Shown here: positions 1 through 64,000 of the stretch, one piece after another
How the letters are laid out: each line of letters opens with the position of its first letter
Numbering within the stretch: the first letter of the stretch is position 1
Notes under the pieces: model-generated
What the model was told of the DNA's origin: nothing
What the model saw: the letters and a program-made list of their open reading frames with translations, nothing else
Database searches by the model: none
Source: Octopus vulgaris
Lineage: Eukaryota
Direction: 5' to 3'
Length of the DNA stretch: 64,000 nt
Assembly (NCBI GenBank): GCA_951406725.2
Contig: OX597818.1
Span: 97,216,001 to 97,280,000, forward strand
Translations under genes and position numbers: made by a program

Positions 1-95
1 CCACCCTGCCCTGTCCCTAGCCATATTCAGATGGCTTTAGTCCCTTATGTTATCGAGCAGTTACTGTCTATATCCCTTTTAGAGAATTATTATTG

Positions 96-251
<156 letters not shown>

Positions 252-311
252 TTTTATCCCCCGTTGTGGACGTGAATTACTAAATATTACTGTCCTTTTG
301 TTTTCCTTCAG

Positions 312-575
312 TTGTTTTCCGCCATTATGGTGGTGGTCGGCTGTCTGGTGAAATATTCTTCACCAGTCTTCAACCGTTACTTCACTCCCATTATGGACAG
401 CGTGCAGCGGTTAGCCACCGAAGAACCCGCCGAGCATTCCTTGGGCAACATCAACATTGCAGATATCATTAACGAGGCAGCTACTGTCGCCATCGTTCTA
501 GGGACTGTCTTGCTGATTATTTCTGTGTTCGGCTGGTGTGGTGCCTGTTGTAAAGTTCGATGGATGCTGGCTGTG
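312..575 (+). CDS. Tetraspanin, internal exon (end of TM1, small loop, TM2, start of TM3); first exon is upstream of the window
   Basis: Acceptor ttttccttcag at 301-311, donor gtaag at 576. 264 nt, phase 0. Translates LFSAIMVVVGCLVKY...IVLGTVLLIISVFGWCGACCKVRWMLAV; FGWCGA matches the tetraspanin TM2 G-x-CGA motif. Confidence 0.92.
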
Positions 576-999
576 GTAAGTTCTCTACTTTTTCTTTCTC
601 CCTACCAATCTGTCTGTGTGTCTGTCTGCTTATTTGTCTGTCTGTCCATTTATTTGTTTGTTTCTCTGTCTGTTCCCCCCATCTCTCTTTCCCCCCCTCT
701 CTCTCATCTCTATATCATGTGGAGCCTGTTGTCAAGTCCGTAAGATGCTAGTGTGGTAAGCTCTCTCCCCTTTTCTCCCTTCTCCCATTCCGTCCTCTCT
801 TTACTTACATCCATCTTTCTTTTTAATTGAATATATTTTTTTACTGAGCTATTAATTCATTTCATCCTTCACACTTTCCTCTTTGTTGGACCATAAACTG
901 ACTGGGCGACTAAATAACTCGCTTACTCCGTCTTGCTTAATAGTCTGACTTTTTCTGAGTCCTGCTTTTTTGCAGTATAACCTATTACCCCTTTCTTTT

Positions 1000-2700
1000 G
1001 AGGTTAATGTAAAGATGAACTGTTGGCCTGATTCTCAGAAGCTATTTCGGTTCATAACCGTCATGTCGGGCAACGTGAAAGTCACCAGCTATGTGATAAG
1101 ATCATTTGGTGGTGAAGAGACGTGGTCATATGAGTGAAGAAGGTTAGGTTCGTTGCAAAACTGAAGTGAATTAGCGAGTTGGCAACTTTCATGCCGTTAT
1201 ATACAGAGGGTCTGGCGTTGATGCTGTATCTTGAATTGAGCGAAGGATCCCTGCTACATGCAGAAAAAAATAGAAGTCAGAATGAGGAAGTTTTTACGAA
1301 GGAAGTGGTTGAGGTTTACAGCAGACTAGGGAGAGCAACAATACTGGGGACCAAGTGGGTGTGTTCGCCAACGAAATCAGATGAATATACTGGCGTTAAT
1401 GACTGGTTTCTCTAAGCACTTTTCAAAAGTGCTACAGCAGTTGCCAGACATCGAGACCATGATGACTATAGAGGATTTAGGGGTCATAACCAGAGTGCTA
1501 GCACCAAACAGCGCATACGGTGTTGCGACAATAGCTACAGTGTGGCAGAGTTTAATGATACAGCAAGCTGAAAGCATCATGGCGTCGGAAGAAGATAGAA
1601 AGCAATTGAGACCGTTCAAGGATCAGTGTTCAGATGTTATGGGCTGCACATAGTGAGAGAGTGCAAGGATCCTGAACCAGAATTGGTCTGTTAACGGTAT
1701 GATCAGGATGATCATAAAGCGATTCAGTGCAATTAAGGAAAAGAAAGAAGGGCGATTACTGCACCAAGTAGAGGTGCCCTTTCATTTGCTGCCCGTAGTG
1801 GAAGTTCCGGAGGGGGAAAACAGGATGAAAACCCTATTAGATAGAGTCTGCACAGCCATCCTAATGTCTTCAAGGCTGATGGAAAGCTGAGGTGGGGCGG
1901 GCAGTATAAGAGAAATTGTTCATTATAAGAGTATCGAAGCGTGGGAGTTCATTATAAGAGTATCGAAGAATGGGAGTTCATTATAAGAGTATCGAAGCAT
2001 AGAATCGACCGTACACAGAATGCAGTCTAAGTGATCGCGATAGACGACATTGTTCAAGGAATTGATGTTGCGATGGGGATGAATGTAATCTTTAGACTGG
2101 AAGGCATTCTGCTCAGTGATGGAAGGATAGCGTTTGGAGTGCACCTGGTGCCATAAGTATGCATCAGAAGAGCCAGAACTACAGCATTGTCAAAATAAAC
2201 CAGAATGGTGAATGTTCCTTGTTAAGATTGAGGGCTAAGATTTCAATGCAGTGTTGATGGCAAGTGGTGAGGGTTCTTTAAAAGAAAGGCAAAAGTCGAA
2301 TTTGAGAGGGGGTGGAGAGGTGGGTTGAAGAAGGTATTTTAATGCCCTTGGGGATCTGGAGAGCAGGGTGCTGCTACCAATGGCTGTTGTTCAATCAACA
2401 AAGAATAAAGTCCGGTCAGAGCAAGATATTTAGGAGCTGAATGACCATATGGTGGACCATACTGGTGGAGAGGCTAACGATATAAGTGGAAGGACCTTGA
2501 AAGAGTGGAGACAAACGATAGGGCTGCTACGTTCGTAGATTTAAAGTCAACCCATCTACAGTTTAATGAGACCAGAAATTTATGGAAATACTCGCTGGTG
2601 AAGTACAGAGTTAAAACGTACTGCTTGACCAGGTTCGAAAGGGGCCACTAACGTCTATATAATACCTTTGTGGACGAGACAGTGATGATTTGAAAGTGAG
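1000..2700 (+). mobile_element. Degenerate retroelement-like remnant in a tetraspanin intron (possibly DIRS-like)
   Basis: Purine-rich, less AT-rich stretch with several broken + ORFs (1179-1890). Only weak resemblance to DIRS gag/RT start; no diagnostic motif. Confidence 0.3.
1919..2000. repeat. 29-bp minisatellite, ~2.8 copies
   Basis: ttcattataagagtatcgaag(cg/aa)tgggag repeated. Confidence 0.9.
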
Positions 2701-2728
2701 GGAATAAATGCCGCAAGGCTTTTTTGTA

Positions 2729-2761
<33 letters not shown>

Positions 2762-2780
2762 GTGATGGTGATGGTGATGG

Positions 2781-2813
<33 letters not shown>

Positions 2814-2830
2814 ACATGTTTTCATTGCAG

Positions 2831-2905
2831 TATTGTGGAATCCTTACGTTGCTCCTTGCAACTCAAATCACGTTTTTGATTCTGCTAATTGTAATGAGAT
2901 CTAAG
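2831..2905 (+). CDS. Tetraspanin exon (TM3)
   Basis: ttcattgcag acceptor, gtaag donor at 2906. 75 nt, YCGILTLLLATQITFLILLIVMRSK, with the polar Gln typical of TM3. Confidence 0.9.
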
Positions 2906-3069
2906 GTAAGTAACTTTCCTTCATAATAAATAGTCTCCTTAAGTAATGAAGAGTTGTTTCCTCTGGTCAAACAATAGCATTATTTTCATTGCCATTGCAA
3001 TTTGAAGTGACAATTTACTGAAAGTGGATAGAAATGAAGATAGAGTAACATACTTCACCTAAATGTTTT

Positions 3070-3304
3070 TGAAAACACTTTTAAAAATACGGAAAATAAA
3101 CGCAACGGAACATTTTATTTAAGTTTAAGCAATTTAAATTACGACCTCTCTTCCATTTCATAAGTCGTTATGTATTTTAATAAACTTGAAAACACTTTTA
3201 ATAACATGGAAAGTAAACGCAACGGAACATTTTATTTAAGTTTAAGCAATTTAAATTATAACCACTCTTCCATTTCATAAGTCGTTATGTATTTTAATAA
3301 ACTT
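3070..3304. repeat. ~117-bp tandem duplication (2 copies)
   Basis: tgaaaacacttttaa...gtcgttatgtattttaataaact occurs twice head-to-tail. Confidence 0.9.
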
Positions 3305-3677
3305 TCAAAATGTTAGAGTAAATATATATTACGGTGCAGTATTTATTTTATTTTAATAAAATTATGATATTAATTAAAGGTAAGCTGTCATCTATCAATC
3401 AATACTGATGTTTTAGACGTCAAATTGAGAAGAAATATTTCAAGTTGTGATGCTCATGCTTTTCTGTAATACATGTAGTTTAATAACTCAGATAAAATCC
3501 TACTGATTATGAAAATGTGTAAATATAACAAAATCGCAGGATTATACGATGTGTAAGATAGTTCAAAGCTTAGATATTATTTTCCGTGGATAATAACAAG
3601 GATTTGAAATATTTAGTGGATTGAAGGATTGTATTAATGCAAATTTATTCTTAATTAATATAATACATGTATATATA

Positions 3678-3860
3678 AGCGCAGGCGTGGCTGTATGGTA
3701 AGAAGCTTGCTTCCCAGCGACGTGGTTCCGGGTTCAGTCCCATTGCATAGTACCTTGGGAAAGTCTCATTAACTATAGCTACAGGCCGACCAAAGCCTTG
3801 TGAGCGGATTTAGTCGACGGAAACTGAAAGAAGCCCGTCATGTATATATGTGTGTGTGTG
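3678..3860 (+). mobile_element. tRNA-derived SINE family A (partial)
   Basis: gcgcaggcgtggctgtatggtaag...ggttcagtccc (A/B-box-like)...ccttggga...ggaaactgaaagaagcccgtc; many copies in the window. Confidence 0.8.
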
Positions 3861-4584
3861 TGGGGGGGAGCGCACTATTATAAACTGACAAGATGAGTTA
3901 GCTTAACTGTAGGCAGCCGGGTAAGAGCCACTGAGGAGCATTAATCAAATGCGAAATCACTGGTGATCTGGGTGTGCTCAGGGTGCTGTAGGGAGCTTGC
4001 CTCCCTCGTCAGTCATAAGATAAGTGTGTTCTCGTGGCTAAGAGTTGTTTTGCCTCTTATTTCTAGCAATGCTATATATATATGTGTGTGTGTGTGTGAG
4101 CGAAATCGGCTCAAGTTGGACTAAATTCCGAGATTTTTGGTACTGAAATATATATTTTGGCATCTAGTTGTTTGGTTTACTGTTTCTGTAATTTCCATCA
4201 TCTTCATGCCCTTCAGATATAGTGTTCTAACACTGCCACAAGGCCAAAGATTTGGCTGAGAAAGGTTTTACCAATTTAAGTGAATCCAGTATTTGTCCCC
4301 GACCAAAAAATAAAAAAAGAAACAAAAGAAGTAATGAGCAATGGAATAAGAAATGGTATCAATGTGTTTAAATTTCATCGAGGTCGACATTGGTTTTTAT
4401 CTCTCCCGGGTCAATAAAATAAATGCCAACGATGTGCTGAGGTTGACTTAATTGACCATATCCATTCTCAGCTGTGTGTGAGATAGAAATATTAGAATCA
4501 CGATCTCGTATAATTTTTGCCTAGAGAATAATCCCTAATTATTATTGATTGATAAATAATTATATTAATATATTTATTTCAAAG

Positions 4585-4692
4585 GTGGATATAGCGTTAA
4601 AAGAGCCTCTAAAAGAGACGTTGAAGTTCAAGTACCAAGGAATTACTGGTAAAGACACAGCCAGCATTTCGTGGAATTATATAATGAATTCG
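4585..4692 (+). CDS. Tetraspanin exon (large extracellular loop helices A/B)
   Basis: tttcaaag acceptor, gtaaat donor at 4693. 108 nt, VDIALKEPLKETLKFKYQGITGKDTASISWNYIMNS; in frame with neighbouring exons. Confidence 0.88.
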
Positions 4693-4995
4693 GTAAATCT
4701 TTCTTTTGTTTGATTTCTTAACAAATATTTCACATCATATACCGTTACTCTCTTACTTTTATAAGCACATACATCTGAAACAGAACTCTACTTGGAAACG
4801 CAAACATTATTTAGTTTAGTAACGTAAACATCTGAATAGTGATGAACCGTAATATACCTAAGTGTGTTGTATAAACAAGTAAAGCTTATAGAAACCTTAA
4901 AAACCGTTAAGGTACACTAAGTTCAGTGCTTAGTTTTAAAATATTAATAATAAAACAGTCATATACTTAATGGAGAATAAAGAAATGCCATTCAA

Positions 4996-5389
4996 TCTCT
5001 CTATATATAAAGCTGAAGTTGTCTGTGTGTGGCAGGTTTGGTAGCCTTCAACTAACACTATCTCCTCCGAGACCCTGCGGCGCAAGTTGACCAAAATTGA
5101 GAGTATGATAGAAGAAGGCTTGTTCTTCCTTCCGTAGAAGAAATAATTCAAATCGGACCATGTTAGCACCAAAAATTATTTACATCAAAAAGGTGTTTTT
5201 TTTCTATGAAAATGCATATTTTTTTAACGATTTTTTGACTGCTGTGTCACCATTTTTCGGTGTATTTCAACCAGAAAAATGTTCACTTAAAGAGAATAAC
5301 AAGCTACATAATGCAAAATTTTTACTTTACAAAAATTCCAATTCTAAAGGGTCGAAACAAACCCGAGCAACGCCGGGCGATACTGCTAG
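4996..5389 (+). mobile_element. Non-autonomous Helitron
   Basis: A|TC 5' end; GC hairpin cccgagcaacgccggg; CTAG|T 3' end. Confidence 0.8.
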
Positions 5390-5505
5390 TGTATGAAATA
5401 TTCATTAGATAACGATTCCATGAACCGCTTACTGTTGCACACGAATACATTGAATCATATTTTGTATTATTGTAAGCAACTGAATTTTATGAATAATCTT
5501 TTCAG

Positions 5506-5715
5506 CTACAATGTTGCGGTGTATACGATTTTAGAGATTTTAACAACAGCACCAGCTGGGATCGATTCTATCACGATCCAAAATCTAGAAAGACTTACAA
5601 ATTGAAAATACCCATCGCTTGTTGTAAACTAAAAGGAGAGTACCCAAACGTTCAGCCACCGGAAGATGTCTCTTGCGCTTTATACCCCACACGTCAGACA
5701 TCAAATTATCACCAG
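5506..5715 (+). CDS. Tetraspanin exon (LEL variable domain, CCG motif)
   Basis: cttttcag acceptor, gtaag donor at 5716. 210 nt, LQCCGVYDFRDFNNSTSWDRF...IPIACCKLKGEYPNVQPPEDVSCALYPTRQTSNYHQ, with hallmark CCG and PxxCC plus an NST sequon. Confidence 0.95.
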
Positions 5716-5801
5716 GTAAGAACTTAATTCATTGTTAGCTGCTTAAGGATGACTTTGTTGTATGATGCCACAGAATAGAGCCGTTGGAGGATGCTGCACT
5801 C

Positions 5802-5841
<40 letters not shown>

Positions 5842-5967
5842 CACACACGCGCACGCACGCACACCACTCATACATAGTGTATATATATATGTATAAATGT
5901 ATGTGTGCATTTGTGTGAGAGATAGGGCAGAGAACGAAAAAGAGGGTTGTGTGTGTATGTGTGTATG

Positions 5968-6047
<80 letters not shown>

Positions 6048-6620
6048 GAGAGAGAAAGAGGGAGAGAATGAACGAATGGTTAGAGCAGTCCTTCTCTAAG
6101 TGGGTGTACCGCCAGCGCTGTTTTAAGGCATGGACATACCGAGCAGTTGCCCTGGAGCCGCACAGGTCAAGAGGCCCAATTCTCATCTATGTATGCTTTA
6201 GGGCTCAATGCATTGATTTTCCCGGGGGCCTATAATGCTATTAAGACGGGTCTGTATACGACCCACTTTGGGAAATTTTAATACGGGTACTGGGGACAAA
6301 GGGAGTTTCGGGGATATAGATGAAACACAAAGAATACCTCTGTGAATTTGACCGAAGCCACGTGTTAATGGTTGGCCAATTACTAAGGTCAAGTGGTGAT
6401 GTGTTAAATATTCGCTTCTAGTAGGTTAGGGCTCTATGTAGTCACCCACATCAGACTAATACTCAGAACTAAACTACTCTGATCTCATATTACGTGTATG
6501 TATTGGGATGTTAGATAAATTCGTTCATCCCCATCGTCATATGTCTGAAAAAAGGTTCAATTTATTTAAATTTTAGAAGCGATAAACAAAATTTTAGAAA
6601 CGATAACCAAAAAGCTTAGT

Positions 6621-7010
6621 AGGCGCAGGAGTGGTTGTGTGGTAAGTAGCTTGCTTACCAACCACATGGTTCCAGGTTCAGTCCCACTGCGTGGCACCTT
6701 GGGCAAGTGTCTTCTACTATAGCCTTGGGTCGACCAAAGCCTTGTGAGTGGATTTGGTAGACAGAAACTGAAAGAAGCCCGTCGTATATATGTATATATA
6801 TGTGTCTGTGCTTGTCCCCCCCCCAACATCGCTTGACAACCGATGCTGGTGTGTTTACGTCCCCGTAACGTAGCGGTTCGGCAAAAAGAGAGCGATAGAA
6901 TAAGTACTAGGCTTACAAAGAATAAGTCCTGGGGTCGATTTGCTCGACTAAAGGCGCTGCTCCAGCATGGTCGCAGTCAAATAACTGAAACAAGTAAAAG
7001 AGAAAGAGAA
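6621..7010 (+). mobile_element. tRNA-derived SINE family A, full length
   Basis: aggcgcaggagtggttgtgtggtaag...ggttcagtcccactgcgtggcaccttgggcaag...gtcgatttgctcgactaaaggc...gaaacaagtaaaaga; near-identical copy at 7455-7835. Confidence 0.9.
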
Positions 7011-7454
7011 AGAGAAGAATAGTAACAATATGATAAAAGTAGTTTCCATGTTAATTCAAATAACATTGGAGAGGATCAAAATTTAAAAAAAGAAATTGGA
7101 TAAAAACGAACGAATTTATCTGACAGATCAGCACATTAAAATTTGTATACACAGCATGGGCGTCGAATTGTTGTAAGGGAGTATTGAAAAAGTATCACTG
7201 GAAGAAAAGAGGCGATAATTAAAATCCTTGAGAGGCACCAGGCTACAGTGTTGGATAACCGACGAGCAGGCAATCCGTTGGGTTGGTTTCTGTTGTGTCA
7301 GCATAATTGTCCACTGATCTGAAAATAAAAACAATTGATCACTCTAACTAGCTGCAAGACTGTAAATTTTACAACTGATGAATCACTCAAAAAGAGATAA
7401 AAGCGCGAAATAGATAATGATCCAAAATTTTGACTACCCACTTTTTCTTAATAT

Positions 7455-7835
7455 AGGCGCAGGAGTGGCTGTGTGGTAAGTAGCTTGCTTACCAACCACA
7501 TGGTTCCGGGTTCAGTCCCACTGCGTGACACCTTGGGCAAGAGTCTTCTACTATAGCCTCGGGCCGACCAAAGCCTTGTGACGGAAACTGAAAGAAGCCC
7601 GTCGTATATATGTATATGTATATATATATGTTTGTGTGTGCGTGTGTTTGTGTGTCTGTGTTTGTCCCCCCCCAACATTGCTTGACAACCGATGCTGGTG
7701 TGTTTACGTCCCCGTAACTTAGCGGTTCGGCAAAAGTAGACCGATAGAATAAGTACTAGGCTTACAAAGAATAAGTCCTGGGGTCGATTTCCTCGACTAA
7801 AGGTGGTGCTCCAGCATGGCTGAAACAAGTAAAAG
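7455..7835 (+). mobile_element. tRNA-derived SINE family A
   Basis: Same sequence as 6621-7010 with small deletions. Confidence 0.9.
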
Positions 7836-7914
7836 ATTATATAAAAGCTGTGCATGTATGTATGTATGTATGTATGTGCGTGTGCATTTGAGAGCGAGAG
7901 GGGGAAAGAGTCAG

Positions 7915-7982
<68 letters not shown>

Positions 7983-8300
7983 TGGGAATAAAAGCTGAAA
8001 AGCACAAATTTCACATATAATTCAGAATTTAAATTTGCTCAACAGCCGTTTCAATAAAATAAAATCATAAACATTTATATAATTACTAATTAACATACAT
8101 AATTAATTTAAAAGTACAGGATTAGTCACTCCTTTAGGAAACTAAAGAAAACTATCTTTTTAGCCGATTGTGTATCTACATGCAAGTTTTACGACCCGGA
8201 ATTACAGGTGTGTATTGATGCATTGAAAGTTAACGAAGAGGCATTAATTATATACTTAAATATCATGGATATATTTTATGATGTTTATACATCAATTCAC

Positions 8301-8350
<50 letters not shown>

Positions 8351-9167
8351 TAATATATTAAAAATACGACTATGATCTAATTTAATCAGTTTTAATAACT
8401 TTTTTTTCATATCAGTGAGTTATAAAACCTTATAATTCGTTTGGAAAAATGAGGTTTCCAAATTTATATTCCTTAACATTTTCAAGCTATCGCAGACTAA
8501 TATTCCGGAAATCGAGTGGTGTTACCTTCTGTACTGCCTCTTTTCAAAGTGAACGGATTTTTTTTATGAAGACATTACAACCAGGATATTTTTTATATAG
8601 ATTTTACAATCAAAATTTGACCATTTTCTTCTTACTGACTATTTCGCGTTCTCACTAACTTTATGCTTCTCTCTTTCTTTTTTTCCTGATGAAGCACAAA
8701 TGTCCGAAAAGTCAAAACATTTTCTGTTTCTATTAAACCGTTAAATTCTTGTCTTGTTTCTCAAACTTTGTTCCTTCTGCGTTGTCCTTTTTATTATTTA
8801 TTCTATGTATGTAAATATGTATGCACGTACATATGCACGTATGTATGTGTTATGTATGTATGTATGCATGTATGTATGTATGTATGTATGTATGTATGTA
8901 TGTATGTATGTATGTATGTATGTATGTATGTATGTTTGTATGTATGTATGTATGTATGTATCTATCTATCTATATACTATGTAAATTTTTACTTACATCT
9001 TATAATATGCAACTATGCAATGTTATAGGTTTGAGTAAATCCAGTAAAATAATGATATGTTGTTATCTCATTTGAATATTCTAATTATCCTATAAATTCT
9101 AAAGGATGTTTAAAAAATGTCGCTCATATCATTGCATATTGATTAGTTATATTTATGTGTATTTCAG

Positions 9168-9251
9168 GGGTGCTACGACAAGCTTTGGCACACTATCAGC
9201 ACAGCAGAAATTACCATGATGGCTGTGTTATCACTCGCCGCAATGTCTCAG
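9168..9251 (+). CDS. Tetraspanin exon (GC motif, start of TM4)
   Basis: atttcag acceptor, gtttgt donor at 9252. 84 nt, GCYDKLWHTISTAEITMMAVLSLAAMSQ. Confidence 0.9.
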
Positions 9252-10401
9252 GTTTGTAAATTCTCTCATCAAATTCCTTATAAAACCCGTCTCCTTTTAC
9301 AATAAAAACTATTTTATAGTGTAGTGAGGATAAGCTCTTTCGTAAACTATTTCCATGACACGGTTTCAAATTCCGTTCGTAGCTATTACACTTTTGCTAT
9401 AATTTAAGAAAGGATAAATCAACTACGTCAGCAATTACGCCACCCTCTTTAGTATACGTGGGGAAAAGCCTTTCCTTTTTTAACCAGTTTTTAAAAGAGT
9501 ATTTAACAGTGATAAATCAGTAAAATTTTCCCCTATAATACGACAGTTAATAGCTTATATATGGTCTTCATATTGATTAGACGAAGGCTGATGGTAGCCG
9601 AACGGTTATTTGTTGGCCTGCCGGTAGACGATTCGAGTCTTGTTACAGTACATCTGAAAAATACTTTTAACCCTCAGTAACCATGTCCACATAAGCTGTG
9701 CATGACAACGTTGCTATCTTGAGGCATAGACTCTCTTGAGAGATGCCCTAGAGCCATATAGGTCTAAGGGTCAAATAGACCTCATAAGTCTACTCTATAA
9801 AGCTGTGGTTGTATGCATAAGCGGCTCCTGTGAATTGCTTTGTTCGAGGGGTCCTATAAGGTTCTGGTACAAACCAATGTTTCATCAGCGTGTTGTCCAA
9901 TTACTTTCATAGTCATAAATATACTAGTAATTGTGAAATAAAAGCGTTGCTTATTTCACTCTCAAAGAATTTAGTGGGACAGGAAATTTTACGGAGTTGA
10001 TCAATGTACATTAACATCTCTTGGATCAAACTGACACTCCTTTTAAAATGATGTTAAGGGGACGCATTTATTGTCCTAAATAATAAAATAGATGATATTC
10101 TATTTTGAATGCGGACTGAATTTTGAAGTTCAACCCAGATTCACCACTTATATACAATGAGAATGATAGGAATGTGAATTTAAAAAGCAATGAGAGCTGA
10201 TTTAGTTTTCTCTGAAGCTGCAGTAACAACATAAATTTGCCATGAATTGTGATAAATAAAACTTAACAAAGTCTAGCAACACGAAGCAAAGCCTAGCTAT
10301 TCTCCATCTGGAGATCTTATTTAGATTCAATCGATTGATAGTATTTATTATAAGCCAGACACTATAATATTTCATAGTTAAAATAATACTCATGATAGTT
10401 A

Positions 10402-10434
10402 TCTATATCTATAAAAGGCAGGATGTGTGTGTGT

Positions 10435-10489
<55 letters not shown>

Positions 10490-10979
10490 TGAATGTACTT
10501 TATGCACGTCCACAAATTAGCACGCATGTCACTTCAATTTTAGGAGCACATTGGTCACGACCATAGCTGTGATTTTGTCAACTTATTTTTCCCGAGGCAC
10601 CCTCAGATAGCGGTAAAAATCGATTTTCACCATAACTTTTACCAATTTTCACGTCAGTGAAATCTGTAAGTTTGCTAACATGAGTTAAGTCCCCTCTCTT
10701 GCAAATAGATTAATTCATCCTCCTACAATACCTTCGAAAAAAATTAGATTTGGACTAGCTAAGCAATCTCAGTGTAGGAAAAGAGAAAGAGCTGAAGGGA
10801 CTTACTATCAGCGGACTCATTTGTAAAATATAACTTTTTGGGCTGAAGCCTGGCAATAAGAGCTTGCAGATATTCCACTACAAACCATTCGATAATATTG
10901 AAGCAGTAACTTTCATAAATCAGAATATGATTCCTGAAGGCACTTGCTGAACCCAGTCAACGACGGGTATTTCTGTTAG
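10402..10979 (+). mobile_element. Non-autonomous Helitron (internal (GT)n)
   Basis: A|TCTATATCTATAAAAG start; hairpin acccagtcaacgacgggt; degenerate TTAG|T end. Confidence 0.6.
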
Positions 10980-11089
10980 TTCATAATAAATTTGATAATT
11001 TGAATCCGATTTTGATAGGGAAAAAATATAACTCAATTCCTTTAAAATAAATAAATAAAAGCAGGACACTACCAACACCTAATATTTAA

Positions 11090-11360
11090 AACTAGCATTT
11101 CGTTGGTTACAACGACAAGTGTTCTAGTTGAACTGATCAACCGAACATCCTGGTAGTTCTTAGGGAGATTCAGCATTATACAGAATGTGACAAGATTTGG
11201 CCCTTTGGAATACAGGCACAACTCATTTTTGCCAGCTGACTGAACCTGAGCAACATGAAATAAAGTGTCTTCCTCAAGGCCGCAACGTGCTGCCGGGAAT
11301 TGAACTCACAGGCTTACGGTCGTGAGCCGAATAACCTAACCACTACACCACGCACCTTCA
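11090..11360 (-). mobile_element. tRNA-derived SINE (family D)
   Basis: gagcaacatgaaataaagtgtctt...gggaattgaactcac...taaccactacaccacgcaccttca; related copies near 19750, 20660 and 62550-62870. Confidence 0.65.
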
Positions 11361-11409
11361 CACACACACACACACACACACACACTGATAATTTATATCT
11401 CTTTTACAG

Positions 11410-11481
11410 ATGATGTTAATCTTTTTCTCACTCTATCTCATTGGGAAGATCAACAAACATGAACGATCAGAAGACTCTTAA
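11410..11481 (+). CDS. Tetraspanin last coding exon (end of TM4, cytoplasmic tail, stop)
   Basis: cttttacag acceptor; MMLIFFSLYLIGKINKHERSEDS then TAA at 11479-11481. A donor gtaag follows at 11483. Confidence 0.85.
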   Translation: MMLIFFSLYLIGKINKHERSEDS

Positions 11482-11999
11482 GGTAAGCAACTATCGATCT
11501 ATATTTATATCGTATATTTTAATAAATATTGTAATATTAATGTTTATAACGCTTTTAAACCAGTGGTATAGCTTGGGGTGTGCAGGCTGCACGGGTGGCC
11601 ACTTGGGAAGAGTGTTGTGCAAAGATATAACGAAGGTATGTTTGATTTAAAGAAGGGGGCGGCCAAATAAATATCATTTTATTTATTTATTTATTTATTT
11701 ATTCATTTTGAATCTGTACATAAAGAAGAATACGTACATAAATTATTTTGGATCAGTTATGATTTATTATGAAATTACTGATAAAAATGATAATTACTGA
11801 TAATTAATGATAGAAACCGGGAATAATATCCTGAACGAAAGTATTTCGGGTTAGAAATAAGTGTCAAATACCTCAGAATACAGTGAAGGTATATTTTCGT
11901 TCAAATAAAATATTTACTAGACATTTCTGAATGAAAATATACGGGATAATATGTTAAGAAGTTTAAGAGAAATTACTTGATTTAATACAAACACATGCA

Positions 12000-12230
12000 G
12001 TGGAGGAACATGGCCTAGTGGTTAGAGCAGCGGATTCGCAATCGCGGGTTCGAATCTCAAACCGGTCGATGTGTGTGTGTTTATGAGCGAAACACCTAAG
12101 CTCCACAACTTTCTCTCACTCTTTCCGCCTTCATCTTGCGGCTCACCTACGACGGACTGGCGTCCCGTCCAGGTGGGGAACCTATACACCAAGGAAACCG
12201 GCCCTTATGAGCCAGGTGTGGCTCGGAACA
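12000..12230 (+). mobile_element. tRNA-derived SINE (family E)
   Basis: tggcctagtggttagagcagcg...ggttcgaatc; related copy at 55325-55630. Confidence 0.7.
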
Positions 12231-12764
12231 AACAATACACATGCATGATTCTTCGCCTGCTATTTTAGCCATTAAATTCTCCCACTAAAGAAAGAGAGAG
12301 CATTGAGCTAAGAAATACGACTTAATGAATTTTAAATATTACACATTGTTGAGTTCGCCTTTGAAATTGGGATTTATTTGTGCTTTTATGAAAATTATTG
12401 TTTTTTTTTTAAAATTTATTCTTGCTATGGGTTTATAATATTTTTCGTATATTTTGGTGGTTTATTGGCAATGTTTATACATATTAATTGGTTGACTCCA
12501 AATTTAGTTTTCAAAATTTGTGCAATTTTTCTTCTAAGAACTTCAACTTTAAATGCTTAGCATTTTGTATCATAACTATACACGCCAATCATGAATAGCT
12601 ATGATTCTTTACTTTAGTCGGTAAGACTTGTGATTAGTGTTTAAGAGCTGCAGTGTATGTGCACACACGTATCCTTTGCGTCTTTCAAGACGGTAACAGC
12701 AAAACTTGGTAGAAATCTCACCAGTAATGAAAATAAAACAAAACACACACGAGCGTGCATGCGC

Positions 12765-13135
12765 ATATGACTGTGTGGTAAGAAGCTTGCTTCTCAACCA
12801 CATGGTCCTGGGTTCAGTCCCACTGCGTGGCACATTGGGCGAGTCTCTTCTACTATAACCTCGGGCCAACCAAAGCCTTGTGAATGGACGGAAACTGAAA
12901 GAAGCCCATCGTATATATGTGTATATATCTACGTGTGTGTTTGTGTCTTTGTCCCCCACCACGGCTTGACAACAAGTGTTGGTGTGTTTACGTCCCCGCA
13001 TCGTAGCGGTTCTGCAAAATAGACCGATAGAATAAGTATTAGGCTTTAAAAATAAGTCCTGGGATCGATATGTTCGAAGAAAATCCTTCAAGGTGGTGCC
13101 CCAGCATGGCGCTATTCATAAATGGCTGTAACAAG

Positions 13136-13136
<1 letters not shown>
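12765..13136 (+). mobile_element. tRNA-derived SINE family A
   Basis: Matches 6621-7010. Confidence 0.85.
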
Positions 13137-13196
<60 letters not shown>

Positions 13197-13345
13197 CCAG
13201 TGCTCCGCAACTGGTATACCGCGGCACACTGGTTTGGCAAAAATACTCATTTGGTGATTAGCTCGAAATCATTATTTTGGTTTGTATTTCGTTTTTGTAT
13301 TTGGTTTGCAAGATTCTTTATATGAGTTCGTGTGCTGAAGCATAT

Positions 13346-13596
13346 TCTATTGTGTCTGGGGAGAGGCATTTTCTTTTTGTGACTTATTATGTAACACACT
13401 CACCGGTAAAATTTCCACTTTTTTCTTATTTTTATTTTTCTAAAATTTTCGTTGCGTCATGTAACGTTTTCAATAGTTTTGAGAGTCAAAACTATTGAAA
13501 ACGTTACAAGACGCAACGAAAATGTGGAAATTTTACCGGTGAGTGTGTTGCATAATAAGTCACAAAAAGAAAATGACTCTCCCCAGACACAATAGA
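13346..13596. repeat. Long palindrome/foldback (~110-bp arms, 3-nt loop at 13483-13485)
   Basis: tctattgtgtctggggagag...caatagttttga GAG tcaaaactattg...ctctccccagacacaataga; the left arm carries a ~25-nt extra T-rich segment. Confidence 0.92.
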
Positions 13597-13844
13597 TTAT
13601 TTTGGTTTGATTATCTTCAAATCTGGCGGACGGGTGAATAAAAAATTTTTTTTTTCTATTTACGTACGCATAAACGATAAACAAGGGAAATAACTCTTGA
13701 TGTAATTTTGTTGAAATATAAATTCATCTGAGAATATATTAAGTTTTTTTTTATCCTTGTGTGCGCGCTGGGTATGCGTCGCCCCTCCGATGCCTTTTTT
13801 TAAAATTATGTAATTTAATCAATATTTTCTTCCATTTTTTGCAG

Positions 13845-14300
13845 CTAAAATGGTCTTGAAAAGACGGAACAGCTCATATGGCAGCTGACAGAAAACACAA
13901 AACAGACAAATTATCATATTAAGAAATGAAAGCGATATTTTTGTTCCATTTGTTATCATTTCTCTTTGCTTTGTATTCCCTTAATCCAGAAAGCCGCTCT
14001 GTATTTCTTCAAATCATTGGAAATTTGCATATTTGGAATTGTTGTTGTATGACTCATAATCTTTCTTCTGGAAAGGTATTTGTCTTCATTAAATTCTTAA
14101 ATTATGAAAAGACCGATTGCAATGCTCTGTTTTTCCGTATGTAACTCATACAAAGCAACTTTAAACCAAATAATTGTGTAATTGGCTTTAATATAATCAT
14201 TTGTTTTTGTTTATTGTAATCATGATCCCACCATGTTATTCTGTCATCGTTATTTTCGATGGATCGCCTCTTGGTAAATAAAGTGTTAATTGTAAAATCA
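13845..14300 (+). other. Putative non-coding 3'-UTR exon of the tetraspanin
   Basis: Strong acceptor ttttcttccattttttgcag ending at 13844; non-repetitive AT-rich sequence; AATAAA at 14277-14282. Confidence 0.5.
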
Positions 14301-14949
14301 TGTCAAGATGTATGTAAGAGACTGACTTCTTATTCGTATATAGCTTTAATTCCAAAGAGGAAAAAAAACTTATGAATAATATTCAAATATATTTGATATA
14401 CCGTATTTTCTGTCGTACAAGTTGACGTGGTGTAGCACACACATGTAGTGCAAACACTGAAACATCGTCACTATCTTTTCAAATCCTGATATACTTCACA
14501 TGGAATTTTTTTTGTCCTCCAAGGTTGACTTGGTATATAAGTCAATCAACTTACTTTTAGCTGTAAATTTTGCTCCGAAAAATACGAGTTGTATGCAGGA
14601 AAACACGGTATTTAAATTACCATTTCTCGTGATGTCTTACTGAATCAGCCACAACTTTATTTTACCCAACTCAGCCTAACTACAGTCCAAAAGCAGCAAG
14701 GCATTACAACCAACAATTTAATACAAACGAATTAAGAAAAGAAAGCAAAAAATAATGCTTATAATAGTGATTTCAAACTTAGGCATAAACAATGTATTTT
14801 GAAAGGGAAGTATAACAGATTGAATCAACTCCAATATACCTGACTAGCGTATATTTTTATAGCCTTGCAGGAAGAAAGGCGTTGGGCCTGGCAAGATTTG
14901 AACGCAAAAATATTGAGGAACATAACTAAATGCTTTCTACGATAGGCCC

Positions 14950-15600
14950 AGGGCCAGTTGGCTCGGTCTGAAGAATCTATCTTGCAAGTCTTTCCTACCT
15001 CATTCTAATCACATGTCCATAGCACTGGAGCAGTGACCTCCCAATGAAGAGAAGTAGTGGCTCAACTTGGAGACTCACTGATCTCTGAGCTACTACACCC
15101 TGTCGAGCGAGTACCATTACTCCAGAAGTTTCGAGAAACCCTATTTCGGCCGCTTGTACTCACAATCGTACTCTCTTGGACATTATCCAATATTCATGAC
15201 CACAGATGAGGAGCGGCATGTAAAGATAGCGAGTTTGGCTTTTTTACGAACCTCTCATCTCCTGAAGAGCGGATGCTAGAGTTGGCGCATTACTATACCA
15301 GCCAACTGGTTATCGGTACAGCGCTGCACCCTATGTATTGCTAGCTAGGGAAGAGAACCCATACTATCCTCTAGCAGGCAACAGGATCACTAGACTGACT
15401 CGGTTTCGGGCTGGTTGGTTCATTCTCAGTCGCGAGCACCTGGCCGCTGGAGTGATAGCCAGTATCCACTCCAGCCAGCTATATATTGTAAACAAAACGA
15501 CCATCGGTCACGGATTTGCAACGAAGAGCAGCCACTTTGATGTGGCGATTAACTTTGCTTGCTAGTATAGTTACTACTCTGATCACTTCTTGAGATTTTA
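14950..15600 (-). mobile_element. RTE-clade LINE fragment
   Basis: Minus strand reads YMPLLICGHEYWIMSKRVRL*VQAAEIGFL, an RTE/Expander post-RT motif. Confidence 0.65.
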
Positions 15601-15624
15601 CAACTAGCTATTTTGCTTGTTATT

Positions 15625-16098
15625 CAGTAATCACTCACCATATCACGGTTCACCTATCGCGCCCTCAGTACATCGCGGATTTTTCTGGCTAATATATGTA
15701 GATATATATCGCAGTCTCCCTAGTATATTGTGGGTTGCTGCGACCGATAAGTATTTATATTTTTTTAGATTTTAATTATTTCTGTGGTAAAATAAGCATT
15801 TCCACGCCTAAAAATTAATAAAGTAATAAATAAAAATACAGTACAGTACTGCACTATATAACGCATTAATTAAAGTACATTAACAGAAAATACGTACTGT
15901 ACTGTAGATGAGTAAACAAAGAATCGCACATACTGTATGAAAAACGAAACTCGGGAGGCGAGAGTGTGGTGTTACTATGCATTTATAATAAAATATATAT
16001 ATATACAAATTTAAAAAATAATGAAAACTATACAATAATAAAAACTTCGAAAATTCCCACATATCGCGGGGGCTTTTGGAATGTGACGCCCGCGATAG
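15625..16098. mobile_element. Tc1/mariner (Tigger/pogo-like) MITE, inverted copy of 25428-25910
   Basis: Starts cagtaatcactcaccatatc; reverse complement of the 25.4-kb copy. Confidence 0.8.
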
Positions 16099-16209
16099 AT
16101 GTAATCAAAATAAGCAACAGGATATCAAGTAGTAATGCAGTAGGACCGTTTCAAGCGACTCCATTTAATTGAACAATGCAATCATTACAGCAACATCAAT
16201 TTAAATGTA

Positions 16210-17183
<974 letters not shown>

Positions 17184-17256
17184 TTATTTTTTATACATCC
17201 AACAACGTGCATTCACACACCAACTCCCTCACCTATATATATATGTGTATACACAC

Positions 17257-17350
<94 letters not shown>

Positions 17351-19894
17351 GACGGAGCTTCTTTCAGTTTCCGTCTAGTAAATCCACTCACAAGGCTTTG
17401 GTCGGCCCGAGGCTATAGTAGAAGATACTTGCCCAGGAAGCATGTGGTTGGTAAGCAAGCTTCTACCCCCAACACGCATCGGTCAATGTTCATAAGTCAA
17501 AAAAAACCCCCAAATACTCTGAAAATTCTAGCGGGGCAGTGACATTTAATCGTGAGGAATGGCCTGTGTGTGTGAGAGCGTGTGTGTGTGGGAGTGTGTG
17601 TGTGAGTGTGTCTGTGTGAGCGTGTGTGTGATTGTATGTGTGAGCGCGTGTGTGTGTGATTGTGTGTGTGTTTGTGTGTGATCGTGTGTGTGTGTGTGTA
17701 TGTGTCCGTCCGTGTCCTCCCGTTTGTTCTCCACCACCGCTTGACAACCAGTGTTCGTGTGTCTACATCCCAGTAACCTAATTGCTCGGCAAATAACTCC
17801 CGAAAGAGTACGTACTTGGCTTTAAAAATAAGTACTGGCGTCGATTTGTTCGACTTAACCCTTCAAAACGGTGCCCCAGCATGGCCGCAGCCCGTTCTCT
17901 AGCACAGAAAAAGACAAAAGATAAACGATAAACAGCACCCTTCTCTCTCTTAAATAGTTTTTGCAAGAGCTTCTGCTTCCATGAGCATTGTACCTCTCTC
18001 TATCTCTTCTTAATAAACGCACAAGATATATCCACGTTTTCATCCCGTCACTCCGACCGTGACTCAATCTCAGAACATGTATTAAACACATTTTTAGATA
18101 TTTTTCTTAATCCATTCTTAATTCTCTTGGAGCAAATTCCTTGTCGAACTTCCTACCTGCTTAAGCCCCAGTCTCCTCCTCCTCCTCCTCCTCCTCCTCC
18201 CACCATTGTTGTCATCGTCGCCGCCATTTATCACCGTCGTCGTCGTCGTCGTCGTTGTTATCATTATCATCTATGGACAACAAATTGTATATGCATCAGG
18301 TAAGATGCTGCATATATCCATTTCCAGCATCAGTGTTCTAAGTTGGAAATGTTAGACAAGTGGTCCGTGGGCCGAATAAGGCCCAAAGCAATATCCTATT
18401 TCACACGAAACAGAATTCCTATACTGCTTCTTAAATAACGACCTGTTGTTGATATCAAAAGGTGTTTGAATAAAAGTTGAACTTGATGTGATCCATAAAG
18501 CAGTCGATAGATGTAACAAATTAACAATTCACAATGCAAAATTATAAACATCAGTTTTTGAAATAGAAAGAAATATGTATGGCATTATGAAATACAATGA
18601 AAATTTAGTAATACGTAACAAGTAAAAATGTGAAGGTTAATAAAAAGAAAAATAGCAAAAGTGTAAAACTGTCTATTTACTGAATGAGAAAGAAACATTC
18701 AGCACAAAAATATTCTTATCAAAGCAGAATATAATTTTAAAATAAGTCATTGGAGACAAAAAAAAAAAAAAAGAAAAAGAAAAGTAGACATGGATAAAAC
18801 CGTAAACCCATAGAGTCAAATTTTTATTCAGAATCATTACGATTTCGGCGCTTGGAAAGAGTAGCTTTCAATCATTTAGAAAGCGTCAAAGTTCATATCA
18901 AAACAAAACGAAAACAAGTCTTTAAAAATATCATACACGAAACTAAAAATATACGAGATTTTAGAAATATTATACGAGATTTTAGAAATATCATACAAGA
19001 CTTTAAAAATATCATACAAATGAAAGCAAACAAGACAAAAGACTAGTTCAAAAATATGAACCGACAACTACTAAGTATAAGCAAAGCTGTAAAATAAAAT
19101 ATTACATGAAAAATACGGAAAGATTATCTTGGACAAAGATTTTTAATAAAGTCTGTGAATGTTATATGAGTGTGTGTCAGTTTGTAAATGCATGTCCATC
19201 TGATGAGAGTGAGTATGTGTGAGAAAACTCGCGGTTCAGGACAGTACCAGCCAGCACCGCCACAGGCTCTTGTACAATGCATGAAAATGCTTGTATTTAT
19301 ACTATGTATTTTATTCAAAAAGGATATAGCGTCCCCACTTTAAAGTGTTCCAAAATTAAGAACGCCCTATTAGTGTCTAAAAAGATATTAAAACAATTTT
19401 GAAAGGCAGAGAAAAGTGGCTGATCTGGAGATTATTGTTACATCTGTTTTTGTGACATCTAAAAGTAAAGCTTGGTTTTAAATGTTCCTTTAAAATGGTT
19501 ATGAGATGTCCTTAACTAAATAGCTTGTTTGAGCCATTTTCTCGTAACATAATTGAGCAATGAAATGTAACTTAGCCGACACATGCAATCGAATATGACT
19601 TGGTAATTTGTCCCACACTTTCACTAATTGTTTTAGGTACTTATGTACCAGCAGACAGACATCTCAGCTCTCTCAACCTTAGCTTAAAGAAAAGTCGAGG
19701 ACCTGACAAGAAAAAGAGAGTGAGAGAGCTGTACCAGTATATGGCTGATACTCATTTTCAGCTGAGTAGAGTGCAGCAGCATGAAATAAATTCCTTGCTC
19801 AAGAACATAAGGCGTAGCTCGGTCTAGGAATCGAAATCACTTAACTATTCTGCTACAAATATATTGTTTCATGAAAGTCCAATTTTGAGAATCC

Positions 19895-20105
19895 AGTCCA
19901 CTGTGCCTTGCAGGATTGTCTTCGCTAGGCCGGAGATTCTTGTCATATGACCATATCACTTCAGTTTCCTTGTCTTTACAATCGTCAGCAGATCTTTTTT
20001 GTGGTCCAATAGCCTAGATTAATCTCATTCTCACTTCGTTATCTGTCACATTCATTGCACCAGATACCTAGAAGCCGTCTGATGCGTCTCATCTTCATTG
20101 CGCTT
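19895..20105 (-). mobile_element. RTE (BovB-like) LINE fragment
   Basis: Minus strand reads MRRIRRLLGI...IGPQKDLLTIVKTRKLK.YGHMTRISGLAKTILQGTV. Confidence 0.7.
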
Positions 20106-21182
20106 ACCTTTTATAATACCTGAAGGATATTATAGATTTGTAGTGTTTTTCGCATTCAGAAAAAAAAAACTTTCTTAAGTATGATAGCTAAGTGTTGAGA
20201 GATCACTATAACTGAACATCCAGTCAATGACTTTAGAGCCAGCAGTCACTCTTGAGCGAGTATGGCTTGCTTACATGTATCGTTGTTTTGCTAATTGTTT
20301 CAGTCGCCAAAGTGGTCGCAAGTAGATATAGGTACCCCCTCGACTCACCCACCCTTCGAAGCAGTAAGACCATCCATGATTGTTGTTATTATTAAGCAAC
20401 AAGACGGGTAAGCGTGATTAGGTGATGATCCAAGGCTTAGGGGCAGGAGACCCTAGACCTTGGAAAAAAAAACTTTGGTCGTCTTGTTGTAGTCGAGGGC
20501 TCTTCGTTGACGCCCGACACCACTGGGAGGTAGCCCTTGAAGTCGCTGGAAATGGAGATCTCCAGGTCCAAATTCTTGAACGGCAGACCATCCAGGATGT
20601 GACTGCTGGAGGAGCAGAGAGCTGCACCATTATTCGGCTGGTATTCATTTTCATCTGCGTAGACTGGAGCAACGTGAAAAAAAAAGTACCTTGCTAAAGA
20701 AATTCAATCTCATATTTTAGAAGCTAAATAGCATAAAATGGCATAGACGTGATGCTGAAAGCTTCGAGATTTGTGAAAATCTAACAGTAAGCATAGAAAA
20801 CCTTAAGGCTACGACTTTATAAGCCAGACTCTACCGGAATACTGCTGGAGAAATCTAAAACGCTGGCTATAAAAACAATTAGGAAATGGTTCACCTTAGG
20901 GTTACAGGTTGCCCAGTTTCAAACGAAACGAAATATTCGTACAGAAATGAAATGAGCTAATGTGTCCCTATGGAAAAATACAAGATTGGAAGCCTAAAAT
21001 TCAGTGGTAAATGGAATTGTCACTTCTCATGAACAGTGTCAAACCAAGAGAATACACACACACACACAAATACACACACATACATACACACACGTACGCA
21101 AATATATGTATATATATATATGTATATATATATATATACATGCACATATGCACATACAGACATACATAGATACACACATATG

Positions 21183-21216
<34 letters not shown>

Positions 21217-21731
21217 TGTATGTATGTATGTATGTATGTATGTATGTATGTATGTATGTATGCATGCATGTATGTATGTATGTATGTGTGTGTGTGTATG
21301 TATGTATGTATGTATGTATGTATGTATGTATGTATGTATGTATGTATGTATGTATGTGTGAAAATTGCAACCAAGGTATTTACGTAAGATAATGAACAAG
21401 GTAAGTCGTTTGACATCAAACGTTTTTCTGTTAAATGCAAGACTTCCATCAGCTTGGTGCGAGATTTGTTCTATTTTTGCAACTGTCATCTTGTCACGTA
21501 CTCGTAGAAGATGTGCAATAACTGAATTGAGTATATAGACCCGATGCTGCCTGCGAACCCTTTGCTCTCCAAATGAATCTTGGAAAAACTGTTTGTCTGT
21601 TTCCACCAACTCCAGGCAAGTAGTTATTATGAGCTGGAGATTTTTATTGATAGCTACCAAGTTCATGTAACTGTCACCGCTCTATAAATGATTAAATATT
21701 TTTTGTGTGTAAGGAAAGATAACTGATGGGT

Positions 21732-21959
21732 TTAACTCTTTAGTGTTTAAACCAGCCATGTCAGGCAAAAATTGTCTTCTTGTTTTATGCTCAAACCAGC
21801 CAGCTCTGACCTTTCACACCTACCCTACAAAGTCATTCTAAAAATAAACAGGGACATCATCAAAATCTCAGAGTTAGAAGATGCTGTACAATTAATTTAA
21901 AACAATGTAATTAAACAGGCTTTACATTTGACAGAGTAATCTGAATGCTAAAGGGTTAA
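21732..21959. mobile_element. piggyBac-like MITE (TTAA ends)
   Basis: ttaactctttag...ctaaagggttaa; inverted second copy at 37516-37743. Confidence 0.7.
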
Positions 21960-24759
21960 GGCTTTCGAAGGCAAAGTTTAGTCATAAAGTCACATTAAAC
22001 GATCAACTAAGAGCACTACTACAGTGCTACATAAATAATATACAGGAAACGCCTGAAACTCCTGGTACACTTTCACCAGCGTTGCATCCGGGTTGTTTTG
22101 TGCATTCAGTGGTTCCCATACATTCATATCATTGAAACGTTGAAGAAAGCTGGTTTAGCCAGTGTAGAAATCATATATACACTGTCACAGATTAAGTATG
22201 AACCGGACATCTAGTGAGAGAAAAAGTAAAACGCACTGTCAAGCAACTGCTTTACGAACAAAAACCTAAGGATTGTCATTGTGCTTCATGTACTGCATTA
22301 AATCAATACATGCGAAGACGAGACGAGCTTTCAGAAAGAGGGAAGTAATAGAGACAACATGTACTCTATTATAACTGTTTCATGCTGAGCGTTTGTTTTT
22401 CACAAGCCGGTCTTTTAAATCATAAGAAAGATCACGCTGGGTCACTAAGTGCAGGGTTTTATTATGATCAAGGTTCATAAGTTAAGTCTTTTGTATGACT
22501 GGAATGTAGAAACGTATGCAATAGTAACTCAGGTCTCTCCTGCCATTCTAAAATTCACAAGGACGGTACAGATCCTACATTATCCACAGGCTTATGTGCA
22601 TATATAAGTCACACATATAGACTCTCAACAACTCTTTTTCTTTGCATGCGCCTCTGTTCTCACTTTTCAGCGGTAGACTTTTAACAAAGGACACTATTTC
22701 CAGCTAAGTTCGTCGCTTTTGCTTACTCATTTTTTACTGTTCGTTCCTTTTGTTGCACCACACAGCGTTCATACACACATACATGGATGCTTGGATCCAG
22801 TTACACACACGCACCTCAATATTCTTTTCTGCTCTAGGCACAAGGCCCGAAATTTTTAGGGAGGGGGTGCCAGTCGATTAGATCGACCCCAGTACGCAGT
22901 ACTTAATTCATTGACCCCGAAAGGATGAAAGGCAAAGTCGACCTCGGCGGAAACGTGCATCTCAATATTGTACCTCAACTGCCTTGTTTTCATCGCGTCT
23001 GTGCCTGCTCAGCTCTTTTCAAGACTCAATGCACGTTGGATGTCTCATGCTCTCTACGCCCTTGTTCTAGACACAACTCGCCTCTGTAAGACTTCAGGTT
23101 AGTCACGTATACATGGAAAGAGTTGTCTGTCTCTCGCAACACGCCCGTATGCCACACTGTTGTTCTTGGTAATCTCAGCAAATGCCCACGACAACAGAGC
23201 CAGACAGATTTCGCTTCTGTTCTATTCGAAAGGCATTTCACACAGAATGCAATCCTGCAAGAAAATTTTTGATGATATCATGGATTGAAAGTGCACACAC
23301 TTACTCGCCTTAGCTTATTCCACAGCTGCAGGACTTTCTCTCGCATTCATGTATACACCCTTGCACGCACATTCACTCACTACCCCAGTCACGCAACGAC
23401 TGGAACATTCAGCACTCATGCGCATGCTCACTCAGCTGCCTCAGTCTTGCAACGACTGCACACTACGCACGCAAAGCGACAAAACTATTCGAACCCGCTC
23501 GAATAGATACCTGTGTCGTATGCACAATTTTTGTCAGCCTTGCATCACATTCACTTACAACAAAATACCTTTTTCGAGATCGTTCGTTTCTTCTTCTTGT
23601 AAACTCTCTAGCGGGGAAGTAGTGCGGGACCACGCTTGGCCCTGCCTGAGATTCGAAACTGTAAATTCTCCCTAACCATACGACCTATTGTTCTGTCAGG
23701 GATAAATGCTGATATATGTATTTTCCACTTCACTCTTAACCTTTTCTATGCCATGAAAAGTTGAAATAGATGAGTGACGTACATTAATTTAATCGTTGTC
23801 AGAATCGTATATCCATCTTTCTAGCTAGTCTACATAGTTATAAATACCAGCATATTGGCTGAAAATTATCAAACTTTGAACACCTGTAATAGTTTAGCAA
23901 AAATTTTCTGGAATAATTGAATAACAAATCCGGATTCAGTGTCAAAAATTACATCTATATTATACATTAAAATTCTTTTTAAAGATTTTGACAGGCAATA
24001 CCGATAACCACAAAAATCCTTACAATAAATTAATAGATAAAAAGCTAATAGCTTTTAAATTTTGCAAAAATTGGGTTTCGGGGTCGATAAAATAAGTACC
24101 AGTTTAGCGTTGGGGCCGATTTAAGCATATTGTGGTAATCAAATTGCACAAAAAATATTGAGCTATTGAATTTCACAACCGAATCTTTTCTAACAGAAAA
24201 TTTCCGATATCAAGTGGTGAAGAGACAGAAGTTTGGCTTGACTACCACGTGGTATTTGTTATCACTTGTGCACTAAGAGTTCAAATCCCTTTAAGGTCAA
24301 CACTACATTTTATGATTTCGGGGTGGATAAAAAGTAACAATACAGGGCAGCAGAACTATTAGGGTGGTCGGACAAGATGCTTAGCAGTATCAGATACGGT
24401 TCGTCGCTTTTCGACAGCAACGCTTGCGACAACACTAGTATCAAGCTGTGGAGGCGCAAGCCGGCAGCTTTTTCCTTGTATAAGCTCTGGTGATGTAGAG
24501 AGGGGAGTATATGTATGAGCAACTGTCAGTCTTCCTTAAGCGTTTCGTTACTAAACACCAACTTGATAATGGCAAAGTTATTTTTCTAAATTCTTTATTA
24601 TTTTCAAAATTAACTGTAGTGACATTTCAATAAAAATATGGTAACAAAGAGCTAAAAAAAAATCGTGCTTAGGCCTGCGCATGAGAAAATTCATAGCCAA
24701 CCTTGACTTCTGGTAGCTTTTGAAATTTCTGGAAAAAAAGAAAAGGTTATATAATAGAT

Positions 24760-25257
24760 ATATATAAAACTGTAGTTGTGTGAGTGTCTGTCCCCTTCGA
24801 TTTAGATTCCTAACTACTCCCACATTTTGCGGTGCAGTTTAACCAAATTCGGGTATCTTATAGTCGTGATTCATATCGAGCCCGTCTGAGTATTAGCGCG
24901 CGTCTACGATGAGTCTACGATTTTAAAAATAATTTAACATCATTTTTTATTCCATTTTAATGCATAATTTTTCGTGTGTCGATGGCGGCGGAGTTGGCGT
25001 CCATGGTCACACCTGCACCTGTTTGCTTCACCCCCTTCTTCCCTCCCTCGTGAAGCTGTGGGGAAGGAAATCAACGTCGTAAAGCGTTGTCAAGGAGACC
25101 AGCGTTCTTTTAGAACAACGACTTCATGGCTTGAAGACACCAAAACAGAAATGGCTAAGAAAGCCCGAATTGGCATCTATAAGGGAAGTAACTCTCTAAA
25201 AATGCTTATATAGTTATTTCCCTTACAAACCCGAGCAACGCCGGGCGATACTGCTAG
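24760..25257 (+). mobile_element. Non-autonomous Helitron
   Basis: 3' end acaaacccgagcaacgccgggcgatactgCTAG|T is identical to that of 4996-5389; similar 5' tatataaaactgtagttgt. Confidence 0.8.
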
Positions 25258-25427
25258 TATAATAGATAAAAGAGGAAAATAGGAAATTAATCCCACACAA
25301 AATGTAAGAGTAACTAGGAATGAACTAAGAATGTAAGGTCACATTTTTTATTCTAAAACTGTTAAACAGTCTGCTAGAAGACTTTACCTCTTTCCTGCAC
25401 ATCATTAGCATACAGAAAATGTGTTTA

Positions 25428-25910
25428 CAGCGATCCCTCGACTATCGCGGGTGTTACGTTCCAAAACCACTCGCAATAGGTGAAGATCCGCGAAGTAGAA
25501 ACAGTACTGTATTGTATTTATTATTATTATTTTTAAAATTTGCATATATTTATTTTATTATAAATGCAAAAGAATTCCACAGACTCGCCTCCCAAGATTC
25601 ATTTTCCGTACAGTATGTGCGATTCTTTGTTTACTCATCTACGGTACGCTACGTATTTTCTTTTAATATATTTTAATTAATGCGTTATACAATGCAGTAC
25701 TGTACTGCATTTTTATTTATTAGTTTACTAATTTTTAGGCGTGAAAATGCTTATTTTACCACAGAAATAATTAAAATCTAAAAAAATATATCTATCGGCC
25801 GCAGAAACCCACGATATACTGAGGAGTCCGCGATATAAATTTACATATATTAGCCAGAAAAATGAACTGAGGGCGCGATAGGCGAACCGCGATATGGTGA
25901 GTGATTACTG
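25428..25910. mobile_element. Tigger/pogo-like MITE
   Basis: TA|cagcgatccctcgactatcgcg ... cgcgatatggtgagtgattactg|TA: imperfect TIRs with TA target duplication. Confidence 0.85.
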
Positions 25911-26454
25911 TACATTCTTCTTTAACCCACGGTGAGGTTTTGTGATATTTAAATTTATTAAGGTGGCAGGTTAGTAGAATCATCAGCACACTCGACAAAA
26001 TACTAAGCGGCATTTCTTCTGTCTCTTCGTTCTGAGTTTAAATGCCAACGAAGTCAACTTTGCTTTTCATCCTTTCGGGGTTGATAGATAAATACCTATT
26101 TCTTTATTACCCACAAGGGGCTAAACATAGAGGGGAGAAACAAGGACAGACATAGGTATTAAGTCGATTACATCGACCCCAGTGCGGAAATGGTACTTAT
26201 TTAATCGACCCCGAAAGGATGAAAGGCAAAGTTGACCTCGGCGGAATTTGAACCCAGAACGTAACGGTAGATGAAATACGGCTACGCATTTCGCCCGGCG
26301 CGCTAACGTTTCTGCCAGCTCGCCGCCTTGATAGATAAGTACCAGGTGAGCACTTGGGTCGATGCAGTCGACTTCCTCTCTTCTTAAAAATATTGCTAGC
26401 TTTGTGCCAAAGCCAGAAAGAATATTTAAATTTATTCCAGTTCTGATTTACGTT

Positions 26455-26502
<48 letters not shown>

Positions 26503-26762
26503 GTTTAACGTCCGCTTTCCATGCTAGCATGGGTTGGACGGTTCAACTGGGGTCTGGGAAGCCAGAAGGCTGCACCAGGCCCAGTCTGATCTGGCAATGT
26601 TTCTACAGCTGGATGCCCTTCCTAACGCCAACCACTCCGTGAGTGTAGTGGGTGCTTTTTACGTGCCACCAGCACAGGTGCCAGACGAGGCTGGCAACGG
26701 CCACGATCGGATGATGCGTTTTACGTGCCACCAGCACGAGGCCAGTCGGGGCGGCGCTGGCA
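26455..26762 (-). mobile_element. SINE/RTE-tail repeat family C with (GAT)n tail
   Basis: (cat)n cgtttaacgtccgctttccatgctagcatgggttggacgg...ggatgcccttcctaacgcc; copies at 54123-54400, 59330-59712 and 61565-61860. Confidence 0.8.
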
Positions 26763-27840
26763 AGTTGTGCATAAAATAAATATTGGTTTCAAATTTTGGC
26801 ACCAGGCCAGTAATTTCGGGGGAGGAGTAAGCTGAGTACATCGACCCCAGTGCTCTACTTATAGTTATTTTAGCGTCCTCGAAAGGGATGAAAGGCAAAG
26901 ACAACCTTAGCTGAATTTGAACTCAGAACATAAGGACAAATGAAATGCCACTAAGCATTTTGCCCGGCATATAAACGATTCTGTCAGTTCGTCGCCTTTG
27001 CATAAACTGGATCATTGACAGAATCATTTGACGCCGGGCAAAATGTTTAGCGGTCTTTCGTCAGCCGCTACGTTTTAGTTCAAATTCCGCCGAGGTCGAC
27101 TTTGCCTTTCATCCTTTCGGGGTCGATTAAATAAGTACCAGTTACGCACTGGAGTCGATATAATCGACTTAATCCGTTTGTCTATCCTTGTTTGTCCTCT
27201 CTGTTTAGCCCCTTATGGGTAGTAAAGAAATAGAAATAAGTATTTCGTCCGTTTTTATGTTCTAATTGAAACTGACGAGCAGTCAAAAACACAAATATAC
27301 AAATTAGGCAATCTACTAAAGCTCTAGCCTAATTCATATTGCTAAACCTGGTTATACAAGTGAAATCAAGGAAGAAGGAAAATATATTTGAATGTTAAGA
27401 TATTAAACATGGGATTGCAATTAGATTGGTAACTAAACAAAGTAGTTATACTGTCAGTACTAGCAAGGGTTATTAACACGGTTTCTGACGATTAAAGAGA
27501 TTAAAAACATGGCATAAAATTCTAAATTTGATTGAAAAAAAAAAAACTTATGACAATAATAACAATTTCCCACATTAGCACAAGAGTAAATATTTTTAGA
27601 GGAGGGTTATCGATTTTTTTCCAATCAGATTTAGAACAAAGTGCCACAGAAAATTATTTTGTTAGGAACTACCAGAATACTACGACTGTCTAGGAATCTA
27701 GATTAACCACTGAATAAAATCTACAGATGTGGCTTCAGTTAGGTTCGAGTCCCACAGGCAGCCATCAACTTTTTCTATACAAAATTTAGAAATATTTACA
27801 TGCTATTATTTATAGCTTTATGTGCTTCGAGATCCACTAT

Positions 27841-27906
<66 letters not shown>

Positions 27907-28194
27907 TTGTTTTAGTCATTAGTTTGTGGCCATGCTGGAGCACCACCTAGAAGGAATTTTAGTCGAACAAATCAGCTCCTGTACTTATTTTCTTTTTAAG
28001 CCTGGTACTTATTTTATGTCTCGTTTACTGAACCGCTAAGTTCATAAACGCACCAACACCGATTGGCAAGTACTGTGGGACGGAAACACATACACACACA
28101 CACGATGGTCTTTCAGTTTCCGTCTATGTCTATCAGATGCATTTACAAAGCTTTGGTCGGCCCGAATTTATAGTAGAAATAATCCAGAATCCTT

Positions 28195-28370
28195 ACCTGG
28201 TACAGAATTGATCCCAAAATCTAATCAGTTCGTGCCAGTCACGAAGCCAAATATCCCTGAAAGTTTCATCCAAATTCATCCAACAGTTCTTGAGATATCT
28301 TGTCCACGGACAAACAAGCAAACAAACACGACTGAAAACAATACCTCCGCCTTCGTTAAGGCGGAGGTAA
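28195..28370 (+). mobile_element. Helentron-associated (HINE/DINE-like) element end
   Basis: aagtttcatccaaa...gagatatcttg...acaaacaa microsatellite, then terminal hairpin tacctccgcc-ttcgttaa-ggcggaggta. Confidence 0.6.
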
Positions 28371-30526
28371 TTATCCTTTCTACTAAAGGCACAAGGCCTG
28401 AAATTTTGCGGGGCGGGGACTAGTCGATTATATGGACCCCAGTGTTTCACTGTTACTTAATTTATTGACCCTGAAAGGAAGAAAGGCAAAGTCGACTTCG
28501 TTGGAATTTGAACTCAGAACGTAGCGGCGGGCGAAATATCATTAAACATTTCGCCCGGCGTGCTGACGATTCTACTCGCTCGCTGTTTTAAATATAATAA
28601 TCCTTTCTACTAAAGACACAAGGCCTGAAATTTTGGAGTGAGGGGACTAATCGATTACGTCGATCCCAGTGTTTCACTGGTACTTAATTCATTGACCCCG
28701 AAAGGACGAAAGGCAAGGTCGACCCCCGTGAAATTCGAACTCAGAACGTAGCGGCAGACGAAATATCGCTAGGCATTTCGCCCGGCGTGCTAGCAATTCT
28801 GCCAGCTCGCCGCTATTGATTTCAGTTTTTGACATAAGGCCAACAATTTTGGTGGAAGGGAATAAGTCGATTACGTCGACCCCAGTGTTCAACTGGTACT
28901 TATTTTATCGACTTCGAAGGATGAAAGGCTAAGTCGACCTTGGCGGAATTTGAACTCAGAACGTAAGGACTGACGAAATACTGCTAAGCATTTTGCCCGA
29001 CGTGGTAACGGTTCTGCCAATGATCCAGTTAATTCAGAGAAAAAAATAGAAAAGAAAACGATAAAAAAAGGGAACTTAACTCGATCTAGTATATAGCAAG
29101 GGGGAGAGCGAGGAGGGCGGCACCTTTTGGGTCGGCTGTCTATACTTGTACTGGGGGTGAAGGCGGCAAACTCAAGAGCTGCCCCAGGCGGCATACACCT
29201 TTAGCTACACCACTGACTCGATCTTGGTAGGATCTGAACTGAAAATGTTGCAAGACGATATCAAATATGTAAGATCTGTGTCCAACACATACACATTACC
29301 GGTTTAATCACTCCCCCGTCTCAAACAACAACCTAACGAGTATTAAGATTAGTATCGTTTGAAAAATAGAAAAGAAAAACATACAATCAATTAAGAAAAT
29401 AAAGAAACCACATTCTTTGGAAAACAAAATCTATGCCAATAATTAACCGAAGCAAAAGGTGCTGTTTGAAGTCACCCGCACCGATCAATCATAAGGTCAG
29501 GAGAAAATTGACTGGATTGGCAAAGTACTTTTACGTGAGAAGCTAAAACCTTGTGGCATTTTCTTCACCCATGCCAGGTCAGAGAGGAAACTTCGTGACT
29601 GCAGTTTCAATGAAGATATAACTCATCATGCCTTTAGTTATTTGACCCAACATCAACCGGATTAATTAATACGTCGAAAAACGTGATCTCCTTCGAAATA
29701 CGATACACCATTTTCCTTCGACACATAGATGATTGCACAACCTTACATCGAACTATGTCACTATGTACATGAAAACTAGCACATACACATATATACGCAT
29801 ACATACATACATACATACATACATACATACATACATACATGCATGCATACATACATACATACATACATACATACATACATACATACATACATACATACAT
29901 ACATACATAAACACACACACGCACGACACACACACACACACACACACACACATGCATATGCATATAGATGTGTATATATGTATGTCTATATACTTATATC
30001 TATATGTGTGTGTGTAAATGTAAGAGAGTATTTATACATAGTTGCACACGCATACACCTACACATGAACACACACCTACACACACACATACACATATACA
30101 CATGCGCACAATTTTGGGGTTTAGTTGATATATATATAATTCAGTTCCTGGATTTAGTTTGCTAAATCCGAGAAAGAACACGTTATGTATTCCCATTTCT
30201 GTCTCTTTATAAGTGAACATGATGAAATGTGCAAGAGATCCTGTTATACTAAATACTTATAGACTGGAGAGGAAACGATTCCTGTGATTATAGAAGAAAA
30301 AAAGGACTTCGTTAATCTTGCTTCACGTCAAATTAATAGGAATGAAATTCTGTTTTTAATAAGTGATATGATATAACTGTTTACATTTTGAAATATTTCT
30401 TTGATTGAACAATTAGCCAGTGATTCTCGTTGATTTCTGCTGATAAAAACATTTTTAAAAAGACTTATGGAGCAACGTTGAGAAGAAATATTGATGTATA
30501 AAACCCAGCAAAAAAAGCAGGTGAGC

Positions 30527-30597
<71 letters not shown>

Positions 30598-30905
30598 TTA
30601 TGCTTGACTTTTGCTTTACATTTGTACAAGTTGGCTCCAAGTCTCACCCAGAGACCTCAAGAGACAACAAATTGGAAGTTCAAGTTGGTGTTATGCCTAG
30701 GGTGCCATATATTTGGTTTTGTACCTAGTGTTGTTCTAGAAAATGTTTAAGAAACCATAAGAAAATTATGTGTTTGTTTTAAAACTTGAGATTACATAGA
30801 AAATATTTTGCGTAGGATATGGGCAGTTCCCATGAGCACTATCTTTTGAATTTCTGCCATTTGAGGGTTTCCTGGTATCTGAGCTAGGTAGCATAAAACT
30901 GTTAC
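30527..30905 (-). mobile_element. Dong/R4-clade LINE 3' end with (TAA)n tail
   Basis: Minus strand encodes MAEIQKIVLMGTAHILRKIFSM* followed by UTR and (AAT)n. Confidence 0.75.
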
Positions 30906-30914
30906 ATGCTATAT

Positions 30915-32600
30915 TAATTAGTAGAGATGTCTTGAGGTTTTGTGACAACACTTCTCAAATCTCAAGAACCTTAGAATTCTTGCAGAATACAAGATTGCAC
31001 ATTGCTGTAGGTCGACAATGCGAGTCCCAATTCTGGTATCCTTCTGACTATTAGGTAGCAGTTTGGGCATTGTGTCAAGTGCACCAATTATCACGCACAA
31101 AGAGCAATTGTCATCTTTTCTTCCACATTCCCTTCATCTCTCTGGTTAAGTCCTGATATTCAATAGTTGTTTCAACTTCTTTGGAATCCATTCTATTGAT
31201 TTGCAAGGTTTTTGATCTTGCACTATTTTTTATCTAGTCTTCTTGTTTCAATAGTATGGTCAGTCTTTATGGGGAAATTCCATAAAATCCTGTAATTATT
31301 ATTCTCTGTCACAACCTCTGGCTTGTGTTCAAACCACATTTCTGCTATTTTGAAATCACTCACTCGGTTAACATCTCAATGCACTCTTTTACCCACATAA
31401 TTCTACCTGTACTTACGCACTTTTTGTACAAGCTTACAACATTCACTCAAGTTACGCCTAATACTTTCGTTTCCTTTCTCACAGATTCTGCGTTTGCTCC
31501 TTGATTGGGGTTTATCAATTTTTCCCTTTATCAAATTCACTCTAATGGCTTGTTCCTGAAGCGCCATACATAAAACTTCGTCAGCCAAAGCCAACATTCT
31601 TCTAACACTCGATTTATTGCATGAACTGGCCATATAAATCCTTCTCTTTCGAGTTATTTGTTATTCTCCTATTGTTTCAGTAACTTTTCAAAGATTTATA
31701 GCCACCGATAGTATTCCTTCTTCACTATGCACAAATACAATATCTTAGTTGTAACGACATCTGTGTTTACTAATTCTCTGCTTCCTTCTTTTCTTTATAG
31801 GCGGCGCCTGTCGATATACTTTAAGTGTAGTGCTCGTCTGCATTATAAGCAGCTTCCTAGTTCTGTCTAAGTTCTATAGCTCTATATCTGTCCGTTTTAT
31901 AAAAGGATCGGAGCATTCTAATACTGGCATGGCTCATGTATTCATTGCTTTGATAATAATTCTTCTACTTAATTTTGTTTCGGGCACCTTCCTAATTCTT
32001 CTCGGGTACTCTTTGAAGATTTTTTCCCTTATTTTCCTTTTTCATTATACTATCGTCTTGCAATACCTCTAGGTACTTGTATCCCGCATTATTCTCAGCT
32101 ATCTTGGGATAATTTTATGCCATCAGAATTTATATTTCTGCTTCTCTTTCTAATTAATATTACACACTTATTTGCCCCAAACTGCATCCCAATATTCTTG
32201 CTAAATACTTATACTATTTTGATTAGAGAATCCATTTCTTTCCCACTATTTTAATTATTGAAGTCATTTGTATAAAGATAGTAGCATATTTTCATCTCAT
32301 AGGTAAGCCTGGATTTTCTCAGTATACTGTCAGAGGGATTAACACAATGACGAAAATAGAGAGAGTGAGTCTCCCTGGAATATTACCTCCCACTGCGTAT
32401 TTACACATTTCCTAACGATTCGTTTGCTCATGTTCTACTTCCTACGGTCTCATTGCTTTTCCCAAAAGGCTGTTTATCTTCTCATTGATTCTAAGTGTAC
32501 TCGGTCTTTCGAAGAAGCCAGAAGTGTGGAACATTGTTGTAAGCCTTCCTGAAGTCCGTCAAACCAATAGCTAAATTTTTCTTTGTTATTCGCACTTCAT
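30915..32600 (-). mobile_element. Degenerate Dong/R4-clade LINE (RT, CCHC, REL remnants)
   Basis: GIFQGDSLS, GYKYL, ALQEQAI...RICEKGNESI..LSEC, VIIGALDTMPK...LQQCAILYSARILR. Confidence 0.8.
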
Positions 32601-32786
32601 TTACGTTCTGAGTTCCAATTCCGCCGAGATCGACTTTATCTTTTCGGGGTCGATGAAATAAGTACCAGTCGAGTACTTGGGTCGATGTAATTGACTAGCC
32701 ACTTCCCACAAAAATTTCAAGCCTAGTGCTTGTAATGGGAATCCTCCTCCTCGTCGTCGTCGTCATCGTCGTTGTCGTCATCATCG

Positions 32787-32847
<61 letters not shown>

Positions 32848-32849
32848 TA

Positions 32850-33981
<1,132 letters not shown>

Positions 33982-34047
<66 letters not shown>

Positions 34048-34872
34048 TTTCTTTCTTCAAATATTCTTCCATTTCGCGCTGAGAGTGTTTTCCGTACACC
34101 TAGGGCAGAGGAGCTCATTGTATGCATTCCCAAGTACTTATAGCCCGTCTCTTCTATCTGCTTCATAACCTCCCCCCGACAGTATCGTTAGCCCGTCCAT
34201 ACATTTGATTTTGCCTCTCTTCAAGACTTACCACACCACACTTTCTCAGTCCGAACTCCATTCTGATATCAGCACTGAAGGTATACACCGTATCAACGAG
34301 GGAACTGACTTGGGCTTCATCTTTACCATAAAGTTTGAGGTCATCCATGAATAATAAATGGCTGACTTTTTGTTGGCGGCTTTTGAATAAATACCCAGCT
34401 TTTGCTTTCCTCAGAATCAGTGTTAGTGGTATTAAGCACAGTACAAAGGTCAGTGGGGACAGGCAGTCCCCTCGGAAGATGCCCCTCCCAATTTCTACTG
34501 TCCCTAAACTTCTTCCGTAAGCTGTCAGGGCCGTCCTCCAATTCACCATACTTTTTCCAAGTAATTGCTCAATATTCGATGCAATACCAAACAGGTTCAT
34601 ACATTCCATAATCCAAGAATGTGGGATCATATCGTACGCCTTATGATAGTCGATCTATGACATGGCTAAATTAGTTTTCCTCCTCTTGCAGTCTCTAAGT
34701 ATAGTTTTGTCTATCAGGCGCTGACTCTTGGTACCTCTGCACTTACGCTTGCAACCCTTCTGCTCATGTGGAAGGACTCCATTTTTTACCAGATGTTCGT
34801 ACATTGAATCTGCGAGTATTCCAGTCAATAACTTCCACATAAGTGGCAAACAGGATATCGGCCTGTAATTGT
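33982..34872 (-). mobile_element. Dong/R4-clade LINE fragment (RT core) with (TAA)n tail
   Basis: LMWKLLTGI...EQKGC...IPHSWI...GIFRGDCLSPL...HLLFMDDLKLY...FGLRKC...GYKYLG, joined to a short 3' end. Confidence 0.9.
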
Positions 34873-34980
34873 CTATAAGCGCCTGTTGAAAACGGGTCGA
34901 TGTAATCGACTTAATCCGATCCCTGCAAATTTCAGGCCCTTGTGCCTATAATAGAAAGGACCACCACCACCACCACCACC

Positions 34981-35021
<41 letters not shown>

Positions 35022-35499
35022 AGCGGTGGCGGCGAGGTTGTCTGACAAAATGCTTAGTAGCACTTCTTTCAGCTTTGCGTTCTGAGTCCAAATTATTTAT
35101 TTTTTTAAATTAGGTACAAGGCCAACAATTTTAAGGGGAAGGCGATAGACACCATCGACTCCAGTACTTGAATAGTATTTTACGTAATCGATCCCGTAAG
35201 GACGAAAGGCAAAATTGACCTCTGTGGGACTTGAACTCAAAACGCAAAAACCCAGTGAAGTCAGCCTTACTTTTTATTCTTCTGGGGTTCATCAAATAGT
35301 TTACTATTTCAGTTAACTCTCTAAGAAAGACATTATGTTTTCTTGTTAAGGTAGCCTGTGAGAAAGCAAAATTATATGTCTGGCTCAGAAATGCAACTAA
35401 GTATTGTATTAGGTACGGGTTGTCCTCATGAGACCTTCTAGGTCATCATTATAGACATTCAATGGGCAATTTTTTTTATCATGTTAATTAAAATATCAA

Positions 35500-35675
35500 T
35501 GCCTTCTTTTAATTTTAATTTTAATATTTCGTAAAATATCATTTCAGACTGCCGAACCGTCCTCAGCGCCAACGAACGCCAGTATTTTCTTAATCATCAA
35601 TCAGCTCTGAAACTGAAAGGTTGGATCATTTTTTTCTCTTAATCTTCATCAACACGAAACGGGCGAACAATTAAA
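35500..35675 (+). promoter_or_regulatory. Splice acceptor (atttcag, 35541-35547) and 5'-UTR of the deacetylase exon
   Basis: T-rich tract then atttcag, 128 nt before a ATG preceded by AAA; implies an unlocated upstream non-coding exon. Confidence 0.5.
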
Positions 35676-37283
35676 ATGAAACTGTTAATCTCAAAACAAC
35701 CACTTGCTCTACTTATTGTTATCACATTATTAAGTATATCGAACGGTCAATATGAATGCAATTCATTGAACTGCGTGCTTCCGAACTGCAATTGTAAAAG
35801 CTCAAATATACCACATGGGTTGTCGAAAGATGTCGTACCACAGCTTGTCATGATTACATTTGATGATGCAGTCACAACAGATAACTATGAGACCTACAAT
35901 CATTTAATGACCGGAATTACGAATCCGAACGGCTGTCCAATCAGTGCTACTTTCTTTGTCTCACACGAATACACTGATTACAAGACAGTACAGCAACTCC
36001 ATTCACAGGGACACGAAATTGCCAGTCATTCGATTTCACATCGTTTTCCACCATCTTGGTGGCAAACAGCTAATTATACTGATTGGTATTCGGAAATACA
36101 GGGTCAGCGTGAAATGCTTTCTACTTGGGCTCATATCGATAAATCCGAAATCAAAGGTATGCGTGCCCCATTTCTACAGCCTGGGGGAAACTGGCAATTT
36201 CAGATTATTTCAGATTTAAAACGCGATGGTTTTAAATATGATGCTTCTTTAGTCTCTTACATTCATAAAATTGATCCATACGCTCCTCCAATATGGCCGT
36301 ATACCCTAGACTTTCCTTCAGTTGATGATTGTGGGGTAAAACCGTGTCCTGATTGGACATTTCGTGGTTTATGGGAAATTCCATTGGTCGAATACGAAGA
36401 CAAAGACGGTACTCTTTGCGCTATGTTAGATGAATGTGATGCAGCTAGATCAGAAGAAGAGCTTTATAATGTCATTATGAAGAACTTCGAGAACCATTAC
36501 AATACCAACAGAGCTCCTTTCGGAATTTATATGCATTCACCGTGGTTAAAAAATCCTTCTAATTTTAATGTGGTTCGGCGATTTATGCAAGACATAGCTA
36601 CTCGGGGTGATGTTTGGTTTGTGTCACAATCAAAAGTACTTGATTGGATACAAAGTCCTAAGACACTTCAATCGATGGACACGTTTTCATCATTTAATTG
36701 TTGGTTACACCGCAGCCCCTGGGTGTGTACAGACGACCAGTCTATTACATGTGTCTATGATACTTCTGGATTTCTAGTCTGGCCGAGAAGAATTTCAAAA
36801 AGAAATGCTGTTTATCCGAAAACTAATATTTCTACTGTCTTAGATCAGGAGTATTTCAATCGGCAACAAGCTCGAGCAACACGTAAAATGAAGCTTTGGA
36901 GTCAGTCGACCGGATTAAATTTTCCAGGTAGGACTACAGAAGCCCTTTATAATGACGCAACTCCATCTTACGACTATGGAGAAGCATATGGTGTATATTA
37001 CAACGGTCAAAGTGAACCAGGCTTCATACCATATCCAAAACCAAATGAAGATGGAAATCATCAAGAAGGTTATTATTCTGAAGAATCTGGAACACCAGAA
37101 CGAGAAGCAGGTGACGCCAAATTAACATCAAATCTTCTTGCGTCTATTTTAGGTCCAAAAAACAAGGCGAGAATCGGTGTTAGTCGTAAAAAGAGACAGT
37201 CCAACACATTCCATGAACTTCACATATGTTCGGAATATTGTCCCTTTCGATACCCTTGGCTTAACAATATCGATGGCCAATAA
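35676..37283 (+). CDS. Secreted chitin/polysaccharide deacetylase (CE4, NodB homology; catalytic-domain-only, CDA7/8/9-like), 535 aa, intronless CDS
   Basis: Signal peptide (~aa 1-24). Cys-rich CNSLNCVLPNCNC, then motif 1 TFDD (aa 61-64), NPNGCPISATFFVSHEYTDY, motif 2 HSISH (118-122), motif 3 RAPFL (163-167), YDAS, NRAPFGIYMH, DVWFVS, and the terminal CPFRYPWLNN typical of arthropod/mollusc CDAs. Confidence 0.96.
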   Translation: MKLLISKQPLALLIVITLLSISNGQYECNSLNCVLPNCNCKSSNIPHGLSKDVVPQLVMITFDDAVTTDNYETYNHLMTGITNPNGCPISATFFVSHEYTDYKTVQQLHSQGHEIASHSISHRFPPSWWQTANYTDWYSEIQGQREMLSTWAHIDKSEIKGMRAPFLQPGGNWQFQIISDLKRDGFKYDASLVSYIHKIDPYAPPIWPYTLDFPSVDDCGVKPCPDWTFRGLWEIPLVEYEDKDGTLCAMLDECDAARSEEELYNVIMKNFENHYNTNRAPFGIYMHSPWLKNPSNFNVVRRFMQDIATRGDVWFVSQSKVLDWIQSPKTLQSMDTFSSFNCWLHRSPWVCTDDQSITCVYDTSGFLVWPRRISKRNAVYPKTNISTVLDQEYFNRQQARATRKMKLWSQSTGLNFPGRTTEALYNDATPSYDYGEAYGVYYNGQSEPGFIPYPKPNEDGNHQEGYYSEESGTPEREAGDAKLTSNLLASILGPKNKARIGVSRKKRQSNTFHELHICSEYCPFRYPWLNNIDGQ

Positions 37284-37484
37284 GATAGATATACCAAACA
37301 CGTACAAAAATGTATTATTTTCCTTTTTTCCGAATTTTGTTTAGAGTGTTTTAGGTTTTGATTTTGAAATAACTTTTTATGGCTTAGTCAGTGGAGCCAA
37401 GGCAGTGCTTAGCACCCTCTTCAGGGCCTCAGTCGCTGGTAGAAGTGGAGACCTAGCCTAAATACTTACCGTAGAGTACACACC

Positions 37485-37490
37485 AATAAA
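37485..37490 (+). terminator. Candidate polyadenylation signal of the deacetylase
   Basis: AATAAA about 200 nt after the stop codon. Confidence 0.35.
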
Positions 37491-37515
37491 GGTGCCCAAA
37501 GACCAGTTATTACAT

Positions 37516-37743
37516 TAAACCTTTAATATACAGATTATCCTGTCAAATGTAATGCTTATTTATTCACATTGTTTTGAATTAAACAGGCATTATCTCGTAG
37601 CTTCGAGATTTCGATGATATGATTGTTTATTTTTTTAGAATGGCATTGCAGGGTAAGTATGAGGGACCAGATCTGTTCAATTTGAACATAAAACAGAAAG
37701 GATTTTTCAGCCGGATAAGGACAGTTTAAGCGCTAAGAGTTAA
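37516..37743. mobile_element. piggyBac-like MITE
   Basis: TTAA ends; reverse complement of 21732-21959. Confidence 0.7.
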
Positions 37744-38266
37744 ATAAGATTTCGCTTCTACCCAAGCCAAGGAACAATCCCTCTGACAGGTTGCCGCACA
37801 GTTTCCGTCTACCAAATTCTAATCACAAAATTTTGAGCTATTTGGAGCTATGGTAGATGAAACCTATTCAAAATTCCGTGCAGCAGGAACAAACCCCAAA
37901 CCATATAACTGAAGAGAACTCCTAAACTGTACAACCACGACTAAGCCAGAAAGCAAAGACGACATTCAACAAGCATCAACTATCAGCAATAGATTCACTT
38001 TATCTATAGGTTCCCATATAACGGTGTATATACGGGTTGTATATTAGGTTCTCAGTATTTAATGCTGGCAGACTTATGAGGCACGCGGTACACTGAATTA
38101 CCTCCTGGTTTACCAACTCGGACTTCTTGGATTATCATTTCAATTAAATTCGAGTTGCCTTTCTGGATTACATCGGATCTATGTTATTGTATTATGTACA
38201 TGTGAGTGTGTGCAAACATGTCAGTATACATGAAATATGTATGTATATGTGTGTGTATGTACATGC

Positions 38267-38326
<60 letters not shown>

Positions 38327-38532
38327 TCAGATGCAGCACGGATTTTTGTCAGTGAACAGGTCACGGATTTTAGCGATGAAAATATTTTGACAAATTAAAC
38401 GTAGATGTTGAAGTGAATCGAACGGCTTTTGTGTGTTTCTTAAATGGCTTACAAACACCTTCCACACAGCAATTGTTTTCGTTCCAGCACACGATCTCAG
38501 ATCAAATCACTTGCTATGCGAGTACATCTCCG

Positions 38533-38578
<46 letters not shown>

Positions 38579-38813
38579 TTGTGTATGTATATATATATAT
38601 ATATATACACATACATATATGTATGTATTTTTATATATGTATAATCTACAGCAGCTCATCTCACAACATATGTGTGCGTGCGTGCGTGCGTGCGTGCGCG
38701 TGTGTGTGTGCATCACAATCGCAATTGTGCGTCCTTGGTAAGCGACTAGTCATTATCAACATAAATATTGTTAGCTATTGAGAAAACACATACACACACA
38801 CACACGCGCGCGC

Positions 38814-38861
<48 letters not shown>

Positions 38862-39000
38862 CTAATTCCAAATTATGGGAGTGGAAAAAGTAAAACGTAA
38901 GCTACATATGTTTCTTAGCTAACTGTAGCTCATTACATAAATCTTGCGCACTTCATGTATACGGGTGTCCTTTATATATATATATATATATATATATTAA

Positions 39001-39890
39001 CAGGAATTAATCTTCTCTATTCGTTCCTTTGCACCATATGAGCTCAACTCTCCTCCCCTCTTCATCTAACCTCCCCCCTCCCACACTTACTTCCTCTCTT
39101 CGCTCCCACCCACCTCTCCTCTCCTCTCTTGCTCTAACACCTACTTCCTCTCTTCACTCCTACCCACCTTCTCCCTTCCACCCTCTCCCTTCATCGTCAC
39201 CACCTCCATCGTTACCTACACACTCCAACCCACCATCTCTATACATCCTATCCCACCCCACCCTATCCCCCATATTCCACTCTCACATACCCCACCTTAC
39301 CACACCCTGACACCCCACTCCCACATAATACCCCACCCTCACCTCTCCCACACCCCAACAGCACCACACCACACACCACCGCACCACACCACACACCACC
39401 ACACCACATCACACCACACACCACCACACCACACACCACCACACCACCATACCACACCACATCACATCACACCATCCCGCACACACTAACATTGATCACT
39501 TCCCAGCACCCACACCGTCATCCACACACCTACACCTGCACACACGCACACGTCAAGGTCTCCAACCCTATCCACAAGCACATACACGCTCTCACACACA
39601 CACGCATGCGCACCGTCGTTTTGTTGATCACCACTACTTTATTATCTCTCCTTCCTAGCTCTCCTGTCTGACCACCTCTGTCCGGCATTCGCCATGATTA
39701 ATCGCTTGCCACTAAACCTTTTTTAAAAAAATTTCTCTCCGTTTATTTCTGTGTTCCTTTCTGCTGAAAAGCGTAGGCTCGAAACGTAAAAGACTTTCTC
39801 ACTTCCCGAGCGTTAAACTAATACATCTGTTTGTTGTTTACAACACCTGTCTTCGTCTTTTGTTTTGTTTGTTGTTTTGTAAATTTCAAC
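39001..39890 (+). mobile_element. Penelope-like element 3' end
   Basis: QELIFSIRSFAPYELNS resembles the Penelope GIY-YIG C-terminus; C/A-rich UTR; degenerate hammerhead-like ctgaaaagcgtaggctcgaaacgta at ~39764-39788. Confidence 0.6.
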
Positions 39891-39913
39891 TATACACACA
39901 CACACACACACAC

Positions 39914-39944
<31 letters not shown>

Positions 39945-40191
39945 TGTATGTATGTATTATGTATGTATATGTGTGTGTGTGTGTGTTTGTGGGTGTGTGT
40001 TGTAAACCGCCCCCCCCCCCCCAACATCGCTTGGTGTTGGTGTGTTTACGTAATCTAGAGTTTTGGCAAAATAGACCGACATAATAAGTACTAGTCTTAA
40101 AAAGAATAAGTCCTGGGATCGATTTGTTCGACTGAAGGCGGTGCTCCAGTATGGCCACAGTCAAATGACTGAAACAAATAAAAGAATAAAA

Positions 40192-40234
<43 letters not shown>

Positions 40235-40306
40235 AGCACACATACAAATGTATGTGTATCTGTTTTGTGTGTATGAGTGTGTATGCGGGGGAGTGTGTCT
40301 GTATGT

Positions 40307-40362
<56 letters not shown>

Positions 40363-40744
40363 AATCGTTAAGCTTTTAAATACATGATTCTGAAAGAGAC
40401 TTTAAGTCTTGTGACTTGACAAATGAAATCCCTACGTGATTCCATTACCAAAAAAAAATGAATAAATGAAACACAAAATATGAAAAAAGAATGCAAAGCC
40501 GGACTATATTTAGACTGTGAATGAAATAAATGTAGGAAGGTTTCTAAACAATTTTGAATGCTTTAGTAGCAAAAATCGTTCCGATTTTATTACCTTGATT
40601 GGTCCTTTTGTCGCGATGGAGTGAAAAATTAATGTAGATGTGAAATATATGTATTTTGAAATAAACACTTTTCATTTCTCAGCCTTTGTTTTTGGTTTGA
40701 TTTATTAAGAAAGATAGGCGCAGGCGTGGCTGTGTGGTAAGAAG

Positions 40745-41733
40745 ATATTTCCAGATTTTTTGAGAATGGCCGGTTCTAGGTATCCGGTGATACTTGAGGG
40801 ACACCTCCCACCCAAGTGTCACCTGTGCCTGGAACCAGGCCACATTAAAAAGAACTGTCCCCAGGACCAAGGCAAGGTCCTGGAGCAGTTAATAAAAATA
40901 CCGCTCACTGCTCTCCCATTGGAGGGAGAGAAGGAGGCAGTCGAGGAGGTGGAGACCTCCTCGAAAAAAGGAAAAAAAAAAGGTGGGTAACAATGGTTGC
41001 CCACCGAAGGATCCGAAGGCTACGGGAGGGAAGGAAGATCTTCTGGACAAAACGAAAGAACTCCATTCTCCCGTGGCTCAAAGGAAAAAAAAGAGAAAGT
41101 AAAACGGGACATTGCCGGCGGTTTGTGACACACTGCTGGCGTATCCCGAAGCACCTTCGGTGCGAGTTGTGCTACCGGAGGTAGTTACTGTAGGCCCTTT
41201 CCAGGCTAAGGATGAGGAATTTGTGATCCTCTTCCATAAGGGAGGGTCGTTGGAAAGCTTCGTTAAGAAGTTTAAAAAGAAAGGCCGGAGGGAAGGGATT
41301 CTATCCTGCACTGAGGACCCTGACTGGCCTTCGCAGGTGGCTGCGGAGGTCATATGGGAGATCGATTTGTGCAGGGTGATGAATTTCTTCCCCGAGGACA
41401 CTTTTAGATTTATGTTAAAGTGACCCGACTTTGCACCGTCCAGGTGCTTGAATGAGGCGAGGAGCCTGGTCGGGCAGGAAAGTTTATAATTGAAAATAAA
41501 AGTAAGCGGTTTAGTGCCTCATTTTGTTTTTTGAATTGTGAAAAATGTAAGAGGTCTGTTGCCTCGTAAATGAAATATAAAAGAGCAGTGTTTTCGGGTA
41601 AGCAGCAATCGGCGGGCGTTGTTTGTTACCCTCATTTATCATAAGTTTCATTTGTCATTTCATAACATTATGTCTATATCCAACCCGTAGCTTCCCTTCT
41701 ATGTAAGGCCTTTATGGTCAATATAATGAATAA
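40745..41733 (+). mobile_element. L1/Tx1-like truncated retroelement with CCHC zinc knuckle, inserted in a SINE head
   Basis: KCHLCLEPGHIKKNCP (CX2CX4HX4C); AATAAA at the 3' end; 6-bp TSD aagaag (40739-40744 and 41734-41739) splitting a family A SINE. Confidence 0.7.
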
Positions 41734-42620
<887 letters not shown>

Positions 42621-43469
42621 ACAAGACTGGTGTAGTTTGCTTGAAGCTTAGCAGAATACGTAATAAAATCGATGTGTTAAAGAAGGTTATAGCAGTACAG
42701 ATCGATCACTAAATATCATTCCCAATATTTAGTGTAAATCCAAAATCATAGTAAAAGTGGAGATTCAGTTACAATTTTTTTCTTTTTTATAATTTATGTA
42801 AATTTTACACTCGCATAGACTAGTATTTATGTGGTATATCTGTTTACCAACGTAGGTTTGTAATCAACAATGGAGTAAATTACTGTTTTCCTGTGATGAT
42901 CTAGTGTTGTAGAGTGGTTATGCATCCGTCTTTGTAACAATTACCGTATAGTATACTAGTATACGCTAGTGAAACACGTGTAAAAATGACGTAATTTATG
43001 ATGCTATAATAAAGAAATGTAAGCGAATCTCCAGTTTTATAATGATCTAATGTATACATACACATACGCACGTAAGACAATAGTGAGCATAAAATTCATG
43101 TAACTTTATATTGTCCAGTATGTAACCGAGAAGTATGTCAATTTTTCAGATACATTAACATTCTACAACTAATTATTTTTCATTCAAATTTGTTTATTTA
43201 TTCATTTTTATCGGTTTATCTAAAGAGAAAAGCATTGCTTTGCCAAGTTCTAAAATGCAAGATAGGAAAAAAAAACTGGACGAAAATGATATGATGAATG
43301 CTCACCGTGACCCAGTTTTTTTCCCCAACATTTATGGTACAAACAATGCATAGTTATGACATTCCTGAAAGCCAGTCGGTCGTCAGAATCCCATTGAAAA
43401 CTTTATTTCCACAAACTTTATCTAGAGTGTATCAGCTACACGTAGTTCATTCCTCTTCCAACTAATATC

Positions 43470-44960
43470 TAAAGGTGGGCATCGTTAATCGAAAAGTTAA
43501 CTTCGTTAACCGTTAATACGTAAACCAAAAAGTTAACTTCAATAACCGTTGATCAGTTAATTCATTTAAAATGTAACGGATGTTATTGATAAACCGTTAA
43601 CGTTAATTTTAATTATAGAAAAAAACCCAAAGTCAGTTTCTGCTCTAAAAGCACCTTTAAAAGTAGCAAAACTATTAATCAGCCAATTTTGGCCTTTTTA
43701 AGGGCTTTAGAACCCAAAAACTATAGGTTTTTTTTTCTTTTTGCTTTAGAGTTAAAAATGCTGATTTTATAGTTTTAAATTTTAATATACCTAAAAAAAA
43801 GCTACTTTCATAGTTTTGGCCGATTTTAGGTTTTTAAAACCTTTTAGAACCAGAAAAAGGTAAAAAAAAAAAACTCAAATGAAACACAGTATTAGTATTA
43901 AGCTAAAAAAAAGTTTATTGATAAAGTGACCGTAAAAAAAAATAAGAACAAAAATAATGAAAAACATGATATATACATAATTAAATTTTTTCTCCTCTTC
44001 TCGTTCTCCATTTTGTTCATGAGATGCATGTTTCCTTTCATGAAGATTAGTATGTCAAAGTTTTCATCAAGTATGATCTCTTGCCCCTCAAGATGTCCTT
44101 GCCCATAGAGAACAAACGCTCCATTGCAGCACTGGAGAAAATGGCTATGTTGAACTTGATGAACAAGTCCACCAACATTTACTCACCCAAGAAAGCAGCA
44201 TCTGTCAGCAAGTCCTTGGAGTTGGCTTCCAACCACATTCTGGGCCTTGTCCTTGAGTGACTTGTGGTTCCTGTTGCTCTCTTTTTGGGTGGGTAACACC
44301 ACTGAAGAAGTCATCCTCTTCTTCGTTGTTGGAGACAACCAGCCTCCTTCCACCTCAGAGTAGATGTTGTCTGCTGTCACAATGTTGCAATCTTGTTGGT
44401 TCCAGAGGGCCCGTAACTTGGCCATGGCACCCCTGTAAGGCCTCTTGAACACTGCACTCCTTTTACTCTTCTCTGGTTCTAAAAGCTTTTAAAAATCTAT
44501 AAAAGAGTCAAAACTAAGAAATTAGCCTTTTATGTCTTTTAAATGTTAAAACTATAAGATCAGCGTTTTTTAAATTCTAAAGCAAAAACAAAAAAAAAAC
44601 TATAGTTTTGGGACTCTAAAGCCCTTAAAAAAGCCAGAAAGATTTTTAAAAAAAGGCTGATTTTATAGTTTCGGCACATTTTTATAGGTATTTAAGGTGG
44701 TTTTAGAGCAAAAACTGATTTTTTTTGCTTTTTTCTATATTAGAAATTAACATTAATATTAATAGAAATTAACATTAACGGTTTATCGATAACTTCCGTG
44801 ACATTTTTAAAGAATTAACTGATTAACGGAAGTTAAATGTAACAAAAGTTAATAAGTCCGATAATGATTTCCAAAGTTGACTTAAAATTTAAATCGTTAA
44901 CGAAAACGTTAACTTCCTTAACTGACGATTATAGGATTAACAATTTGGTCCCCAGGTTTG
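43470..44960 (-). mobile_element. hAT deletion derivative with long subterminal inverted repeats
   Basis: Perfect 8-bp TSD ctaatatc (43462-43469 and 44961-44968). Minus-strand remnant LFIKFNIAI..SAAMERLFSMGKDILRGKR...DENFDILIFMKGN matches the hAT dimerization domain. Confidence 0.9.
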
Positions 44961-45556
44961 CTAATATCACACTAACTCAGTTGTCAGCGATATTTATACA
45001 AAATTGCCATTGCATACAATAATGAGCTTTACCTACATAAAGTTGACTGGGCGTCAGAAATAATAACTTGGAGTGGAGCGACTTAGTCCGAATCATTTTA
45101 AGACCCACTAGTCTGAGAGAAAGGACTAAATGCTGTTGGACGAAGTTGGTGTGTCTCAACGTAGCTGCTGTGGTGGTGTTGGTGTTGTCGTCTGGCGTTG
45201 TCGTTGGAACTGTCTGTGTCTTTGTGGTCAGTGACTAGACCTTAAAAGGTCTGGAACCAAAGACTTCGAACCAAGGCGAAGCTGGGTTTTTATAAGGAAC
45301 TGTAGGCTCAAAACAGGGTAGAGAACAAGCTGTTCCGCGTGATCGTATTTAGGGACTCCGACTGGTTACACACGGCAAGTTGGCAAGACAGAGTAAGAGA
45401 CAAATTGCGCCAATACCAACCAATCAGAGTAGTAGACACAATGGGATCCAAATAGCGGCCAAACGTATATGTACATTCGAACGTAGCTGTTCCCTGCGAC
45501 GTTCGAATGTACATATATATAATAAATAGGAGATAGGAATTTCACCCGAGTCTACG

Positions 45557-46965
45557 CTACAATACCATACGACATTCGAAGGCCGCCTGCACTGATCTCA
45601 GGCCTCTACCACCTTCATTTCTTCTTATGTAGAACCTGTCAACATCACTGTTTCTGTGGAAGTTCCCAGTTGTTGTTAGGATTTTGCGGGTTTTGATATC
45701 TATGGAGTGGATTTCCTCCACAGACCAATTAAGTATCCTAAATATTGAGATCAGCACTGGTACTGCTAATTCATTGTGGGATATTGTTTTGTTGTAAGAG
45801 GAGAGTTCCGACTGCCATAGTTTCCTAAGTCTGGTGTAATATTCTCAGGTCATTCTATCTTTATTCACAGTGCCTTCATATGATACAGTTTCGTCTATGC
45901 CTAGGTACTTGTAACATTGTGTGGAATGGGGGAGATAAAGAGACCGTTGATGCACAGGTTTTGGGTTTCGGGGACTGACTTTTCTTGTTCTATACCTAAA
46001 TATGAACATTTCTTCTGGCCAAATTCAATGCCTATATCAGCTGGAAATGTTATTAATTCCAGTTGTATTTTGACATGGCTAACACTTTTAGCACAAATCT
46101 CTTCAAAGAAATTATGAGTTACATTGATATATCTAGCAGCTGAAGATCCTAGCATGTAACCATTTGTTTTCTGCAGTAGGAACGATATTGGATTTAGTGC
46201 CAAAATGAAAAGGAGTACAGAATGATTCTCTCTTTGGAATATTCCCTTTGAAATGATTATACTATCAGAAACAATTATTCTGTTCTCAGTTGTAAGAGTA
46301 GGAATTGCTGTCCATGTCTTCGTGAGTCTCTCTATAGCAGCAGTTAAGCTAGTTGGCACTTTTGCCAGATGTAGGCACTTCAACGGCCATGAATGAGGGA
46401 TGGAGTCGACTGCCTTCCTATAGTCAAGCCATACTGTCACAAGGTTTCTACGTTATTTTCTTACTTCAGACAGTACAGCTTTGTTTATTAAAAGTTATTC
46501 AGCACATTCCCACACCCACTTCTTTCCACCAGCCAGTTCATCAGTCACAATATTCTTTGACTCACAATAGCCCTGGAGGAATTGGTTGAGTCAACTTGCG
46601 TACGGTTTGTACATAATGGGTCTGCAAAGGGCCTGCAGTTTCCTGTCATCTCGGTGATTTCATTTTTGGCAACAAGATTTGTCCTTGCTGTAGCAAGCCA
46701 ATTTGGTATATTAGGCTGACCTTCCATAATCCTTTTGAACATAAATATCAATTGGCTTTTATAAAATATCAGCTTCTTGTACCAATATCCAACTATTAGG
46801 TCTCTTCCAGGTGCTTTCCCATTCTGCAGTTTGCCTACTGTTTTAGCAAAGGTTTCTGCATCAATTTTGTATGTTTCACTGTAGTACTGGTACAGTATTC
46901 TCTCCCAGTTGTATTTAACCATGATGCATCAGATTGAAATCCTTCTTTTCGTTCCAAATTTTTGA
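45557..46965 (-). mobile_element. Degenerate Dong/R4-clade LINE
   Basis: KAPGRD...WLDYRKAVDSIPHSW...GIFQ...FGQKKC...YKYLG...DIKTRKILT...FHRNSDVDRFYIRRNEGGRGL. Confidence 0.9.
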
Positions 46966-46967
46966 CC

Positions 46968-47200
46968 GTGTATGTATGTATGTACGTACATACGTATGTA
47001 TGTATGTATGTATGTATGTATGTATGTATGTATGTATGTATGTATGTATGTATGTATGTATGTATGTATGTATGTATGTATGTATGTATGTATGTATGTA
47101 TGTATGTATGTATGTATGTATGTATGTATGTATGTATGTATGTATGCGTGTGTGTGTATGTGTGTGCACGCGCGTGCGTGCGTGTGTGTGTGTGTGTGTG
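46968..47200. repeat. (TATG)n/(GT)n microsatellite
   Basis: Directly visible; similar arrays at 8805-8960, 21180-21357 and 29797-29907. Confidence 0.95.
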
Positions 47201-47896
47201 AGCGGTTAGGAGATAGCTACTTTTTTTCCCGCACATCAATGCCATAGAAACAATGTATCTACATTCTTATTCGACTCGCAGTGACCCTTCGAAATATTTA
47301 TATTTACTTCAGTTATTTTTATTCACGCGCTGTAGCGCATACTAAATAACACACACACACACACAGGTGTAGTAGACTGACTCACTTCCCGTGGGTTATT
47401 ACTATTTTTATTGTAAATACAGGACAAATAAAAATCAATATCAATTCGACCTCGCAAATTCAATAAAGCGTTGGTTTCTCAGATAAAGAGTCACGGGCTA
47501 ACAGATGAAGGAGCAATATGAATGGGTGATAGTTGCATAATTCTTTAGAGCTCCTCTCTTTTCGAGGAGCGGGCAACGTGAGTCATGGCTCATTATCAAA
47601 CCGGCCGCACTATTAAAGACATTTAAGTTAATCTGTCATTAGGCTTGCCATTCAGAAAGTCTCTCGGCCCACAATTTGCCCAGGTCTGGTCTTGATTGAA
47701 AACAGTCCCACTCTTTATACGTGGGAACAGTTTCAATGTAGGTAATACACACATGCAATAAATAAATAAATAAATAAATTAATTAATTAATTAAAATCAG
47801 TACTCATAGCTAGATCGAAAACAGGCTAGTTGTAAGCTTACGTGGAATAACGGCTCTGTTTCACTTGTTATATAAAGGGACGGTGTCAGTATAGAA

Positions 47897-48201
47897 CAGG
47901 GTTTCTCAACCAGGATGCGTGTGACCCCTGGGCGTCCATATAAGATTTTTTGGGGGCCACGCAACCAAATGGTAAATTGTCCATTGTAGGTATTGGTATC
48001 TATTGCAAGAAACAGCCAGGTTTCTTTCTCTAACATCCTGCATAGTTCGACCTATACAAGTTAATGTGTGAAAACCAAAATAGGTATTTTGAAAGAAGTT
48101 TCTATAAAACTAGTTTTTAAACATAGAATGGCTATGGGGAGGCACCAGAATAAAATAGTAATGAAAGGGGTCCATATATGAAAAATGGTTGAGAACCTCA
48201 G
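47897..48201. mobile_element. hAT (Charlie-like) MITE
   Basis: TIRs cagggtttctcaacc / ggttgagaacctcag; near-perfect 8-bp TSD gtatagaa/gtagagaa. Confidence 0.8.
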
Positions 48202-48460
48202 GTAGAGAATCTATACTGACTGTACTATATATAGTACACAAGAGCAAAATAAATGAATAAATAAATAAATAAAATGATTTATAAAAATGTTAACAGGTAG
48301 ATAAAAACTAGGATATCTTAAGCTTGATTATAACCACAACACTGTTTCACAGAGAGGAGCAATGTCAATGTGTACGGTACGAACAAAATACTAGTTTCAA
48401 ATTTTGAGAAAGGAAGTCAGTCGATTACATCGACCCCAATGATCAACTGGTATTTATTTT

Positions 48461-49047
48461 GGCAAGACTTCCGCCCCCCCCCAAAAAAAAACCACCCTTA
48501 AAAAATTTTTTTTCGACACATACCCCACTTTTCGGGTACTGGGAATACGAATCTGCAAAAAAATTGGCAAAAATCGACATTTCTAAATTACCACCCCACT
48601 CCCATTTCCTTCATTTTAAACTTTTTTTCACATTCCCCCCACCCCCAAAATATGCGGTAAAATATGGAGATTATGATTCTAAAAAGAATTTCCAAAAACC
48701 TTGGTAAATTTTTTTTTTAGAATTTTTTTTTTCTAAGTATGCGGAAAAATACGGACATCATGATTCGGACAATAATTTCAAATCATTTCTGTACTTACGG
48801 TTACGGTTTTAGGGTTAGGGTTAGGGTTAGGGTTAGGGTTAGGGTTTTAGGGTTAGGGTTAGGGTTTTAGGGTTAGTGTTGGGGAAAAAGTCAAAATTGA
48901 AATAGTTGGGGGGAGAGGGGATTTTACAATGCCGATTTTTGGCAATTTTCCGGAGCCTCTGTATCCGAAAACGGGGATTTTTGAAAAAAAAATTACAAAA
49001 ATAAATAAATTTGGGAGAAAGCGCGGGGACGGGCGGAAATATTTCCC
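48461..49047. mobile_element. MITE/HINE-like element carrying an interstitial (TTAGGG)n tract (48809-48876), inserted in a family B SINE
   Basis: Imperfect terminal IRs ggcaagacttccgccc / gggcggaaatatttccc; the host SINE resumes on both sides. Confidence 0.7.
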
Positions 49048-49953
49048 TTATTATTTTTTTTATCGATCTCGGTAGGATGAAAGGTAAAGTCAGCTTTGGC
49101 GGAAATTGAACTCGAAACGTAAAGACGGATGAAATGCCGCTAAACATTTTCCTCGGCCCGTTAACGATACCGTCAACTCGTCGCCTCAGTACACACAATA
49201 TAATGATCGATGCTGTGGGTTGATGAAGTGATTGATTGCGGTGAGAATTTTCACAGGGGAGATAACTCCAAATGACGTCTCTTGCAAAGGTCCAGATGAC
49301 TAAACCAGCGCAAGCACAGTGTTTAGTCGTTTAACGTTGGTAAGGTGCGCTGTGTTCTTTTCGCACTTTCCATCCCATATTAGTATACTTATATATTAAA
49401 AAGAAAAAAAAGCATGTACTTATCGAGAACCCTTCCCATTAGGGAGTCAGGTAATTATGTTTTTTTATCATTCTAAACAATCAGTCTAAAGACAACATAT
49501 CTGTATAATATATCTAAATGTATAGATATTTTTCTTTCTATTCGTCATACATATGTATTTGTTTCTGATAACTTATGTAACATTAGAAAAACCTCTCGTA
49601 ATAGTGTTTTTATTACCTTGTATCACGTTTATCGTCGTATTGTTTGTATGAGGAAAGCTTTCTCGTTTTTGCTTTTTAGACAAAGAAAATAACAAAGCTT
49701 TCTTTTAAACTGTTTTGTTATCGTTCAGATTATACTGTATACAATTTATTAATAGCGTATATTATATGTCGTGACTTGTTACGTTCTATATAATAACAGT
49801 TATCTCACCTCACTATGTCGCTTTAAAAATACAAAAATAGTGTTCTTTAATACACAGGATGGAGAGGAAAACACGTATACGTATATATATATATCCCGTA
49901 CATTTTTTATATGTTTATTTTCGCTTGTGTAATGTATGTCTGCCATACATACA

Positions 49954-50032
<79 letters not shown>

Positions 50033-51959
50033 ATATATGTGTGTGTGTGTGTATATATGTGTGTGTGTGTGTATATATGTGTGTGTGTGTGTATATATGT
50101 GTGTGTGTATATATGTGTGTGTGTGTGTGTGTATCTGTATGTGTGTGTGTATCTGTGTGTGTGTGTATCTGTATGTGTGTGTGTGTGTGTGTATCTGTAT
50201 ATATGTGTGTATGTATATATGTGTGTGTGTATGTATATATGTGTGTGTATTTGTGTTATGTATGTTTAAGTGTTATAGGTGTGTGTGTGAAGAGAAATAA
50301 TAGCATTGGAAAGTAACTCAGTCTACAATTCTAAATGGTTAAGTCACTAACATAGAATCACAATGGCATACGTAATAAACAAGATTTCTTAGAATCATAA
50401 ATTAAACTACTTTTTTCCTCAATAACTGCACGACCAGAAACCCATCTAGATATCCATGACTTCACCCTTTACCCATAAAACTCCAAGACCAGAGATGGTA
50501 GCATATTGAACACACACATATATATATATGTGTGTGTGTATGTCTTTGTGTTTGCCTCCCACCACTGTTTGACGACTGGTGTTGGTTTGTATACGTCCCT
50601 GTAACTTAACACTTCAGCATCAGAGACCAGTAGAATAAGTCTTGGGGTCAGTTTGTTTGACTAAAATGCTTCAAGGTAGTGCCCTAGCATAACTGCAGCT
50701 CAATGACTGGAATACATAAAAAAGGGTAAAAGATACATTTAGACCATGATATAGTTGTGAATCCCAAATCCTATCAATAGAAGGATAACTGAGGGAAATT
50801 TGGAACAAATAGATTATTATAGATGTAATAGTTTAGATTTTGTAAAATTTCTTGACACTATCCTTTAATAACTCTATAGTCAAATGTAAGTAGTATAGAA
50901 TTAACATTAAGACTCCAGAATGCATGATGGCCTGATGTAATAACAGAGTACTACACGTAGTAGTGATCAACTGTATCATAGGAGTATCATAGTGTTTTGT
51001 GCTAGGATTCTTACTATTCCTGCCATTCATAAATGATTTGTCTTGAGTCATCATTTCCTCCTCACAGAGATGATTCCCTGATGTACAAATCCATTAACAC
51101 CAACATAGAATCCCATTGCCTCCAAAAGGACCTGTCATTGGAAGTGCAGGCTAATATCTATCTATCTATCTATCTATCTATCTGTCTGTCTGTCTGTCTG
51201 TCTGTCTGTTATATATATACATATATATATATATATACACACACACACATGCGTAGTAAGTGGATTGTGGTGTCAGCTTCCAAGAGCATGCATATGCTTG
51301 TCAACTCAATAATAAGCATCAAAACAGAGATAGTCATTTTAAATATTTTAGAATTACCTTCACTTACAACCCTTGACTTATTCATGAATTCGACAATATT
51401 ACACACAATTAGTTTATGTGGTCACATGTTCTCCCAGAAAAAAAAAAACCGTAACTAAAACCAACTAGAAAACCATTAATAGACCATCATAGAATATGCT
51501 GGTCCTATCACAAACCTAGATGCAAACACATTAAAGGAGGTTGAAGAATTTACAGTCATGGGAGTCAGAAAGCATAATGAAGATTTCATTACTATGGACA
51601 TAATTTTTCAGAATACACTGACTGTGGACCATGAAAAATGGAAGCACAACATAGAAGCATAACACTAAAACAGAAATATTAAGGAGCAGAATAAACATTG
51701 ACATCAAGAAACACTTATGCTTTAACCATATGCTTCATAGAGTTATAGCAACACTTACAACCAAATGCTAACTTAAAGCATCATATAAACTATACAATGA
51801 AACACTGATTAAAGGTAGTATGCAAATGTAACAAGCATGGACTCACAGATTATGACAAAGTACAGCCTACCCCCCCCCACAAAGACTAAGGAGTTAAACT
51901 GAATAGTGAACAAAAGGTGCAAATACAATAGTAAGATATTCTGAGGCTTTAAGATATAT

Positions 51960-52360
51960 AACTTAGATTGGTTTCAGCTATTATCGGCTCAGGCCATGAT
52001 TAACTCAATAGCTCCACCTGGAAAAGTCTTTTAATTAATTATTTCGGGACACCATGGACCACTCAAACAAAGAGTTGTTATTGGCTGAGACATATGGAGG
52101 TGTAGGTGGTTTATCTGGTATTTCCTGGAAGAATTTGTCCAGGTACCATTTGAAAGTTGTGGGGTCTTTTTCTACTTTAATTTCTTTTGAGATAACATTG
52201 AAAAGAGCAGGACCATTTGCAGGGAAGAAATTATGTTGCAATTTTCTTATGTGATGATATCTCGACATTTGTAGGGAACACATTCCATGGAGGCCTAGTC
52301 TTGGGTGAATTGTAAACATAACACCAATACCATTTGGAGAATATTGGTGGATATGTGTTA
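51960..52360 (-). mobile_element. CR1-group LINE 3' end
   Basis: GPALFNVISKEIK...FKWYLDKFFQEIPDKP...NNSL, followed by a short 3' UTR. Confidence 0.8.
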
Positions 52361-53467
52361 ATTGCTATATGTATAAATCATTTATCATCCACTTTTCCAT
52401 ACTTGCATGTCTCTGACAAAATTCATTGAGGCAGATTCCAGTCATCAACCCTCACCTGTTTCCAAGCAAAGTAATATTCCCCAAGCCAAACATGTTTCCC
52501 TGGAAGACAGGAAACAAGCAACATTGCATGTATGACCATGTTGTTCATTTACAAGCATTTCATAAATACCCAAGGGATGATTTTAGATATTGTAAGGAAA
52601 TGGAAAAATTTTTTATTAAAAAAATTTACATCAAAGTTAAGCATGTAAAATCTTTATTGAAACAAGAAAATTTTTTTTTTTAACGCTCTCCAGAAGAACC
52701 AAGCTAAGTCATGACTGAATATTAATGTTGTTATTGCTGTTACTAAAAGGAGGTTTTTAAACAATCATCTCACACACATATACACATTCTCACCCATGCA
52801 GAATAAGGAATAGATACAGATCAGAAAAGGAGGAAGAAATCATAAAAATCACATATTTTGAACAGAAATCAGTCAACCATTTAGTAATTTTCCAGATAAA
52901 AACCAACAAACTCGGACCTTGCTTTATATACCCTGAAATCAGTAAGCAGTTGACCCTTTTAAATACTTTGTTTAACAAACAGGCAGTCAAATGCTTAACT
53001 GGACACTCCCAAACAAACTGGCAGTCAACCTCTTAGCTGGACACTCATAAACATTCCTTATTGAACCCACTCTGACTCTTGTATACAAATTTTAAAATAT
53101 CTAATTCCTCTGGCATTTTTTTTCAACAAAAAGCTGACATTCTTTACACATTTATATTAAGTGAAAGTACTCAATAACCCACAACCTGTGAAAATTTTCT
53201 TAAAGAAATGAAAGAACTTAGAATATAAGAAATAGTATTTCTCCAACTTCTGTTGACTACTTTCTTCTCTTATTAATATAGGAGTGGATATAGGGTGGTG
53301 AGCTGGCAGAGGTCCATTTTTCCTTATATCCTTTCCTGGGGTGGAGGGGGGTCGATTAAATAAGTACCAGTTACACACTGGTGTCAATATAATTGACTTA
53401 ATCCCTTTGTCTGTCCTTGTTTGTCCCCTCTATGTTTAGCCCTCTGTGGGCAATAAAGAAATAAATA

Positions 53468-54090
53468 TAGGAGTGATTATGTGGTAAGTAGCTTGCTTAT
53501 CAACCACATGGTTCCAGGTTCAGTCCCACTGCATGACAACTTGGGCAAGCGTCTTCTACTATAGCCTTGGGCTGACCAAAGCCTTTTGTGTGGATTTGTT
53601 AGATGGACACTGAAAGAAGCCCATTGTGTATGTATGTATGTATGTATGTGTGTATATATGTTTGTATGTCTGTTTCTACCCCCCAACATCGCTTGACAAC
53701 TGATGCTGGTATGTTTACATCCCTGTAACTTAGCAGTTTGGCATAAGGGACTGATAGAATACGTACTAGGCTTACAAAAAATAAGTCCTCCTGGGGTCAA
53801 TTTGCTCGACTAAAAGCGGTGCTCCAGTGTGGCCATAGTCAAATGACTGAAACAGATAAAAGATTATAAACACACACACATATATCTTTTAATTTTTTTC
53901 AGTCATTTGACTGTGGCCATGCTGGGGCACCACCTTGAAGGGCTTTAGTTGATCAAATTACCTCCATGACTTTTTTACAAAAGCCTGGTACTCATTCCAT
54001 CAGTCTTTTAGGCCGAACCACTGTTACAGGGATGTAAACACACCAACACCAGTTGTCAACCAGTGGTGGGGACAAATAGAGACACAAAAA
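53468..54090. mobile_element. Tail-to-tail inverted pair of family A SINEs, CpG-decayed
   Basis: + copy 53468-53862, - partial copy 53890-54090. Confidence 0.8.
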
Positions 54091-55006
54091 TATAGTAAGT
54101 ATATATATATATATATATATATATCATCACCGTCATTTAATGTCCGCTTTCCATACTGCCATGGGTTTGAAGGTTTGACTGTGGACTGACGAGCTAGGAG
54201 GCTGCATCAGGCTCCAGTCTGATCTGGCAATGTTTCTACAGATAATGCCCTTCCTAACACCAACCACTCCAAGAGTGTAGTGGGTGCTTTTTATATGCCA
54301 CTGGCATGAGGGCCAGTCAGGTGCTTTTTACGTGCCACTGGCATGGGAGCCAATCCGGCAGCACTGGCATCGACCACTCTTCTCAAATGGTGCTTTTTTT
54401 GTGCCAGTACAATAAACACCTCCGTATATTTTTAGAAACTTGACCATTATATCTTGTACCATTTTCTGTACTCATTCCTCCACCTTAGTGCCTTTCAAAC
54501 ATATCACCCAACCTCACACATATTCATTCCTTATATTCTTATCTCTTGCTATCTCTCCCCTTCTCCTCTCCCGTCCCCCTCATAATATAGTGATCACCAA
54601 CTAACACTCCTTTTTCATTTTCTCTTCCTTTTGACCATTCTCCTCATTTTAACATACACATCTTTTCTCTCCTTTTCTCTATCTACTTAATACTATCACT
54701 ACATTCTCAAAATTTCATTCACACCACAAGACCCCTTTGAATGAACAGCACATGGACTCTGTCTCCACATTTTCCATTTGTAATGACAAAATATGAACTA
54801 CTATCAGAATTTACATACCTTGGGCAAGAAGCATTTTACCAATCCTACACATCGATGTCATTAGATAATGGAACTGCAACTATAACATCCTACATATATT
54901 TTTATTTTCAATCTCTTATTTCCCTTTATACTTCCTATTTCCATCTTTTTCCAAAATAACTCCTTATATTGAACTTTACTATTTCCTTCTATTTAACTAT
55001 CCCATA

Positions 55007-55058
55007 TTGTCTCTGATGAAGGGATGTCACTAATATCCCAGAAACAGCTGTAAGACTA
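55007..55058 (+). ncRNA. Type I hammerhead ribozyme motif (Penelope-type)
   Basis: gtct-CTGATGA-a-gggat(gtcactaat)atccc-a-GAAA-cagct-GTA-agac: stem I gtct/agac, stem II gggat/atccc, palindromic stem III acagctgt. Confidence 0.8.
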
Positions 55059-55932
55059 ACTTTCTCTTTATAAATGTCCTGAAAATTCCATAGAGCCTTG
55101 GCTTTGTTGTCTCATTTTATTCAACATTATATATCTATATATATTGGGTGTGTGTGTCGTCTCATGCCCCTACCCCATACAATCTTGCAAAACCCACCCA
55201 CTCACACTCCTGGACTCTGTCCTTACTCACTTTGTACCTTGAGGTAACACCTCATCACTGCTGTTTGTTTGTAATTATTATTCATTCTCACGCTCTCTAA
55301 ATGTGAATAGCCATATGTCTCCTGTAGGTGCAATGGCCCAGTGGTTAGGGCAGCAGACTTGTGGTCGGAGGATCATGTTTTTAATTCCCAGACTGGGCAT
55401 TGTGTGTGTTTATTGAGTGAAAACACTTAAAGCTCCACGAGGCTCTGGCAGAGTGTGGTGGCAACTTTTGTTGTACTCTTTCGCCCCAATTTTCTCTCAC
55501 TCTTTCTTCCTGTTTCTTGAGTAACACTGCAATGGACTGGCGTCCCATCCAGCTGGAAGGAACACATACACCATAGAAACAGGGCCCCATGAACCTGGTT
55601 CCCCAGTTTCTAGGCTTGAAAAGGGCGCATAAAAAAATAAAGTCTCCTGTACAAGTACCTGCTCTACCCAGTCCTCTTCTCTCACACTTTAAATCTCATT
55701 ACCTGGCTTAAAGGTCTCCCCACCCTCGAGTTTGATAGTAAGCTGCATGATGACCTCACTAGCACTGGTACAGTGCCAGGTGCATGTTAGGAATGGCATC
55801 TAATTGAAGAAAGCTTGCCAAGCAGACACTGGGGTGCAAAGCAGTCCTTGGATTGGTCTGGTCCTGTTTAGTCATCCAACCCATGCCAGCATGGAAGATG
55901 GACCTTAAATGATGATGATAATGTATCTATGT

Positions 55933-55977
<45 letters not shown>

Positions 55978-56147
55978 TACGTACAGTAGAACCTCGGTTT
56001 ACGAACGCCTCTGATTACAAATAAATCCTGCTTTATGTCTATCTATCTATCTATAAATATATATATGTATATATATATAAAATTAAAATGAAGGTGAAAA
56101 ATTGGATATTAATTTGATAACATCAATTCAACACCAGTGGTCTAGCA

Positions 56148-56809
56148 TATGTTGTAACATATTTCGTTTTTAATTTCGAGCATTTCGGCAATTTTAACCA
56201 ATCGCTGACATCCATTTAGGTAAATAACATTCTGTGCATAATGAATATGTCCTCCTTTAAGAAACAGATTGGGTTTATTTACATTTGTGAAGAAAAAAGA
56301 TACCCTTCCCCCACCCCTAACCCTAAATCTAAAATAGATTGAAATGCAATAGATCGATACTAGGGTTATAAATATGGGTGACAATTTCATACGACACCGC
56401 TACGGAAAATGGGATTTTTTTCTAGCGGTGTCAAATGAAAATGTCACCCATAATTATGGCCCTAGTATCGATTTATTGCATTTCAATCTACTTTAGCTTT
56501 AAGGTTAGAGTTAGGGTTAGGGGTTGGGGAAGGGTATCTTTTTTTCTTCACAAATGTAAATAAACCCAATCTGTTTCTTAAAGGAGGGACATATTCATTA
56601 TGCACAGAATGTTATTTACCTAAATGGACGTCAGCGATTGGTTAAAATTGCCGAAATTAAAGACGAAATATCTTACAACCTATAGAATTTTCTCAATAAA
56701 GCCAATGAAAATGATGTTTTATAAACACATTCTACCAATATACGAAGTTCAAAACTTTTTAGTTACCTAGAAATTATGTTACAAAGTGCCGTTCAAAAGG
56801 AAAAGATCC
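56148..56809. repeat. Large palindrome (~255-bp arms, centre ~56403-56422) formed by two inverted copies of a TTAGGG-bearing element
   Basis: gcaattttaaccaatcgctgac...gacaccgcta / tagcggtgtc...gtcagcgattggttaaaattgc; the right copy continues to gaaaagatcc at 56809. Confidence 0.9.
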
Positions 56810-57005
56810 AACACCAGAAACGTAAGCGAGCAAGACAAATGAAAAGTAACAAAAATATAGATTAATCATAAAAACAATGTTTCATTATATATATGGCCTG
56901 CTCGCTTAGCCAGCAGGGTGGCGTCATTCAAAGGCTAAAACAATGCGAACGCATTGTGACCAGCGATGTGTAATAACATCTGATGGTCTGGTCGGTCACG
57001 TGATA

Positions 57006-57067
<62 letters not shown>

Positions 57068-58999
57068 GCACGATTTATTCGCGATCAGCGTTGTTCGAAA
57101 ACAGGGGTACTACTTTATATATATATATATATATATATATTAAGAAAATAGAGATAATTAAGTTAATAATTATTTATTAATTACAATATATATATATATA
57201 TATATATATATGAATGTATATATTTATATGCATATGTTCACATACACACACACACACACACACATTTATATGTGTGGTAAAGGCCGAAAGAAGCCAGACA
57301 TTCTGTGGGTACATCATAATTGTTCGGTACTACTTCACTTGAAGTAACGATAAAATGGAAATCGTTGTGTGCTATAGCTGACTGTTGCTGCAAACTGTGA
57401 AATACACCCCCATCCACCCCACACACGTGTATATATACATTTGCAGTTACTCGGGACCAGTAAACAACTGTTTAGTTCTAAAGACTGTTGAACTATCTGG
57501 AGTACTTTTCGTAGTAATCTGTTTAGCCAAAGATACGCGGAGGTTCGAAGTTAATTTTGCCAAGGTCTATTTGATCCTTTGTCTGTTACTCTCTTTATAT
57601 AGAATGTGTTTGTGTTTACAAATTAAGCGGGGAAAATACGCAATATACGAGGTAGAGGCTCTTTATTTTAATTCCTTAATACATTTTGTGCCGGACAATA
57701 ACTACTAAAATATGATGTCACTCTTTTGAAAAATGAGACATATTTCTTCGTTGTAGGTGTTAGGGGAAATTTGTCCCCTAATTAAATTATATTAGAAAAA
57801 TCGTAATAAAAATCACAACAGTTGTGCGTATTGTTCGATAAACTTACCCATGATCATATTTATTCAGAATTTTCATGCAATAAATACCCCACTGAGAACT
57901 GTATTAAACCTTTTTAATTTACAGTATTACTGGATTTAAATAATTGTTCATTTCGACATTGATATAGTTCAACGAGTCAAATTCAGATGAAGCGAACCGA
58001 GAGTGAAAATAATCATTTGAGTACGATAGATTCTTACGATTTATCCTTAATATTTAATGGTTAGTAACAAAATATATATTCTCATAATGCATCCTTAATT
58101 TTTCATGGCTAATAACAAAACATATGAAAAGTAATTATTTTTTCTTATAGTTCCTGACAAGCTAAATGTCATCGACATCATTAGAATACTCCGAATTTGT
58201 TGATCACGAGGAAAATTTCGTAAACCATGAGAATGTGAGAGAAACAAAAAAAAAGTTTAGAATATGAACACACAAACACGGAACGTAGGAGTTTTTCTTT
58301 TTACCTGGTATTCATAATGACCACGAAGGTCACTGTAAAGTTTGTAAAAAAAAGTGACAAAGAAAAACAGAACAAAACTTATCGTGCCGTATATGTGTAC
58401 TAATGTTATGCTTAATAGTTTATTATCTGTTTACTAACATTGTGATAGTTTACAATTTTTTTCTTCTTGTGATCAACGATCCAGGAACACAGTCCGAAGT
58501 CCATGGCATGAAACTTGACGTAAGCGCATAAAAACAACTGCTTTTCATATTTTTATCATGGAATGAAGTCCAACTTATTAAGGCCATCGTAAGCTTTAAA
58601 AAGCAACAACACACTTTCAAAAATATGTTTTGTTTCTAATTATTGTTTCGCAAGTTAGCTAGCTCACCAGCTATACTTTTATTTCCATCTGTTATTTGTA
58701 ATGTACAAGTTTGTATTTCTTTATTGTTATGAATCGTAATATTTGTTTCCTTTGTTGATATAGTACCTGTTTTTCATTGATGCTACTGGTTATTGCCCTC
58801 CACCATCACGAGTTTGTTCCCTCATAACTTTGTTAGTGCATGTTTTTTTTTTTTTATGGAATGTTGCAGATACATTTCTGAAAGTGTAGATGACGATTAT
58901 GTTGATATTTTTTCTATATTATTATTACTACTACTACTACTACTACTATTACTATTCAGTGACTTGCTCATAATTTTTTTATATATAACTTACTGGGTC

Positions 59000-60070
59000 T
59001 AGAGGTAAGGGTAGTTCTCGTGTCCTTTGAAGAACCTCTGAGACTGCTGACACTAATACCATTAATGTTCCACTGATTCTGTTGCAAATCGATGACTGCA
59101 GGAAATACACGAGCAGGGAGGAGATTCCAGAGTGCTATCACATTTAAACTGGTTAATACAGATTTATGGTTAAATAACAATGAATATAGATTCTTTGTAG
59201 AGAATGCATCTTATTATTTAGTGGTAGAATAGGTAAAGAGAGGAAACAGCATACTTGTGGTGCAAAGTATGAAATGGGTGATTTTATGGCAATCAATTGA
59301 GTGGCCCTTTTCTCAGTACAATTTATGATGTCATGCGAAGACATGTTGGGGCAAGCGAAATCGAATTGAACCAGCCAGGATCCCTGGTCTGGTGGTACGT
59401 AAAAAGCACTATCCGACTCGTGGCCGATGCCAGCGCCGCCTCGGCTGGCTTCCGTGCCGGTGGCACATAAAATACACCAATCCGACCGTGGCCGTTCCCA
59501 GCCTCGCCTGGCACCTGTGCAGGTGGGACGTAAAAAGCACCCACTACACTCACGGAGTGGTTGGCATTAGGAAGGGCATCCAGCTGTAGAAACATTGCCA
59601 GATAAGACTGGAGGCTGGTGCAGCCTTCTGGCTTCCCAGATCCCCGGTCGAACCGTCCAACCCATGCTAGCATGGAGAACGGACGTTAAATGATGATGAT
59701 GATGATGATGATGTGTATGTAGCAACAGCACTGTCCCAGATGTGGGCCTTACTTGACCTTTATAGAGTATCAGTAATTGCTGCAGGATGTAATGTTCTCT
59801 GACCTTGAAGAGAAACCAGACTTTGGGATGTAGTCCTTGTTATGTTAAGGATGTGTTTTTACTAGTGGAGATTCTCAGTGATAGTGAAACCTGGAATTTG
59901 GAGTAGCTGTGAAGGATTGAGCTGAGTTCTTTTCATGCTAGGTGTTCTGATTTTTGGATTCTTTTGCTCCCACTGGAGTATGCTTTCAAAGACTGATGTG
60001 TGGATGGTACATTGTTGGGAAAAGTCTGGGAAGAAAGGGAGGTCACATCATCTGCATAGAAGTGGATGTT
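59000..60070 (-). mobile_element. CR1/Jockey-group LINE remnant interrupted by a family C repeat (59330-59712)
   Basis: ALWNLLPARVFP motif; tatgcagatga (YAD) on the minus strand near 60050. Confidence 0.55.
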
Positions 60071-63000
60071 TATCATCATCTTTATCATTTTAATATTCAT
60101 TTTCCCATACTTGCATGGGTAGGGTGGAGTTTATTGGGGTAGATTTTCTACAGCTGGATGCCCTTCTTTTTGCCAACGTTACCTGTTCCCAAGCAAGGTA
60201 ATATTTCCCCATGGCCAGACATGATCTAGAATTTTGGAAATGAATGACATTCAATTACAGCAATCACATGATATCATGACAAAGAGATACCAACACTTAC
60301 ACATAAGTATATAATGGGCTTCTTTCAGTTTCCATCTACCAAATCTACTCACAAGGTTTTGGTCAGCACGGGACAAGATACTTGCCCAAGGTGTCACACC
60401 ATGGAACCAAACCACATGGCTGGCTGAAAAGTAAACTTCTTAACTGTGTAGCCATATGTTGATGTGCAGATATCTTAATTTATGTGTTACAGTTATTACA
60501 CAGGGCAAACTTGTTATTTTTATAATTTTGTTTAGGAGACCTGATCTACTTTCTATCTATTCTTCTTCTAGAATGTAAAGTCATTGAAATAAAAATATCC
60601 TTCCTCATGTCATGGGGGTATATTTTCTTTATTGGTGTATTTTTATTGCTCTGATTCTGCTGTATTTTACATGTGGACAACAGGAAATCTGGCCCGCTAA
60701 CCAACATTAAACTGGGCTCATTACTCAGAAACTGAAAGCATCAATAATAATTGGTTACTATGGGCATTAGAACTTGTCCAGCTTAGGAGACTATATAGCC
60801 AGCATTCAGCTTGATCAATGTTACAACTAAATTTACCTCAACAAATTCTCACCATCTTGAAAGCTGGGAACATGTTTTAAGTTGTGAATGGCTACATCTA
60901 GAAATTTGATTGAAATATTCTTACTAAATGCTTTATAATCTCAGAGACAGAACTCTCACCTATGTGTTATTGACAACCTTCTTGTATTTGAATGGAGATG
61001 TTAACCAGTTCATTGCTGTTATCTGTTTCCTGGTTAATTTTCAACAGTTTATTCATTTTTGTAAAATTGACGTCATAATCTGATAAATAGATTTCCTAAT
61101 CTAAAAAACTACATTCACAAACTGTGCCATCACTATCTCATATTATCAATAGTTGTTAAGTCATATAAAGACCAAAGAAAATACAGGAACACTGCACTCT
61201 GAGCCTAGCCATTTTAAGTTGCACAGTGAATTTTTGAAATTACAGGCATTTAGTCTATGTAAAAAAAATGACATCAAATTAGAAAGCATTTTTAACAGAA
61301 TTTATTTGTGAATAATGTTTTCCAAATTTTGGTAACATGAAAAAAAGAACAAAAACAAAAATGTCTGTGCATGTGTATGAATACACATACATGCATTCAT
61401 TGATTATTTTGTCCATTATGGATTTCTGACTGTTGATTGTTTTCAGTATTACACAGTTTGAAAGCAAAACTTGTTATCTTTTATAATTTTGTTTAGGATA
61501 CCTGATTACTTTCTATCTATTCTTCTTCTAGAATGTAAAGTCATTGAAATAATAATATTTGTACATCATCATCATCATCGTTTAACATCCGTTTTCCATG
61601 CTAGCATGGGTTGAATGGTTTAACCAGGGTCTGGGAAACCAGGAGGCTGCATCAGGCTCCAGTCTGATCTGGCAGTGTTTCTACAGCTGAATGCCCTTCC
61701 TAACGCCAACCACTCCGTGAGTGTGGTGGGTGCTTTTTATGTGCCACCGGCACAGGGGCCAGAGGAGGCTGGCAATGGCCACGATCGGTTGGTGCTTTTT
61801 ACGTGCCACTGGCATGGAAGCCAACTAAGGCGGCGCTGGTATCAGCCACGTTCGGTGCTATTAGTTCCAAACTAGAGTACTTGTGGAAATATCGCAGTTA
61901 ATTTGAAAATTTATATGATTGTTGAAATTTTATAGGAACTAAGAAATAACATAAATTCTACTAGAATGGTCTGTAGATAACAACATGCATCACCAAACTC
62001 TTTTCTTTTATTTGGAAAATGGAATTTTTTCTGAAATATTATGTTATCATTTCATTAACTTCACCTGACATATTTCGCTTAACTCCTTTGCATTGCTTAA
62101 AGATTTTTGCAAACATCTTTTTATATTTAAAAATTTATGTTTTTCTGAAATATTTGATCTTGTCATGGTGTCAAGTCCACACGGATAGTACTGAAGATGC
62201 AGTCTTTGGAGAGAACATTTTTTTAAATGTTCTCTCCTAAATGTTCTTTTAAATGTTCTCTCTTCATTGTACACTCGTCATTTCTACAATAAGAATTGTT
62301 ATCTATTTTAATCTTTGTTAAATAGTGAACTCACTTTAAAAAAAGCTACATATAGTCATCCATAAGAAAATACTCATGAACTTCTCTTTACCATTATATT
62401 GTGATGATGTTACTGAAAGTTTTGAAAATGTAGTCAGAATAATGTATATATCAAAAAAAATAATACCTATAATAAATTCATTAATTTTAATTAAGGAGCA
62501 ATATTGAAGATATTATTTATCTGTAGTTTTGTATTACAAGTACAAGTTGAACTTTTTCATGACTAGCCATGGGATTGCACCTAGGAAGTTACCCTCCCAG
62601 GCACAAGTCTGGGCAAGGTTGTTTATGGAAGACCAGCAGTCGCCCATGCATACCGGCCTCCTCTCTCCACGCCACCAGTGTTATGCAAGGGAAAGGCAAA
62701 GGCCGATACAGCTTGGTACCAGTGATGTTGCAACTCATTTCTACAGCTGGAGCAACGTGAAATAAAGTGTCTTGCTCAAGAATACAACACGCAGCCCGGT
62801 CCAGGATTCAAACTCACAACCTCATGATCGTAAGCTTGACGCTCTAACCACTGAGCCATGCGCCTTCACAAGTACATTAGTAATACTTTAATAAATCATA
62901 ATACACTGTGCTGCTGTAGGGCACACGTGTGGCTGTGTGGTTAATAAGTTCACTTCCCACCCTTGTGGTTTGGGGTTCAGTCCTTCTGTATGGCACCTAT

Positions 63001-64000
63001 GGCAAATGTCTTTTTTTATAGTGTCAGCTTGACCAAAACCTTAAGAATGGATTTGGTAGAAAGAAGCCTATTGTGCCTATGTATATTTGTATATATGTGT
63101 GTATTGTTTGTATCTCTTCAACTAGACATTGCACAATAGTTGTAAATGTGTGTCATGGTCATACAACTGATGTGATTTGTATGTAGTCTTCCATGAAAAC
63201 ATGTCACACAGTATAAACCCACACACCACAAGTTCCAGAACATGTTTCCCCCCAAAAAAAAAAGACACATATGCATACACATATATACACCATCAAAAAA
63301 CGAAAAACATACATACATACACACAGCTAAAAATACACACACACACACAGACAAAACAACACACTACAAAAAACAAACACACATACACACCGAAGCCTTT
63401 AACACATTTAAAACCACAATTAAATATCTAAACACCCACTACCAATCAACAAATAAGGATCTGTCACACAAAGAGTTCCCTCCAAAATAAAATCACATCA
63501 TACACCCACCTACAATATACTATTTCACCAAAGCTACATGCAGGACATCCACAAGAAAATGATCAAAACTCTACTTATGGATAAAGAAGTCTTTGACAAT
63601 ATATCAGAATAATACGCACACAGCAAAACAAATAAATAAATATAATAATAACCATTCTTTCAACCATTTTCTCTGTAGGCATCTGACTAAGATTCCATGT
63701 GTGTTTGTCCCCATCACTACTTGACAACATACATACAAAGTACACAACTATATAATAATAAAAATACACACACACACACAGACAAAACAACACACTACAA
63801 AACACAAACCCGTCTGCCACAGTCAAAACAACCAACAAAAAATATTTAAACACCCCAAACAATCAACAACAAAACAGCAGAGCATAAATCAAAATCACAT
63901 AAAAAAAATATACAAACATATTTCCAATAAACAAAAACAACACACATGCAGAGACACACACAAGCACACACACAGCTGATCAAAACTACTGCTCACATCC

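Follow-up and report, generated by a model that had tools for sequence, protein, structure and literature searches.

An octopus chitin deacetylase with a Cys-free insert flanked by conserved candidate convertase sites

Introduction

A chitin deacetylase (CDA) encoded in the genome of Octopus vulgaris carries a long Cys-free insert close to its C-terminus, and the pairs of basic residues found at both ends of this insert are conserved in all 13 sequences of the clade to which the protein belongs. The insert is probably a generic spacer that convertases excise by cutting at both ends, which would leave a two-chain enzyme. The gene is located in a window of 64 kb (the whole stretch of DNA that was analysed), and its features are listed in Table 1. 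An initial annotation of this window had proposed proinsulin-like processing of the protein; each coordinate and motif that it gave is correct, and both of the basic sites that it named are conserved across the clade. A cleaved or two-chain CDA was not found in our literature search, which lay mostly outside subscription journals.

Table 1. Gene features and predicted products of the octopus CDA, in window coordinates (a slash marks the predicted cut)
Feature	Position	Strand	Basis and remarks
Upstream non-coding exon, 3' end	30488..30520	+	Loose-end consensus of the X2 and X10 contigs matches here, followed by GTGAGC
5' UTR GT-AG intron, 5027 nt	30521..35547	+	Junctions in the X2 and X10 contigs; contains a reverse-transcriptase fragment
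ORF, 535 aa, CE4 chitin deacetylase precursor	35676..37283	+	ORF call, Pfam and structure match
Likely signal peptide, aa 1-24	35676..35747	+	Hydrophobic stretch read by eye; modelled helix at aa 9-23
Predicted heavy chain, aa 25-376, 40.8 kDa bare	35748..36803	+	NodB barrel, five motifs, 12 Cys
Site 1, RRISKR/NAV, aa 371-376	36786..36803	+	K-R pair with Arg at P5 and P6; K/R-R in register in 13/13 of the clade
Insert, aa 377-503, 127 aa, 14.1 kDa	36804..37184	+	Cys-free, mostly predicted disordered, no Pfam match
Site 2, RKKR/QSN, aa 504-507	37185..37196	+	R-X-K-R; ends 10 residues before the tail Cys in 13/13
Predicted light chain, aa 508-535, 3.4 kDa	37197..37280	+	C518 and C522; last strand and C-P-x-x-Y-P-W tail

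The gene and its transcripts

The protein is encoded by a single-exon ORF of 535 codons. In contigs of four runs from three studies (X1, X2, X8 and X10), the ORF is found in one piece from position 35545 onward with no internal joint, and contigs of run X13 cover it in fragments. Each of these five runs also has a piece that starts at 35545 and carries extra letters upstream. The upstream letters of X2 and X10 match positions 30488-30520, which are followed by a GT donor, and positions 35545-35547 read CAG. Thus, the X2 and X10 contigs join the donor at 30520 to the acceptor and represent spliced transcripts that retain the insert; the runs were guessed to be RNA, none is recorded as RNA, and the contigs are called transcripts on account of this splice junction. 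A large run of unrecorded kind (X15) reads unbroken through the acceptor into the intron. Splicing out of the insert had been named in advance as an objection to the processing model, and no such joint is present in the contigs examined.

The notion that the insert is an annotation artefact, either an intron left unspliced or a piece of a wrongly called gene, arises from the RefSeq model of the Octopus bimaculoides protein (XP_014787134.1, here P0002), which splices out a GT-AG stretch of 144 nt corresponding to window positions 36700-36843. However, this stretch holds three conserved Cys (C342, C351 and C359) together with site 1 and not the whole insert, its removal takes away these three Cys and likely leaves three others unpaired, and it is conserved as protein in all members of the clade. 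In addition, the contigs of four runs, which begin at the 5' UTR acceptor, are unbroken across it, and the RefSeq intron was rejected as the main form. The 144-nt joint is found in no contig of X1, X2, X8, X10 or X13, a kind of assembly from which rare variants drop out. Its removal in P0002 is likely a gene-model error or a minor isoform, and we give almost no credence to an artefactual insert.

The genome has one match of full identity to the protein, and the other 16 matches (N-terminal part) are 33-52% identical. Seven allele differences fall within the ORF, of which the insert holds one, a synonymous change. Two further features were seen in the window: a reverse-transcriptase fragment (PF00078; 34163-34630, reverse strand) that lies inside the 5' UTR intron of the gene, and a tetraspanin exon (PF00335; 327-743, forward strand) that belongs to an unrelated neighbour.

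Enzyme identity

By its domain, its motifs and its predicted fold, the protein belongs to the animal CE4 chitin deacetylases. It is 96% identical to a protein of O. bimaculoides, matches PF01522 (NodB, Polysacc_deac_1) at 38.6 bits (cut-off 23.1) and matches two silkworm CDA structures. All five active-site motifs are present, namely TFDD (aa 61-64), HSISH (aa 118-122), RAPFL, AMLDE and YMH, for which the BmCDA counterparts are TFDD, HSITH, RAPYL, AMVDS and YFH. Motifs 1-5, which include the catalytic Asp and the Asp-His-His metal triad, are kept in six of six clade representatives. Judged from these motifs, the octopus protein would de-N-acetylate chitin. According to the main text of the silkworm study, BmCDA1 carries the motifs yet requires accessory proteins (PMC6463723). 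The octopus protein has a hydrophobic N-terminus and 14 Cys, and the enzyme is likely secreted.

The insert and its composition

The insert contains 9.4% Gly, 8.7% Tyr, 7.9% Glu and 7.1% Pro, and it has no Cys. Since Tyr makes up 4.6% and Pro 6.7% of the core (aa 26-370), the Tyr bias of the insert is mild and Pro is not enriched, so that the earlier description of a Tyr/Gly/Glu/Pro-rich segment stands for Tyr in a weakened form and fails for Pro. A Pfam search with the insert gave no match, and an ESM Atlas search with aa 340-535 gave no usable one. The Tyr content reaches 8-9% only in the five Octopus inserts and is 0-3% in the other eight. A role of the peptide in DOPA or sulfotyrosine chemistry, which the initial annotation had suggested, was therefore rejected as a feature of the clade. 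The internal RATRK (aa 400-404) was likewise rejected as a third site because it reads RATHK in three of the five Octopus sequences and is missing elsewhere. A block of the form SEESG..E.E..G..+ (aa 468-490, window approximately 37075-37150) is weakly common to octopus and cuttlefish-like inserts, and it includes S-x-E, the motif of the Fam20C kinase.

Comparison with other chitin deacetylases

From 357 fetched proteins, 250 with a recognisable C..C-P-x-x-Y-P-W tail were compared, and 107 that were tail-less or partial were left out. The compact tail of single-chain animal CDAs has a loop of 8-23 residues separating the first tail Cys from the last one upstream in 236 of the 250 (13 residues in 188), a set that is redundant and rich in arthropod isoforms, whereas the corresponding loop of the octopus protein, from C359 to C518, has 158 residues. 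Thirteen sequences, the window protein included, have loops of 57-209 residues, and the remaining one of the 250 is P0002. This bears out the position claimed for the insert and its absence from other animal CDAs. An extra domain of P0153 has a loop of 34 residues with no basic pair. Cnidarian catalytic-only CDAs (P0015 of Stylophora, P0016 of Nematostella and P0025 of Rhopilema) resemble the octopus protein in having a signal-like N-terminus, a catalytic domain and a tail, with 41-43% identity, but their loops are 11-15 residues long, contain no basic sites and belong to proteins outside the insert-bearing clade.

The 13 inserts are all Cys-free and range from 26 to 178 residues (26, 68, 127 and 159-178). 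Their bearers fall into five 90% clusters and four lineages with core identities of 51-70%, and on the catalytic domain alone they form one clade with a support of 100/100 (61 rows) and, in a quick tree (53 rows), of 99. P0006 and P0007 branch deep (core identity 51-56%), and P0003 matches a fragment of Acanthosepion pharaonis. No clade member beyond the five clusters was found among the best 120, 120, 120 and 150 rows or at 45 loci, many of which are incomplete or interrupted by introns. Among the matches listed, no member comes from a named bivalve or gastropod, which does not imply absence from these groups.

The positions of the basic pairs are nearly fixed relative to the conserved Cys. 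From the C359 equivalent to the end of the site 1 K/R-R, the distance is 17 residues in 11/13 sequences and 16 in 2/13, and in every one the site 2 K/R-R finishes exactly 10 residues short of the C518 equivalent. As a control, the 236 short loops contain KR or RR in five cases and R-X-K/R-R in none. When whole loops were shuffled (200,000 times per sequence, n = 5), both registers were hit in a fraction of 0.00018-0.0017; as the registers were read from the same sequences, the test is fair for the non-octopus lineages only, and its null ignores shared ancestry. Because both dipeptides are kept while the sequence between them is unalignable, ancestry alone is not expected to explain them. The edges of disordered loops often carry basic clusters, and the protein could remain a single uncleaved chain whose basic residues are kept for contacts with an acidic core or a polyanion, or for sorting. 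Against this stand the exact register, the Arg at P1 and the Lys or Arg at P2 at both ends in four lineages, the Arg at P4 of site 2 in 12/13, and the location of both sites in low-confidence parts of the predicted structure; we regard an uncleaved chain as improbable.

The two sites differ in how well they match a furin consensus. Site 2 is R-X-K-R in 12/13 (RKKR, RWKR, RDKR or RSKR), the exception being the PWKR of P0148, which lacks the P4 Arg. Site 1 varies more (RRISKR, KRISKR, HSISKR, HRISKR, RGRR and RRRR) and is R-X-K/R-R in only 3/13; the HSISKR form (4/13) has no Arg or Lys at P4-P6 and is a poor site by furin rules. This difference would fit a protein that in most cells is cut at site 2 alone, with the light chain staying attached and the heavy chain ending in a disordered arm, formed by the insert, which could anchor the enzyme in the matrix. 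The weak block near the insert end points the same way (its alignment score between octopus and cuttlefish-like inserts is reached by 9 and 16 of 1000 shuffles). Conversely, site 1 keeps its K/R-R in register in 13/13, in the two lineages that branch deepest it reads R-G-R-R or R-R-R-R, and the residues that follow it (NAV, HAV, HAI, GSI or DTT) are of the kind that convertases accept. We consider a single cut at site 2 fairly unlikely. The Gln-started light chain of the initial annotation holds for 12/13 sequences and gives way in P0006, where Trp directly follows site 2; pyroglutamate is possible and not required.

Between the sites, little of the sequence is shared. The inserts of P0006 and P0007 align to no other insert above shuffles (7/7 pairs, local alignment), and octopus and cuttlefish-like inserts have only the one weak block in common; tail identity between lineages is 36-75%. 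Within lineages, the inserts of the two Octopus proteins are 92% identical and those of P0003 and P0004 are 72% identical, which corresponds to divergences of 8 vs 3% and 28 vs 11% for insert and core, the insert thus changing about 2.5 times faster. The chemistry of the inserts is also distinct by lineage: those of Octopus are Tyr/Gly/Glu-rich with a net charge of -2, those of P0003 and P0004 are Arg/Pro/Asn-rich with net charges of +14 and +16 and contain 5-6 inner KR/RR, and that of P0007 has 11.8% His. Such compositions, together with the identity kept within lineages, would suit an enzyme that is cut at both sites for the purpose of releasing a working peptide (a matrix binder, an antimicrobial or a signal) tuned in each lineage. 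However, no composition, length or motif is common across the clade, the insert of P0006 is reduced to 26 residues, no Pfam match was obtained and the insert diverges much faster than the core, all of which argue against a working peptide as the purpose of the cuts; we judge it unlikely.

Several other relatives have unusual C-terminal regions. In P0202 and P0305, which are related, this region holds an insertion of another kind, which contains Cys, giving seven Cys vs five in the region, and lacks flanking basic pairs. Eight octopus CDA paralogues clustered at G000:C4:48.0-48.3 Mb (L002-L005 and L007-L010) end at or just after the barrel-final W-x-C and are without the entire four-Cys C-terminal subdomain, and many further tail-less relatives were seen. 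The subdomain is therefore dispensable in some CDAs. At G000:C15, L011 and three other matches correspond to long open frames of 862-1329 aa with CDA domains. Two of the frames hold two matches apiece, and the frames group with long proteins of bivalves and gastropods. An unspecified chitin deacetylase is among the top 20 haemocyte transcripts of cuttlefish (PMC7551771).

Predicted structure and the chitin groove

In an AlphaFold2 model built with 70 sequences in the alignment, the core is confident, pLDDT falls below 50 at aa 377-386 and 413-505, and a low-confidence helix spans aa 386-412. Both basic sites are in low-confidence parts (ten-residue blocks with pLDDT 49 and 48). The tail (aa 511-530) has pLDDT values of 87 and 80 and forms a strand at 513-517, in agreement with the earlier expectation of a disordered insert and a tail packed on the core. 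The model superposes on BmCDA8 (5z34) over 353 of 361 residues with a Z score of 47.0 and an rmsd of 2.0, covering aa 24-535 and thus reaching the C-terminus, and the 28-residue tail is predicted to dock at the position of the C-terminal strand of the silkworm enzyme. When the heavy chain was modelled alone, the pLDDT was 68 and 56 at aa 355-374, compared with 89 and 89 at aa 351-370 in the full model. This drop would fit a tail that completes the subdomain; it carries little weight, since chain ends score low anyway.

According to the main text of the silkworm study, the C-terminal loops of BmCDA8 include an antiparallel beta9-beta10 pair, and its substrate cleft is shaped at one end by Phe347 and Tyr361 (PMC6463723). 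By alignment (BmCDA8 numbering with a chain offset of 18, checked on Asp63), Phe347 is one residue before the Cys that matches C359 and Tyr361 is four residues before the Cys that matches C518. The equivalents of these residues therefore flank the insert, which on that description of the cleft lies between two groove-end residues. The Tyr361 equivalent in octopus is Glu514, so this end of the groove would differ from that of BmCDA8. Both BmCDA8 (5Z34) and BmCDA1 (5ZNS/5ZNT) resemble the octopus protein in overall identity (36-38%), structural match (Z 47-48), motifs 1-5, a loop insertion, the C-terminal loops with the beta9-beta10 pair and the same C-terminal five-Cys pattern, but they are single chains with a short inter-Cys loop and no paired basic sites, in place of the 158 residues and two sites in octopus (PMC6463723).

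The arrangement of disulfides bears on whether two chains would stay together. The equivalents of C87 and C342 are lost together in P0033 and P0271, which are sisters and count as one event. This joint loss suggests that C87 pairs with C342, leaving C351, C359, C518 and C522 to bond among themselves. The C-terminal Cys of BmCDA1 are presumably paired crosswise, as we take its database annotation to state. In the octopus protein, we infer that C351 and C359 are bonded to C518 and C522, which would link both chains; if the pairing were instead local (C351-C359 and C518-C522), the tail would be held non-covalently. The word 'disulfide' is absent from the main text of PMC6463723, and our search found no relevant paper on the pairing.

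Proposed processing

Excision of a generic spacer, which we think probable, can be described as a series of steps. The precursor would fold as a single chain, its tail placed as in insects and its insert protruding as a loop from the beta9-beta10 hairpin. Late in the secretory pathway, convertases of the furin/PC type may then cut on the C-terminal side of R376 and of R507; the genome has seven matches to the convertase P domain. The products would be a catalytic chain of 40.8 kDa, a 28-residue tail chain of 3.4 kDa and a peptide of 14 kDa, and the two chains would likely be held by two disulfides and a shared beta-sheet. In the weakest step, a largely sequence-independent spacer would crowd the end of the chitin groove, and its removal would tune or switch on activity. 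The idea that the spacer restrains activity comes only from the position of the insert. Against such gating are the 26-residue insert of P0006, which is short for a steric block, the Glu in place of Tyr361 and the eight paralogues without the subdomain. The evidence for spacer excision as a whole comes from four independent lineages only, which also counts against it.

We tentatively raise the possibility that the protein is a latent pro-enzyme of an old CDA clade kept in octopus and cuttlefish. Removal of the spacer beside the groove would then switch on a two-chain enzyme at secretion and free a lineage-specific peptide. In Octopus this peptide would be acidic and rich in Tyr, in the cuttlefish-like proteins strongly cationic and in a third lineage His-rich.

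Comparison with known processing systems

The C-peptide of proinsulin and relaxin and the gamma peptide of the yeast K1 and K28 preprotoxins are variable, Cys-free connectors with paired basic sites and Cys-bearing chains on either side. The octopus CDA would be like these precursors in its processing logic, with no homology; it is a CE4 barrel and not a member of the insulin/relaxin superfamily. Unlike proinsulin, its product would be an enzyme, and the spacer lies within a hairpin, the ancestral fold being intact in other respects. Other secreted proteins become two-chain by an internal cut or the removal of a segment, for instance through the plant-specific insert of phytepsin-type proteases, the B domain of coagulation factor VIII, the linker of complement C3 and pearl-oyster Pif. 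The insert of the plant proteases folds into a conserved saposin-like domain, the linker in C3 has four residues and Pif is cut once. To our knowledge, none of the phytepsin-type proteases, factor VIII, C3 and Pif is a carbohydrate esterase. By analogy, the octopus CDA has two of the traits of the spacer-excision class, namely paired sites conserved in position and a variable, Cys-free spacer of low pLDDT.

Implications

The activation of animal CDAs is an open question, and most insect CDAs are poor enzymes in vitro according to the main text of the silkworm study (PMC6463723). A CDA that is naturally split and has its convertase sites next to the groove would offer a second route of control besides accessory proteins. 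The hairpin marks a place where the CDA fold accommodates large inserts or, should cleavage occur, an interrupted chain. The processing reading also predicts specific neo-termini for cephalopod proteomics. If the latent pro-enzyme proved true, a CE4 deacetylase would for the first time be seen under zymogen-type control, and the formation of chitosan could be timed in a new way.
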